In this document: piece after piece, positions 1 through 64,000 of the stretch | How the letters are laid out: each line of letters opens with the position of its first letter | Numbering within the stretch: position 1 is the stretch's first letter | Source of the DNA: Anolis carolinensis | Taxonomy: Eukaryota | NCBI RefSeq assembly: GCF_035594765.1 | Contig: NC_085844.1 | Span: 186,388,107 to 186,452,106, forward strand | Reading direction: 5' to 3' | DNA length: 64,000 bases | Position numbers and translations under genes: made by a program | The notes under the pieces: model-generated | What the model was told of the DNA's origin: nothing | What the model saw: only the letters and a program-made list of their open reading frames with translations | The model's database searches: none

Positions 1-398
1 ACATGCTTTGCAAAAATACAGTGCAAAAGGACAAAGGAAAGAAAGAAAAAGAAATACATAAATGCAACAAGTGTTCAGGAAGGTACACTTTAGTGGTCTC
101 TTTCAGGTTAAGTAGCTGAAAGTCATGGAAGCAATTTTATCAGTTGACTAGAAATGTGCATGGGTATTTGAGGAACTTTGCTTTCAGGATGACAGGCGAA
201 GGCATCTAATCCTGCTGTCCTATAGAAAATGATAACCAATTTCAGCTATCCTGAGCACCAAAAGGCTAAAAACACATTGTAACTTTCTCAGATCCATTCA
301 AATGTGCAGTAGGCTAACTTCCTGGACCATCTTTCTTATACTCTCCAAACAGTCAGTGGAAGCAAGTTTGACACTAGCAAGTATGTCCTGTTTCCTAC

Positions 399-489
399 CT
401 GGTCCAGTTCTACTTCATCTGGGGTCTGCCATCTGGAGGAAAGTATGTTACTTGTAGGGTCCATTGGCACAACTACAATGTAATACCAT
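399..489 (-). CDS. PTPRF: PTPRF exon, membrane-proximal ectodomain ([31 protein letters not shown])
   Basis: 91 nt, phase 2-0, ttttctag acceptor, gtagga donor; matches the LAR-family W.YIVVVP...W.TP.ELELD motif. Confidence 0.93.
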
Positions 490-1851
490 CTAGAAAATAA
501 GAACAAGGAAAGAGTGAGCCTTGCAACATGAAATCCCTGCAATGAAATCCCTGCAACTCCTACTTGCTACTCCCATTTTATTAGCACTTCCCAGAAACTG
601 AGAGCTGCAGCTTGACAATGTTTATAAAGGAGCTGTTACGTGGTATCCTAAAAGGTGCCATTCTATTCCCAATGCTATTTAATATTTACATGAAGCCACT
701 GGGAGAGATCATCCATAGGCATGGAGCAGGGTGTTTTGAGTATGCTGATGACACCCAAATATATTTCTCCATGCCTTCAAAAACAGCTTCAACCAAGAAT
801 AGTGTGTCTCCTCTGAATGAATGCCTGGAGGAGGTAATGGGCTGGATGAGGAAAAACCAACTGAAACTGAATCCAGACAAAACAAAGGTGTTAGCCATCA
901 AGGGTCCTAATCTGGAGGTGTGTCAACCAGTTCTGGATGTAGTTACACTGCCCCTGAAAGACTGTTCACAGCTTGGGAGTGCTCCTGGATCTGTCTCTCC
1001 AAAATGTTAGCCCAGGTAGATGCAACAGTCAGGAGTGCTTACTACCAGCTTTGGCTGATTCGCCAGCTGCGCCACTTCCTAGATTTGGAGGACCTGAACA
1101 TGGTAGTGCACGCACGCACTCGTAACCTCAAAGTTGGACTTCTGCACTGCGTTTTACATTGGGCTATCTTTGTACCAAGTTCGGAAACTTCAGTTGGCTC
1201 AAAATACGGCAGCCAGATTGGTTATAGGAACATCTAAGAGTGAGCATATTACACTTATCCTAAAGTCACTCCACTGACTACCAATTAGTTTCCAGGCAAA
1301 GTACAAGGTATTGGTTTTGACCTTTAAAGCCCTGCATGGTTTGGGTCCAGGTTACCTACAGGTTTGCTTTCTTTCGTACAATCCGCCCCAAACACTTAGG
1401 TCCTCTGGGGGGCGGTTACTCCAACCAGCCAAAACTTGATTGGCAACCACCACCCAGAGGACCTTTTCGTCGGTTGCCCCAAGACTGTGGAATGGCCTGC
1501 CGGAAGAGCTCCGACAGCTAAATTGGCTGTAGGAATTTTAAAACCACCTAAAGACCTATCATTTTTGGCAGGCCTACCCAGCCAGTTTTTAAGCATGAAT
1601 TTTAAACATGTGTCCTTTGTTTAATCTCCATTTTGGGTATTTTAATACGTACAGTTTTTTATAGAAATACATTTTAATATGTATATTTGTATACATATTA
1701 CAAATATGTAAGATGAGCACCAATCCCCGGAGTCGGATACAACTAGACTTACCATCAGGGGAAACCTTTACCTTTACCTATGTATATTTGTGGTATTCTT
1801 AGAATGTTTGTGTGTTTTAATTATTCTGTAACCAAGAGAGGCGGGTTAGAA

Positions 1852-1896
<45 letters not shown>

Positions 1897-4340
1897 TCTG
1901 TTGATTTTCTTTGGGGCTGCCTTGGTTGTAGGAGCCCAAGCTCTTCTGTTACTATCACTGCTGCACTGTAGGCATACTGGTTTGTTTGTTCAATTGATGT
2001 TATTTGGACAGTGGAGAGTACTGCATTCACATCTTTCATGAGAGGCGCCAGGTGTCTCTTGGGCACTGTTTTTAGAGTTGGGAGCCGCTTTCTTATTGCA
2101 TTTGCTGCAGCATGAGCCATGATCTTATCCTTGATCTCATGTTGTCTTGCTGTCAAGGTTCCTGGTGGTTCAGCAGATGTTTCAAGTGCTGGTTTTTCAA
2201 ATTCTTGCAAAAGCTCCACACTTTCTTCTGGTTCAATCTGTTCCACCATTCCAAGTGTTGCTGGAGTCTCTGCTGCTGTGTGTGCTGTGGTCTGATGGTA
2301 ATTTACTTTGCAAATTTTCTGGATTTCTTCGAGTTCAACTTCACTGAACACTTTGTTTCTGATTATGAATCTTCGTTGGTCAGCCAGTCGGGGTTCTGTT
2401 ATCTGTGAGTCAGGGTACTCTTGTTTCCACAGTTGATGCATCCTTTTTTGGTAGCCACGCCTTTGAGGTTCAGATTTGTAGTAGCATTTCATAATTGTGC
2501 GGTTTTCTGGCATTGTGTATTTCTGCCGCTTCTGTGACTGTTCATTTGGGTTTTGATGATTCCGTAGCCCACTTGTCGATGGATGTCCAGAATCAGCAGC
2601 ATCCACCGCGGTCCTTTTTATCCTGGGCGACGACCGAGCCAGTATAGACTTCGTTTGGGTTTGATTCTCCATAATGCTAATGGGTTAGGTGCTCTTGGTT
2701 CTGCTCCTCAGCTGAGGCCTCTCTGGCTTGGTTGGACCTGCCGGTAGTTACACTACCGCCAGCACAGCCCTCAGTCATCATTGGAGCAGTTAAGCCCGCC
2801 CACCACGTCAAGGTGGCACCTTGTGGAGTTTGGATTGGACATGGAGTTTGGTTTGGACAAATGTTCGACAGTGGCATTGAAGAAGGGAAAAATCATTGAA
2901 AGTGAGGGCATCAATATGCCCAATGGCCAAACAATAAGGTGTCACCAGCCAGAGGCCTACAAATATCTGGGCATATTACAGCTGGACAACATCAAGCATG
3001 AACATGTGAAAACTGTGGTCAGCAAAGAATACACACAAAGGGTCAGAAAAATTCTCAAAAGCAAGCTCAATGGAGGCAACACCATCAAGGCCATAAACAC
3101 CTGGGCCATACCTGTCATAAGATATACTGCTGGCATTATAAATTGGACACAGGCGGAACTGGACAATTTGGACAGAAAAACAAGAAAACTCATGACCATT
3201 CATCATTCACTGCACCCTCGCAGTGATGTTGACCGGCTATATCTGCCTAGAAGATCAGGGGGCAGAGGACTCCTACAAGTAAAACAAGCAGTCAAAGAAG
3301 AAGAACATGCCCTGGCAGAATATGTAAAGCAAAGTGAAGAACCTGCTTTAATTGAAGTCAAAAATCAGAAACTCCTCAAAGCGCAGCAGACAAAAAACCA
3401 GTACAAGAAAACCGCACTACAAACTAGAGCTGACAGCTGGCACAACAAAACACTGCATGGAAAGTTCCTTGACAAAATTGAAGGAAAAGCTGACAAGGAG
3501 AAGACCTGGCTCTGGCTCACGAATGGGACCCTGAAGAAGGAGACAGAAGGCCTGATCCTTGCAGCCCAGGAGCAAGCCATCAGAACAAATGCAATCAAGG
3601 CCAAGATCGAAAAATCAGCTGATGACCCAAAATGCAGACTGTGCAAGGAAACCGATGAAACCATTGATCATATCCTCAGCTGCTGTAAGAAAATTGCACA
3701 GACAGACTACAAACAGAGGCACAACTATGTGGCCCAAATGATTCATTGGAACTTATGCCTCAAGTACCACCTCCCTGCAGTAAAGAACTGGTGGGATCAC
3801 AAACCTGCAAAGGTTGTGGAAAATGAACACGCAAAGATACTGTGGGACTTCCGAATCCAGACTGACAAAGTTCTGGAACACAACACAGCAGACATCACAG
3901 TTGTGGAAAAGAACAAGGTTTGGATCATTGATGTTGCCATCCCAGGTGACAGTCGCATTGACGAAAAACAACAGGAAAAAATCAGCCGCTATCAGGACCT
4001 CAAGATTGAACTTCAAAGACTCTGGCAGAAACCAGTGCAGGTGGTCCCGGTGGTGATGGGCACACTGGGTGCCATGCCAAAAGATCTCAGCCGGCATTTG
4101 GAAACAATAGACATTGACAAAATTACGATCTGCCAACTGCAAAAGGTCACCTTACTGGGATCTGCACGCATCATCCGAAAATACATCACACAGTCCTAGA
4201 CACTTGGGAAGTGTTCGACTTGTGATTTTGTGAAACGAAATCCAGCATACCTATCTTGTTTGCTGTGTCATACAACGTCGTTGTGTCAATAATAATAATA
4301 ATACTTATTGTTGTTGTTGTTGTTATTATTGTTGTTGTTG

Positions 4341-4399
<59 letters not shown>

Positions 4400-7300
4400 T
4401 CAATGAAGTTGCAGGGCCAATTTTGGAAGACTGAGCCAGTTGCTATATATCTATTTCAATTTTCAACACGAGATTTTCATGTGTAAAGCCTCCATTATTT
4501 CATGCTTATTCTGTAAAATATGGTTGTTACACCACTATGTCACCTTGTCAATAACACAATAAAATTAAGAGAAACCTCTAGAGGTTTCTGTACATTTTTC
4601 AAAGCAGGGGTGAGGAACCTATGGTTCTATATGTGCAATTTGATTCTTACTCTCACCAGTCTTTGGAAGCATGGCCAATGGTAAGGAATGATTGGAGATG
4701 TAATCCAACAATGTTTTTCACAGCCGATTAAAAAAAACTGTGCAGCTCTATGCCACATTCTTTCTGTATCTTTTTCTCTATATAGATTATGGCTAGGGAT
4801 TTAAGAAATTACTTTTTTTGGATTACAAAAGCTGGAAGTCACTAGTCTGCATGGCCAGAGACAAAAACAACATGTTTCTTTAGGGACTCAGGAGAAATCT
4901 CCCAAACAAGAACATACACCATTGACTTTTTTTACTGTTTTGATTTTGGAAGAAGAAAGCAAGAAACAAGTGTGCACTGAGGAGAAGCACAGAAGTAGAA
5001 AGATAGAAACTGTTGGGATATTCATTTGTTAATGTGAAAACAAGCAGAAGTAAATTGCTGGATATAAAGTAGTAGAAAAAGTATTAAACTATAGAGAAAT
5101 TGACGAAGGGAAACAGGAAATTATTTTAAAAAACTACTTTATGTACATATGTTTGTATTTCAAATTTATGTTTAGTTAGAGGTGTAAGTTAGTGAGAAAA
5201 ACTAATTAATTAATTATATAAATGTTATTCAAATATGTTTATGTATGTATAGGAATTGTTTTCTTGCTTTTTTTTTTTGCTGTTGTTAAAATTTCAAATA
5301 ATAAAGAAAGAAATAGAAAGAAATATACCTGACTGGCACAGAGGTCTTCACTCCTGGGAGCGTGAGAGTGAACTGTCCATTATGGATATATTTGTATGTC
5401 GAGACAGGCTTGTTCTGGAGGACATCAGGTGCTGTCCGGATGAAGACCCGATGCTGCAATGCTCCTGCACTGCTCCCTCGATTTGTGAGTGCAAAAGAGT
5501 AATTTGTGTCGGGCTGCAGGTCATTGATCAACTTCTTCATGGAGTGGCCATCCACCTCCACAGTCTGACCATTGTACAGAATCTGTAAATGTAGGAAAAA
5601 AGTCACACACTCCAAGTTAATAAGCCTCCCCAAGAAAAAGATTGATGAAGTCCCTTCCTGTTTTTCAGTTCTGGCTTAACTGGGCATTCCTCACAATCTT
5701 CTCACTGCATAAGATGAATTGTTTTTACCTGTGAATATAACTAACCTGAATGATCACAACCGCATAATCATGATTGCCAAACACTCCTGGCCCACTTAGA
5801 TACAAGATCCATTTCAGTCAAGGTTAATTTTGAACAGAACCTGCCTTCGCTGTGGTGAGAGAGCGTGGGGGGGGGGGATATGCTGAGACTTTGCTGAGCT
5901 GCTTACTGCCATAATCTGACTTTTTCTCCACTTGGTGCCCCTCCACATGCTCTTGGCAACAACTCCAAACATACTTGACTGTTGATTATGCTGGTTGGGG
6001 GCTGAAGGAAATTCAATTCCAACAATTTAGAAGGGTACAAGGTTGGCAAATGTTGACATAAACAGGGATAAGAATTGTGTGATCTTCCAGAAGAGTTAAT
6101 GGATGGCAACTCACAGCAACTATAGCCAATTGTGAGGAATTCTGGGAATTCAAGTGAAGGCTCAGGTACCTTGACCCTGAACAGAAGTTTCCTTCTAGGT
6201 ATACTGTTTGGGTAGGGCCTTGGAAATCCTACAACACAGTGATTCAATTCCTATTTGGATATCTTCCTATTTCAGAAGATCGTGATTGCTATTGCTCCAT
6301 ACACAGTTTTGTTATGGGGTTGTATTTTATCTTTGCTGCTGTTACACTATTAGGAGAAACTCTTTGGGCATATGGAATAAGATGTGACCAGTGGTGACAT
6401 TCTGGTCTATTTCTCATTATCAGCTGGTCCATATGAGTTCTAGTTCTGAACTCCTGTGAGAAAACACACTGGATGGAGGTCAATGAACTGAAATTTTATC
6501 CCAATATGATGGTGGTAATGCTGATGTATGATTATCTGCCTAGTTTAGTAGTACTTAATTTGGTTTGAAAAGGGTGCTCCCCTTCTAAAAAAAACAGGTG
6601 TTTAGTTTGGGGTTTTGCTTGAGTCCAACACTGCCACTAATATGTAGGTTGAATAATGCAGCCTTGTCAATCAGAACGCTGTCATGTTCCTGCTCCCTCC
6701 ATGCATTCTTTATAGACTTTGCTCCAGCTCCTACTTGTACATTTTAGATCATAAATTTATTCAAGTTGCCAAGGTGCCAGCTGCTTCAACAACTTTATTT
6801 TATTCCTGGAAGTCTTGGGGTTACAATATTGTGCTTCTTCTCCCTCTATTTTTTTACAGGTATAGCTCTCAAGAAGGGAAAACTAAAAGCTTTGAAGATG
6901 TGCTCCCTATGGTATTATTGCAGTGGTGGTAGTTGAAAAATAATTCATAATGGATTTGTGGGATTTCAGTCTAGCATCAGAAAGAGATTTTGTTCCTGTG
7001 CCCTCATATTTGCTGCAAAAAAGTAATAAACCGGCTCTTTCAAATACTTTCAAATCCTGCATCTGTAGATTTTTCAGGGGACAAAAAGATTGCCAGATAT
7101 GTTTTACAAGTTTGTTACCAGTTCACCAAGTATTGACTACTTGTAGGTATTGAAAGGCTAGATGATCTCTTAAGTTTTGGAGATTGTTCATGCTTCCCGA
7201 CGGAGGGCCACAGCCACCCCTTGAGGCCCTCTAGCATCCCTTCCTATTTTTTTATTGTCTTCTCAAACTTAAAACAGCTAGAGGTATGTAGCAAATTGGC

Positions 7301-10104
7301 TTCCTGGCTCTACAATTTTCAGTGGTCCTTTTGAGTATTTTTTAAATTGCAAGCATGGATGATTACATTGGAATTTATTTTGAAGGAGCTCTGAATGTGA
7401 GGGGCATGTGTCCCAAAGGTACTCTATCCATATCTGCTGTGCAGCTTCAGTTCTATATGAGAACCCTCATATGAAGGGAATTTCTGCAAACGTTCATTTT
7501 TTGTACTTAGAATTTTTTTAAATCACATATGTCATTAAATCAGTTATTTAAAAAATTATTTTGTTTATTTATTACAATAAATAAATAAATTAAGTGACAA
7601 CACTTATTAGAAAAAATAATGCCCTTTGTCCAATCTGAAGCCCAATCTAAAGAATAATTACCCAAGCAAAGAAATAAATTTGATCAAAGTTTGCAACACC
7701 TGTATGAAGATTGGTCAATTCTGAGCACATGTGTGCCTTATCCCAAGCCTCATGCAGAAACAACTATTACTGTGGCAAAGTTACATTGAGCTGGGCAATG
7801 GGAATTTCCTCTGCAAACACAGGGAGAGGCTATGGAATACTCTTTCCTTTCATGGCCTTTTACTCTTGTGCCACCAATTTAACAGGACTAGGAGATGTGG
7901 GTGATCTAGCATAGTGTTGGTTGTCTCTGCCCACTTTCTAGGGGAAAGGTTGGTTTGGGATTATGGGATGGAAACAGAATATTTCATGTATATTTCCATG
8001 AAAAGGTCCAAAAACCCTATTCTTATTACCAAACAAGATATAAACCCCAAATGCATTTCAGCATCAAACAAATAGAACAGCTTCACTTTTAGATAAGGTA
8101 AAGTGTTAGTTTCAAATTGTAATAACAATCTTGGCATAACATCCTCTCACACTCACTGCAAAAGACCAACCATCCCTTTGCAGGGAGTTTTATCTCCTAG
8201 ACCAGATGAAGCAATGATTCTTCCCTAAGGAGAACTGAAAAATCTCATTATTGATTTTTAGTGCAAAAAGATTCAGAGGTTCATCCCCAATAAAAATACC
8301 ATGAGGGTTAGCCTGCACCTCAGTATTCATAAATCAGAACAATATCTGCTTTAATTAAATCTGTTAAAGAGAAAGATGACACCCTTTGGGATGTAGATAT
8401 AGTGTGAGACTGTTTATCAAGTGTAGATAATGCTAATTGTTCCCATGGAGATTTATCAGTGTTGCTTGTTAGATTATGAAGCTTTGGCCTGGCATTCTGC
8501 ATGCCCGAATTAAACAGCCAAACACAGAGGGGAGTCCTGTTTGCAAAGTTCCAGTTTCCAGAGATCACAGCTGCTACTGGGCTAACTACTCTGTTGGTAC
8601 TTGGGCATGACCTGTACATCTAGGATTGTCAATGAGAAGTAAGCTCCTTGACATGCCTTGTGTTTGCATGGCTGCTTCTCAGCTAGCAGGCCACCCACAC
8701 CATCTGGTGCTTCATCAAGACTAACCTACCGTAGGAATTACTGTCAGTACTCCAATCATTTTAGCAACCTCAACTAAGGCAGCCACACTAGACCTTATAA
8801 AACCCACACCAGTTAACAGAATTGATTATTCATCCCCTGGATAAAGAGTAGTTTGGTCATACAGCAGTGGGAAGGACCTTTTAAGATAAAACTTGCCTTA
8901 TAGAATACCATTGCTAAGAAGAATGGTTACTTCTGTTTATTATGTCACCAGTAAGAAAAAGCAGACATGGACAGAGCTGCCTTTTCAACTGGTACTCTCA
9001 AATGACTGAGTTAGGATTTCATGGACAGCATGAATGGCTCCTGCCCATATGGTTATATTGAAAAAATATCTCCTCAATCAATTGATACTTCAGAAAACAC
9101 AGCTCTCACTCAAGTTTTGGGCTCCTTACAAGAGTTTACATTTGAGGAGCAGAACTCTTGGTCCTCTTGCTGATTATGAAGCATTTTGGTACAAATTAAA
9201 ATTTGGGCATAGATGGGAGGGTTCTCAAGCAGCGAAGTCAAATTGAAAGGGATCCCTCAAGATCAACAAGAGAACCAAGACATTTTTTGCCTAGGAATGC
9301 AAAAGTTAATGGCTCATTAAGGGCTCCTTCAGTGAGCCAAAGTAAAAGAGGTCTAAGGGAAAAAGTGCAACCTTGGACTCCAAGCACTTGTTGGAGTTGC
9401 ACTTGTATCCTGACACCAAACACTGAGATTGTTTGCTTATACAGCATGTTCAGACAAATACTAGGCTAATGGCAGTAAACTGCCTGCCTTAAGAATCCTT
9501 GAGGGAGAGCTCCTCTCATCTTTTCCTATTAACTTTTATCAAGGCACAGACAGATTTGAATCTGCCCACAAGGGGATTATTAATATTATGCTTAGATCAG
9601 GCAGTCTTCCATGGCTGATATTAACTTACCTTGAAAGGTACTACAGAGTTGTAAGTCTCTGGCACCTCCCAGCTCAGCAGCACTGATGTTTTCATCACAG
9701 CACTGACACGGAAGTTCTTTGCAAACACTGCAATTAGAAAGAATCCTTTTAAGCACATCCTGTTGAGGCAACAGTGGGCTACACACCAATCCCAATCCCT
9801 GCCCTTCCACCTTCCTAATAAGCAACAAAAGTTAGTGATAGTTACAATAAAGCTCTTTCACATTACAGAAGAACACCTGGGTTTCTCAATCAGTCTCCCA
9901 GTGCAAATACTGTGTACTTTTCTAAACACACAGATGGGAGGTTAATCCTGAGTTGTGACCTTTCATTCTCCCCTTTGTTTCTTCATCATGATCAAAAGGT
10001 AGATGTTATTAGGTCCTGGTTTGTCAAAAAAGCTATTTTAAAGCATACCAATGCAATTGTGCCACAGTTCTTACGTGCAAAGAGAAAGTGATATGTGTGT
10101 CTGA

Positions 10105-10162
<58 letters not shown>

Positions 10163-13100
10163 TTAAAGCAGTTCTACAACCTTCATGCTCATGACAACCC
10201 ATCCCATCCTTGGTTATAAGCCCAGGTAAGTCAGACTGATCAGGTAATCTCTGACCTATGCCCAGGCCATCTCTGACCTATTGCATGGGAAGCGGGTGTT
10301 AGTATCTGAATACAGCAGGAGGTGCCTACCTTGTTCCATTGGCATCGTCCTAGACTGAATGCTGGGGCTGAGAGGGCCAGCTCCCTTGCTAGTATGGGCT
10401 CTAACTTTGATGTCATAAGTTGTGTCAGGTTTGAGGTTGGCAAGAGTGATGCTCGTTTCCTTAGTAACATTAGTCAGGTTCTGCTGGCTGTTAATGTCTC
10501 TGTATACAAGCGTATAGTTGGTAATTTTCCCATTCCTCTCAGACAGGAGTGGTGGATTCCAGGTCACTTTAGTGGTAGAAGTGGTAAGGCCCACCACACG
10601 CAGGTTCTGGGGGAAGCCACTTGGCACCTCCTCTGCAGTAGTGATTTCCTTCTCAAACTCCTCCCCAGGACCAGCCCTATTCTTGGCAGCCAACTTGAAG
10701 ATGTAGGTGGCACCCTTGTAAAGGCCGGTCACAGTGTGGTGATCATCATTCTTCCCCAACTGAATTACTGTCATCGTCTCCTCATCAGCACGTTTGTACT
10801 GTAGCCTGTAGCCCAGGAGCTCCCCAATCATCTCTTTGGGTGGGTGCCAATTGATTAGGGCTGTATTCATGGATGTGGTGCTGATCATCATGGCAGGTTT
10901 GCCTGGGACTGTGGGACAAAAACAGGGGTGACATGCTGTAGGAGGGTAGGACAGCAAACTGACTATTTGGCGTCTCTCACCCAAGCAGGTTTACAGCTTA
11001 ATTACAAATGGTATGATCATTCCTGGACTGCAACACATCAGACCACAGATGAACAATTCCATTCTTGAACGTTAAGTCACATTAAAAACATTATTACATA
11101 CATAAAGGTGGTACATGCAACAGAAGGCTAAGCTAAAAGGCTTTTCCATTACACACTAGGTTAAAACATGAGGAGTATTTCTGATATGAGTAACATTCAA
11201 AAAATGCAAGTCATTGCCTACAGTTTGAAGTGGTTCAGTCCAGGAAGGTTCTGATTACCTTAGCTTAGCCTTTACCTTTATAGGCTTTTACATTTCATAA
11301 TTAAAACAAAACAAGTGAACAAAAATATAAATTTTATGGACAATTTTATGGTCCAATTAAACAAAATACGCTTAATTAATATAATTTTGGTCACACAACT
11401 TGGCCCATTTGGTCATGCAATTTAAATTTTTTGTGGTGGCAGCTCTAGGATTGGAAACGGTCAGAAAACAAACCCCACAGTTCTAGTTAGTGATGACTGA
11501 GTTTATATCTTGCTTTTGAATTCTTTGAAATGCTATACTTTGTAAAAACTTTCGTGATAGCAAAATTATTGAATTCACAGAGACTGCTAATGCAGCATGT
11601 CAACAGCTGATGTGTTGAAATTAAAAATGAAATAGGAAAGATTATTGGAACATTATTAGTAACTCTTTTCAGAAAGACAACTATATTAGTTAGTCTCAGT
11701 ATAAAAAGAAAGGCATTTTGTGGCACCATTAAGACAGACCAATTTGTTTCAGTGTAAGTCCACTTTTTCAGATATTTGGAATGGAGCCTCAGCACACAGA
11801 CGTGTCTATAAATGCCTTTCTTCTTTTAGCTACTCTGAAATTGTCACCCAACCACCATACCAATATATATTTTCTTTTTTGTTACATTTCCTACTCCTTC
11901 CTTGTCCTGTGCTTGCACACATGTCTGTCAACTGAAGCTTCATCCTATGCATCTGAAGAAATGGACTGGAGTCCATAAAACATGGGCTAAAATAAATTAG
12001 TCCTAAAGGAGCCACAAGACTCCTTCTCTTTTTTATATTAGCAGCTACAAATAACCTGTTAATTAATCTAGAGACAGCACTTCCTGACATGATAACTAAA
12101 ATCAATATCCTATTGGATATTGCCTTCAAAACCTCCTTTGAGTTGTCTCACAAATTTTAATGCATTTGCCCAAACACTCCTTCAGCTCTAGTGTTTGCAG
12201 AAGAAGGTACACAAAGAGAAAATTTGGACCCAATGAGGAAGAAGGTAAAAGATACTGCCATAAGTGAAAGTAATCTGGGTGCTAGCAGAAAGTGATAAGG
12301 ATATGCCCAAGCTTATATCTGGGATCCCTGCTACCTTGATGCAGGCAATTTTCATAGCAATCGTAATAATTTCACCACCTGTGTGAGCTGTTGAGAGAGC
12401 GTGGCATGCTGTTTGCAATCAAAATGTGCTGTGTTTGAGCTGATGAACTGACTCCTGCTAGGAATGCTGATGTGATGGCTGAGCAGCAGAAGGATTCCAA
12501 ATTGTCTATGTGTTGTACAAATTAATGGCTGCTCCCTTCAAAACATAACACCTGCTGTATAAAATGGATAGTTTCATATCCCAGTTCCACCCACAACAGA
12601 CACACATCCTTTCCCGAAATCACATAAGATTGGCATGCAAATCCATCAATGGCAAAACTATTCCTTGTCAGTCAAGTACCAAGATTACCATTACTCTGAA
12701 CTGAATGTTGCACTAAGAGTCAATTTCCAATAGTAAACTATTATTTTAGGTATGAATTTGGCTAATTTGTAATGAAATTGTGGCGTGAGTTTTATATAGT
12801 TTTGAAAGATCTAATAGTTTTCATTTGGTTAGGTGGAAATTTTAATGTCGGGATGAACAGAAGAGGTGGAGACAATAAAGAGTGAAGACGATGAAAAGGA
12901 GAAGCCAACAAGAGTAGCAGCCTTGAAGTGGTTTTTTGGCAACTGCAGTACAGGTATCAGTGGACAGTTAACACCACTAATATTCCTTCAGAAAGATTAG
13001 TCCACAGGGACTAATGTAAAATTCATCCAGGACTCAGCTATAAAATATGAAAAAGGATCAGACGCTAGCAAATTCCAGTTGAGAACAACCCCTCGAAATC

Positions 13101-16100
13101 CCTCAAACTAACACCCCCAATGTTTAAATACTAAGATATTTAAATTTCTGGAGTCACTATACCTTATCTATTGTGAGTGCAGACTCAGAACCTACCAAAG
13201 TGGAATTTGGCAAATTAAGGGCAGGGGAGGCCAGTTGTTTCAGCCAAAGACATTTGGTTTCCCGGGTTTATATGCACATACACACGGTCCAAACCTGCAC
13301 ACTGTCTAGAGCCAGCAGGATGATACTTCGCCAACATACTGTAAAAATCCAGGCAACACTCCAAAGCAAAAGGGGACACTATTGAAAGCCTTCCTACAAA
13401 ATCTCTCAATTATCCTATTAGGACCATGGAATAAGAAAAGGCTTCAGCTCCAAATCCTGATTAAAATGGGCAGGGCTCTGCCTCTTATACTGAACAATGT
13501 GCCACCCTGATGCCATTTTCTCTATTTGCCTGCTACTGTTTGTTTAAACAAGCATGAAGTAGAAGAAGTAAACAAACAATGTTTCTGTTCAAGGCACAGA
13601 CGTCTACATCCAGGATTGCAATATTTTCATATTCCAAAAATACACACACTCACAATTTTACATCCACAACAGTTTATAGGGTGACTGCAGCACCAGGAAG
13701 CTGTTATGAAACAGTTTATCATTGACAAGTTTTGTACATGCAGAACCTCTCTATCTAGGAAAAAAACATATTTATCACAATTATATGGATTGTAAATGGA
13801 TAGAGATATTTTTCCTTTCCTCATTCTTAATATTAGAATTTGGAGCAATGCAATGAAATTGACTGGAGATGTGATCCAGACATACAAAGACAATTACAGA
13901 ACCCAAATTTTATTCATGGCATTTATTACCGTAAGATTTTGGTAGGCAATGTCTGTTGTTAAGTGGTATCTATACATTTACACACAGATACACATGCATA
14001 TATGCCTTAAAACATGCTCTCAGGAGCACTATTTGACTTCAAAACAAGGTACATTTCAAAGCAGCTTTGCTGCTGATGCAATATGGTGAAATGGCAACTA
14101 TAAAAAGTTAGTGTCTTGCCACATTTTGGCCAAATTTTGTAGCAATGGCAGCAGCAAGACCTTGAAGTGAGAAGGAGAGGTGCACTACAAAAATGGCCAG
14201 TAGGCTAAATACAGCCTGTAACTGGTTTGTTGACCACTCCTTTTATGGAAGTGGTTTAAAAAAGTATTTTACCAGTTCATGAAAAATATATATCCCAAAA
14301 ATTAACAGCATAATAATTGTATGAAACTCTTAGGTACAGTTTCTAGCGCTTATGCTCCTTCTGATTGTTCAGTCTAGAGAGGAACCTTGAGGGCAGCAAG
14401 TAGATGCAGAATGCTAGATGACATGGGAGATTATCTCCATGCCATAAAACTGTTATTTGCGGCTTTCAAAAAAAGGGTGAGTTTCTGCTTTGCTCTTCTA
14501 CAGAGTAGCCTAGTTGCTTTCTCCATTGCATGGAGACATTTCTGCAAGTTATGAAACAAGGTAAAGGTTGTAGATTTCCTGACCCCTCTGAAAATCAACA
14601 TTTCTGCAGAGTCAATAACTGCACAGTTGTGTTAACCATTCTAGGGCTCAAAATGTCAAAACAGACTTGTCCACCAAATAGAGCAGAAATGGCTCACCTG
14701 CTCCGGTTGTGGTAATCACCTTGGCCTTGCTGCGGGCCCCATCCCCTTTCGTAGTATAGGCGGCAATGCTGACAGAATAGGTTGTTTCAGGTGAAAGGCC
14801 TCCTATGACAGTTTCCTGTGAGAAAATTACATACCCTTTTAGGTTTTTATGTATTTATAAGCACAAAGAAGGGTGAAGTATCCAAATACTTAAGTCTTTC
14901 AGATATTTATGACTTATTTATGTAGCTTCAAAATATCCAAGAAATTAATTTGATGTCCACTTTAACACATTCCTTTTGCAGTAATAGTAACCAATTTATT
15001 TATGAATTTTAACATGTTTTATTTGTGCATTTTAGCATGATTTTTGTCCACAAAAGCCCATGCTAAAACATGTTAATCTTAAAAGTATTGTAAGATGCTC
15101 CTGAAACAGGCTAACACTGCTATCGGTTTGAAACTTGTCATAACATTGTTATTAGCCAAAGTATTCCATAAGGTCTTATTTCTTGGAGGTAAATTAACAA
15201 ACCATCTAGACATCAGCCAACATTCTGAAAGAGCAACAGAGATCTAGCAAAATATTCTACGCAAGCAAAAAATAATGGACAGCAAATACTAGTTTTTCCT
15301 CCTTAATGGTGTGATCCTCCTGACTATGAAGGATAAAAACGTCAACATTTGATTGTCAAACTGGTACAACTGATTACCCATTCACAGAAGCGAAACTATG
15401 ATATAAACCAGAACTGTGAAGAAATAGGTACAGTAATTGATAACGTTTTCTTCCTTGAGTTGTTGGAGTTTTCCTTAGTTGTCATAGAATTCTGAACATT
15501 TTTTCATTGTTTTCATTTGCAATCCCAAATTAACAAAGTAGGTGATCAAACACAAATGAAAATAACACCAAAATCAGAGTATAAATTAGACCTCCTTTCC
15601 CCCCAGAGTTTGCGAGAGTGAGTAAAATCAATCAATGGCAATGAATTGATATGAAGCAAGATACCCAAACATACAACTCACTAGGTTACAAACACCTGTA
15701 AAAGAGATACTCATCACCACAGTCCACACAAGAGAAATTCACAGCTAGGAAAAGAGCATGCCATCGGAATGAAGCAAGGAAGAAGGAAGAAAGAAAAAAG
15801 AAGGAAGGACAGAAAGAAAGAAAGAAAACCTGGGAAAAGGGGAGATGATATAACAGACATAGGGCTGTCGCTGCAAATACCTTTTAACAAAGTCCATCTG
15901 TCTGTTAAGGACTGGAGGCCACAACAAGGTATATAATTGAATCTTTTTCTCTCTAAAGGTAATTTTCAAGCTTGTTTTTTCCAAATTTATATTTCCAAAT
16001 TGCTTCAAAATTGAATCTTAACTGTTTAAATGTGATTGTTGTATTATTTGAGCCTCTGTTTCAACTAAAGGTCACAGATGAGAGAGCAGGGTATTTTTCA

Positions 16101-19100
16101 TGACTGGGATCAATGAGGTTTAAAGATTATAGATCTGACTTTGCCATGTAACAAGCTGGGCCAACGGCTGTAGAGAGCAGACTGATCTCTCCACATCTGC
16201 CTGAAATTGCATCGCAACAAGCTGGAAATAAAGATTATGGAAAATGTCAATTGCTTTTCTGCATTTAGCAGCAATCTAAATGCCAATTTGCTCAGGATTT
16301 GCGGCTGGTGGAAGCTCCACAGAGCAACTCCCAGAACAATCTGAGGATTGACAGGAATGTTTTGACAGCACTATGCGCACAGATTTCAAAAGATGATTCT
16401 CAGACCCTTCTGATCCAAGCGAACACACTCACAAATTGTACTTACGTGGTCAGCAGAGTCCTTAAACCTCAGCTGATGGGGAAAGGAAGGAGGAGAGAAA
16501 ATGGAGACAGAATAAGGGAATGACGACAACAAAGCTTGGATTATCATACACACACAAAATTTGTCTCTAGCTCGATCCAAGTGTATGTATGGCTTTCTTC
16601 TGTAAGCAGCTCTAGAAAAGTCACACAAAATACCACACCTAGTTACCAAGCTTTCTTTCTTCTTTGGTTTTCCCAAAACTCTGCAGAGCATTGAAGGCTA
16701 TGAAGTTATGCAAACATAGGAGTAAACATTGCTCAGGGTATCGGCTATACTCAATGAATTCCCTAGGCTGGTTCTGGAGGCCAGCTTCAGAAAGGGTGTA
16801 TTGCTGTTGTTGGCAATACATGGATTTATTTATCGTGTCAGAAGCAAACCAAGGGTACAAGTTGTAAAGTATTTGAGAACATGAAGTTAAAAAAACTTGG
16901 CATTATGCTAAATGCCCTTTGACCAGTAGCTGGCCACTTGGGAGTGCTTCTGGTGTTGCTGTAAGAAGATCCTCCATTGTGCATGTGACAGGGCCCGGGC
17001 TGCATTGTAATAGGTGGTCTGTGGTTTGCTCTTCTCCACACTCACATGTTATGGACTCTACTTTGTAGCCCCATTTCTTAAGGTTGGTTCTGCATCTCGT
17101 GGTGCCACACATAGATGAACACAAACCAGAAGATTCTTATTTGAGCATAATAATCTACACTGCTGTTTTAGAAAACCAATATGATCTTAGTGGAAAGAAA
17201 ACTTAGGACCATTATATTCTGTAGCTGGGCACAAAATGAAGCAGAAGAAATGGCTGGCGTAAACTTCAGGATGATCATATTGTCCACCCCTGTTGTTGAA
17301 TTCCCAAGCAGAATTCCCAGACTGAATTCTCTGGTTAATACATGTAAGAGCTTCAATTATGACAAGATAAACTTCCTTGGGAACCAGCCAGAGAAACAGC
17401 TTGCTCATCACTGTAATAAATTTCCACGTCTGTCGCATCAGCTGAGTTTCAGAAATTTCTGCTAAGAGTGCATTCACCTAAAATAATGCTATAAAGCAAG
17501 CAGATTTCTGGCACTCAACATTTACTCATCTCTTAGCTTTCCAAAGAAACATGCCGACATTCGAACAGAAGGAGAACAGTATTCACATTGATCCCACCCT
17601 AGCAAACTAATGGACTCATGTAGCTGAACTATCTGACTCTTGTTTTGGTGTTACTTGCTCAGTAGTAAATGAAGATCTGCCAATGATACAGATGGTTTTC
17701 CAACTAGCAAAACTCAAGGCCAAGCTCTCAAAATCATGTGAGGACCAGGGATACAGGACTATCTGCCAGTAGGAAGGACTAATGTAGACTGCATTCGTGT
17801 GGGTGTGTTAGGGGGAAAGAAACAAAGCTGACAAGAGAGTATGTTTACCCACATATGGCATTAAGCTGGTTTCTGAACATCTTATATTTCAGAAAAGACT
17901 TTTATCATGCAATCTCATCCTGTGTCATTTAGGGAATATATAATATGTGTTTGTCCAAATGATATTGCCCTGCATTTTATTGGTAGTCCCAACTAGAGTA
18001 ATTCTATTGAAGCGATTGGGCTTCTATAAGTATTGATTCACAGTATTGGGCCTATTATATGTAGGACTACCAAAAGAACACATGCCACTGCCTTCAACTT
18101 TTAGTTATCATGTGTTTCCCGAATCTGTCTTTTTTAATTTCAAAAAGGAACCATTGTTGTGCAATGCCTTCTGAATGGTAGCATTAAGATTCTGTATTCT
18201 GAAAGCATCCCTTGGATGCAGACCTGCTTTGTAAGTCATTGATTCCTTCTGCTATGCCCATCTCAGCAAAACATGCTTCTTGTTATCCATCTTAATTCCT
18301 AACAGTAGTTATTGTTTAAAATGTGCACTGCAATGGATTTAGTTAACTTTTTTTTTTAATTACAAAATTGACAAAAAATTCTACCCAATAACTATGGGAA
18401 AAGGAGAAGAGAGCATGGGAATTTAATAAACCAAGGGGGAATTAGGGCATGTATTTTATTTCAAACCACAGTTTTGGGTATTAGATCAGTACAGAAGTCA
18501 TGCAGAATGAGGCACTAGGAACTTCTAAACATCTCAAGCTTTTATTCTTTTTTGTTTTGTTCTATAAAAACAATTTTTTGTTCCTATGACTTAGAAGACA
18601 GACTTGAAATATGATGGCAAAGTACAGAAAACAGAAAGGAAGGGTGATTCAGATTTCAGGGGTCAGGACACTCAGCCTAAAAAGGATTTTGATGTTCTTA
18701 ACAAAAACAGATTCATGCACAGCAGTGTGATCTTTGTTTGATTTGTCCAAGAAATAAAAGTTACAGCATCTAGCTTTAACTTTGCAAAATTGAGATTGGG
18801 GACAACATTTTTAAAGTTATGCTTGCATGCTGGTAGCTGCTGTGAAATTGAATAGCACAGGACCCCGTCCCATGTGGCAACATTTTTTTATGAAATTGCT
18901 CTACACCTGATTGTGGTTACTTTAATCATGGAACTACAAAACTTCTCCTAGAATATGATTTATACTGACATGCTCAAAATTGCAGTAAATTTATATATGA
19001 GGAGTTGCTTTATTCATGAAGATTCGTGAATGGAAGTGTGCTCATGCCAATATAACTATTTCTCCTCAAATTGTTTTTTTTTTTGGGGGGGGGGTGCGCG

Positions 19101-22100
19101 AGTTGTATTATAGAATGGAACAGACTAATCACAGCCCTGCTGGGTGTTTTGTTAGACCACAACTCCCTTCAGGCTTAAGTCTGGACTGAGGAATGCTAAG
19201 AGTTGCAATTCAATGGTATCTGGAGAGAAATATTTTGCTTAGCTCAATATAGGAGGCTATTCATTACACTCCACACAATGGCATCTCTAGTTCTCAGGGA
19301 AGGCAATGGTAAGAGAAGTGGGACTGCAGATGCAATTCAGAGATGTCAACAGAAGCCCTATTTTGCTCCATGCCCAGACTGTCTCTGCCTGAAACATCTC
19401 AGAAGGAATACAAAAAACAAACTTCCCACCATTCTGGCTACCTAATTTAATTTAAAACTGCTATCTGCATTTTTATGCAAGCCACCATGATAGCAGTACC
19501 CATGAGACAGAAAGACATATAGGGTGTCCACATCCATTTGCCCTGTGTTTCAACTTATTATCTATAGCACAGACCATGGTTCTACCTCCTGAACCTGATG
19601 CAGACGATCATCAACTCTGATGTATCCCACTTTGTGATATGTGTTTTACAGACAGAGGGACAAAACAATTCCACCAAGCATTTCATTCTATTACCCATCT
19701 GAAACAACTACCTGGAATTGTTCTTATAAACTATGTCAAGAGCAATTTCAAGAGAGGCCAGGGTAGCCTCACATCCTATAACACCAGCATTCAGAGTTAT
19801 GATAGCATATAAACATGGCCCTTTGCACAAGAACTGGGTGGTACATCTTGTTGATTTTCTTCTCTTAGTCTAAAGTCTCACCTTGGTCTTGACTAGTTTT
19901 GTCTCAATCCCTTAGATGTGACTAATATGCCAGGGAAGCAGAATTGTGTCACTTACCGTTGATTGGTAAGTTTGGAGATTCTCATGAATGGATAAGGTGG
20001 TAGAATATGTTATTAATATTAGTCATAAATATTTATGTGATATATTTTTAAGTGCTCAAACAACTTTGCACATATTATCTCAGTTACTTACTTAGGGGAT
20101 CCCTCGTAGTTCGAGGATGATGGTCCTCCGTCTTTGCTATCTTGGGGATAGATCCGTAGATGGCTGAAGACTTAGAAGACACCTGTGCGTGATTTTTTTT
20201 TTTTAATGTGTGGAGATCGGTGCACGGCCAGTCAACACACAGTCTTCACAGAATGAGGTCCCAGCAGTAGTGTGGTTAACACAACGAGAATGGCTTCTCA
20301 GTCTGTTGCAGCCTTCTTCTGCCTTCACAGCCATTGTAACATGTATCATGTTATCCTCCGCCTGCTCCGCCATTGAGGTCTTTGGGTCTTCAGATTGTTC
20401 TTCGGATCCTCCCCTGTGGCCACTTCTGGGAATGCATGACTTCAGTGGTTGTGACCACATGTTCATCAGAACACGCAAGCCCCCTCACCACGGCAAGGTG
20501 ACAATCCCCTCGATAGATTATCTCAGTAATCTTGACTAAGTAAGATAGTATTTTAGCTGTGTCTCTTAGTTGGGATGGAAGCAATGATTTCATAATAATG
20601 TTTCTGACTAATATTTTGCACCAGAGTAGTGGTGCTCTCAGGACAAATTTTATGTAACCACCTCCCACTAACTCAGATGCATTCTCTCTCATTTGAAAAT
20701 GGGGCTACATAACACATGAGAATTGATGCCATTTCTTCACCAGTACTATTTATCTACCCCACTGGGACTCTGTGGTGGAAATCTGAACATCTTAAGTATT
20801 CCCCTTAAAATGTTATGAAAGAAAAACATAGCCCAAGCTAGAGATTTAGGGTATATCTACATTGTGACAGTAATGTAGTTTGACACCACTTTAACTGCCA
20901 TAGCTCAATGCTATGGAATCCTGGGAACTGAAGTTTGCTGAGGCACCAAAACACTTTGACAGAGAAGTCTAAAGACCTTGGTGTTTCAAAACAATGGATC
21001 TGATTTGAAATCACTATATCTCTGCAACCATGAATCGCCCATGAAAGAAACTCTTACCACTTGAAAAGGTGGAGCATAGAGTTTCAAATGATTATCACTA
21101 GATATCTTTCCCAGCACACAAACAGGCCCTAGACTCAGTCATTTGCAAGATGGCAACGTTGTAACAGAAGGTGTTTATGTTCTGTGATTCAGCAAGACTC
21201 TCTCAATCTGTCCGTACAACAGGTGGAAGGCATTTATAAAATGATTAATATAACTTGATAAGTCATTAAACCATTTGTAACTTTTTGTGTAATTGTAATA
21301 TGTTGGGATCATGAAATATGCTGCTTTGAAATTGGGTCTATCATTTTGAAACATCCCATATAACTCCCATGATTCCGTAACATTGAGCCATGACAGTTCC
21401 AGTGGTGTCAAACTGTATTCATTCTACAGTGTACATGCACCCATACAATTAAGTCAACACTTGAGTCTTTCATCTTTTGACCTGTGTCTGAACGAAATGA
21501 AAAGACAGAAATCCAGAGAACTATTTAAAAAAAAATCTGCAGCAAAGTTACTGGCACATACACACAAATGTAGAAATAAGCCTATTGTGTGAATGAGTAC
21601 ACTGTGTTCCACAATTAAAAAAATAACACAATAACAAAATTATTTATTGAAGAAATGAGGCCGAATTATGTGAAGGTCAGCATATACAGTGAGCCAATTT
21701 AATCTTGAATAGGTATTTTTAAAAAGGGGCTGTAATTGAAGAACTCAGCACACTAAAGCCTCTTCTCAGATCAGAAAAACCTCTACTGTACTTAGATCGT
21801 TCTGAAATCTGTTCCAGTTAAGTGTTTAAATTTATGAAACCATCACCTGCAGATAAAAAAATATTCCTCTGCTAAACCAGCCCAATTGCTTTTTAAGTAT
21901 TTAGTGTGGCTGAGCAAGATGAATGGATTTCAGGAAGCCACTGGCCTTAATAAAAAAGATTCAGTCGAGGCCTCTGCTTTGGAGCAGTAGAACCGATGTA
22001 GACAGAACTTGTGCTGGCGGCTTGTATTTATGTTGGCTGCTACGGCTTTGTAACATTTCATTTTAGGTTTCATCATAGCTCTCTGTAGCCACTGCCTCTC

Positions 22101-25100
22101 TGATCATGTTTGCAGTTCGGGTGAGAGTGCTGTGAGAAGGTTTAGTGGGACTGCCTTTGCTCTGACAGTCCCCCCCCCCCCATCCAAATGGTTGCGGCTA
22201 GAAGCCCATATATGCCTGATGAAAACACAATCATTCTTCACTATGGCTGCCAGGCTGCAGTTTTTCATGTGAATCTCACTAATGAAACCCCATCCAGTGG
22301 TTACAAAATCTTCTTGCAAGAGGATAAATTGCCATGTAGGATTCCTTCCTATTCTTAGGGGTAACGAAGACTAGTTCCCAAGTAGCATTTCTGACCATAG
22401 TCTCTTTCACATTGACTATAATTATAGCTCTATGATCCTACTTTAACTGCCATGACAACATCTTCTGGTATGTTATCCTGGTGTTTGTAGCTTGGTGAGA
22501 AAATAGAGTTCTCTGGCTGAGAATTCAAAATATTCCTAAACTGCAAATACTAGGACTCCACAGGATAGTTAAAAGGGGAATCATAGCACTATAAGTTTGT
22601 AATGTGGGATGGTATCTTGCCTTATCACAAATTGCTGCCACTCAGGATTCTGAAATAGATCATCAATTATTTGAATCTCAGAACGTTTCCTACACTGCTA
22701 TCTTACCTAGTTGAACAGGTCCCTTCTCCAAGTACAGAGTTGGATAAAGGTATGTGTTCAAATATGTTCTACATCAGTGCTTCTCAACCTGGGGTCCCCA
22801 GATGTTTTTGGTCTTCAACTCCCAGAAATCCTAACAGCTGGTAAACTGGCTGGGATTTCTGGGAGTTGTAAGCTAAAAACATCAGGAGACCTCAGGTTGA
22901 GAACCACTGCTCTACACTAAAAAGTATCACAATTCTATGTCACAGGAATTCAAATTCAGAATCCAGTTTACTGGTACACAAATGCATTTTTTATGATTGT
23001 TGAATATGGGCTATGAGAGATTGCAGTTTACATCAACTGTGAGTCAAAAGCACCATAGGCTAGGAAGTGCATATGGATTTAAAACTCAAATTATGTGCAC
23101 TAGAAGCCAAATGAAGCTTTCTTCTGGATTCTGATTATTTGTAGATATTTTCCATAAACAACTGTGCTTTTTTCAAATTTATGATGGCTAGAAATTCCTT
23201 TTTCAATAAAAAGAAGGTTGGGACACTTAGGTTTCGAAGTTCCATTCCAGATTTTGCAATTTGTCAGCTCATGCATGGATATATACAAGCCGTATAACAG
23301 TTAATAAACTAGGATCTAATAACAATTGATTATTTTGCAGATCACAAACTGAATATAAACAAGGGCATTTAATTAAAAACCAGTTGCGCATTAATTTTTC
23401 ATTTTGTATTTGCCAAGTATTCATATTATATTATATATAAAAATTTAGTTATCACTTGACATGGATACTCTGAAGGAAAAACAAAATTACTGTTCTTTTT
23501 TGCTAAATTGAACTTGATACTGAAAGGCTTTATCAAAACTGTTTAGGAAGAAGCTTCTCCCAATTCAGGAATTCTGGTTTACTGAAAAAAATGATTTATA
23601 CAAGACATATATACTTCTTTCTGAACCGTAAGATAACCAATTAAGAATATTTATTCATAATGATTCTCTTAATTGAACATTGTTTCCATCAAACTCACAT
23701 GTGTAAGTTTAACATGTGATTTGAAAGATGAGATATATAGCCTAAATCTACTTACTAGTACCAACCACAGTAGAGCCACCAATAAAAATCCCATTGATTT
23801 TATTGTCTCATGGGAACTAGTACCTGGATTTAGGGCAATTCAGAATAAACTGAGAAAGTTTATTTGTATGATCTGTGCTGTAAACTGTTTCTATGCCTAT
23901 CTGAATGTTATCATTTCAATAAGGATAAAAGGCTGTGGTTGCAAATGAGACAGTTTGAGAAAGCTTAAACAGTAAGAAAATATTTTCTTAGACAACTTTT
24001 CTAACAATATGTGGTGGACAAAGACCAGATATAACCCTAGGATGAACTGAACTGACCTGGCCTAAGGCATGAGTTCTGCAAAGTATCTCAGGAGAGAAAC
24101 GGGAACTGGATGATCAAATAGGAAACGACTGAAGCACAGCACTAGGAAGTAAATCAGACGGAAACAATGTCTGGACGAGGAGTTTGAAGGCAAGCAGGGG
24201 AGCAAGAATAGTCAAGTTGGTCTGCACCTGAATAATGCATTAGTCAGACTGAGGAATCAGGCAAGAGTTGGAAAATTTACAGGACAAGGTGGAGCACTAT
24301 TGATAGCTTATTATTATGTAAAGCCTACTGAGTTGTTAATTGCTATGCCATGTATCCATCTGCAGTAATGCTGCTACCACACAGCAGAGGGAAAGTCAGT
24401 AACTTCCTCATCCTTAATTTGCTATAGTGGCACAGAGAGTCTCCTAAATATTGGGTTTGAAATCCCTGGCAGCCTATACCCAAAAGTTATGAAATTGAGT
24501 AATGCTGGAGAGACCATTAAATGACTTATTGAAATTGTTGGCACTGAAAAAGGAATTGGGAAGCAAATAAATATAAAAAGAAAAGGAGCGATTTATGGGG
24601 CCAGCTAATTAAGCACCCTTGTGTGAAAGGTGAACCCATTATCATGTGCCAGCGAGTATCAGCTTTGTGGATAACTCTAGCGAATCCTTTATGTTCTTCA
24701 TAGGTATTTGAAGATTAAAATGTGCATATTGTTTAACTTTCTGGAAGCTGGCCACACATCCCACTACTCAGATTGAGTCCTCAAACATTACAGCTCCGTA
24801 AAAAATATCCATGTAATGCTGAAGAAGAGAGACCATGCTTACTAGAAAAGGCCAAGGTTCAAAACTTGAACAACATCTCAACAGGATGTGTAGCCTATGT
24901 AGATCAATGCCTTTGGATTTCTATGGCATTTCTTTAGGAACCTTAAAGTCACTGCATGAATGATTACTATACTCAAGGACTAGACAGGCACTGGTAATCT
25001 CTCTGCCCTCTGCTAGCTGCTAAAAAACAAAAACAAACTAAGAATAGGATACTTGGAGTTGGAAGCCCCAGCATAGGTCATCAGTGCCTGTTTCTGATTC

Positions 25101-28100
25101 CTTTTAAGGTAATACAACCAAGCAATCCCTTGAACAACGTTATATTTGCATGCTTTTATACAGACATGGGTTGACACCATCTTGCTGTCCATTTGTCAGC
25201 TAGAGGCAATGGTACAGGGGGGAAATGTACTTTAGTGTAAAGTGATCTATCGTTAGCTGGAAGCAATAGGAGGGTTACATGATACAGTTTTTAATTCTTC
25301 GTTGTACTCATCTAAACCCAGGAAGCATGAGGTTACATATACAGTAAGATGGTCCTTCTTACCTGCCTAATAATACTATAATAATCATATTTATTTATAT
25401 CCTGCCCCATCTCCCCGAAAGGACTCGGGGCAGCTCACAACAAATATTCTTGAGCAATGGGTACTGTGATGATGGAGAGAAGTGGAACAGAAAGACAAAG
25501 AAAACAAACAGTAATATACACCAGTGAAGTGGAAAAACGTATTGCAAAAGGTCAAACGATTCTGCTTTACTGGCTTGAAGAACAGTTGCAATAAGACCAG
25601 GCAACAGACAACAAACACCCCTTTAGGCAATAAGGGATTGACTGATGGACCATCAGTCAATTATAAGGAACTTAGACACTTGTACCAGTTTAATTCACAG
25701 GTAGGCACCTACTCTTTGCTTGTGGCCTGTAGCTGCTCTTTGAACAGCTTACAAAGCCTCACTTGTTTCCAATCAGCCATTAACTGGGTACCAGTTACTG
25801 CTGGCGTTGCACTAGCAGTACTGACACACAGTACTGATTGAGACCAGTTGGGGTGGAAGAGGCTTTAATATCACAAACTTTAGCTTTGATCTTGATGCAC
25901 TTAAGGTTTCTGTTTCCCTGCTACTAGTAGTAGGTGGGAAACAAGAATCGTGATCATGATTCCTGTGGTGGTTGGGGAAACATTAATGCACACATATCCT
26001 GCTCATGTAGCCAAGGGTGCTGTTTTCTTGCTTGCAATTCTAGTGGGCAAACTGTAGTCTCAGTGGGCAGAGAAGCGAGATTTATACAGGTTATGCATTC
26101 ACACAGACACAATTTGTCTGTGTGAATGCAGCTCAGAATCTGATGCCCCATGCAGACATAGGGATTACAAGGTTGGCCTCTACATTTCTAACCTAAAAGG
26201 AAGGGAAGTTGTAGTCTGAGGATCATCACAAAAATGCACCTTACTTTAAGTAGTCTACTTCAACCAAATGTTAAAGTTGACTACTAAAAGTAAGGTGCAA
26301 ATGTTGAAGTTACAAAAGTTGAAGTGGCTGGTAGTGTGGAATAAGGAACCAGACAAACTTGTTAATCTCAGAAACATAATATGATCAAATGGCTTTAAAT
26401 GATATCTGGACCTATACTTCCCACACAGCACTTCAGGATCAAAATGTCCATTATAAAAGTATTTAGCACTGTAGCTATAGCAGAGTTTTGAAATTTTTGG
26501 ATTACATCTCCCAGAACCGGCCATGCTGGATGAATGATTTTGAGATCTGCAGTGCTTTTTTAAAAAGCAACATTTCTAAGTTTTTGGTTATTGGAAGGAA
26601 ATATAGAAGCAACACCGGAAGTGAGAAAATGCTTTATCATCATCAAGTTCATAGCAACAATGATGATGTGATTCAGGCAGTATATTTCTAGTCTAGTATA
26701 TTTCTAGCCTTTGTCTCAAAAATTTCTTCCCTTGATTTCTTTACGATTAGTCTTTATTTTCCAAAGTATGAAGGGGGTGTTTTATTTTTTTGCTGTGCTT
26801 TGCTCCCTGCTGAGAAAGTGATAAATAATTCAAGTGTTGCATTCAAGAAGTAGATCGATTAATCGATGCAGCTCTCCAGTAATCCTATTGGGTGCCATTC
26901 AAGTGCTTTCTTTCACCACTGATCACCCCTATACTGCAACTATAGAAGCCCTAGGAACTGCACGTCTTTTGAGCATAAGCCTTCTTGCAAAGATGTCTTC
27001 TGTCTTAGCAAATGGAAAAATGGCAGCAGACAGCCTGAAAGTAATTCCTGGCCTGTTGCTTTCCTCTTCGTTCCTGTGACAGTTACAGGTACAGGGAAAA
27101 CTATGATAAGTCAAGAGTACCCATGACTCCCAGTAAGATATTATGTAATGCTTCTCCTTGATATGCTGGATAACATAAGCTCAGTTGATCAGTTCACTCC
27201 AACCCAGCCGCTTCCATACTGCCTTCTCTCATAGAAAGTGTTTTTCAAGCCCTCTAATTTGGCAAATCACCCATCATGTTGCACAATACACAATCTTGTC
27301 AACACTTTCTGGGTAACATCATAAATTCCTTAGGGCATGATCACTTTGATTATTAGAAGGCAACAGTAAAAAGATCATTTAGTCCATCTCTAGTGTGTTT
27401 TGGCAGAAACAGCAACAATTGCTACAAGTGCACATTTGTCTTTGTCAAAGTCTTCTAGATAATGGGTGACAGCAATGATCCAAATTGCTATATTTTCAGC
27501 AGAAAAATCCTCCAGCAACCTTCTCTTTCAAGTAATCTCATCTGGTAATTCATTCGTTGGTACCTAAGAATATACATGTAGCCCCCAGTTACAAAGTGTT
27601 CTGTGCATTATTCTATTTGCTCATGGTTCCTCAACTTCTTTGTTTAAATGAAGGCTGAAGAAATTGTTCCTTCCCAATGTTGCTAAACTACAACTGTCAT
27701 CATCCCCAACCAGTAGCTTATAGGAACAGGACTCCAATATCCTCTGGAAGGAACCTCTAATTTAGACTTTTAATTAGCTTTATAAAATGAGAAAGAGCAT
27801 AACAGACAATCCTCAGTATGAGCCTGCAAATATATGCATTTATATCTTCATCCACAACAGGCTTTACCTGGGATTCTGCTACCACAACATCTTTAATGAG
27901 ATGTGGTCCAACTGGCTCATTGTTCTCCATCTTCACATATGTGACTTGGTAGCCTCGGATTTGACCATGTTGCTTGTTGGAGATGGGTGATTTCCAGGAG
28001 ACACGAATGGCTGTTGAGTTTGCTGATTCAACCTCCACTTTCCGTGGGGGAGCACCAGGCACTGAAATGCAGGCGGAGAAATCCAGTCAAGGACAAGCAT

Positions 28101-31100
28101 CCTATTAAACAGAACCCTGTGTCACAAACTGATTCTTCATCTTAATTCTTATTCTCAAACTAATTTTCATAGAAAGATAACATTATTTGTATAAAAGGAG
28201 GAAGTACATGTGTACACATGGGTGCATAAAACAGGTGTGACACTTATATCCCTGGGACCAGTTCTCACAGTTTCATTTACTGACAAAATACACCTCCTCT
28301 AGGCATTAGCAGGGTTTTCTAAACAATTATAAGATAAGCTTCCAACAGATGTTGACAACAGTCATACTGAAGAACCTAGTGATGTTAGAGAGCGATCCTC
28401 TCTAGGCATTTTCTAGGTCCCCCAGAATGACTCTACTGTATGCTTCTGCTGAAAGTTTTGTGTTAAATAGGGTTTGCTATTACTGTATGGGGGAGCCCCG
28501 GTGGCAAAGTGTGTTAAAGTGTTGAGCTGCTGAACTTGCAGACCAAAAGGTCGCACGTTCAAATCCCGGGAGCGGAGTGAGCATCCGCTATTAGCTCCAG
28601 CTTCTGCCAACCTAGCAGTTCGAAAACATGCCAATGTGAGTAGATCAATAGGTACTGCTCCGGCAGGAAGGTAACAGCACTCCATGCAGTCATGCCGGCC
28701 ACATGACCTTGGAGGTGTCTACGGATAACGCTGGCTCTTCGGCTTAGAAATGGGGATGAGCACCAACCCCCAGAGTCAGACATGACTGGACTTAACGTCA
28801 GGGGAAACCTTTACCTTTATTACTGTATACACTGTACTGAACTCATATAAGAAGATGCAAAGTAAGAAACTTACTTTAAATACTTTAAATCACTACAATA
28901 CAGCCACATCAAAAATATCTGTCAATTAGATTTATATCCTGCTTTTCTCTCAGAATGGGAATTAGTTTATAATCTGATTGCTGTATGTTTGGATGCTCCT
29001 TTGACTAACACAAGAGGCTTGTAGGGAGGCAACATCTTTGGAGAACATGGTTCTTGACTGTGCATTCAGTTTGAAGTGTTCTTTTTTATAGTAAAGGTTT
29101 TTTAAAGACAGTTTTCTGAAAACTTTCAGTTTCTTTGCAAGAGGAAACATCCCCACAAATCAGTTTATACCTTGTCAAACATTTGGAAAAGTTACACATG
29201 TATTATTTTGTGTTCTTATACCGACTGTGACATGGCTTATGCATGTGAGGGGCAAAAAATGTTTTCTCTACAGAAAATACCTTTTCCATTCAGTTATTCA
29301 GTATTAGCTTCAAAGCACTGAGCAGCAACCTGGTACTGCAGGATATATCTATGGTGCACAAACAGCACACTGTGCCTGAGTTGCTATTGCAGTGTGAGGT
29401 TAATTAGGGACAGAGAACCGGGTGGAACCTGCAAGGATTGTTTTACACAGACACACGGCAGGCGGGCAGGCAGGCATTTGCTCAGCCTCAGGCAACTGGT
29501 TATTTTCCACAGATCTCACTCTTAATTGTGGATAATTGCTTGAAGAAGAGTGCAGAGGGGAAAGATACATACATTAGTCGGAGGAAGAGATAGGGCAAAT
29601 GGGTAATTAGAAAAGGTTTGTGGGCCTTAATCTCATTTGTTGCACACTCTTGGAGATAGGGTGTCTTTGCTGATTGGCTGGTTTTTCATTCTTTCTCAAG
29701 AATAAATCAAAAGCAGAGTTGACAGCAATGAGGTAACCAGTTATCATCCTCCCTTCTCCCCAGCCTTAGATGTGGCTGCGACAATGCTTGTGACATTTCT
29801 GTCATGATAGTGTTATGATGAGGCTTACCTATAGCTAGTATTAGAAGGCAGAGCCTTGTGCTAGGAGCAGCTGCCTAGGGAACGGGTTCTCTTGAGTCAT
29901 GAGAGGTCATCCCCATTATAGGGAAATATAGGGATAATATTCCAAGTTGCAAAAAATGATTCCCCCCTCTTATGCTTCTATTTATGAAAAAAATAACCAA
30001 TGCATCAAAAGGTTCCAAAACCACTCATGACAGAGAGCTTAGCTGGGAAGACCAATAGTGCGGCCTTCAAACTAATGCAGAGAGCTTGCTGCGACATTTC
30101 TGGGCTAGCAGATTCCCTCCGGTTAAGGCCTTGCTAAATTAGAACTGATGCAAACAATTCAGGCAGCAGGACATACAGATGTGCCAGCGACCTCAGCAAG
30201 TAGTCAATGAAAATTGTGATACACCACTTCCAAGGACTGCAATGGTGCATTCTTCAGCTTTATCACCCATGCTGTAGTCTGCCTATCACTTTGAGAGCCG
30301 TTCCCTCCTCAAGTGCTATGTTCTCTTTGACTTCTGAGGCTAGGACACTGCCCAGAAAGTACCTTCTGTACCAGGAGTACTGGCACTTTTTTGAAGAAGA
30401 GGCTTAAAATGAGATGACATAATTGACAGGCTAGTTAATTTAATAGCATATTTTCCTTCAGAATGCCCATGATAAGAAAGGCATTTTGCCCACATGAAAC
30501 AGAAGGAAAACAGATATGCAGAAGCAGCAGATGTTCTACTCACCAGGAACGGGAATTATAATTTCCTACCTATGAGCCTCATATGCAAGAGACCTTGTCT
30601 TTCTTTTTGATTGTATTAAAGAGCCCAAATAAATTCTAAAGTATATAAACAAAAAGCTGCCGTACATGTTTGTTAAAGTTGTGTGTTTATATGTGAGTGA
30701 TTTGGAGGAATATCCCAGGTGAGCTGTTCTGAGAGCAGGAAGAAGAAATGTATCAGAACTGCAAATGCTATATCAGGAACAGAACCAAAATAGAGTCCGT
30801 GTTACCTTCAGTCATGATAAAGGAACCTACCATCTTCATCAGTGCGAACCCAGACAGGGATGCTCTCTGGCCCAGGACCCACATCTGTGTGAGCCCTCAC
30901 CCACACTTTATACTCGGTCCATTTCTCCAGGTCGCTGATCTCCCAGCTGGAATGTTCATGTCCAATGCCCTCAACCACATGCTTGGTGTTGTCCTCTCCT
31001 TCCACGGCCTGGTATGCGATGGAATACTGTGTGATGACTCCATTGCGGCTCTGAGCCGGTGGTGGTACCCAACTTACCCGGATAGCAGTGGAGCTGGTGC

Positions 31101-34100
31101 TTACACATACGACCTCTTGGGGTGGGGCAGAAGGGGCTAGGGATAAATAAATGAAGGAAGTGGGGAGATGAAGGGAAATGGTTGGATGAAAAGCACAATC
31201 TACATGGAGATCTTACCCAGCCAACAGAATTGCTCCTGGCACTGACCAAATCTACTTGTCTTCCATTTGGGGAGATGTGGAATTAAGCCTCTGAGAAGGA
31301 GTTAATTTACTCAAAGAATCTACAACGACAGTAGCATTTAGCTTAGCATAGAGTGTCCCCAAGAGAAGAGAGAACTGGAAAGCCCAAGACCAAAAGAGAT
31401 GGGATAGCAATAGGATAAGTAAAGAAAATAGTGTCAAAAAGGGACAAGAGAGCTGAAAATAATGGAAACAAAGACATTAGTACAAATACCGTTCTTTGCT
31501 TCTTGAATAATTCAGTGATGCCCTATTGGAGGAAGGCTTCAGAGTACAGTAAGGGCACAAACAACCAGCTCAGCACCTGTGACACTACTGAGTACTGTAT
31601 AAAAGAAACAGACTCCTGAGGCAACAAAGAGAATGTATACAGAGGTAGGACAAGATTTACCAGGATGCTGATGCCATCAAATGATGATGAGAACTCATAA
31701 AGATAGTCCTCCAGCCCACCAACATGGATGGGGATGTGGGGAGGCAAGTCTGAATTTTATACTAGAAGAAGAAGAGATCTCCTGCTATAAGGAGTAATTG
31801 ACACACAGGCAGTAAATGGCAAATGCACAGCACTTTTAGGAATTGTGGGAGATCTGAAAGTACATTTCTCAAAATGAGGGGCCTGGGCAACTCAATTAAC
31901 TGATGGAGGTCTTTCTTTTTTTATTAGGAAGGGAAAGCCAGGCATAGCCTTCATATAGAAAATCCAAATTGGAAGGCAGGATAAGGTTGCGGGTTCATAC
32001 TAAGTTGGGGTTTTCTTCCACAGTGCTCATTTAAGACACATGGGACTGCATTATTTTAACCTTATTTACCTTCACAGCAGAAGAAAACATTAGAGATGAT
32101 AGAAGGGAAATATGTGCATGTAAAAAGGAATGTGTATGTGCATTTGTGTCTATAAATGTTTGTTATTCTAAGACTGCTATGATACATTTATCAGATAGTG
32201 GTTCATATCTGTTCAGTAAGTGTGCATTGCAATTTTGCAGCCTAGAGGAATGTCCAGTGTCTGGTCAGTTTCAGTGGCTGTGACCTGGTGATGCGAAGAG
32301 CCCATATCATAGTGGTTCTCAACCTGGGGTCCCCAGATGTTTCTGGCCTACAATTCCCAGAAATCCCAGCCAGTTTACCAACTGTTAGGCTTTCTGGGAG
32401 TTGAAGGCCAAAAACTTCTGGGGACCTCAGGTTGAGAACCACTGCCATATCGGCTCTTAAGATCCAGCAGATATGGACTGACTGGATGAGTTCAAAGGGT
32501 GGTAATTGCCTCACTACATCAGGAAGAGGTGCCCCCTACCTTAAAAGAGACTGCAGCACCCAGAGGTATGTGATAACTACTGCCCTATCAGATATTCTTG
32601 GAGGAACAAGATTAGACCAGCGTTAATTTCATTTCAGGCAGGTGTACAGTCTTGGTTGCTCTAACAATATATTCTGGGTGAAAGGCAGGGGGAATACTAC
32701 CCTGTCAATCCTCCTGGATCTATCAACAGATACAGATTACTGGACTGGCTGTGGCAGATGTGTGTAGGAGGCTCTTTTTATACAGTTTTACAATGCTAAA
32801 TGGCATTGAGAGTTTCCTGTTCAACTTAATGACCCTTCTGTTGTGAGGATGCCACAGGATACAATCTTGTCTCCCATGCTGTTCAACACCTATATGATAC
32901 CATTGGGAAAGACAATTAAGAGTTTGGGGGGGGGTACTATCAGCTCTACTCCTTGTCATTAGAGTTGGCTGGGGCTGTGGAGGTGTTGGGATAGTGCCTG
33001 GATTTGCATAGGCTGGATGAAGGTGAATAAACTGAAGCAGAATCCCAATAAGACAGAGATTCTGTGGATTGGTGGTTCTCAACTTCAGGAATTAGGTGAG
33101 CTGCCTGTTTTGAACATGAACAAGACTTTATTACAGTCCATGACTAGCACAGAGATGGACACAAACACCCTGGGATGGGGAAACACAGTTCCCTGGAGAG
33201 GCAGTCATTAAAAGGTTTAGAAAACAGTTTTTTAAAAAAAGTGGGTTGCCTGTTTTGGATGACATTGCACTTACCTGAAGGAACAGATGTGCAGTCTGGG
33301 AGGACTCCTAAATCAATCTTTGCCACCCAAATAGAGTTGGTGGTTTAGAGTGCTTAAGGCCAGCTTCAATTATTCTGCCAGTTACAGTGGGCAGGGATAA
33401 TTTAGTACCAGTAGTCAATGCATTGATAACTCCCCAATTAGACTACTGTGATACACTCATGCAATGTGAGGTTGCCTTTAAATATTATTTAGAAACTGTA
33501 GCTAATGCAAAATGCAACTGCTATACTGCTCATTGGAATTAGGAAAAGTGAGAAAAATTATAGTCGCTATCAAAAATAACAAAAGAGAAAAAGACATAAA
33601 ATAGAAGGTGCAAGTCTATGCCTTTTTATTTATTATTTAGAACCAAGTATCTCCAGTAATCTTCCACTATACATTATAGATACTCACTGCTGAAATGCCT
33701 GAATTGGTCCAATTGATAATTGCCATAAAGAGTTCCTGCATCAAGTTATTTCAGAAAAACAAACCAAAATGATAAACTATAAACTGAAAAACTGAAACTC
33801 ATTTGGTACAGGGCAGGATCTATAGGGATCGTTATAAAACATTTACCACACAGTTAACATTATGTTTATTCTCCCTTTTGAATATGTGTTACATGGGGAC
33901 ATTCTCTTGGAATTACGCCATACTTAATTACGCCATAGAAACACTCGTGGATTATGTGATTAATTGTGATTGTATTGTTTTAAATGTTTATAATTGTTTT
34001 AATTTATTTTATTATTCTATTTAAATGTTCATTTTAATTGTAAATTGTTTTTAAGGCATCAAACAGTTGGCTATGTGTAAAGCCACCTTGAATCCCCTTA

Positions 34101-34134
34101 GGGGTAGAGAAAGGCAGGGTAGAAATGTTGCAAA

Positions 34135-34177
<43 letters not shown>

Positions 34178-37100
34178 ATCTTCCAGAAAGAAGAGGCAGA
34201 TCCTAGGGAGCAGCCAACAAATCCACTGGAAAGGTGGGGAATATACCTTTTCAACCATTCAGCAGATGGCCTTTATTTTTATTTTTTAAGCCCAACATGT
34301 TTTGGCCTATAAATAACCCATATATTTTGGAGTTGTCCCACATTAGATACATTTTGGGAAGAATTACACAAGTAAATTTAATTTTGGAAAGTTTCTTGAA
34401 AACTTTAGAAATGGTAAATGGAAGCAAATATTTTCACAACCTTTTGATAGCTAAATTATTTATATTTCTTTACTGGAAATACGACTTTTCTCTACTTGTT
34501 ATGTTGATTGTAAGATAGAAGAGCTAATAATCCTGGCAACATCTGACAGAATGATAAAGATAAATTGACAAATGGACAAACATTTGAATATTTCATCAGC
34601 TTTCATAGAAAACTATTTTTCCTCATTTTGTGTTTTGATTGTCCTGCTTTTGTTAAACTGGAACATTATTATAGATAACTTGGGAAAACATTTTTAAAAA
34701 GCAAAAAAAAAAGTGCAAGACTTAGGTGTTGGTCAAAATACTGGGATTCTGAAATTACTGTTATATTGAGAGTTTGACAATTTTTAATCTCTGAGTAAAC
34801 CGAAAGAATAGGGTAGTTCTTTTTTAATAAATACTTTTTGGATTTTTTTCATGTCAAGAGCTTCTTGAGAATATGGATATTTCTATCCTTTTGTCTAAAA
34901 GAGAGAGACCAACAATAAATATACAACTAAAAGACAAATAGTGTAACACTCAGTTTAAAGTAATGCAGATCCCGCAAATTTCACACTTTGCTTCTAATTT
35001 GCTGAACGGATGAGATGGCTGGAGATAAATTCACTTTTCTTGAATTACAGGTAACACTTAGAAGTTTTCATATCAGATATCTATCAAATACTGACTGAGA
35101 CTTCTCTAAGTGCTTCTCTAAGATATCCTGGCAAAGGATAAAGTGCAGAAAAAAGAGGGAGAATGGGAGGTAATACGGTGAAAGAAGCCTCTGTGACTAG
35201 TGACTGCTAAGAGTAGAGGCAATGTCATCTAAGTAATCCATCAGTAGTACCTGACTGTTGTTGAGCTATCATGCATCAAGCCACCAGAAGTGGAAACCTT
35301 TTGGAACACACACAAACTGGCACTAGACACCAATGAAGAGTAAATATATAGAAATCACTAACAACCAAAATATTAGAGCCCACAGTGCCTTGGGTTGCTT
35401 AGACTGCTGAATGTTCTTAACAGGAAACTTTTGTTCCAAGATTTAAGGATCTATGTGGGTATGGCTGCTGGAGAAACAATATGAAGGGGTGGAAACAGCA
35501 TGAGGTGCTGTCATTAGATCAAATGCACCATGTCCACTTTGCTAGAGAAATTTTAAATGCAGATATCTGCAATGCTGTCTAGAAAACGCTTTATTTTTGT
35601 GTAAATAAAAAACCAGAGAGAGCTCTTTATAGCCACACAGTCAATTCTGAAATATGAAATACCTCAAAATCTGAATTCTCTATATGGATGGCTGAGATAA
35701 TGAAACCTTTGTGTCTGATGCCTCAAGGTACACTGTTTCATTCACAAAAGTATTTAAAATATTGTATAAAATTATGTTCAGGCCAGATTTATACATGTAT
35801 ATGAAATATACTGTAAACGAATTTTGCTTCATTTGGGTCCCATTTTCAAGATAACTCATTATGTATGTATATGCAAATGTATTATTCCAAAATCCAAAAA
35901 TATCTGATATCCAAAACATTTCTGGGCCCAAGCATTTCAGATTAGAGGTACGCAACCTGTACTATTTGAAGGTTTTGATGTGCATCTTTACATTGTTAAA
36001 TGCTACATCCATAGATCTTGTCCTCTGCTCAGATAATTTTTGTATGGTGCTGATGTAAGGTGGTTTTGACTTGTGAGGTTTTCTATTTGTTGCGATATCC
36101 TTCAGTTCTTTTGCTCTACATGAAATAGTTTTAAAATAATGAGAAAGACTAACAAACAACATTGCTAAGGAAGATAAGAGAGTTAGACAGTAAAGAAAGG
36201 AGTGGAAGAGGAAGCCAGAGGTAAAAGAGGTCACTCTAGACCATGAAAGAGACATGGACTGCTACAAATTGATAATGAATTTGCATTAAAGTTTAATAAG
36301 AAGGGAATTTAAAGTAATCCCTTCCTTCAGTTACTCTTTAACATAATTTTTGGAAACAAGGCCTCATTAAGACAGATTTGTTACTTAATCATTGTTTGAC
36401 AAACCTCCTATGAAGTGGAAGAAGAATTATTAGAATATGTAATTAATGGAGCAACAAGTGATAGGTGGGCCTTTCTCATGCTTGCTGATGGCTAGGTAAG
36501 AGTCACACTTGCACAATTCCAACATACTAGCTTCTGTTTAACATCAGAAGGGTTCAAAATAAAATCTAGCAAAACAAGCACAATACATAAGGAAAGTACA
36601 GGAATCAGGAGTAAACACCAACATGCATGTGCACACACACAATCCACATATTTTGAATATGGACACTATAGCACAAATATTCTGAGAGGCAGCATGAATA
36701 AATTTGATATGTTTAGGTAATGGCTCAGATGGATGTGAAAGGGCCTGTAGTTCATGCCCACATGAAAAGCTGATTGCATGATGAGCACCTTGGCTCCCAT
36801 AACCTGATTCTGATATTTGGTAGGAATGGCAGCACTATAGCAAGTTTGATTCATTAGTCAGAATATTTAGTAGTAAGATCAAGAGATCCCACACCTGTCT
36901 TTACAAATATTTCTAGAGACAGTCTTCTTAAACAGAAAAACCCAGCTTTCGTCTTTCATCTGAGCTTGAAATCCCACTTTTCTAAAATTGTGCCTTAACT
37001 GGAGATGCTGAATTCTTTCTTCTTTAGCTATTTTTGTCTTGAAACCCTTTCTCTAAAATTGTACCTTAACTGGAGGTGCTGAATCCTTGCTTTTTAAGCT

Positions 37101-40100
37101 ATTTTGGTTTTGAAACATCTTCCACCCTCTACTTTTATCCTGCCACCATGTGTTTACACTGAATATTTTGACCTTGGGGCTCCATGGGATGGGTGAAGCA
37201 GCTAGTAGGGGAATAGTAAAGCATTCTCATCTCCTGGTTTTTTTTTCCATGGCAAAGCATACCTCCTTTAGGGAGATATATCATATAGGAAAGGCCATTT
37301 AGTTAATGTTTCTCATGGCTGCAATGTAATATGTAGCATAGCCCAATACTTGCAGTCACCTTCTCTATTACTACACACCATACACACTATGGAGGGACAG
37401 GGCTAAACCCTGGAAGTAGATTCTGCTGTTATTTCCAATCAGTGATCAGATATATGATACATACCCTGAATAGAACTGAACTAAGATTAGCAGGCACAGA
37501 TTTAAGGTGTGGTTTGAAAGCAGGGCAGTTGTTGGATGGCACTGAGTTGACGTGCATGCACTGGGAAACTGTTCTGTGGACCTAAGGTGTGATATGTAGG
37601 CAGGAATGCTGTTGCACATAGGCTTACATCTGAGTAGTCATGCTAAGCACTCTGTTTTGTGGGGGAAGTCTCCAAATTGATAAGAATTGTATATGGTCCT
37701 ATTCACTTTGTATTGGCCCCAACCCTGCTCACTCCTAGAATTCAGTCTCCAAGATGCTATTCAAATTGGAATTTTACCTCCACTCATGGTTAGGATTCTA
37801 GACAGGATGAAGCCATGGCATCTCTCTGACATGAAGCACTACATCAAAAAATGGAATCAGGGTGGTTCTCAGAGAATGCTCTGCTTCTGCCCTGAGATGC
37901 CATGACAGCATGCCACTATGATGACTTGACAGTGTACTAAATCAGCATATGGACATATGATAACCTTAGGTATTTCATTCTCTTTAAACCAATCTGGGAA
38001 GGCAAGAAAATCAAACAAGAATAGGAAGAAATGCTTTTAAAGAATTCACCTTGAGGGATATAATTCCTTTGACATTCCAAAATTTCTTAGGATTCTCACT
38101 TTAAACCAGATTTGCTAAAACAGAATAGTTCTGAGACTTGGCTTCTGACTTAATGTTTGTGTTAGATTAATATCTGCTATGAAAGCTTCTTCTTATAGAG
38201 CAGATGTCAAAGAAAGGGAAAATAAATTGTTTAACTCCATTCACATTTCCATCTCCTGAGATGTAAAGTCTTTCCTTTAACAAAGAGGTGTTAATACCTT
38301 TACAGTCTAAAGTGCTACAATCTGATACTAGGGTGTAAGTGTTCCAATTCCCAAAGATAACTGTGTGCATGTGTGTAGAAGGCCACTTTGCCTCTGCCGC
38401 TAAGCTTGACCTTTAGTGGTCCTGAAGCAGTAATGCCAGTTACTTTGAGTTTGCTGAGGGAAAGAGAAAATTTGTTTACAATGTGATGGGAATTACTGGA
38501 AGGACGTTTGGAGGCTACAAAATGGTGAGGAACAGGGGTGTCCATAGGTTGTACGCCCCAGTGGTAGTAGTAGATTTGATTCAGGAATGGTGAAAACAAC
38601 TTATGTTAGGATTAACTAACCTTATTCCTAGGTAATTTTCTGCTTGTACAAGCTCCTAATATTATCAAGTTACAAAGAGCTATCATGCCTAAGCCAAAGC
38701 TTGGAGATCTCTGCTTTGCCATAGATATTTGTGCTACAGTAGAGCTCCGCTTATCTGACTTCTGCTTATCCGACACTCCGTATTATCCGACGGCGAATGT
38801 CCTCCCTTGCTTGCTCTCTCTCACTCACTCACCCCACTGGGTCCTGGTGCTGCCGAAACCCAGCCGGGTGAGTGAATGAGGGACGGAGGGCAGGCGAGCG
38901 AAGGAGGGCAGCAAAGGCCCTCCCTCACTCACTCACTCCTTCACCAGGCTGGGTCCTGGTGCTTCCGGGACACAGCCTGGTAAAGGAGCTGAGGGACGGA
39001 GGGTGGGCGAGTGAAGAAGGGCAGCAAAGGCCCTTCCTTCCTTGCTCACTTGCTCACTCACCCCGCCAGGTCCTGGTGCTGCCGTCGGCACTGCTGGGAC
39101 CCGGCCTGGTAAGTGAGCGAGGGAGAGTGGGCGAGTGAGCACCCACCCTGTTATCTGTCAGTTTCGCTTATCTGTCATTCTGCCTGCCAGTTTATGATGG
39201 ATAAGCGAGATTCTACTGCATTTTGTTAGCCTTATGTTTTAGGGAAGTACTTACTTGCTGCCTATCAATACACATGGAATTAAACAGTGGCTAACAGAAC
39301 AATTACCAGCCTCCACATTCAGTGGAGAATCCAATGTCAAATATTTATAATGCCTCTATCTGAGCATTGTTGCATATCTTTCGTCCTATCCATCCTGCTG
39401 GCACTAAGATCCCATTAGCTGAAGTGCAAGTTAAACAGGGCTGTTGGAGTACTTGTGATTGATATGCTAATGAAAGGAAGAAAGGTCATTCCAATCATGA
39501 GTGGAGCAGTTCTCCCTCCCTGTTTCAGCCCTGCTACCCTCTGGCTCCACACAGAGAGGAACTGCTGTTGCCTCCATAGCTGCTTGCCCCACAGTCAATG
39601 AGATCCTTGACAGATGGCACAAACAGGAATGTCTCTCTTCCTCCCTTGAATGCTTTTTGCATAAAATCAACTCCCCAAAATCGTTAGTGAAAACAAGCTT
39701 ATCTCGGAGCTTTAATCTGTTTATGTGCAACACTTTGTGCTGTCAATAAGGGTGCACTGGTTTTCACCTCCACATAGGCTGTGAAGAAAATGGAAGCAAT
39801 CTAGTTTGGGTCACTTCTTTATCTGGCCTTCTGACTAACCCCACAGTAGACTAATGCTGTTTTCTTCGAGCCTTCAAAACCTAGAGGCAAAAGCCACACA
39901 AGCAGTCTCCTTACATTTTTCACTCCACAAAAGTCAGGCAACCACATGATCCACACTACATCACATTTCTCAGCATAAATTCCCCAAAGAAGTTTCATCG
40001 ACTTATGAACATCATTCCCCGCACTCCCAAATCCTTTTAGGTTTGCAATGTCTGCAATATAGTGAGTATAATGCGGTGGGTGCAGCACTCCTTTTATACA

Positions 40101-41039
40101 GAGATGGCTGGATATGCTTGGAAAGAGGTGAACAACCATGTCCAACTAGGATATGAGCACATGCAGAGCAAGGGTGTGCATGCACAAGGTGCCAACATCA
40201 GACGGCCTACACCTGCTCACGAATGAACGGCAGGGAAAAAGGGTGTGCCGATAAACTTAGAGAGGCAGGGAATATATCAAACCTACTCCTTTCCCCAGCA
40301 TATTTGTGACTGCACCTGTTGAAATGGTGAAATATGGCCTAAAAGATACAAATGTGAGACTTACCCTGGTCTAGCGGCCCCTGCTATAGAGCCACAGTTG
40401 TCCTTTCATTCCACGTGTCTCTAGCTATTTGTTTGAATCTCCCAATTCTCCCTCTCATACTGAAGTGAGAGCCATATGGCACTTTTGTTTATATGCAATC
40501 AGAGACACTTACTGGACTGTGCTGTCCGGGCTTCCAAAACTGGGGTATACACTCCCAGGCCCAGCTCAGAACGGGCTCCCAGTTGGAACTTGTAGAGTGT
40601 GTCTGGCTTGAGTCCTTCAACTGCATATGATGAAGTCTGATCAAACTCCACTTTATGCTAGAAAAGGCAAGAGACATGTTTTCTTTTTATATGAGTTGAA
40701 ATTAAGAAAGAGTATGGCCTTTGGTGTTATTTCATCTCACTCCCATTACAGCCCTGGACCAGTGTTGTAGTCATGAGATTATACAATTCTAAACATGTGT
40801 GTACTGAACAAACGCCCAGGGCACTGCATTTCTGTGGGAAAACGTCCACTTTTACACCTATTCAATGCTAGAGTATGTTCAATAGGCAATAAGGAAATGG
40901 TAAAAAAAGTTCTTCCCAACCACCCTAAGTCCCTACAGGGACATGGAGCGGGATATAAATAAAGTATTATTATTGACATAAAGACGTAATATGGCAATTA
41001 TTATTATTATTATTACTATTATTATTATTATTATTATTA

Positions 41040-41070
<31 letters not shown>

Positions 41071-44000
41071 CTCTTCCCTCAAGCTAAAATACTGTTCCTC
41101 CCACTACAACATGCTGTAATCTGCAATTCTATGTACAGTAAAGTCTCACTTATCCAACACCCGCTTATCCAACATTCTGGATTATCCAACGCAGTCTGCC
41201 TTTTAGTAGTCAATGTTTTTGTAGTCAAATTTTTCAATACATTGTGATGTTTTGGTGCTAAATTCGTAAATACAGTAATTACTACATAACATTGCTGTGT
41301 ATTGAACTGCTTTTTCTTTCAAATTTGTCGTTAAACATGATGTTTTGGTGCTTAATTTGTAAAATCATAATGTAATTTGATGTTTAATAGGCTTTTCCTT
41401 AATCCCTCCTTATTATCCAACATATTCGCTTATCCAACGTTCTGCCGGCCCATTTATGTTGGATAAGTGAGACTCTACTGTAGTTTATTTACTGTATTTA
41501 TGCAGAGCTTTTCTCACTCAGAAGGGGACTCTATATAGCCATAATACAAAACGGATAAAGTTAAAACACAGACGTAAATCTATGATTGTAATAGCAGTCA
41601 GTGGGATTTGCCTTGTATTAAGTTACTGCATCTGGCTTATTCCAGGATCTAATATAGATTCCTCAGGGCAAGTGGTCCTGGACAGAATGGTATACGTACG
41701 TTTCAACTTTCAACCAATTTCAACAAACACTTAGAAACAAGCAACACTGACCACAGAATCCACTTCTATCCAGTGGCCACTTCTGGAAGCGAAAATAAAA
41801 TGCAGATCAACAACCCCTGCCCAGTGAGAGGATATAAATTGGTTCTTTCAATCAATTAAAAAAAAAACCATTGGATGAATGAGGTGGATTAAAACAAATT
41901 CTATTGAGACAGCATTGAAATTAAACTGTGACTGGTCTTAATTTTGGAGATACAATGTAAGAGGCATAAGGACCAGCCATCTGATTGATAACCTTTGATG
42001 TCTGAAATATTCATACAGAAATATGGTTTTGCTATTTTGACATGGTCAGGGATTCATTTGGCCTCTGTCTTCTCACATTGGAAGACTATACTGGTGTTAA
42101 GTTGAATTGAGTTCGAATGAAAATTACTTCTGCATGAACATAACATTTCTCCATGAAATTAGACCCATGTACAACACAAGGTGATGTTATAAGATGTGTC
42201 CTGTACCCAGAATCAACTTTGACATGGGTCTTTAATTAACTATGTATGAAGATGGCTCTCACCTGTACCCCATCAGCTGCTTCCCAGTATACCAGCTCAT
42301 ACTTGCTGATGCGCTCCTGAGAGGCTGGCAGCCAAGTCAGCATAATTCGTGTGTCAGACTCTGCCTCAGCTTGGAAGTCAGCTGGTTGGGCTGGAACTGG
42401 AGATCAATAAAGCAAGAGTGAAGGGGAGAGGAAGGGATTCTCTGAAAGATTTGGGAAATTTTATTTCTCCTCAGCTCCAAGTTCAAGAAAAGACAGCTAT
42501 GTTCTTTTTAGACTAATGATTTATGCCTATATCACTTGTGAGCTATGCAGACATCCCTTTCTTATAAATAACATGTTTATGAATTCACAATGCTAATGAC
42601 AGAATTAGTAAACTAAGTGATCAAAAGCTGTCCATCAATCTCCCCATTGGGCGCTCAGTCTGTCTCTGAATAACACCACATTCATGATTTTGAGTTCATA
42701 ACATTGGATCCTGGAGATATCAGAGTAGAATAGAGCTCAGAGGGCATACTATTCAAACCAACATGCATGCATATATACTCACCACCTTGCTGGGTTTTGA
42801 CTTGGATGATTTCAGATGGAGGCCCATCACCAACGGAGGTGAAAGCCAAGACACGGATACTATACGTAGTCCCAGTTATTAAGCTGCCCACAGTGGTGAG
42901 ATGACTGTCATCGGTGTTATGCTTTTGCCACATACTGAGTGGCAGGTGTGAGTCAATGGTGTAATACACTCGATAGCCACGAATCAGACCATTGGGTTCT
43001 TCAGGCTGTTCCCACTGCACCAGCATGGTGCTGGCACTCAGCATCCGTGCCTGCACTTTCAGGGGTGCACTTGACGGAGCCTGCTCTCCTGTTCTTGCCT
43101 CAACCAGTTCACTTGGAGGACTTCTGCCAATGTTGTTTACAGAAATAATACGAAACTCATACTCTGAGAAGGGGCTTAGTCCACCAATGCTGTAACGGGT
43201 GGTTGCCACACTATCCACTTCTTGGAAAGTCCCTTCCAAAGACTTGGGCTTATACTGAATGACATAGTAGGAGATAGGATCAGCATTTCCTGAGTCCCAG
43301 GTGAGAGTCACACTAGTGGCAGTAGTCTCAGTCACTAATGTGTCTATTGGTGGCTTTGGCAGGGCTGGAAATAAAAGGGGAAGCTGTTAGTTATTTGATT
43401 GATGTATGTGCTACAATATGCAGAGCTATAAAGTAGGTTCAAACTCTTACTAATATTTTTATTTAAAAGCAGAAATCATTTCATAGTCAGCAACGTACAT
43501 TTTTATATTACATATTAACATATATTGCTTGAAGTGCTTCTTAATGGAAGAGTAAACATAGCAATCATGTCATTAGATGTGCTCAAAGCACTTGCTAGCA
43601 GCTGGTTAAATAAAGGTAATTTAAGGAAGATCTGTTCAGGTTCTCCAAGGGGAAAGGGGTTCTTTAGTTGGGGCACATTTGAGGAAACCATGTTCAGGAT
43701 CAACATCAAGGACAATTGTAGCTCCATCTGTAATCCTGTTATAAAAGCAACAGGAGTTTGAGCTGCAGGAGCATCTGGCTGCTAATATTTTAAAGAATCC
43801 CAGGCAATGTCAACTTCAAGTATTGAGAGAAAGGCATAACTACTCCAGCACAACTGCTATATAGCCAGAGAATAAGAGTGCATCCACATGTAATGTGGTC
43901 TTCCGCTTCTCCTACTGTCTTCTATCTTGCCAATAATTATTTTATTTTCTAGTGGATCATGACTTTTCATGATATGGCCAAAATATGACTATTTAATCAT

Positions 44001-47000
44001 CCTGACCACATTATCTGTAGAACTCTTCTCCAGCACCACATTTCAAATGAGTTGATTGTCTTCCTATCGGTTTTCTTCACTGTCAGATTTCACAATCACA
44101 TACAGACATACACTAAGGTATTTCTGTGTGTTGGCTGTTTAACTGGGTCACAGCTAAGTGCCAGACAAACACTTATGATTACGAAACTAAATTCTTTCTC
44201 CCAGCATCTGACGGAGTCTCTCTATCTTCCATACTGATTATCCCTTGGAGTTGAATTAGCGTAAATATTGAATCACATTAGTTATGTAGATGCTAGCCTG
44301 GCCAACAGAAATGAAAAAATGGCACCCGTTCAGGGTCTATTAAGTGAGCCAACACTGATATACCACCCATACAAAGCTGAAAACCAAATAACAGACGCGA
44401 TTAATTACCATCTCTCTCCATGGAGATGCTAATGGAGAGATCACTGCCAGGTATGTCTCCATGAGACTTCCTTTATTACTTTGACATATGGGTATTTTAC
44501 CTAGCACAGAATGAAAGGTGTCTGTATTTTACAAGAAACAACATGAGAAGGATAGGAGACAAATGTTAGGTCATATAAACAAAGAACAAATGTGGGCATG
44601 CTTTCTAAAAGTCTCATGACCAGTGTCTGAGTCAGTATTCATTCTTAATCTGAAAATAAAAGAAAATTCTACAGTAGTTTAGCTACTGTATTGTTTGGTG
44701 ACTGTCAACAATAAACAAGTGAATATAATTTAGGTAAGGGTAAGAACAGATTGATGGAACTCTGTAGCTATATCACAACCAAAAATTTAGTCACAGCCAC
44801 ATTTCAAGCTACCATGTGGCACTGAGGGATGTTTAAGCACAGAGCTTCTTACCTTTTACAGTGATCTGAGCTGTTGCATGAATTACACCCAGTGAAGACA
44901 TTGCTTCGCAGGTATAGTTGGCTGATTGAGTGATATTGGTCAGCTCTAGAACATTCCTGCCCAATGGCATGTCATCTTCTTTTGTCAGCTCCACATCCCC
45001 AGCAATCCACTTCACATAGGGCATTGGGGACCCCACTGCTACACATGTGAGATTCACGCTCCCTCCAGGCATCACCTCATGGTTGCTTGGAGGGATTGAA
45101 AATCGAGGTGGCACACGTCGCACTGAAACAAGGAACAGACAACTAGTAGGGTCACAGCCTAGGTTGTTGGCATTCATTAGCTTCACATCTGGGGGGAAGG
45201 GGGGGGGGAGGATCAACATTTTTCTTAAGAGGTAGCAAAGAAATCAAGAAAAACATAATCCTGTGAAAGCTGTTTACTTTTCTGCCAGACTTGATGCTCA
45301 TGATTCTCCTCTTTGAGCCACTGGCAGTTCTATGAGGTATCCAACAGTAGAGCTGGCAATGTTTCCACCTTTCTTTCACCAAGCCTGATATCTGACCCTT
45401 AAAGATATCTCTCTTTCAGTGACATCCTACTAATTAGAAAACAGGTTCACTTCTTGTGAACACAGTGCAGTGAATCTCTTCTAGATGGAGCCACCTGCTC
45501 AATTGCTTAGTTTTCACAGCAAAGCAATCAGCAAGCCAAACCTATTTCGCAGAGGCTTTCCTTTTTAAATTACTGCATGCGTTCCCACTTGCCAAAACAG
45601 CTTTCCTATGGTGATGCAGCAGTAAACGTGGGCACCCTCACAGCCAGATAATACCATTTTACTAAGTAGGACTTTGTCTTAACAGATAGAAGAGCAGATC
45701 CAAGCTGGCAGCAGAGTGCCTGGCTGATGGGCCACCTCCCCATCTTTGGGGACCGTACTCCAGGAGACAAATCACTCCTCATTTCACCATGCAACACTTC
45801 CTTGTATTGCATTCAGCTTGGTTGTAGGCAAACCTTCAGATCCACTAAAGCTCCCTGGCTGTAGCTGCTGCATGTACTTCAGTCAAGGAATTGACATTGA
45901 GAAATGAGACTTCTTATCTACGGCTAGTGTTGTGGGCCAATTTAAGGTGGAATAGAGAAACACAACAGAGGACTATAAATCTTTGACTTCTCTGAGCAAA
46001 CTCATTTCAGGTTTTATTTAAAAGGGGGGAAACACTGTAATGTGTATCTTCGGAGAAGCCTGTTTCTCTCCAATAGATACATCAGAGAGCATCTGTAGAA
46101 AGCCTTCTGCTCCTCTCTAATACCACACAGCGTCTCCATTTCACACAATCAAAGCTGGATGACGAGGGTGGGGTCTATTGAGAGTTAGTGAGGCAGACAA
46201 TTTTGTTAGAGAGATGGGAGATACTTGCTCAGGGGCCAGAGCCCACTGGGAGCACATCATGTTGGGCTTCCTCCTGTGCCATCTCGAGCACAACAAAAAC
46301 TTGTTAGAAACAGGGCAGCTGCTGACAGACGTGCTGACAAGACTCAGCTCAGGCTGACAAGCTGACACTTCCCTTAATCAAATTTTGCATGAGCTCTCTT
46401 TGATGATTCATTCCCAAACCAGCAGACTCACAAAACAGACTGAACACAGAAACCCCTGCAGTAACATGTACAACAGAGTGAGGGGTTTGGGGACCATTTC
46501 TACAGTACTATCAACAGTGTGTGCCTACTACACACTGCTGCTGAGACAAAATGGGGCTCATTAGCTGCCTTACCAGCTTTTTTTTTTTGAGAGGGGGAGA
46601 TGACAATGTGCATGTTTTCAATTGTCTCCATTTATAGTTTTGCCATTTGTTTCTATTAAGCAATTATTTAATCTCAGATCAATAGTTACCAGTGAGAGGT
46701 TTGATATCTGGCTGGCAGAAACGCCCTCCCCAAAAAGACAAATTAAAGCAAACCAGTGATCTGACACAGTTATGAGGATACCCAGGTACTAGATGGACAT
46801 GACAATGGGTCAACATGATGAGGTGGTTGTCCAACGAAGCCTGGTTATGACTGGCAAGAGACTCTTCTGCTAACATAATGGACATGGTACTAAGCCAGCA
46901 CAGGAAGAGACTGTTCGCATGTTGGATCTCAATCCGGAGAAACCAATCAACTTCCCACCCGCTAACAAAACTGGTCTCAAAAAAGCGCAAGTTCAGGAAT

Positions 47001-50000
47001 AATGCTACCGACCTGTGTGTGGAAAACATTCATTGATTTGACATGCACCAGTCAGGCAAGAGGCCAGGTATGGGAAAAAGCAGCTATTTAAAAAAAGAAC
47101 TGAGTGGGGGCAGGTGAAAATGCACAGATATGCAGGCACTGGACAGAGGAATGAGACTGACAGGAATCCATGCAGAAGGACCCAAAGGAGTCTGTGGCAT
47201 GCAAGGGCTGTGTTTGTCATCCACTCCAGTGAGAATCAGGCAAATTAGTTCCTACAAACACCTGTGTTTACCGAAGCCACCCTTAAAGGCATGCAAAAAC
47301 AGAAGTTAGAATTAGAATTAGTCCCCACCCAAACAACACTGCCTGACATATCTCTCAGACATTAGTCCCCAGCTGTCTCCTCTGTGGGAGTAAAAGAACC
47401 TGTCAGGACCATGCTTGGAAAGAAAGAACACAGCTTGTGAATCTGCCGATAAGCTTTTTAGTTCATTCAGCAAAGTGCTATCGAGAAAACCTCTTGCCCT
47501 TTTTGAAAGCTCCTGTTTATTATTCTAGCGGCAAGGGAAGAGAAAAGGTTATTTTGACAATGTATCAGATATGGGTCCTTTCTAGCCCAGCCATGGGATG
47601 AATGGCAATGAAAATCTGTCTTCCTGCCCCAATTCCTGTACAAAACTAAGCACATTTGAAGACAGGCTGCAGGCGAGCCCTGTCTCCAAGGTTTGGTTAC
47701 CCAGAGATAGGATCTGGGGATGGAGGGGGAAAATAACATTCGATCAGACAATTCAGCCAAATGCCAATCTTACGACTAAGCACTGACAGACATCTCCCAA
47801 TAGCCAGCACTGACACTAAGCTGATGTCCCCTTTTTTCTACCAGCACCCTCGTATTGTAGCAACATTTCTAGATTGGTGACAGAAAAAAAGGTGGCCGGA
47901 TGAGGTTGTCATACCTCGTTAATTTTTGAGCTCTGCATTCTCTATAAATGTTCTCCGTCATGGCATTGCTCCACTAATAGTTTAGGCAAATAACTGTGAC
48001 TCGACAGACTGATGTCCAATCACTCTAAATAAGATAAAAATTGTGTAGTACAGCCAAAAGAAGCTGATTCTGTTGCCCAGAAGGTGGAAAGGATCTCCTT
48101 TCTCACTGACAGGCAGAGGAATGATGGGTACAGGTTTCAACAACTGCTAATCTGAAGCTTTTCCTCTCTCCCTGGCACCTCCTTGTTGTCTTCCAATGTT
48201 ATTGCAAATACTTAAATAAAACTGCAGTAGGCGGGGATGAGGTGGAAGTGGGTGGAACAGGGTCCAGGAACTGGAGGCTCAGAAGTAAAGCAGTTCTCTT
48301 CTGTTCTTTCTTCTTCCATTAAACCAAACACTTGTAATACATAAATAATAGTTGGAAGGGTGAGCACAGAGATACTACTGTCAATCCAGGCTAGATTATA
48401 ATCTAAAATGACTGCCTGGAAAACTGATAAATGAGGTAGATTCCAGCCCAACATCACCATATCACTCTATGGTAACTGGCACTTTCTTTGTATGCTGAAC
48501 TCCATGGGATATGGAATGGGTCTTTCAGTCAATGTTAGATTGCTCCAATTTGGCGAGGGTAGAGCACATTGTATCCACAGGCAAGCATGTGGATCTGGCT
48601 TCCATGAGGATCTTATCACATTAGGAGCTATACATTTGCCTGTTTCAGGAACCTGCTGGAATCCTTTCCTGATTTACAAAGTAAAATAGAAGGCCAAATT
48701 GACTGAGATGCACCCTAATTTTATCAATATTTTCACAAATCATGCCACACATGTTTGGGGGTCAGGAGATTCATTCTTCTTGAGTAAAAACAGAAGCAGG
48801 CAACTTGAATCATGAATGTCTATGGCCAATGATGTCCAAGGTTTCTTTTAGCAGATTACATAGCATCCAGTTCACTGCCATTTATCCTTAGGAATGAAAC
48901 AACGCATGGCTTGCAAAAAATGAACAATCCAAGAAACCTTCCCACTGAGAAGAAAGCATGCAGTTTGGGCAATCATTTGGCACTTAAAGTGGAAAGTAAG
49001 TGATAAAGCATATCCTGAATCATCACACAGCAGTGGACATGGGAAGAGCACACCAACAGAGACCAGATCTACATTTTAGGAGGTGGGGAGGAGAGAAGTA
49101 GGCAATACTGCGTAGAAAAGTGTTAATAATTTAGCATGCATTAGTGTGCACCCTCCCTGCATCCAGAGCAAATGGGCACAGATCAATCACCCTACTCCTC
49201 TCATATTTGAGCAGCTGCTTCTTGAATTTCATCAAACACTGAGGTCATCTCATTAAAAGTCCTCCTGCTGCTGCATTTCTGCTTCCATTTTGGGATATGG
49301 GCACTAAGCCATTGCTTAAAGCCAGAGAGTTATACTATCTATTAAATTATTGCAGTGAGGTTAGAAAGAAGCAGTGTTACTGGAAAAGATGAACAGAGAG
49401 GCACAGATTCAAATTGAAAGTGAAGGCCATCAGTCAGTCAACATTTCTTGAAGTGAAGTGTGAATTCAGACAACCAATTTTCATGTTACATGGAGTGCTA
49501 TTGTAGTTGTTGCTGTTTTCGCTCCTTACTCAACATTAGGATTGATGTTAGATCATGTTAAACAGCTTTAAAAACCAACTGGTGACATTGTGGCATACTT
49601 CTTGGATAAATTTTAGCTCTCAGACTTTGAGCTCTTCACATAGTTTGACGGCAAGATCCCACATACAAATCCCACTTCATCTCCTACAGGCATTACATTT
49701 GCCTTATTTTGCTACATCTTCCAGTCATATGCTATTTTAGGGATCTTCATGGTTGATTAAAGTTCAGTTCCCTTCAACAGTTCTGAAATCTTGGTGTCTT
49801 TGTGGACAAAAAGTTGAACATGAGTCATCAAAAAGTTGAACATGAGTTAGGTGTGATGCAGCACTTTAAAAAGCCAATGGGATTTTGAGCTGCATCAAAA
49901 GAAATATAGTGTCTAGATCGAGAGAAGTCATGGTTCCTCTCTATTCTGCTGTGTCCAAATCTGGGCACCACAGTTCAAAACAGATATTGACAAGCTGGAA

Positions 50001-53000
50001 GGTGTCCAGAGGAGGTCAACTAAAATGATCGAAGTTCTGGAGACCATGCCATATGAGAAACGTCTTAAAGAACTGAGTATGTTTAGCTTGCAGAAGAGAA
50101 GGTTGAGAGGAGACATGATAGCCATGTATAAATATGTAAAAGGATGCCATAAGGATGAGGGTGCAGGCTTGTTTTCTGCTGCCCTGGAAACTAGGACTAG
50201 GAGCAATGGGTTCATATTACAGGAAAGGAGATTCCACCTGAACACTAGGAAGAACTTTCTGACTGTAAGAGCTATTAAGCAGTGGGACTCTCTGCCTCGG
50301 AGTGTGGTGGAAGCTCCTTCCTTGGAGGCTTTTAAACAGAGGCTGGATAGTCATCTGGCAGAGGTACTTTGATTGTGCTTTCCCCGCATGACAGGGAGTT
50401 GGACTAGATGTGGTTTCTTCCAACACTATTATTCCATGGTTTTGTGAAATAATAATTATTATCCAAACGGAAATCTCATGTGTTTGGCACAAATCATATT
50501 TTAGGCCAAAGTATGATTTTACTGAATTATTACTCTAATTTTGATTTTGAGGGACAATCCATGGAAACATAACCACTTCTTTGTTTAGCAACAGCTGTCT
50601 CCTTTGCTCTCCATGCCAAAAATACTTACCTTTTTCCCCAGCCGTTTTATAAATGGCATGAATCAGGCTCTGACATGCTGCACAACTATATAACTTTGCC
50701 ATCTGGGCCAGCTTGCATCCATGGTTTTGGATTTGCAGGAAAGCTGGGCTAAAGCACTGGTGATTGGTCATTTCCCTTATATTGTCCAATGTCCAGTGTT
50801 CTTAGTTTATCCTGCCAACATCACATACTTTTGGAGGGTGGAGGTGACACAAATTGAAAATAGAATCAGGCATATTTGGATAACTCCTCCACCCCTTTTT
50901 TCCTGCTTATCACTATCCTCTTGAACTAAATCTCTTGATGGAAAGATTGCTCATGGAGCTTCATAATCTATTGACAGAATCACCAGCAGGAGGGAAATGA
51001 CTGGAAGAAGGAAAATGCATTTGGAGTCTAATCTCCTCCTCAAACAATGCTGCACTATTTATGTTCTCAGTGCATTCCTGAATGCTGACATTTTATAGAC
51101 AATTTCCAAAACAGGGTTTAGCCACTTTGGATTATATTTCAGCTATAACTTTTAGGACTAATTATTTGTACTGACAACCCTATACAAAAAAGGATCTATC
51201 ATTGCATCAGCAGAGTGCCAACGAGCCATCACAGTTCGACATGGTGACACACTAATAGCAAAGCAAGGGAGAGGCACTGTGCCACTCTGAAATTTGCATT
51301 CATTTACTTCTGAAAAACACAGCAGTTAGGGGAGGGGGAAGGAAAAAAATGCTGTATCAAGATTCTTTAATAAATAACCTAGTAGCAATTATAGAGTAAT
51401 AATTAAATGCACAGATGAACAGTACATAGTTGTAAGTAAAGCTAGGGTGGAAAAAAATCTAAGATATAATTATAAGTGCCAAACAAATGATAATTCCTTA
51501 AATATCCTACTGGAATGGTTAATACCTTATGTATTTCTTTTCATTATGCCTTCTGCCTGGGGGCATATATGGTGCTAAATGACACCTATTTTTGTCTGGC
51601 CAAGACTATTTCACATATGGCAATTTTGTACAAGGCTGTTGGACAACATGTATATTTGGGAGTCTCTTTGAAAAACAAATCAGCTTGGGTTTTTTTTTTT
51701 GCAAAATGTTTGCAAATCTAGAAGCTGCTGTGGTTTCAAAGTAAAAGAAAAGACAGTTGCATGATTTCCATGTGTGAAGGCATAAACTTTTATCCTAAAT
51801 CTGGAATTTTGTTAAAAAGTGAAGTAGCCCTAAGTGACCGTCTGTCAGCCAAGCCTGATAATGCTGATACATGCCTGAGAATCCCACTGAAATAAGGAAT
51901 TTAATTTCTTTGCATTATTGACCTTGTAAAAGCACCAGGCATGGAGAATCTATGCAGCTTTAGGTTATTTTCACAATTTTCCAGCTTCCTTCTCTGCTCA
52001 ACTGCATGTGATTTTGTCCTCAACAAGCCCTTATTCAGTTTAGACTGGACACAAGAAAACTTTCTCACCCCACTGCTCTCTAAGGGGAACATATTTAGAG
52101 ATGGATAATGAGAACAAAAGCTACTGCTCTGGGACAACTGCAATAGCAGCTCATTAAACATGCTCTAATTACAATCCTAATGAAGTATAGTTGTCAGTAG
52201 GATGAAGGGAGGTCTCTGTTTAAGGGCAAGGCCAAACAGATGCTTCTGAACAGCATTTTAGTACTACTGTATTAAACCAGAAGCACAAGAGTGCAAACAC
52301 TTTATAAAAGCAAGTGCTTTTTAATGCAGACACCAACCACAAGTCCTGGCATGCAGAAAGCTCTATCCATTAGCCCTGCAATCACTACCAATAGAAAGGT
52401 ACAACTGCAGTTTAGTCTGGTCTAAATGTTTTGGGGTTGCTCTTTGGTGGTCCAGGACCTCATTTGCTCCTCAAGTATGGCCAGCATTTCACATCCTCTG
52501 TTGCTGCTGTTGCTACTTCTAGCTGGACACAGAGCTCCATCCAAGTTCCTGGCCATCATGGATTCCTCTACTGACATCAAAACAGAGCGCCTGTATGACC
52601 AGCAAGAAGGAGGGAAGCACTTCTCTCCTTCTTCCTGGTTGCACGGATGCCCCTGCTGATGTCAGAACATTGCACCTGCTGATGAAAGCAGGGAAAGGTG
52701 ATAGTGTCTAGTCTGGACAGCATTTCATACCCAGTCCTACTGTCCAAACTTATCTGAAGCTATGGGATACTCCTGGATTTCTAGCAAACTCCAGAGTATT
52801 CCTGGGCTTTGTCCAAAGCAGGGTAAAGTCAATTTAAAGCACACACCAAAAAATCCTATGATCATCACCAAACGTCACTGTATGTTATGGGGACAGCCAG
52901 CCTTCCATTTGGGTTTATTTGCAAGTATAAACAAGCCCTAAGCCTTTTTTCAAAAACTGCTGTGTAGATATACACATAACTCCCAGTATTATTAGCTCTT

Positions 53001-56000
53001 ATCGTATTTTGTTTTTATTGTGTAGATAATGCCATGAGTGATTTTTCTCTCACAAAAGGAATGTTATCAGGAATTTTAAAAAGTGGTTATATGTGGGAAT
53101 CTGTTCAGGCTGTGGAACTGATGAACTCCACCAAGCATTTTTTTTCTTAATCCCAATGCCAAATGGCTTTTACAATTTGTTAGTTGAGGACTGGAGTTCC
53201 CTTTGAGGAAAAATATTGGAACTACTCTTGTTTACCACCAAAACTATGGTCAACTAATCACATTCCATTTGACACAACAGCACTTGTAATAAGAGAAAGA
53301 GGCAAGACAGTGGCAAACCTCACTTTCTCTAGTACAGTGCTTACTCTTGCTAAGGTTTTGTCTAGAGCAGAGAGTCATTGTGAGATTCAGGCTTGCAGAC
53401 TATACTCCTCTAAAGAAAACGACCTAACATATGGAAGTTCTGTTACTCTAATAATATCAGCTGTACCGGGTGTTTGAAAAAGAACTCCCTAGTTTTAAGT
53501 ATAAACACATAAAAACTAGGGAGTTCTTTTTCAAACACCCTGTACTTTATGTGTATGTAAGTATAGCATCTAAGGTAAGGACAAGTAGTCTCTGTTGATT
53601 ACGGCATAGAATGTTTGCCTTTTTGTATGTAAGTTGCTCTGAGTCCCATTGGGGAGAGAGGGTGGGCTATAAATAAAATTGTTGTTGTTGTTGTTGTTGT
53701 TGTTATTATTATTACAATTCAATCCTCTAGATCAGTGGTTCTCAACCTGTGGATCCTCAGATGTTTTGGCCTTCAACTCCCAGAAATCCTATCAGCTGGT
53801 AAACTGGCTGGGATTTTGGGGAATTGTAGGCCAAAACACCTGGGCACCCACAGATTGCTCTAGATCTTGCTGAATTGTAACTTCCAGCATTTCCCATAAT
53901 TTGCTTTCCTGATTAGGGAACACATGAATTGCCATGAAACATCATTAGGAGGTTGAGTTTGTCAACCTTTGTTCTAAAGTACACATGTCAAATGTAAGGC
54001 CCGTGGGCAGAATTTGGCCTGCCACATGATTTTATGTGGCCTGTGAGGTTTTCAATGCCAGGACAACATAGTTACACTTGCACAGTCTTACAATTACAAC
54101 TGGCCCTTGGAAGGCAACCATAAAGCTGATCTAGCCCTCTGTGAGAATGAGTTTGATACCCCTGTTATAAAGGGAGGAGGTCAAATGGAAGTACTTTGTT
54201 TCATTCAGAAAAGAATTCAGGGATTGGAAAAGACTACTCTTATTGGGGTCATTCCATTCTGTTGTCCCACATACTTTGTTTAACTCCCATGTCCTCCAAC
54301 TTTATATAGCTTCAAATCAGTGCTTTGCATCCCACAAAAGAAAAAGAAGATGCACTGAAGGGACAGAGTAAGGCAAAACACGCTCTCTAAGCTACCTGGT
54401 TTTTAAATACATGCTCCCCGGGCCCAACTCAAATAAGGATATTTTTCTGGTGGGCTGCATGCAGATAAGGGTCTGTGCATTTTAAACATCAAGCGGCAAA
54501 GGCATGCAAGCAGTGTGGTCAATGCTATCAGCAAGGACATAGCAAACAGGAAGCAGATTCCACTAGGCTTGTTGGGCAGAGCCTGACAGGGAGCCAGGGG
54601 CCATCAGACCCTCCCTTTCTCAGGCTGGCTTTCCATCCCCTACTGGAAAAGTCCCATCAGAGGTGGCATACTGTAGATGGATAAGAAGTGAAAAGGACCA
54701 ACCTTCTCGCTGATCTGAGAGATGAAAGTTTGTTTTGTTTGATGACATTGTGCGATGAAGATGAAAAGGGAATAAAAAAAGACAAGGAAAAACACAGAGA
54801 GTAAAAACAGGCCAAGCTGCATGTGTCTGCACAGCACTGAAACAACAAGACATGATGGCTGAGACCGGCCAGGGCTACCCATTGTGCAAATGCACACGTA
54901 TGCATACACACATACGCACGCACACACACGTACACAAAACTCTCATTTTTGTCACTGAACAGTGGATTCAGCTTCTCTTTCCTTATCCAGATTCATGTGA
55001 CCCAACCTTCAGTATGTAGGAGCATAAGTACCAAACACACCAAGGCTTAGGAGATGTTAGTAGGCAGCTCCACTCTGGCAATACATAGACAAGAACAGAA
55101 ACACACATATTCAACGCACTTACATGCCCACTGCATTGTAGGCACCACAGGAGTTCCAAATCAAGGGCCAAGCTCTGTTCTGATAGTACAAGAGACTTTA
55201 AGCCCATCTATCAATGAGTTGAAGGCTCATTGTGAGCACACATGCCCCATCACTGCACAAAACAGAGGAAATAGTCCTAGTGGAAAGAAAGTCTTCTAGC
55301 ACAGAGAGGCTCTTCCTCCCTTTTTCCAAAAAGGGCTAAAGGCAGCAGAGAAACTGTAGCATGAACTTATTTGCTGCGTCAGGACCCTTGATGCACTCAA
55401 CTGCAAAAGAAAGTTGGGAAAGGAAAAAAAGTGAGTCACCCAATATTGGTAGGGCAATCCAGCACATTCTCTGGTTTTGTTCCTGCAGGAGAGACAGTAA
55501 GAGGTTAGTTATGTTTTCCTGAAGGGTAGAGAAGATCTTGTTTCTTTTGCACAAATGACTTTATAGTAGTTAGATTTCTGTGTTTCATTGCCTGAAACTG
55601 AACCCTTGATAAGAGAACCGAACTTTGGTGGTTAGAAACTGCTTATGAGTCACATTTTAAAGGAGAGGGAGAAGGGGAGAGAAAGCTAGTCTGATAGCAA
55701 AACACACCATCAATTAAAACCTTTAATGGTGTGCTATATACTGTGAACTGTACCATCCGTAAATTATTTCCAAGGGTAACAGAAGATAAAATTTTAACTA
55801 GTTTTTCTGATGCACAGATCCAATTTGGTCTTTCAAGATCATACATCAAAAAGAAGCAAAGAACCTAACCAATAGCATACAGAAGACACTTGTCAGCTTT
55901 TATATACTCTGGAACTGGGGTGAAAGGACAGGTGTGCATTTCCCTCTTTGTTGAGTTCACTTCTATAAAAGCTATAATCAATACAGCAATTAAGGACAGA

Positions 56001-59000
56001 TAGTGGAAATATAGCTTTGGCTTGGCTTTCATCATGTACTAGATGGAAATAATTTGCTTTTCTGTTGTGTGTGTGTGAGAGAGAGAGAGTGAGTGTGAAA
56101 GCGAGGGGGCGTGTGACAGACAGACAGACAAGGCTACCAGATTGGAGGTTGATACTACTTCTGTAATTCCTTAGGTGCTTTCAGTGTATTATCATAACGA
56201 GTTAAAAGTTTATTCTTGAGGGATGTACTCAAAGAATTGAGGATAAGATTCTATCGTTTTAACAGAATCACAGGAAGTGATTGTGTTGGAAATTATTGCT
56301 AAGGAAAGATTCAAACATCTGGATGGGACTTGAATTTTAGTCTGTTCAGTGTCTGGGCAATACCACTTAAGAGCACAGGTGGAGTTTTCTTGGTTGAATG
56401 TTCTCCCATATTATAAGAAAACAAAATACCCTGTGAATAGTAAACTATCACTGCTGTATTTAAAGCTAGGATAGCACCCTTTTGTTGACAGGAGTTTTCT
56501 GTGCAAAAGCAGTATTTTATATGGAGGAACATTCAATCATGTGAGCACTATCCACTTATTTGGCATAGCTCAGAAGTGTTTTTAACACTCAGTAAAGATT
56601 AGGTATTCCATTCAATCTTAAGAGAATATTCTTTACAGAATGACCAACGCTCCTTAAAGGTGCACTAACAGTGAAATGTGAATTAGGAAAAAAAGACTAT
56701 GCTGTCCCTATGTCCACAGAAATGTTATAATACAGCTCTTCAGTACATGGGCTGCTTGCAAATGGTAAGATAGGCATACTGCAGTGATTTACCCACATGT
56801 GTTTGTACTTTAGATTAGAGTAAGCAAGGTGCACTTACTAAACACAGTAATACAAACAGATAACTTTCTAGCCTATCAGTCAAAATGAGCTTGGTGCCTG
56901 TAATTTGTTGCTAATTGCTGGATTATCTGTTAATCTCTTCTTACACTAATGGATTATACGAAATAAACATTTGCAGCCGATTCCATTCTGGAAAGGAAAG
57001 ACCCTGGATAGGAAAAGCTGCATTCCCTCATATCTAAGGCTGAAACTGCTCCTTCTTTATCAGCAATATGCTGACACTGACTGAATTGGAATGCTCATGT
57101 ATTCCCCGAAGCCCTTCGCTTCATCCCTTATCTCTGGCACAGGAGGAGGCAACTCTTCCTGCTCTTTTCAGAACACGAAGACTTAAAAGTTTGACAGCGA
57201 GCAGCGCAATGGCTTTTGTCTACCATGGGAAGAACAATCTTAAGATGCAAAACATGTCCTGATACCTATAAACACAAGTCCTGCCATCGCCTACAGGAGT
57301 TGGGGCAGGCTGTGAGTGTTCCATGTTTCAGGGACACCATCTGCCTGACAGAAACTTCTAGTCTACCTTGCTTAATGAGGGCTGATAGAATCACAGCGGC
57401 AAAGGTAACACGGAAGAAGCAATCACAAGGTATTGTGATGCTTTCAGTTGGAAACAGAAATACTATATGTGCTCACGTATAAGTCTAGAAGTTTTAGTCA
57501 AAACATCATCCCAAAAATTGTGAGAAAAAGGCGGCAGCGCAGCTAGGGGCAGCTGGATGACACTGGTGCTTTCACCTCTCCATAGAATTGCCCTTGAATC
57601 ATCCACAGGTTGTATCCCAATCCATAATTATAGCCCAAAAAACTGCCTTCGACATATACCTGATATTACCTTATACATGAGCATATATGGTAATCAAAGA
57701 GGTTGAGCTTATTCTACATAATAAATGACTGCCCTGAACCACTTATAAAAATTATATTGTGAAGGATGAAAAATGTGGGCAAGTCTCTCTAAAGAAGGAG
57801 TTCCAAAGGTAAGATACTATGACTGAATGCACCCTCACTGTACATTTTTCAGAATTTATGCACTTAATCACATATGGGCCCCATATTGGGAGAAAATAAA
57901 TAAAGCAGGAGTAAAATAAATAAATTAAGGGATGGTTAGTAACAGGAAAAGGAAAGGAGGCATGATTGGCTTGACTGAATTTCCAAACACTTGATATCAG
58001 CAAAAACGGCCTCCAAGATGGACCCTGAAAGCTTAATACCCACATAAAGAAAGTGAAAACTGAAATGGCTCCACACTGGTCTTCTTTTCAATGGTACATG
58101 AATCCTATTATTTTCTATTGCAGCTTAGTTGCTCACTTTGGAGAGTAGATCTGGTATTGACCACGGCAGGTTCGTGACCTAATAATGTATTTGTGGTATT
58201 ACTAAACAACCTTTTTAAGCTTATTATGTCAATTCTTAATTATGTGTCCCTGAAGGAGCTTCCTGGCTGATGTGCAAATGTGTTCAGTGATGCTTCTGGA
58301 AAACAACCAACTCAGAAAGGAGACATTTGTCCTGCACAAACTTCCTTAAGGGAATGCATGCTTCCATAGAGTAGTTTTACTTTTGAGTCAGAAATTTCCA
58401 AACAATGTTAAATACTAGCAAGCAGAGGGTCATTCTTAAGCTTCACTAGCGATGCTATTTTAACTTACCCATAGGTTGTATCATAGGTTTACATAAAGAA
58501 TAATTGTAGGGGGAAATAATGTGAATCAGTAACATTGCTTTAAGTCAGTGGTTCTCAACCTGTGGGCTACGGCCCAGCAGTGGGCTGCAAGAATGAAAAT
58601 CTGGTTTGCAAATCTCCTTTCTCTTTATTTATTCATTGTATTTATTTTATTTCTGCTCCTTTCTGCAGAGCTGACCATTGCATTGGCTAGACCACATCTG
58701 CTCTATATTATTAAATATGGTTTTCTGTGGGTAAGCAGATGGTAGCTACTGGATGGCATATGTTCTGTATTAGAAACTAGAGCTGACGTGGTCTATCCAA
58801 TGCAATTTTTCTGAATTGGCACCCCAAATAACCAAACCAAATTTAATGTTGACCAAAAGCTGATTTGTAACCCTTTTGGTACTAATGTTGGAGAGTGGCC
58901 CCTGGTTAAAAAAAGTTTGGAAACCACTGCTTTGAGTGGAAACGGTCCAAGGTTCCTGGCATCTCCAATTGGAAGATTATGACTGCAGGTAAAGCAGAAG

Positions 59001-61945
59001 ACATCAACAGACTGAGTCCCTGGAAAGCTGCAGCCAGTCAAGGCAGGTAGTATTTAACTAGAAGATATAAATAAAATTTTATCTCAACTAGTATAATTTC
59101 TTATGTTGCTTTCTTGGGTTTTTTGATTTCTCTTTATTTAGGTCTGGGAAGATTCAAAGGTTTCTTGCAGTCACTAACTAGGGTTATAGCACCAGAAGAA
59201 ACCTCTCTACTTTGGATGTAGACCAAATAATCTCTCAAAGTGTTGTTGAAGGTTTCATGGCTGGAATCACAGGGTTGTTGTGTGTTTTCCGGGCTGTATG
59301 GCCATGTTCCAGAAGTATTCTCTCCTGACGTTTCGCCCACATCTATGGCAGGCATCCGCAGAGGTATAATATATTTCACAACCTCTGAGGATGCTTGCCA
59401 TAGATGTGGGCGAAACATCAGGAGAGAACACTTCAAACATGGCCATACAGCTCAGAAAACACACAAAAATCTCTCAAAGTTATTCAAACTGGACTTTGAT
59501 GAAATTTACTATGTAAAATCCTTATATGGAGGAGCAAATCTTAAGGGGTGAAGGCATATGCATGTGAGAAAGGCTGGGAGTTGTAGTAGAAAAGCGATCA
59601 TCAGGAAAAGACTAAAGCATTTCCTTCCCACCTCTTTCCTGATGCAATGCAATATGGATAAAGGCAGGGGGGTATTTTGAGAGAGATGAGCTGGGGTATT
59701 TGGAGCAGGAAAGTAGCTGTCAGAAGGTTTAAGATTCCTTTCTCCAATGCAAAGCAATCCTTCCTGTGTTGTGTGTGTAGTACAATTTTGCGCCCATGTA
59801 CTAGCATGCAGCATGTATGTCTACATTGCTAATAATCACATATGTTGCCTGTTGTTTTCTCAGGAAAACACATTTCTAGTTTAAGGGATTGAGAAAGTCC
59901 TTCACTGGGCTGGTTAAGGTACTTATTTTGTTTTGTAAAGCAATGCCACCCGCATAAATATTGCTTGGGAAATGTTACATATCGCAAAACTCAACAGAAG
60001 ACAATTTATGCAGTAACCTGTCTTTTATATACTAGGGGTCTTTATCTCAATCCTGCAGCTTGAAGTCCAACCTTGTAAAGATGATATGCAATAAAAAGGA
60101 AGCTTGTTGTGAAATGTATGCCTTAGAAATACGATGGTTAATAGAAACTGAACCATACACATAGGGCTAGAATCATCTCCCTATCAGAAACTTGGCTAAT
60201 GTCACCTTATCTCCAGAGCCAGCCAACCAGCCACTTGCTGAACAGCCTTCTCTTTCCATCAAGACTGGGGTTACAGCTTACTGTACTTCTTAGAGTCCAA
60301 GGGGAGTTCTATAACTAAATACAGAAAGACTCAGCAAACAGGGAATCAGACAGGCTTAAAGGTGAAGTTTCTTTGCCTTAGCAAGTTGTTCATTCAGGTG
60401 AAACATTAGTCTTCCCAAGCCTGTTTGCAAAGGCTAGACATAGGGAATGCTACTTGAAACAGAATGGAAGCAGTGCGTGTACAAAAGTCTACACAACAAT
60501 TGAATATAAGGTATATTCAAATATACATCTCCCTTACTTTGAGAGTAAATTATATTAGTTTTACCAGAAGTAGCTTGAATATTATTTGTAAGAATACAGG
60601 AAATGTGAGGTCAATCATAATCACATTCAGAGTGTGAAATTGGTGTTTCTACTGCACAGATAAAGAGTTCTGAGAATATTTGAAACTTCAGCTTCTTACA
60701 GACTTATATGTCAAAATTGTTCAGCAAAATGAAAAGGCACCTGCAGAAAATGAGCGCTGAATACAATGACAGCAACCGAGAGACTGAGAAACAATCACAC
60801 AGCAAGTCATCTTGGCCTTTTCAAGAAAAACTATTCCTCAGTTTGGTTAAGGCAGCTTTCTTTCATAGAATTGTTTGGAAGCAGGGCTGGGAAGACATGG
60901 GGGAGAAGAGGAGGAGGAAGAGGAGGAGAATTAGATGGAAAAAGAGAGGGGGAGAGGATAATGATGAAAACATTATTTCTAAACTGGCAGTTGTTGGGAT
61001 CCAGGTCCTAAGAAGAAATAAAAGATGAGTTTAACTGCCAACCAGTCAAAGGGACCACACTTAAATGCTTCTGTACTTTGATGCAAGCCCCAAGCCACAA
61101 TTCCCAGGGATGCCTCACCTCACTGCCCTGTGTGTATGCAAGGTCTCACCAATGGGAATACATATTGTCCCTTTCAAAACACAACAGAAAATTTGCCAGC
61201 TTTCAATGAAGTACTGTATGTTTTGCCCTCCAAACATCCAATTCAATATCAGATTTAATGTAGAAATATTTTAAGATATAGGAATAACAGAGAGATAAAA
61301 AATAGTCTGACAAAGTGGCTTTTTGTGCGACAAACTGCAGTTGATTCTCAGCAGGAATAGACATTGTAATAGCAGCAGCAATTATCCTTGTTGCTGAGGA
61401 GGAGTTGACTGAGACAACCCATGAAAACAAAGACTCTATTCCAAAGCCAAGATGATGTATTTGCTCACCTGCAAGAGAACATATCAGGCTTAGAAGAAAA
61501 GACCCACTAATTTCACACAAACCCATATAGAAGCTTTTATGTATTTAAAACAAAACAAAACACAAATAAAGGGCTAAATATGACAGCCCCTCCTCTTCCA
61601 TGCTCATTACAGAGCTGTATACTGGTCCTCTTGGCTTGATCACAGAGATCCCACCCCTGCAAAAGAGAATGCTTCAGGAATTGATCTCATGGACCAAAAT
61701 GGGATTCAGGATAAATCATTCAGAAAGTATTGTTAAGATACCCTCTTGCTACAATGCCCCATGGGTCATTTGAGAGGCAAGAGCCATGGAAAAGAAGGGA
61801 GAAAGGGATAGAGGCTTGCCTTCTCAAACTTTACCTCGCACATAAAGATTGGCTGGAGCGGAGTAGCGGGTCCCTGCACTGTTCGTGGCGACACATTCAT
61901 ATTTGCCTTGGTCCGACTCCTCACTGTTCTCAATTTGCAGGGCCC
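399..61945 (-). CDS. PTPRF: Receptor-type tyrosine-protein phosphatase F (LAR), partial multi-exon gene: end of Ig2, Ig3, FN3 1-8 and membrane-proximal ectodomain
   Basis: 14 exons with canonical AG/GT ends and matching phases join into one open frame. Residues favouring LAR over PTPRD/PTPRS: [42 protein letters not shown], me[14 protein letters not shown]. Gene start and phosphatase domains lie outside the window. Confidence 0.95.
620..1890 (+). mobile_element. 5'-truncated, frameshifted L2-clade LINE (RT C-terminal part and 3' end with (AAT)n tail)
   Basis: ORF fragments [10 protein letters not shown]...[10 protein letters not shown]...[14 protein letters not shown] and [12 protein letters not shown] in different frames; ends in gaggcgggttagaaaat(aat)n. 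Boundaries approximate. Confidence 0.85.
1711..1778 (+). mobile_element. 3' fragment of a Sauria SINE nested in the L2 3' UTR
   Basis: atgagcacc...gagtcggatac...caggggaaacctttacctttacc matches the 3' end of the copy at 28489-28817. tatgtatatttgt is repeated at 1678-1690 and 1779-1791 (probable TSD). Confidence 0.8.
1898..4287 (+). mobile_element. Dong/R4-clade non-LTR retrotransposon (RLE type) with inverted 5' segment (1898-2820, minus strand) and sense 3' segment (~2842-4287)
   Basis: The + ORF to 4199 has the RT C-terminus, CCHC motif [21 protein letters not shown] motif and RLE core (TADITVV...IIDVAIP...EKISRY). The minus ORF 2672-1893 is a Dong/R4-like N-terminal domain (IMKCYY...[10 protein letters not shown]...RLADQRRFI). 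Direct repeat (aat)5-acttatt at 1876-1897 and 4288-4309. Confidence 0.88.
2688..2820 (-). ncRNA. Predicted structured 5'-UTR RNA of the Dong/R4 element containing a box C/D-type kink-turn
   Basis: Folded by eye: GGTGC/GCACC closing stem; CCACC-TTGACGT-GGTGG hairpin; CTGCTCC/GGAGCAG stem, then ATGATGA (2781-2775) opposite CTGA (2711-2708), then CTGAGG/CCTCAG; CTGGC/GCCAG; CGGTAG/CTACCG. Confidence 0.6.
4310..4398. repeat. (TTG)n/(TTA)n microsatellite
   Basis: Read directly from the sequence. Confidence 0.95.
5329..5582 (-). CDS. PTPRF: PTPRF exon, FN3-8 second part ([19 protein letters not shown]...TSVPVR)
   Basis: 254 nt, phase 0-2, ttacag acceptor, gtatat donor; inside ORF 5286..5633. Confidence 0.95.
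9630..9727 (-). CDS. PTPRF: PTPRF exon, FN3-8 first part ([33 protein letters not shown])
   Basis: 98 nt, phase 1-0, ttgcag acceptor, gtaagt donor; translated by hand. Confidence 0.95.
10105..10162. repeat. (TTA)n microsatellite
   Basis: Read directly from the sequence. Confidence 0.95.
10330..10908 (-). CDS. PTPRF: PTPRF exon, FN3-6 and FN3-7 ([11 protein letters not shown]...SRTMPMEQ)
   Basis: 579 nt, phase 1-1, cccacag acceptor, gtaggc donor; inside ORF 10256..10984. Confidence 0.96.
14698..14815 (-). CDS. PTPRF: PTPRF exon, FN3-5 second half ([39 protein letters not shown])
   Basis: 118 nt, phase 0-1, ctcacag acceptor, gtgagc donor; translated by hand. Confidence 0.96.
16446..16472 (-). 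CDS. PTPRF: Putative PTPRF mini-exon C (meC/LASE-c), 27 nt, LRFKDSADH, within FN3-5
   Basis: Long pyrimidine tract then ccccatcag|CTGAGGTTTAAGGACTCTGCTGACCAC|gtaagt. 27 nt, phase 0-0, in the intron that splits FN3-5, where the 9-aa meC of LAR-family PTPs is inserted. Confidence 0.8.
16824..17106 (-). mobile_element. 5'-truncated Vingi (Ingi-related) LINE 3' end
   Basis: Minus-strand peptide [14 protein letters not shown]...[15 protein letters not shown] (CCHC) followed by a short 3' UTR ending tgacacgataaataaat. Confidence 0.78.
20085..20516 (-). mobile_element. Non-autonomous bipartite RTE-derived retroelement (RTE-type 5' UTR joined to RTE 3' end, (TAAG)n tail)
   Basis: 11-bp TSD attatctcagt at 20074-20084 and 20517-20527. 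The 5' end gtcaccttgccgtggtgagggggcttgcg resembles RTE/BovB/Expander 5' UTRs as I recall them. The 3' end is catcctcgaactacgagggatcccc(taag)n. Confidence 0.8.
20849..21442. mobile_element. Palindromic MITE (probably PIF/Harbinger-like) interrupted by a nested Tc1/mariner-like element (~20980-21357)
   Basis: Outer arms gggtatatctacattgt...gtttgacaccactttaactgccatagctcaatg and their reverse complement ending tgtacatgcaccc. The inner element has ~29-bp imperfect TIRs tgtttcaaaacaatggatctgatttgaaa / tttgaaattgggtctatcattttgaaaca. Confidence 0.65.
22775..22909. mobile_element. hAT-family MITE (~135 bp, palindromic)
   Basis: TIR cagtgcttctcaacct / aggttgagaaccactg; 8-bp TSD ttctacat / ctctacac. 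Confidence 0.85.
27868..28061 (-). CDS. PTPRF: PTPRF exon, FN3-5 first half ([12 protein letters not shown]...DVVVAESQ)
   Basis: 194 nt, phase 1-0, tttcag acceptor, gtaaag donor. Confidence 0.96.
28489..28817 (+). mobile_element. Full-length Sauria SINE
   Basis: tRNA-like head with A box and B box (gttcaaatcc), tail ggggaaacctttaccttt, 11-bp TSD tattactgtat (28478-28488 and 28818-28828). Confidence 0.92.
30831..31136 (-). CDS. PTPRF: PTPRF exon, FN3-4 ([23 protein letters not shown]...VRTDED)
   Basis: 306 nt, symmetric phase 1-1, ccctag acceptor, gtaggt donor. Confidence 0.96.
32310..32444. mobile_element. hAT-family MITE, same family as 22775-22909
   Basis: TIR tagtggttctcaacct / aggttgagaaccactg; TSD ccatatca / ccatatcg. 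Confidence 0.87.
32840..33545 (+). mobile_element. Degenerate L2 LINE RT fragment
   Basis: Decayed similarity to the L2 at 620-1890 (ccacaggatacaatcttgtctcccatgctgttcaacacctatatg; peptide [15 protein letters not shown]). Boundaries approximate. Confidence 0.6.
33950..34178 (+). mobile_element. L2-type 3' end with (TAAA)n tail
   Basis: tgtaaagccaccttgaatcccc...gaaaggcagggtagaaat terminus followed by (taaa)n. Similar termini occur at ~25385-25440 (-), ~53625-53680 (+), ~62500-62610 (-) and ~63324-63430 (-). Confidence 0.7.
35638..35959. mobile_element. Degenerate Tigger/pogo-like (MER46/Tigger4-like) DNA transposon remnant
   Basis: Right end tccaaaacatttctgggcccaagcatttcagattagaggtacgcaacctg followed by TA. 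Left end poorly defined. Confidence 0.55.
36966..37116. repeat. Diverged ~72-bp tandem duplication
   Basis: ttgaaa...ctaaaattgt.ccttaactggag.tgctgaat...gctatttt occurs twice head to tail. Confidence 0.85.
38737..39218. mobile_element. Tigger/pogo-like non-autonomous DNA transposon with internal GC-rich tandem hairpin repeats
   Basis: TA|cagtagagctccgcttatc ... gataagcgagattctactg|CA. Three ~115-bp internal units each contain ctcactcac...ggtcctggtgct. Confidence 0.75.
40513..40657 (-). CDS. PTPRF: PTPRF exon, FN3-3 second half ([48 protein letters not shown])
   Basis: 145 nt, phase 0-1, ttttctag acceptor, gtaagt donor; translated by hand. Confidence 0.95.
40997..41069. repeat. (TTA)n microsatellite next to an L2-type tail
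   Basis: Read directly from the sequence. Confidence 0.9.
41136..41480. mobile_element. Tigger/pogo-like (Tc1/mariner superfamily) MITE
   Basis: TA|cagtaaagtctcacttatccaaca ... tgttggataagtgagactctactg|TA, with subterminal ttatccaac repeats. Confidence 0.9.
42263..42396 (-). CDS. PTPRF: PTPRF exon, FN3-3 first half ([45 protein letters not shown])
   Basis: 134 nt, phase 1-0, ctccag acceptor, gtgaga donor; translated by hand. Confidence 0.95.
42783..43364 (-). CDS. PTPRF: PTPRF exon, FN3-1 and FN3-2 ([18 protein letters not shown]...IQVKTQQG)
   Basis: 582 nt, phase 1-1, tttccag acceptor, gtgagt donor; overlaps ORF 42682..43335. Confidence 0.96.
43895..44110 (-). mobile_element. Old RTE/BovB LINE fragment
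   Basis: tcttctccagcaccacatttcaaatgagttgatt...ttcttcactgtc resembles the antisense BovB RT 3' region as I recall it. Confidence 0.55.
44853..45122 (-). CDS. PTPRF: PTPRF exon, Ig3 ([12 protein letters not shown]...ATAQITVK)
   Basis: 270 nt, phase 1-1, tttcag acceptor, gtaaga donor; inside ORF 44833..45219. Confidence 0.96.
49788..50447 (+). mobile_element. 5'-truncated CR1 LINE 3' end
   Basis: ORF 50025..50372 ([29 protein letters not shown]...[32 protein letters not shown]) followed by a decayed ATTCTRTG-type tail. 19-bp duplication caaaaagttgaacatgagt near the 5' end. Confidence 0.92.
53466..53542. mobile_element. 77-bp mariner-type mini-MITE, nearly pure hairpin
   Basis: 31-bp TIRs ccgggtgtttgaaaaagaactccctagtttt / aaaactagggagttctttttcaaacaccctg (1 mismatch), 15-bp spacer, TA on both sides. 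Confidence 0.88.
53733..53857. mobile_element. hAT MITE (22775-type) with partly deleted right TIR
   Basis: Left TIR cagtggttctcaacct; perfect 8-bp TSD ctctagat on both sides. Confidence 0.85.
53980..54164. mobile_element. Old hAT/Charlie-like MITE
   Basis: tgtcaaatgtaaggcccgtgggc ... gagtttgatacccctg; TSD ttctaaag / ttataaag. Confidence 0.7.
54703..54714 (-). CDS. PTPRF: PTPRF mini-exon B (meB), 12 nt, encodes DQRE in the Ig2-Ig3 linker
   Basis: tctcag|ATCAGCGAGAAG|gttggt, phase 1-1. DQRE matches the LAR meB peptide as I recall it, and the exon lies between the Ig2 and Ig3 exons. Confidence 0.92.
57463..57690. mobile_element. Tc1/mariner-superfamily (Tc2-like) MITE remnant
   Basis: TA|ctatatgtgctcacgtataag ... 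cttatacatgagcatatatgg|TA (18/21 TIR match). Confidence 0.7.
58546..58929. mobile_element. Non-autonomous hAT transposon (~385 bp)
   Basis: TIR cagtggttctcaacc / gtttggaaaccactg; TSD ctttaagt / ctttgagt. Confidence 0.85.
59324..59364 (-). ncRNA. Minimal type I hammerhead-like motif with a core mutation
   Basis: cct-CTGCGGA-tgcctgccatagatgtgggc-GAAACGTC-agg; CUGANGA core changed to CUGCGGA. Confidence 0.65.
59382..59422 (+). ncRNA. Minimal type I hammerhead ribozyme-like motif (Penelope-associated)
   Basis: cct-CTGAGGA-tgcttgccatagatgtgggc-GAAAC-atc-agg: intact CUGANGA and GAAA cores, stem I cct/agg, imperfect stem II. Confidence 0.7.
61835..61945 (-). CDS. PTPRF: PTPRF exon, C-terminal half of Ig2 ([37 protein letters not shown])
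   Basis: 111 nt, phase 1-1, tttctgtatag acceptor, gtaaag donor. Translated by hand; not in the ORF track. Confidence 0.96.
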
Positions 61946-62497
61946 CTATACAGAAACAAGACACAGACAATAGGGGTTATGATAAAATCTTTAAAATAAC
62001 ATGTAAGTTGTTGGCTGAGTGCTTCTTCTCTATCAAGACCACAAAAATAAAATGTTTTCAACTAATATGTAGCACAACACTTCTCACAGAGTCCACCAAA
62101 CATCACTTACAACAAGGTATCCATGTCTTTCTGCTAAAAGTCAACTGAAGTTTCCAGTCTGTATAGCTGCATAGGAAAATTAGTTACTTATACCTCTAAT
62201 CACTACCTATGTTAAACAATAATTTCTGCTAAGGACAGAAACTTTCAAAAGAATACTGAATAGGTCTTTTAAGGTAAAATTACACTGTAACATCTAAACA
62301 TTTTAAGCAACAATTAAACAATATTGCCAATTCTCTTCTCTGACCATGATTCCCCTTCCTTCAATTATCAGTTCCACTGTGAGAATTACACTTACACTCC
62401 CCAACAATTCATAAGTAATCAAACTTAAAAACTGAAACGATCACCAAATTTACACTGTTTCAGAGCCAAAGAAATCACTTTCTCTCTAAAAACAAAC

Positions 62498-62544
<47 letters not shown>

Positions 62545-63323
62545 TTTATTTTGGTATCCCGCCTCCATCTCCCCGAAGGGACTCGAGGCAGCTTACATGG
62601 GGCCAAGCCCGGGTAATTACAATAAACAGAGGATAAAAACACATCAAAATAAAAGTACAAAATTAAACACATTAATATAATAAATTAAAATAGTGACCAT
62701 AATATAATTAAACATAATTTAGACACCAGAGTAAAAATCAACTTTCCCATACATGTAAATTGAGGGAAGTCATTATATTACTAAAGTTACTTTGAGGCAT
62801 TTTTTAAATTTTGTGCTGCATTATGTTTCATAGTAATATGTTTATGAGGAAGATTAAAAGAGAGGAAGTGAACACTGAATGACCCTACATATGATGGTGA
62901 TTTATGGAAGAGTGCGAGGGTGAAATGCTGTTAAGATGAGGTAAGTTTGATAGATATATTAGTGTTTGAATAAAGACCAAAAGAGGACGAGTGATGGATG
63001 CTGAAAATGTGATCGTGTAATACTTTAAGATTATATGATATAATATAGATATAGAGTTTCTAACAAAACCAACTATGTGTAAACTAACAAAACTATGTGT
63101 AGTAAATTCATATTATCTATTGAACATAATGATGCTTACTGTTAGAATCAAAAAGTGCTTGGGAAACCAAAAGAGCCTGAATGTAGAGTTTAGAGCTTAA
63201 ATGTTGAAAGAGTACTCATTATAAAAGGAACCGCCATATACAAGCCTGAGAGGAACTGGATCCAATGAAGAGCCTGTTGGCAGCATACTTTTAAGAAGAG
63301 TGCGGAGATGCTGAGATGAGATG

Positions 63324-63365
<42 letters not shown>

Positions 63366-64000
63366 TATTTTTTATATGCCACCTCCATCTCCCCGAGGGG
63401 AATCGGGGTGGCTCACATGGGGACAAAGCCCTAAAAACAACAATTGACATATACATAAAATAGTACAAGTTACAACATTAAAATACATAGCAAAAGCCAA
63501 ACAATTTTAAAAACTCAAATAACCACATATCAAAGTAGTTAGGCAAGGGAGTGGGGATGTTTAGGATTACATGGGAGGGGCAGACTTATGCAACATGAAT
63601 AATCGAACCCGAGTGGGGTAAAGTGCTAGGTGCATCACTGAAGGTGATGATTGACAATATAAGTACCCCAATGGGCACCTTCTTCTACTGAGGGTTGCAT
63701 TCCATCTGGAGAAATTTGTCAGCGACTACTTATCAATGTTGCATGTGGCTGAAGCGAGTATGTGTGGGAGAAAAGGAGAAGATAGCATTCCCCCTTTATC
63801 ACTCTTTTTCTACCATGTTTTCTTTCTTCTCATTTCCCCCCTTTATTGTCTCTCCACCATACTAGAGTTTCCATATCTCAGGATCTGGTTGTTCTTCTCC
63901 AGTGCTTTGGGCAAGGTGATGAAATCTCATGGCAAGAGCAGTGAAAAATGTGCCCATATATGGTATTATCCTCATTTTGCTGTACCTGGTATTCTTATTT

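What the first reader, a model, noticed from the sequence alone, without database searches (positions are those of the whole stretch)
2688..20507. Same structured 5' RNA module, with a kink-turn, in two unrelated retrotransposon clades (Dong/R4 at 2688-2820 and RTE at 20392-20507)
Seen: on the minus strand both elements start with the same architecture. (a) A stem pairs the start of the module with its 3' end: GGTGC/GCACC in Dong, GGATTGT/ACAATCT in RTE. (b) A 5-bp hairpin has a near-identical 7-nt loop and a compensatory change: CCACC-TTGACGT-GGTGG versus TCACC-TTGCCGT-GGTGA. (c) Both keep a GGGCTT segment. (d) Both have a kink-turn signature (stem, 3-nt bulge, tandem GA/AG). In Dong it is a perfect box C/D pair, CTGCTCC-A-ATGATGA...CTGA-GGAGCAG. 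In RTE it is GTTCT-GAT-GA...GA-GGATC, extended by TGTGGTCAC/GTGGCCACA. (e) A purine-rich AAGA linker precedes the closing strand in both. In Dong, GGGCTT can also pair with AGGTCC (2739-2734), a possible pseudoknot, and the module ends 15 nt before the ORF ATG. Established: Dong/R4 encodes a restriction-like endonuclease and RTE an APE, so the clades are deeply separated; K-turns bind L7Ae/15.5K (SNU13); some non-LTR 5' ends are HDV-like ribozymes. Inference: this may be a portable cis-acting RNA exchanged between clades, such as a non-HDV ribozyme, a translation-initiation element or an RNP-assembly signal recruiting SNU13. I do not know of a functional description of it, but cannot check the literature here.
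Basis: partly seen in the sequence, partly recalled or inferred. Interest (0 to 1): 0.8.

Follow-up and report, generated by a model that had tools for sequence, protein, structure and literature searches.

The report
HDV-like ribozyme relics heading two retrotransposons
The shared "5' RNA module" is the already known hepatitis-delta-like self-cutting RNA that many jumping genes use to trim their own 5' end; both copies here are broken relics lacking one strand of the fold. What may be new is a conserved kink-turn-like loop in its side arm.

Summary
They are the parts of an HDV-like self-cleaving ribozyme, not of a non-HDV element:
- "closing stem" = P2
- "hairpin with 7-nt loop" = P3/L3
- GGGCTT = the end of P1' plus J1/4
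- "K-turn region" = the base of P4
- "AAGA linker" = J4/2, with the catalytic C just before it

In these, a 6-nt strand just upstream pairs with the 6 nt after GGUG, and it covaries between lineages. On 108 aligned copies, P1 is 94.7% paired and P2 90.1% paired, with compensatory changes in 5 of 6 and 7 of 7 pairs.

Both window copies lack the P1 5' strand, so they cannot self-cleave in place. The Dong copy lost it at its inversion junction. The second copy lost it by truncation.

HDV-like ribozymes at R4/Dong, RTE and L1Tc 5' ends are published. This scan had also noted them on other DNA of this genome.

Three points remain open:
- The second copy's RTE identity cannot be checked in this window.
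- A K-turn-like loop at the base of P4 recurs in many lineages.
- The Dong P4 domain is homologous to that of termite APE-LINE ribozymes, which suggests whole-module exchange.

The parts
2816..2820 (-). Dong copy: P2 5' strand (GGTGC). The P1 5' strand that should lie just upstream is missing.
   Evidence: Pairs with 2688-2692. P2 covaries across the family: 7 of 7 pairs have double changes. L002 has GGCAC/GTGCC.
2801..2815 (-). Dong copy: P3 (CACC/GGTG) with 7-nt L3 (UUGACGU)
   Evidence: L3 keeps U...CG at the places of U20, C24 and G25 of HDV. P3 is 99.5% paired in 108 copies.
2792..2800 (-). Dong copy: P1 3' strand (GGCGGG 2800-2795) and J1/4 (CUU 2794-2792). The C can form a one-pair P1.1 with the G of L3.
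   Evidence: In other genomic copies the sense strand upstream of GGTGCC reads a C-run then GC then A, so CCCGC pairs with GCGGG (loose ends at 2821). L088 has CCCGTC/GGCGGG.
2701..2791 (-). Dong copy: P4 domain. It has a basal stem 2789-2783/2707-2701 and a K-turn-like loop (AAU-GA 2782-2778 opposite GA 2709-2708). Beyond that come a stem and a three-way junction with two hairpins.
   Evidence: Consensus fold with termite relatives. P4 homology has z of 8-9. The loop motif recurs across lineages. Variants in other copies at 2788/2702 and 2787/2703 run in the compensatory direction.
2693..2700 (-). Dong copy: J4/2 (AACCAAGA); candidate catalytic C at 2698
   Evidence: The family consensus is A-C-Y-A-A-G-A. 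71% of other genomic copies read U at 2697, which gives AACUAAGA.
2688..2692 (-). Dong copy: P2 3' strand (GCACC). The ORF ATG follows at 2672-2670.
2822..2839 (.). Inversion junction filler, unique to this locus. It replaces the ribozyme's P1 5' strand.
   Evidence: Contig depth falls from about 1e5 to about 1e2 at 2822-2835. Homology of the plus-strand 3' piece starts at 2840. L003 comparison.
1893..2821 (-). Inverted 5' piece of the Dong element (ribozyme remnant plus 259 codons of the ORF), abutting (TAA)n
2840..4290 (+). 3' piece of the same Dong element (RT tail, zinc-binding motif, endonuclease part), ending in (TAA)n-type repeats
   Evidence: 89-96% amino-acid identity to Anolis carolinensis proteins.
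20501..20507 (-). Second copy: P2 5' strand (GGATTGT). No P1 strand upstream.
20486..20500 (-). Second copy: P3 (CACC/GGTG) with L3 (UUGCCGU)
20477..20485 (-). Second copy: P1 3' strand (AGGGGG) and J1/4 (CUU)
   Evidence: Relatives with the same P1' carry CCCCCT or CTCCCT upstream (L023, L066, L072). Here the upstream reads ...TATCGAGG.
20405..20476 (-). Second copy: P4 domain with a K-turn-like loop (GAU-GA 20467-20463 opposite GA 20411-20410) and a 9-bp distal stem
   Evidence: The basal stem is imperfect.
20392..20404 (-). Second copy: J4/2 (CGAAGA, C at 20404) and P2 3' strand (ACAATCT 20398-20392). An ATG lies at 20373-20371.

Best explanation
Both modules are copies of one family of HDV-like (hepatitis-delta-virus-like) self-cleaving ribozymes that sit at the extreme 5' end of non-LTR retrotransposon RNA.

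The intact order is: P1, a 1-5 nt J1/2, P2, P3 (CACC), L3 (UUGNCGU), P3' (GGUG), P1', CUU, an optional P4, J4/2 (A-C-Y-A-A-G-A), then P2'.

How it works (inferred from the family, not tested here):
- The element is transcribed as part of a longer host or read-through transcript.
- The RNA folds into the nested double pseudoknot.
- The J4/2 cytosine, with Mg2+, cleaves just 5' of the first P1 nucleotide, here a C.
- This frees an element RNA with a defined 5'-OH end that starts with the ribozyme.
- The folded ribozyme lies 15-18 nt before the ATG, so it may also help translation start.

The two copies in this window are relics. The Dong copy lost its P1 5' strand at the junction of a 5' inversion. 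The second copy is cut off just 5' of P2. Neither can cleave in place.

A K-turn-like internal loop at the base of P4 is an accessory feature of many family members. Its role is unknown: it may bend P4 for folding, or bind an L7Ae/SNU13-type protein.
For: Fold:
- In 109 parsed copies from metagenome contigs carrying the same core, the 6 nt upstream pair perfectly with the 6 nt after GGUG in 91 copies. Different lineages covary: CCCCAC/GTGGGG, CCCCAG/CTGGGG, CCCATC/GATGGG, CCCCCT/AGGGGG, CCCTAT/ATAGGG, CCCCAA/TTGGGG, CTCGCT/AGCGGG, CCCGTC/GGCGGG.
- On an unfitted MAFFT alignment, 86.4% of cells pair against 76.5% in shuffles. The covariation score is 0.232 against 0.090 (0 of 500 shuffles reach it), and slid controls give at most 0.069.
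- On 108 model-aligned copies, 90.2% of cells pair and 22 pairs have double changes against 11.5 expected (0 of 500). P1 is 94.7% paired. P2, which was not part of the model, is 90.1% paired with 7 of 7 pairs compensated.
- Some lineages lack P4 altogether (L010, L059, L072, L082, L088), as in known HDV-like ribozymes.

Placement:
- Copies begin directly after unrelated flanks, or after (TAA)n (L001, L085, L003).
- In other genomic copies of this Dong family, the sense strand upstream of GGTGCC reads a C-run then GC then A, preceded by AT-rich flank. That supplies the P1 the window copy lacks.

Independence: a model built without any window or lizard sequence finds both window modules and the L001 and L002 modules.

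Literature:
- Dong of Bombyx self-cleaves at its 5' end after (TAA)n. R4 and RTE ribozymes are cited there (PMC3774820).
- L1Tc cleaves 5' of C+1 and has a one-pair P1.1. Its primers show the same GGUG-P1'-UCU and CUAAGC-P2' layout (PMC3185411).
Against: - No cleavage assay or RNA 5'-end data. All runs available were contigs, which cannot show RNA ends.
- No Rfam HDV-type family matches the window copies or intact relatives.
- The +1 pair is C-G rather than the usual G-U wobble.
- P1.1 can be only one G-C pair. Both partners are invariant in the set, because the search pattern fixed them, so there is no covariation for it.
- P3 does not vary, for the same reason.
- Most of the 108 sequences belong to two closely related worm-metagenome families, so the number of independent lineages is about 15-20.
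Confidence: 0.9

Rival explanations
1. It is a non-catalytic structured 5' UTR (a translation-initiation or RNP-assembly element) that merely shares the double-pseudoknot shape.
For: The module ends 15-18 nt before the ATG. Translation promotion by such folds was reported by Ruminski et al. 2011 (from my own knowledge; the paper is not held). The window copies could not cleave anyway.
Against: The conserved single-stranded residues are the catalytic ones of HDV-type ribozymes: U...CG in L3 and C-N-A-A in J4/2. P1 begins exactly at the element's first nucleotide. Close analogues (Dong, L1Tc) cleave in vitro. The two roles are not exclusive.
Confidence: 0.06
2. The core identity is a box C/D-type or K-turn RNP signal. 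The module exists mainly to recruit SNU13/15.5K-type proteins, with the rest serving as scaffold.
For: The Dong copy has a perfect stem, 3-nt bulge and tandem GA/GA motif. Among the 99 aligned copies that have this loop, 59 show GA opposite GA and 19 GA opposite UA. The A next to the stem is nearly invariant.
Against: Several lineages have no P4 at all yet keep the whole core. The termite lineage has AA opposite UA. Many worm copies carry an A-A mismatch in the basal stem (pair 54/205). Rfam snoRNA matches are at noise level. So the motif is an accessory, not the defining part.
Confidence: 0.03
3. The similarity of the two window modules is chance, or convergence limited to a short active-site string, with no common descent of the modules.
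For: Convergence of HDV-like active-site sequences in unrelated elements has been argued (PMC3774820). The P4 of the second copy is not significantly like any other P4 (z about 2-3 or less).
Against: Chance is excluded: 0.00 matches expected and model E-values of 1e-5 to 1e-8. The Dong P4 domain aligns with the termite APE-LINE P4 at z of 8-9, with 0 of 300 shuffles reaching it. L002, a Dong relative, carries the GCGUG...CU-GAG-GA start typical of the second copy's version.
Confidence: 0.05

Closest known systems
L1Tc ribozyme (Pr77 hallmark) of Trypanosoma cruzi, an HDV-like ribozyme (PMC3185411, PMC4035085)
   Same: It occupies the first nucleotides of a non-LTR element. Cleavage is 5' of a C at +1, and P1.1 is a single pair. 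The published primers give GGUG-CCAGGG-UCU and CUAAGC-GCCUGCUG, the same P3'-P1'-J1/4 and J4/2-P2' layout as here.
   Different: It is a minimal 77-nt form with a short P4. [quoted passage not shown] Nucleotides 7-26 of L1Tc could not be read from held text, so identity of P3/L3 is recalled, not shown.
HDV-like ribozymes of R4 (Ascaris) and Dong (Bombyx mori) (Ruminski et al. 2011, not held; PMC3774820)
   Same: Same clade and the same (TAA)n target. The ribozyme sits at the element's 5' end, and cleavage releases the (TAA)n leader.
   Different: The Bombyx Dong 5' end starts differently (primer). The lizard version carries a long P4 domain shared with termite APE-LINEs.
HDV-like ribozymes of RTE elements (drz-Agam-2 family of Anopheles; Ruminski et al. 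2011; PMC4908430)
   Same: An HDV-like fold heads APE-type RTE elements.
   Different: drz-Agam-2 is activated by a structured J1/2 domain (P1.2). Here J1/2 is 1-5 nt and the elaboration is in P4. Rfam's drz-agam models do not match.
R2 ribozyme, and the HDV and CPEB3 ribozymes
   Same: Nested double pseudoknot, U...CG in L3, C-N-A-A in J4/2, variable or absent P4.
   Different: P1.1 has C-C/G-G pairs and a G-U at the cleavage site in HDV. R2 often uses upstream 28S sequence for P1.
Kink-turns (box C/D, Kt-7, Kt-23)
   Same: A canonical stem, a 3-nt bulge, then G-A and A-G opposite each other. The observed variation at the 2n position (G, then U, then A) is the kind recalled for Kt-23 variants (from my own knowledge).
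   Different: Not a snoRNA: there are no guide regions or box C'/D'. The motif is absent or degenerate in some lineages. No protein binding has been shown.

Membership tests
HDV-like self-cleaving ribozyme | P1 helix whose first nucleotide is the cleavage site, with its 3' strand directly after P3 | tested here: met
   Met in the family: 91 of 109 copies have a perfect 6/6 helix, 94.7% of cells pair, and 5 of 6 pairs are compensated. NOT met in the two window copies, which lack the 5' strand.
HDV-like self-cleaving ribozyme | P2 helix crossing P1 (5' strand between P1 and P3, 3' strand at the very end) | tested here: met
   Both window copies have it. 7 of 7 pairs are compensated and 90-94% of cells pair, although P2 was not in the model.
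HDV-like self-cleaving ribozyme | Short P3 closed by a 7-8 nt L3 with conserved U, C and G | tested here: met
   CACC/GGTG with UUGNCGU. There is no variation in P3 because the search pattern fixed it, so this rests on sequence match only.
HDV-like self-cleaving ribozyme | P1.1 mini-helix between L3 and J1/4 | tested here: inconclusive
   One G-C pair is possible (the G of UUG with the C of CUU). Both are invariant, so there is no covariation. L1Tc is reported to have a one-pair P1.1.
HDV-like self-cleaving ribozyme | J4/2 with a catalytic C followed by N-A-A before P2' | tested here: met
   A-C-Y-A-A-G-A in nearly all lineages. Window: AACCAAGA and CGAAGA.
HDV-like self-cleaving ribozyme | Mg2+-dependent self-scission giving a 5'-OH product | not testable with these tools
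   Only contigs of public runs were available.
Rfam HDV-type families (HDV_ribozyme, CPEB3, drz-agam) | Score at or above the family's gathering threshold | tested here: not met
   No such match even at E up to 1-10, in the window or in intact relatives.
Kink-turn | Canonical stem, 3-nt bulge, tandem G-A/A-G, then a non-canonical stem | tested here: inconclusive
   The sequence signature is met in the Dong copy and weakly in the second copy. It recurs in 59 (GA/GA) plus 19 (GA/UA) of the 99 aligned copies that have this loop. The termite lineage departs from it. The kinked geometry and protein binding are not testable.
Box C/D snoRNA | Boxes C and D with terminal stem, guide sequence, snoRNA-sized independent RNA | tested here: not met
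   Only noise-level Rfam matches (sR14 at 9.8 bits against a threshold of 38). The motif is internal to P4 of a larger fold.
Dong/R4 clade element (first copy) | Insertion in (TAA)n, single ORF with RT and a C-terminal zinc motif/endonuclease | tested here: met
   (TAA)n lies on both sides and in relatives L001, L003 and L005. zf-RVT match. RVT_1 in homologues. No Pfam endonuclease match.
RTE clade element (second copy) | APE endonuclease plus RT ORF of RTE type downstream of the 5' end | tested here: not met
   No APE or RT similarity at 17137-20200. The N-terminal 65 aa have no meaningful relatives. The copy may be a short 5' fragment, so its clade stays open.

The most novel reading that the evidence does not exclude
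Two claims together. First, this L1Tc-type HDV-like ribozyme family carries a conserved kink-turn at the base of P4 that either recruits an L7Ae/SNU13-type protein or bends P4 to stabilise the core. Second, whole ribozyme modules (core plus P4 domain) have been swapped between APE-type RTE-like LINEs and the endonuclease-different Dong lineage. Other Dong relatives use a tRNA-like leader instead, so 5'-end processing signals would be interchangeable cassettes.
Probability: 0.3. Interest if true: 0.55.

Novelty: new member of a known kind. Interest (0 to 1): 0.33.

Why it matters
It explains a striking cross-element similarity by a known mechanism: ribozyme trimming of co-transcribed retrotransposon RNA. 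It also extends that mechanism to lizard Dong elements.

The same catalytic core is very widespread in animal-associated metagenome contigs, yet no Rfam model finds it. Annotation pipelines therefore miss it.

If the K-turn and the module swapping hold, they bear on two questions:
- how non-LTR elements acquire 5'-end processing and translation signals;
- whether host K-turn-binding proteins take part.

Tried and rejected
- Rfam at gathering and at permissive E-values, on the window and on intact relatives: nothing relevant.
- RNAfold MFE z-scores: not significant, and uninformative for a pseudoknot.
- Searching upstream of the window modules for a P1 strand: none in either copy. The partial match CTCCAC upstream of the Dong module belongs to the junction filler and plus-strand piece.
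- Hammerhead and twister readings of CUGAUGA and AAGCC: considered by eye only and dropped once P1 was found. There is no Rfam support.
- Confirming RTE identity of the second copy by Pfam on all open stretches, by tblastn with termite APE peptides, and by an exhaustive protein search of the N-terminal ORF: all blank.
- Ruminski et al. 2011 could not be read. Full-text searches for the core sequence, and for HDV-like plus kink-turn, gave nothing relevant.
- RNA 5'-end mapping: no raw-read RNA runs were offered.
- ARAGORN on the L005 leader was negative, but Rfam's tRNA model passes its threshold there.

Full report
**What is in the sequence**

- The Dong copy has GGTGC (2820-2816) pairing with GCACC (2692-2688). 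Its hairpin is CACC-TTGACGT-GGTG (2815-2801), followed by GGCGGG-CTT (2800-2792). A long arm is closed by CTGCTCC/GGAGCAG (2789-2783 with 2707-2701), and AACCAAGA (2700-2693) precedes the closing strand. The ATG lies 15 nt further on.
- The second copy has the same order at 20507-20392.
- The 24-nt shared core occurs twice in the window against 0.00 expected.
- Plain MFE folding is unremarkable, and Rfam finds nothing.

**Context of the two copies**

A minus-strand 5' piece (1893-2821: the module plus 259 codons) is joined to a plus-strand 3' piece (2840 to about 4290). Both sides are flanked by (TAA)n-type repeats.
- Its proteins are 89-96% identical to Anolis carolinensis proteins.
- The second copy is only a short 5' fragment as far as can be shown. 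No APE or RT similarity lies between 17137 and 20200, and its N-terminal ORF has no meaningful relatives. I could not verify that it is RTE.

**Finding the missing strand**

The order of the parts already looked HDV-like, apart from a missing P1 5' strand. That order is P2 5' strand, P3 hairpin with a 7-nt loop, a G-rich strand, a long arm, C-N-AAGA, then P2 3' strand.
- Relatives reached through the Dong ORF (L001 Phrynocephalus, L002 Hemicordylus) carry the module. L002 has a doubly compensated P2 (GGCAC/GTGCC). L001 has ACCCC upstream pairing with GGGGT, right after (TAA)n.
These come mostly from animal-associated samples.
- In them the 6 nt lying 2-5 nt upstream of P2 pair with the 6 nt after GGUG. 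The helix is perfect in 91 of 109 parsed copies, and at least eight different covarying versions exist.
- Flanks upstream of that strand are unrelated between copies, so the element starts there.

**Statistics**

- On an unfitted MAFFT alignment of 55 sequences, the double-pseudoknot structure gives 86.4% paired cells against 76.5% in shuffles. The covariation score is 0.232 against 0.090 (0 of 500 shuffles reach it), and structures slid by 1-3 columns reach at most 0.069.
- A covariance model was built from 51 metagenome sequences only, with P1, P3 and P4 as its structure.
- It finds the window Dong module (39.8 bits, E 3.8e-8), the second module (31 bits, E 7e-6), L001, L002 and a further copy in L003.
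- On the 108 matches it aligned, 90.2% of cells pair, and 22 pairs show double changes against 11.5 expected (0 of 500).
- P1 is 94.7% paired. P2, which the model did not contain, is 90.1% paired with all seven pairs compensated.
- Caveat: about three quarters of the rows belong to two related worm-metagenome families. P3, L3 and CUU could not vary because the search pattern fixed them.

|---|---|
| Closing stem | P2 |
| Hairpin and loop | P3/L3, with U...CG at the positions of HDV U20, C24, G25 |
| GGGCTT | Last three nucleotides of P1' plus J1/4; its C can make a single P1.1 pair with the L3 G |
| K-turn region | Base of P4 |
| AAGA linker | J4/2, family consensus A-C-Y-A-A-G-A, with the presumed catalytic C (2698; 20404) |

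P4 is absent in several lineages, as in known HDV-like ribozymes.

**Why the window copies lack P1**

Logan contigs of four runs were laid on 2500-2900.
- The Dong 5' piece is very highly repeated.
- Depth collapses at 2822-2835, so the junction filler is unique to this locus.
- Where this locus diverges, at 2821, other copies continue in sense orientation with a C-run, then GC, then A, then GGTGCC, preceded by AT-rich flank. Thus CCCGC pairs with GCGGG of P1'. The inversion junction removed P1.
- In other copies 2697 is U in 71%, which matches the family J4/2.
- Variants at 2788/2702 and 2787/2703 run in the compensatory direction for the P4 basal stem.
- The second copy simply starts at P2. 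Relatives with its P1' (AGGGGG) carry CCCCCT or CTCCCT upstream.

**Comparison with the literature**

- PMC3774820 states that cleavage at the element's 5' end is found in R4, Dong, RTE and L1. It shows self-cleavage of Bombyx Dong, which releases a 21-nt (TAA)7 leader, and cites Ruminski et al. 2011 for R4 and RTE. I could not open the Ruminski paper.
- The L1Tc ribozyme cleaves 5' of C+1 and has a one-pair P1.1. Its published primers give GGUG-CCAGGG-UCU and CUAAGC-GCCUGCUG, which is the layout found here.
- Earlier notes of this scan, on other DNA of the same genome, independently called HDV-like (L1Tc-type) ribozymes at Dong 5' ends (s1-590219, s1-611921, s1-596312). One called an HDV-type fold with a kink-turn at an RTE 5' end (s1-619963).
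- The class, its location and its role are therefore known. The lizard copies, and the large invertebrate family that Rfam does not detect, are new members.

**What remains interesting**

1. *K-turn-like loop.* It consists of a stem, a 3-nt bulge, and GA opposite GA or UA. It sits at the same place at the base of P4 in the Dong copy, the second copy, L002, both worm families, L074, L066 and others. Among the 99 aligned copies that have this loop, 59 are GA/GA and 19 GA/UA, and the A next to the stem is almost invariant. The termite lineage has AA/UA, and many worm copies have an A-A mismatch in the basal stem. Full-text searches found no paper that links natural HDV-like ribozymes with kink-turns.
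2. *Shared P4 domain.* The P4 domain of the lizard Dong ribozyme aligns with that of termite ribozymes: 30 of 38 identities, z of 8-9, and 0 of 300 shuffles reach the score. Those termite ribozymes are followed by an APE ORF whose N-terminus looks RTE-like to me from memory.
3. *A different leader in a Dong relative.* A Dong relative in L005/L006 has a tRNA-like leader at the same place instead of the ribozyme.

**Verdict**

This is a real feature, correctly observed apart from the missed P1 and the unverified RTE label. It is already explained as an HDV-like 5' ribozyme, present here as two inactive relics.

Noticed in passing
L005:5670-5742 (also L006): A Dong-like element (3' protein 61% identical to the window copy), inserted after (TAA)n, has a tRNA-like leader where the lizard copies have the ribozyme. 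Rfam tRNA scores 30.8 bits against a threshold of 29, E 7e-5. ARAGORN is negative, and the ribozyme model has no hit. This may be an alternative 5'-processing cassette.
   Followed up: partly
L003:6285-8443: A Centruroides sculpturatus (scorpion) contig holds a Dong copy 83% identical in protein to the lizard copy. It is also 5'-inverted, but with different breakpoints. The high identity between scorpion and lizard suggests horizontal transfer or contamination.
   Followed up: no
L003:8548-8692: A second, more divergent HDV-like candidate lies right after (TAA)n in the scorpion contig. P1 is CTCTCC/GGAGAG and L3 is UGGUUGU. The model scores it at 18 bits, E 0.017.
   Followed up: partly
L008, L122, L053, L126, L041, L019 (termite-associated contigs): Ribozymes of the same core with a 91-nt P4 domain head an APE-encoding LINE. 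The N-terminus reads GTWIVRTLN..GKLENLKKEM. The best named relatives are from Cryptotermes secundus.
   Followed up: partly
window 16906-17136 (-): A 77-codon open stretch with a weak zf-RVT match (E 0.2) looks like the C-terminal tail of some LINE. It may or may not belong to the 5' fragment at 20203-20507.
   Followed up: partly
window 10256-10984 (-): An ORF with two fibronectin type III domains (E 5e-33), probably an exon of a host gene.
   Followed up: no
window 1852-1892 and 4286-4400: The motif (AAT)n-ACTTATT recurs on both sides of the composite Dong insertion. That is consistent with one insertion event into a (TAA)n microsatellite.
   Followed up: partly
L007-L126: Most worm-metagenome copies have no long ORF downstream (only 15 have a stop-free stretch of 150 codons or more within 5 kb). 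Many may be short non-autonomous elements carrying the ribozyme.
   Followed up: no
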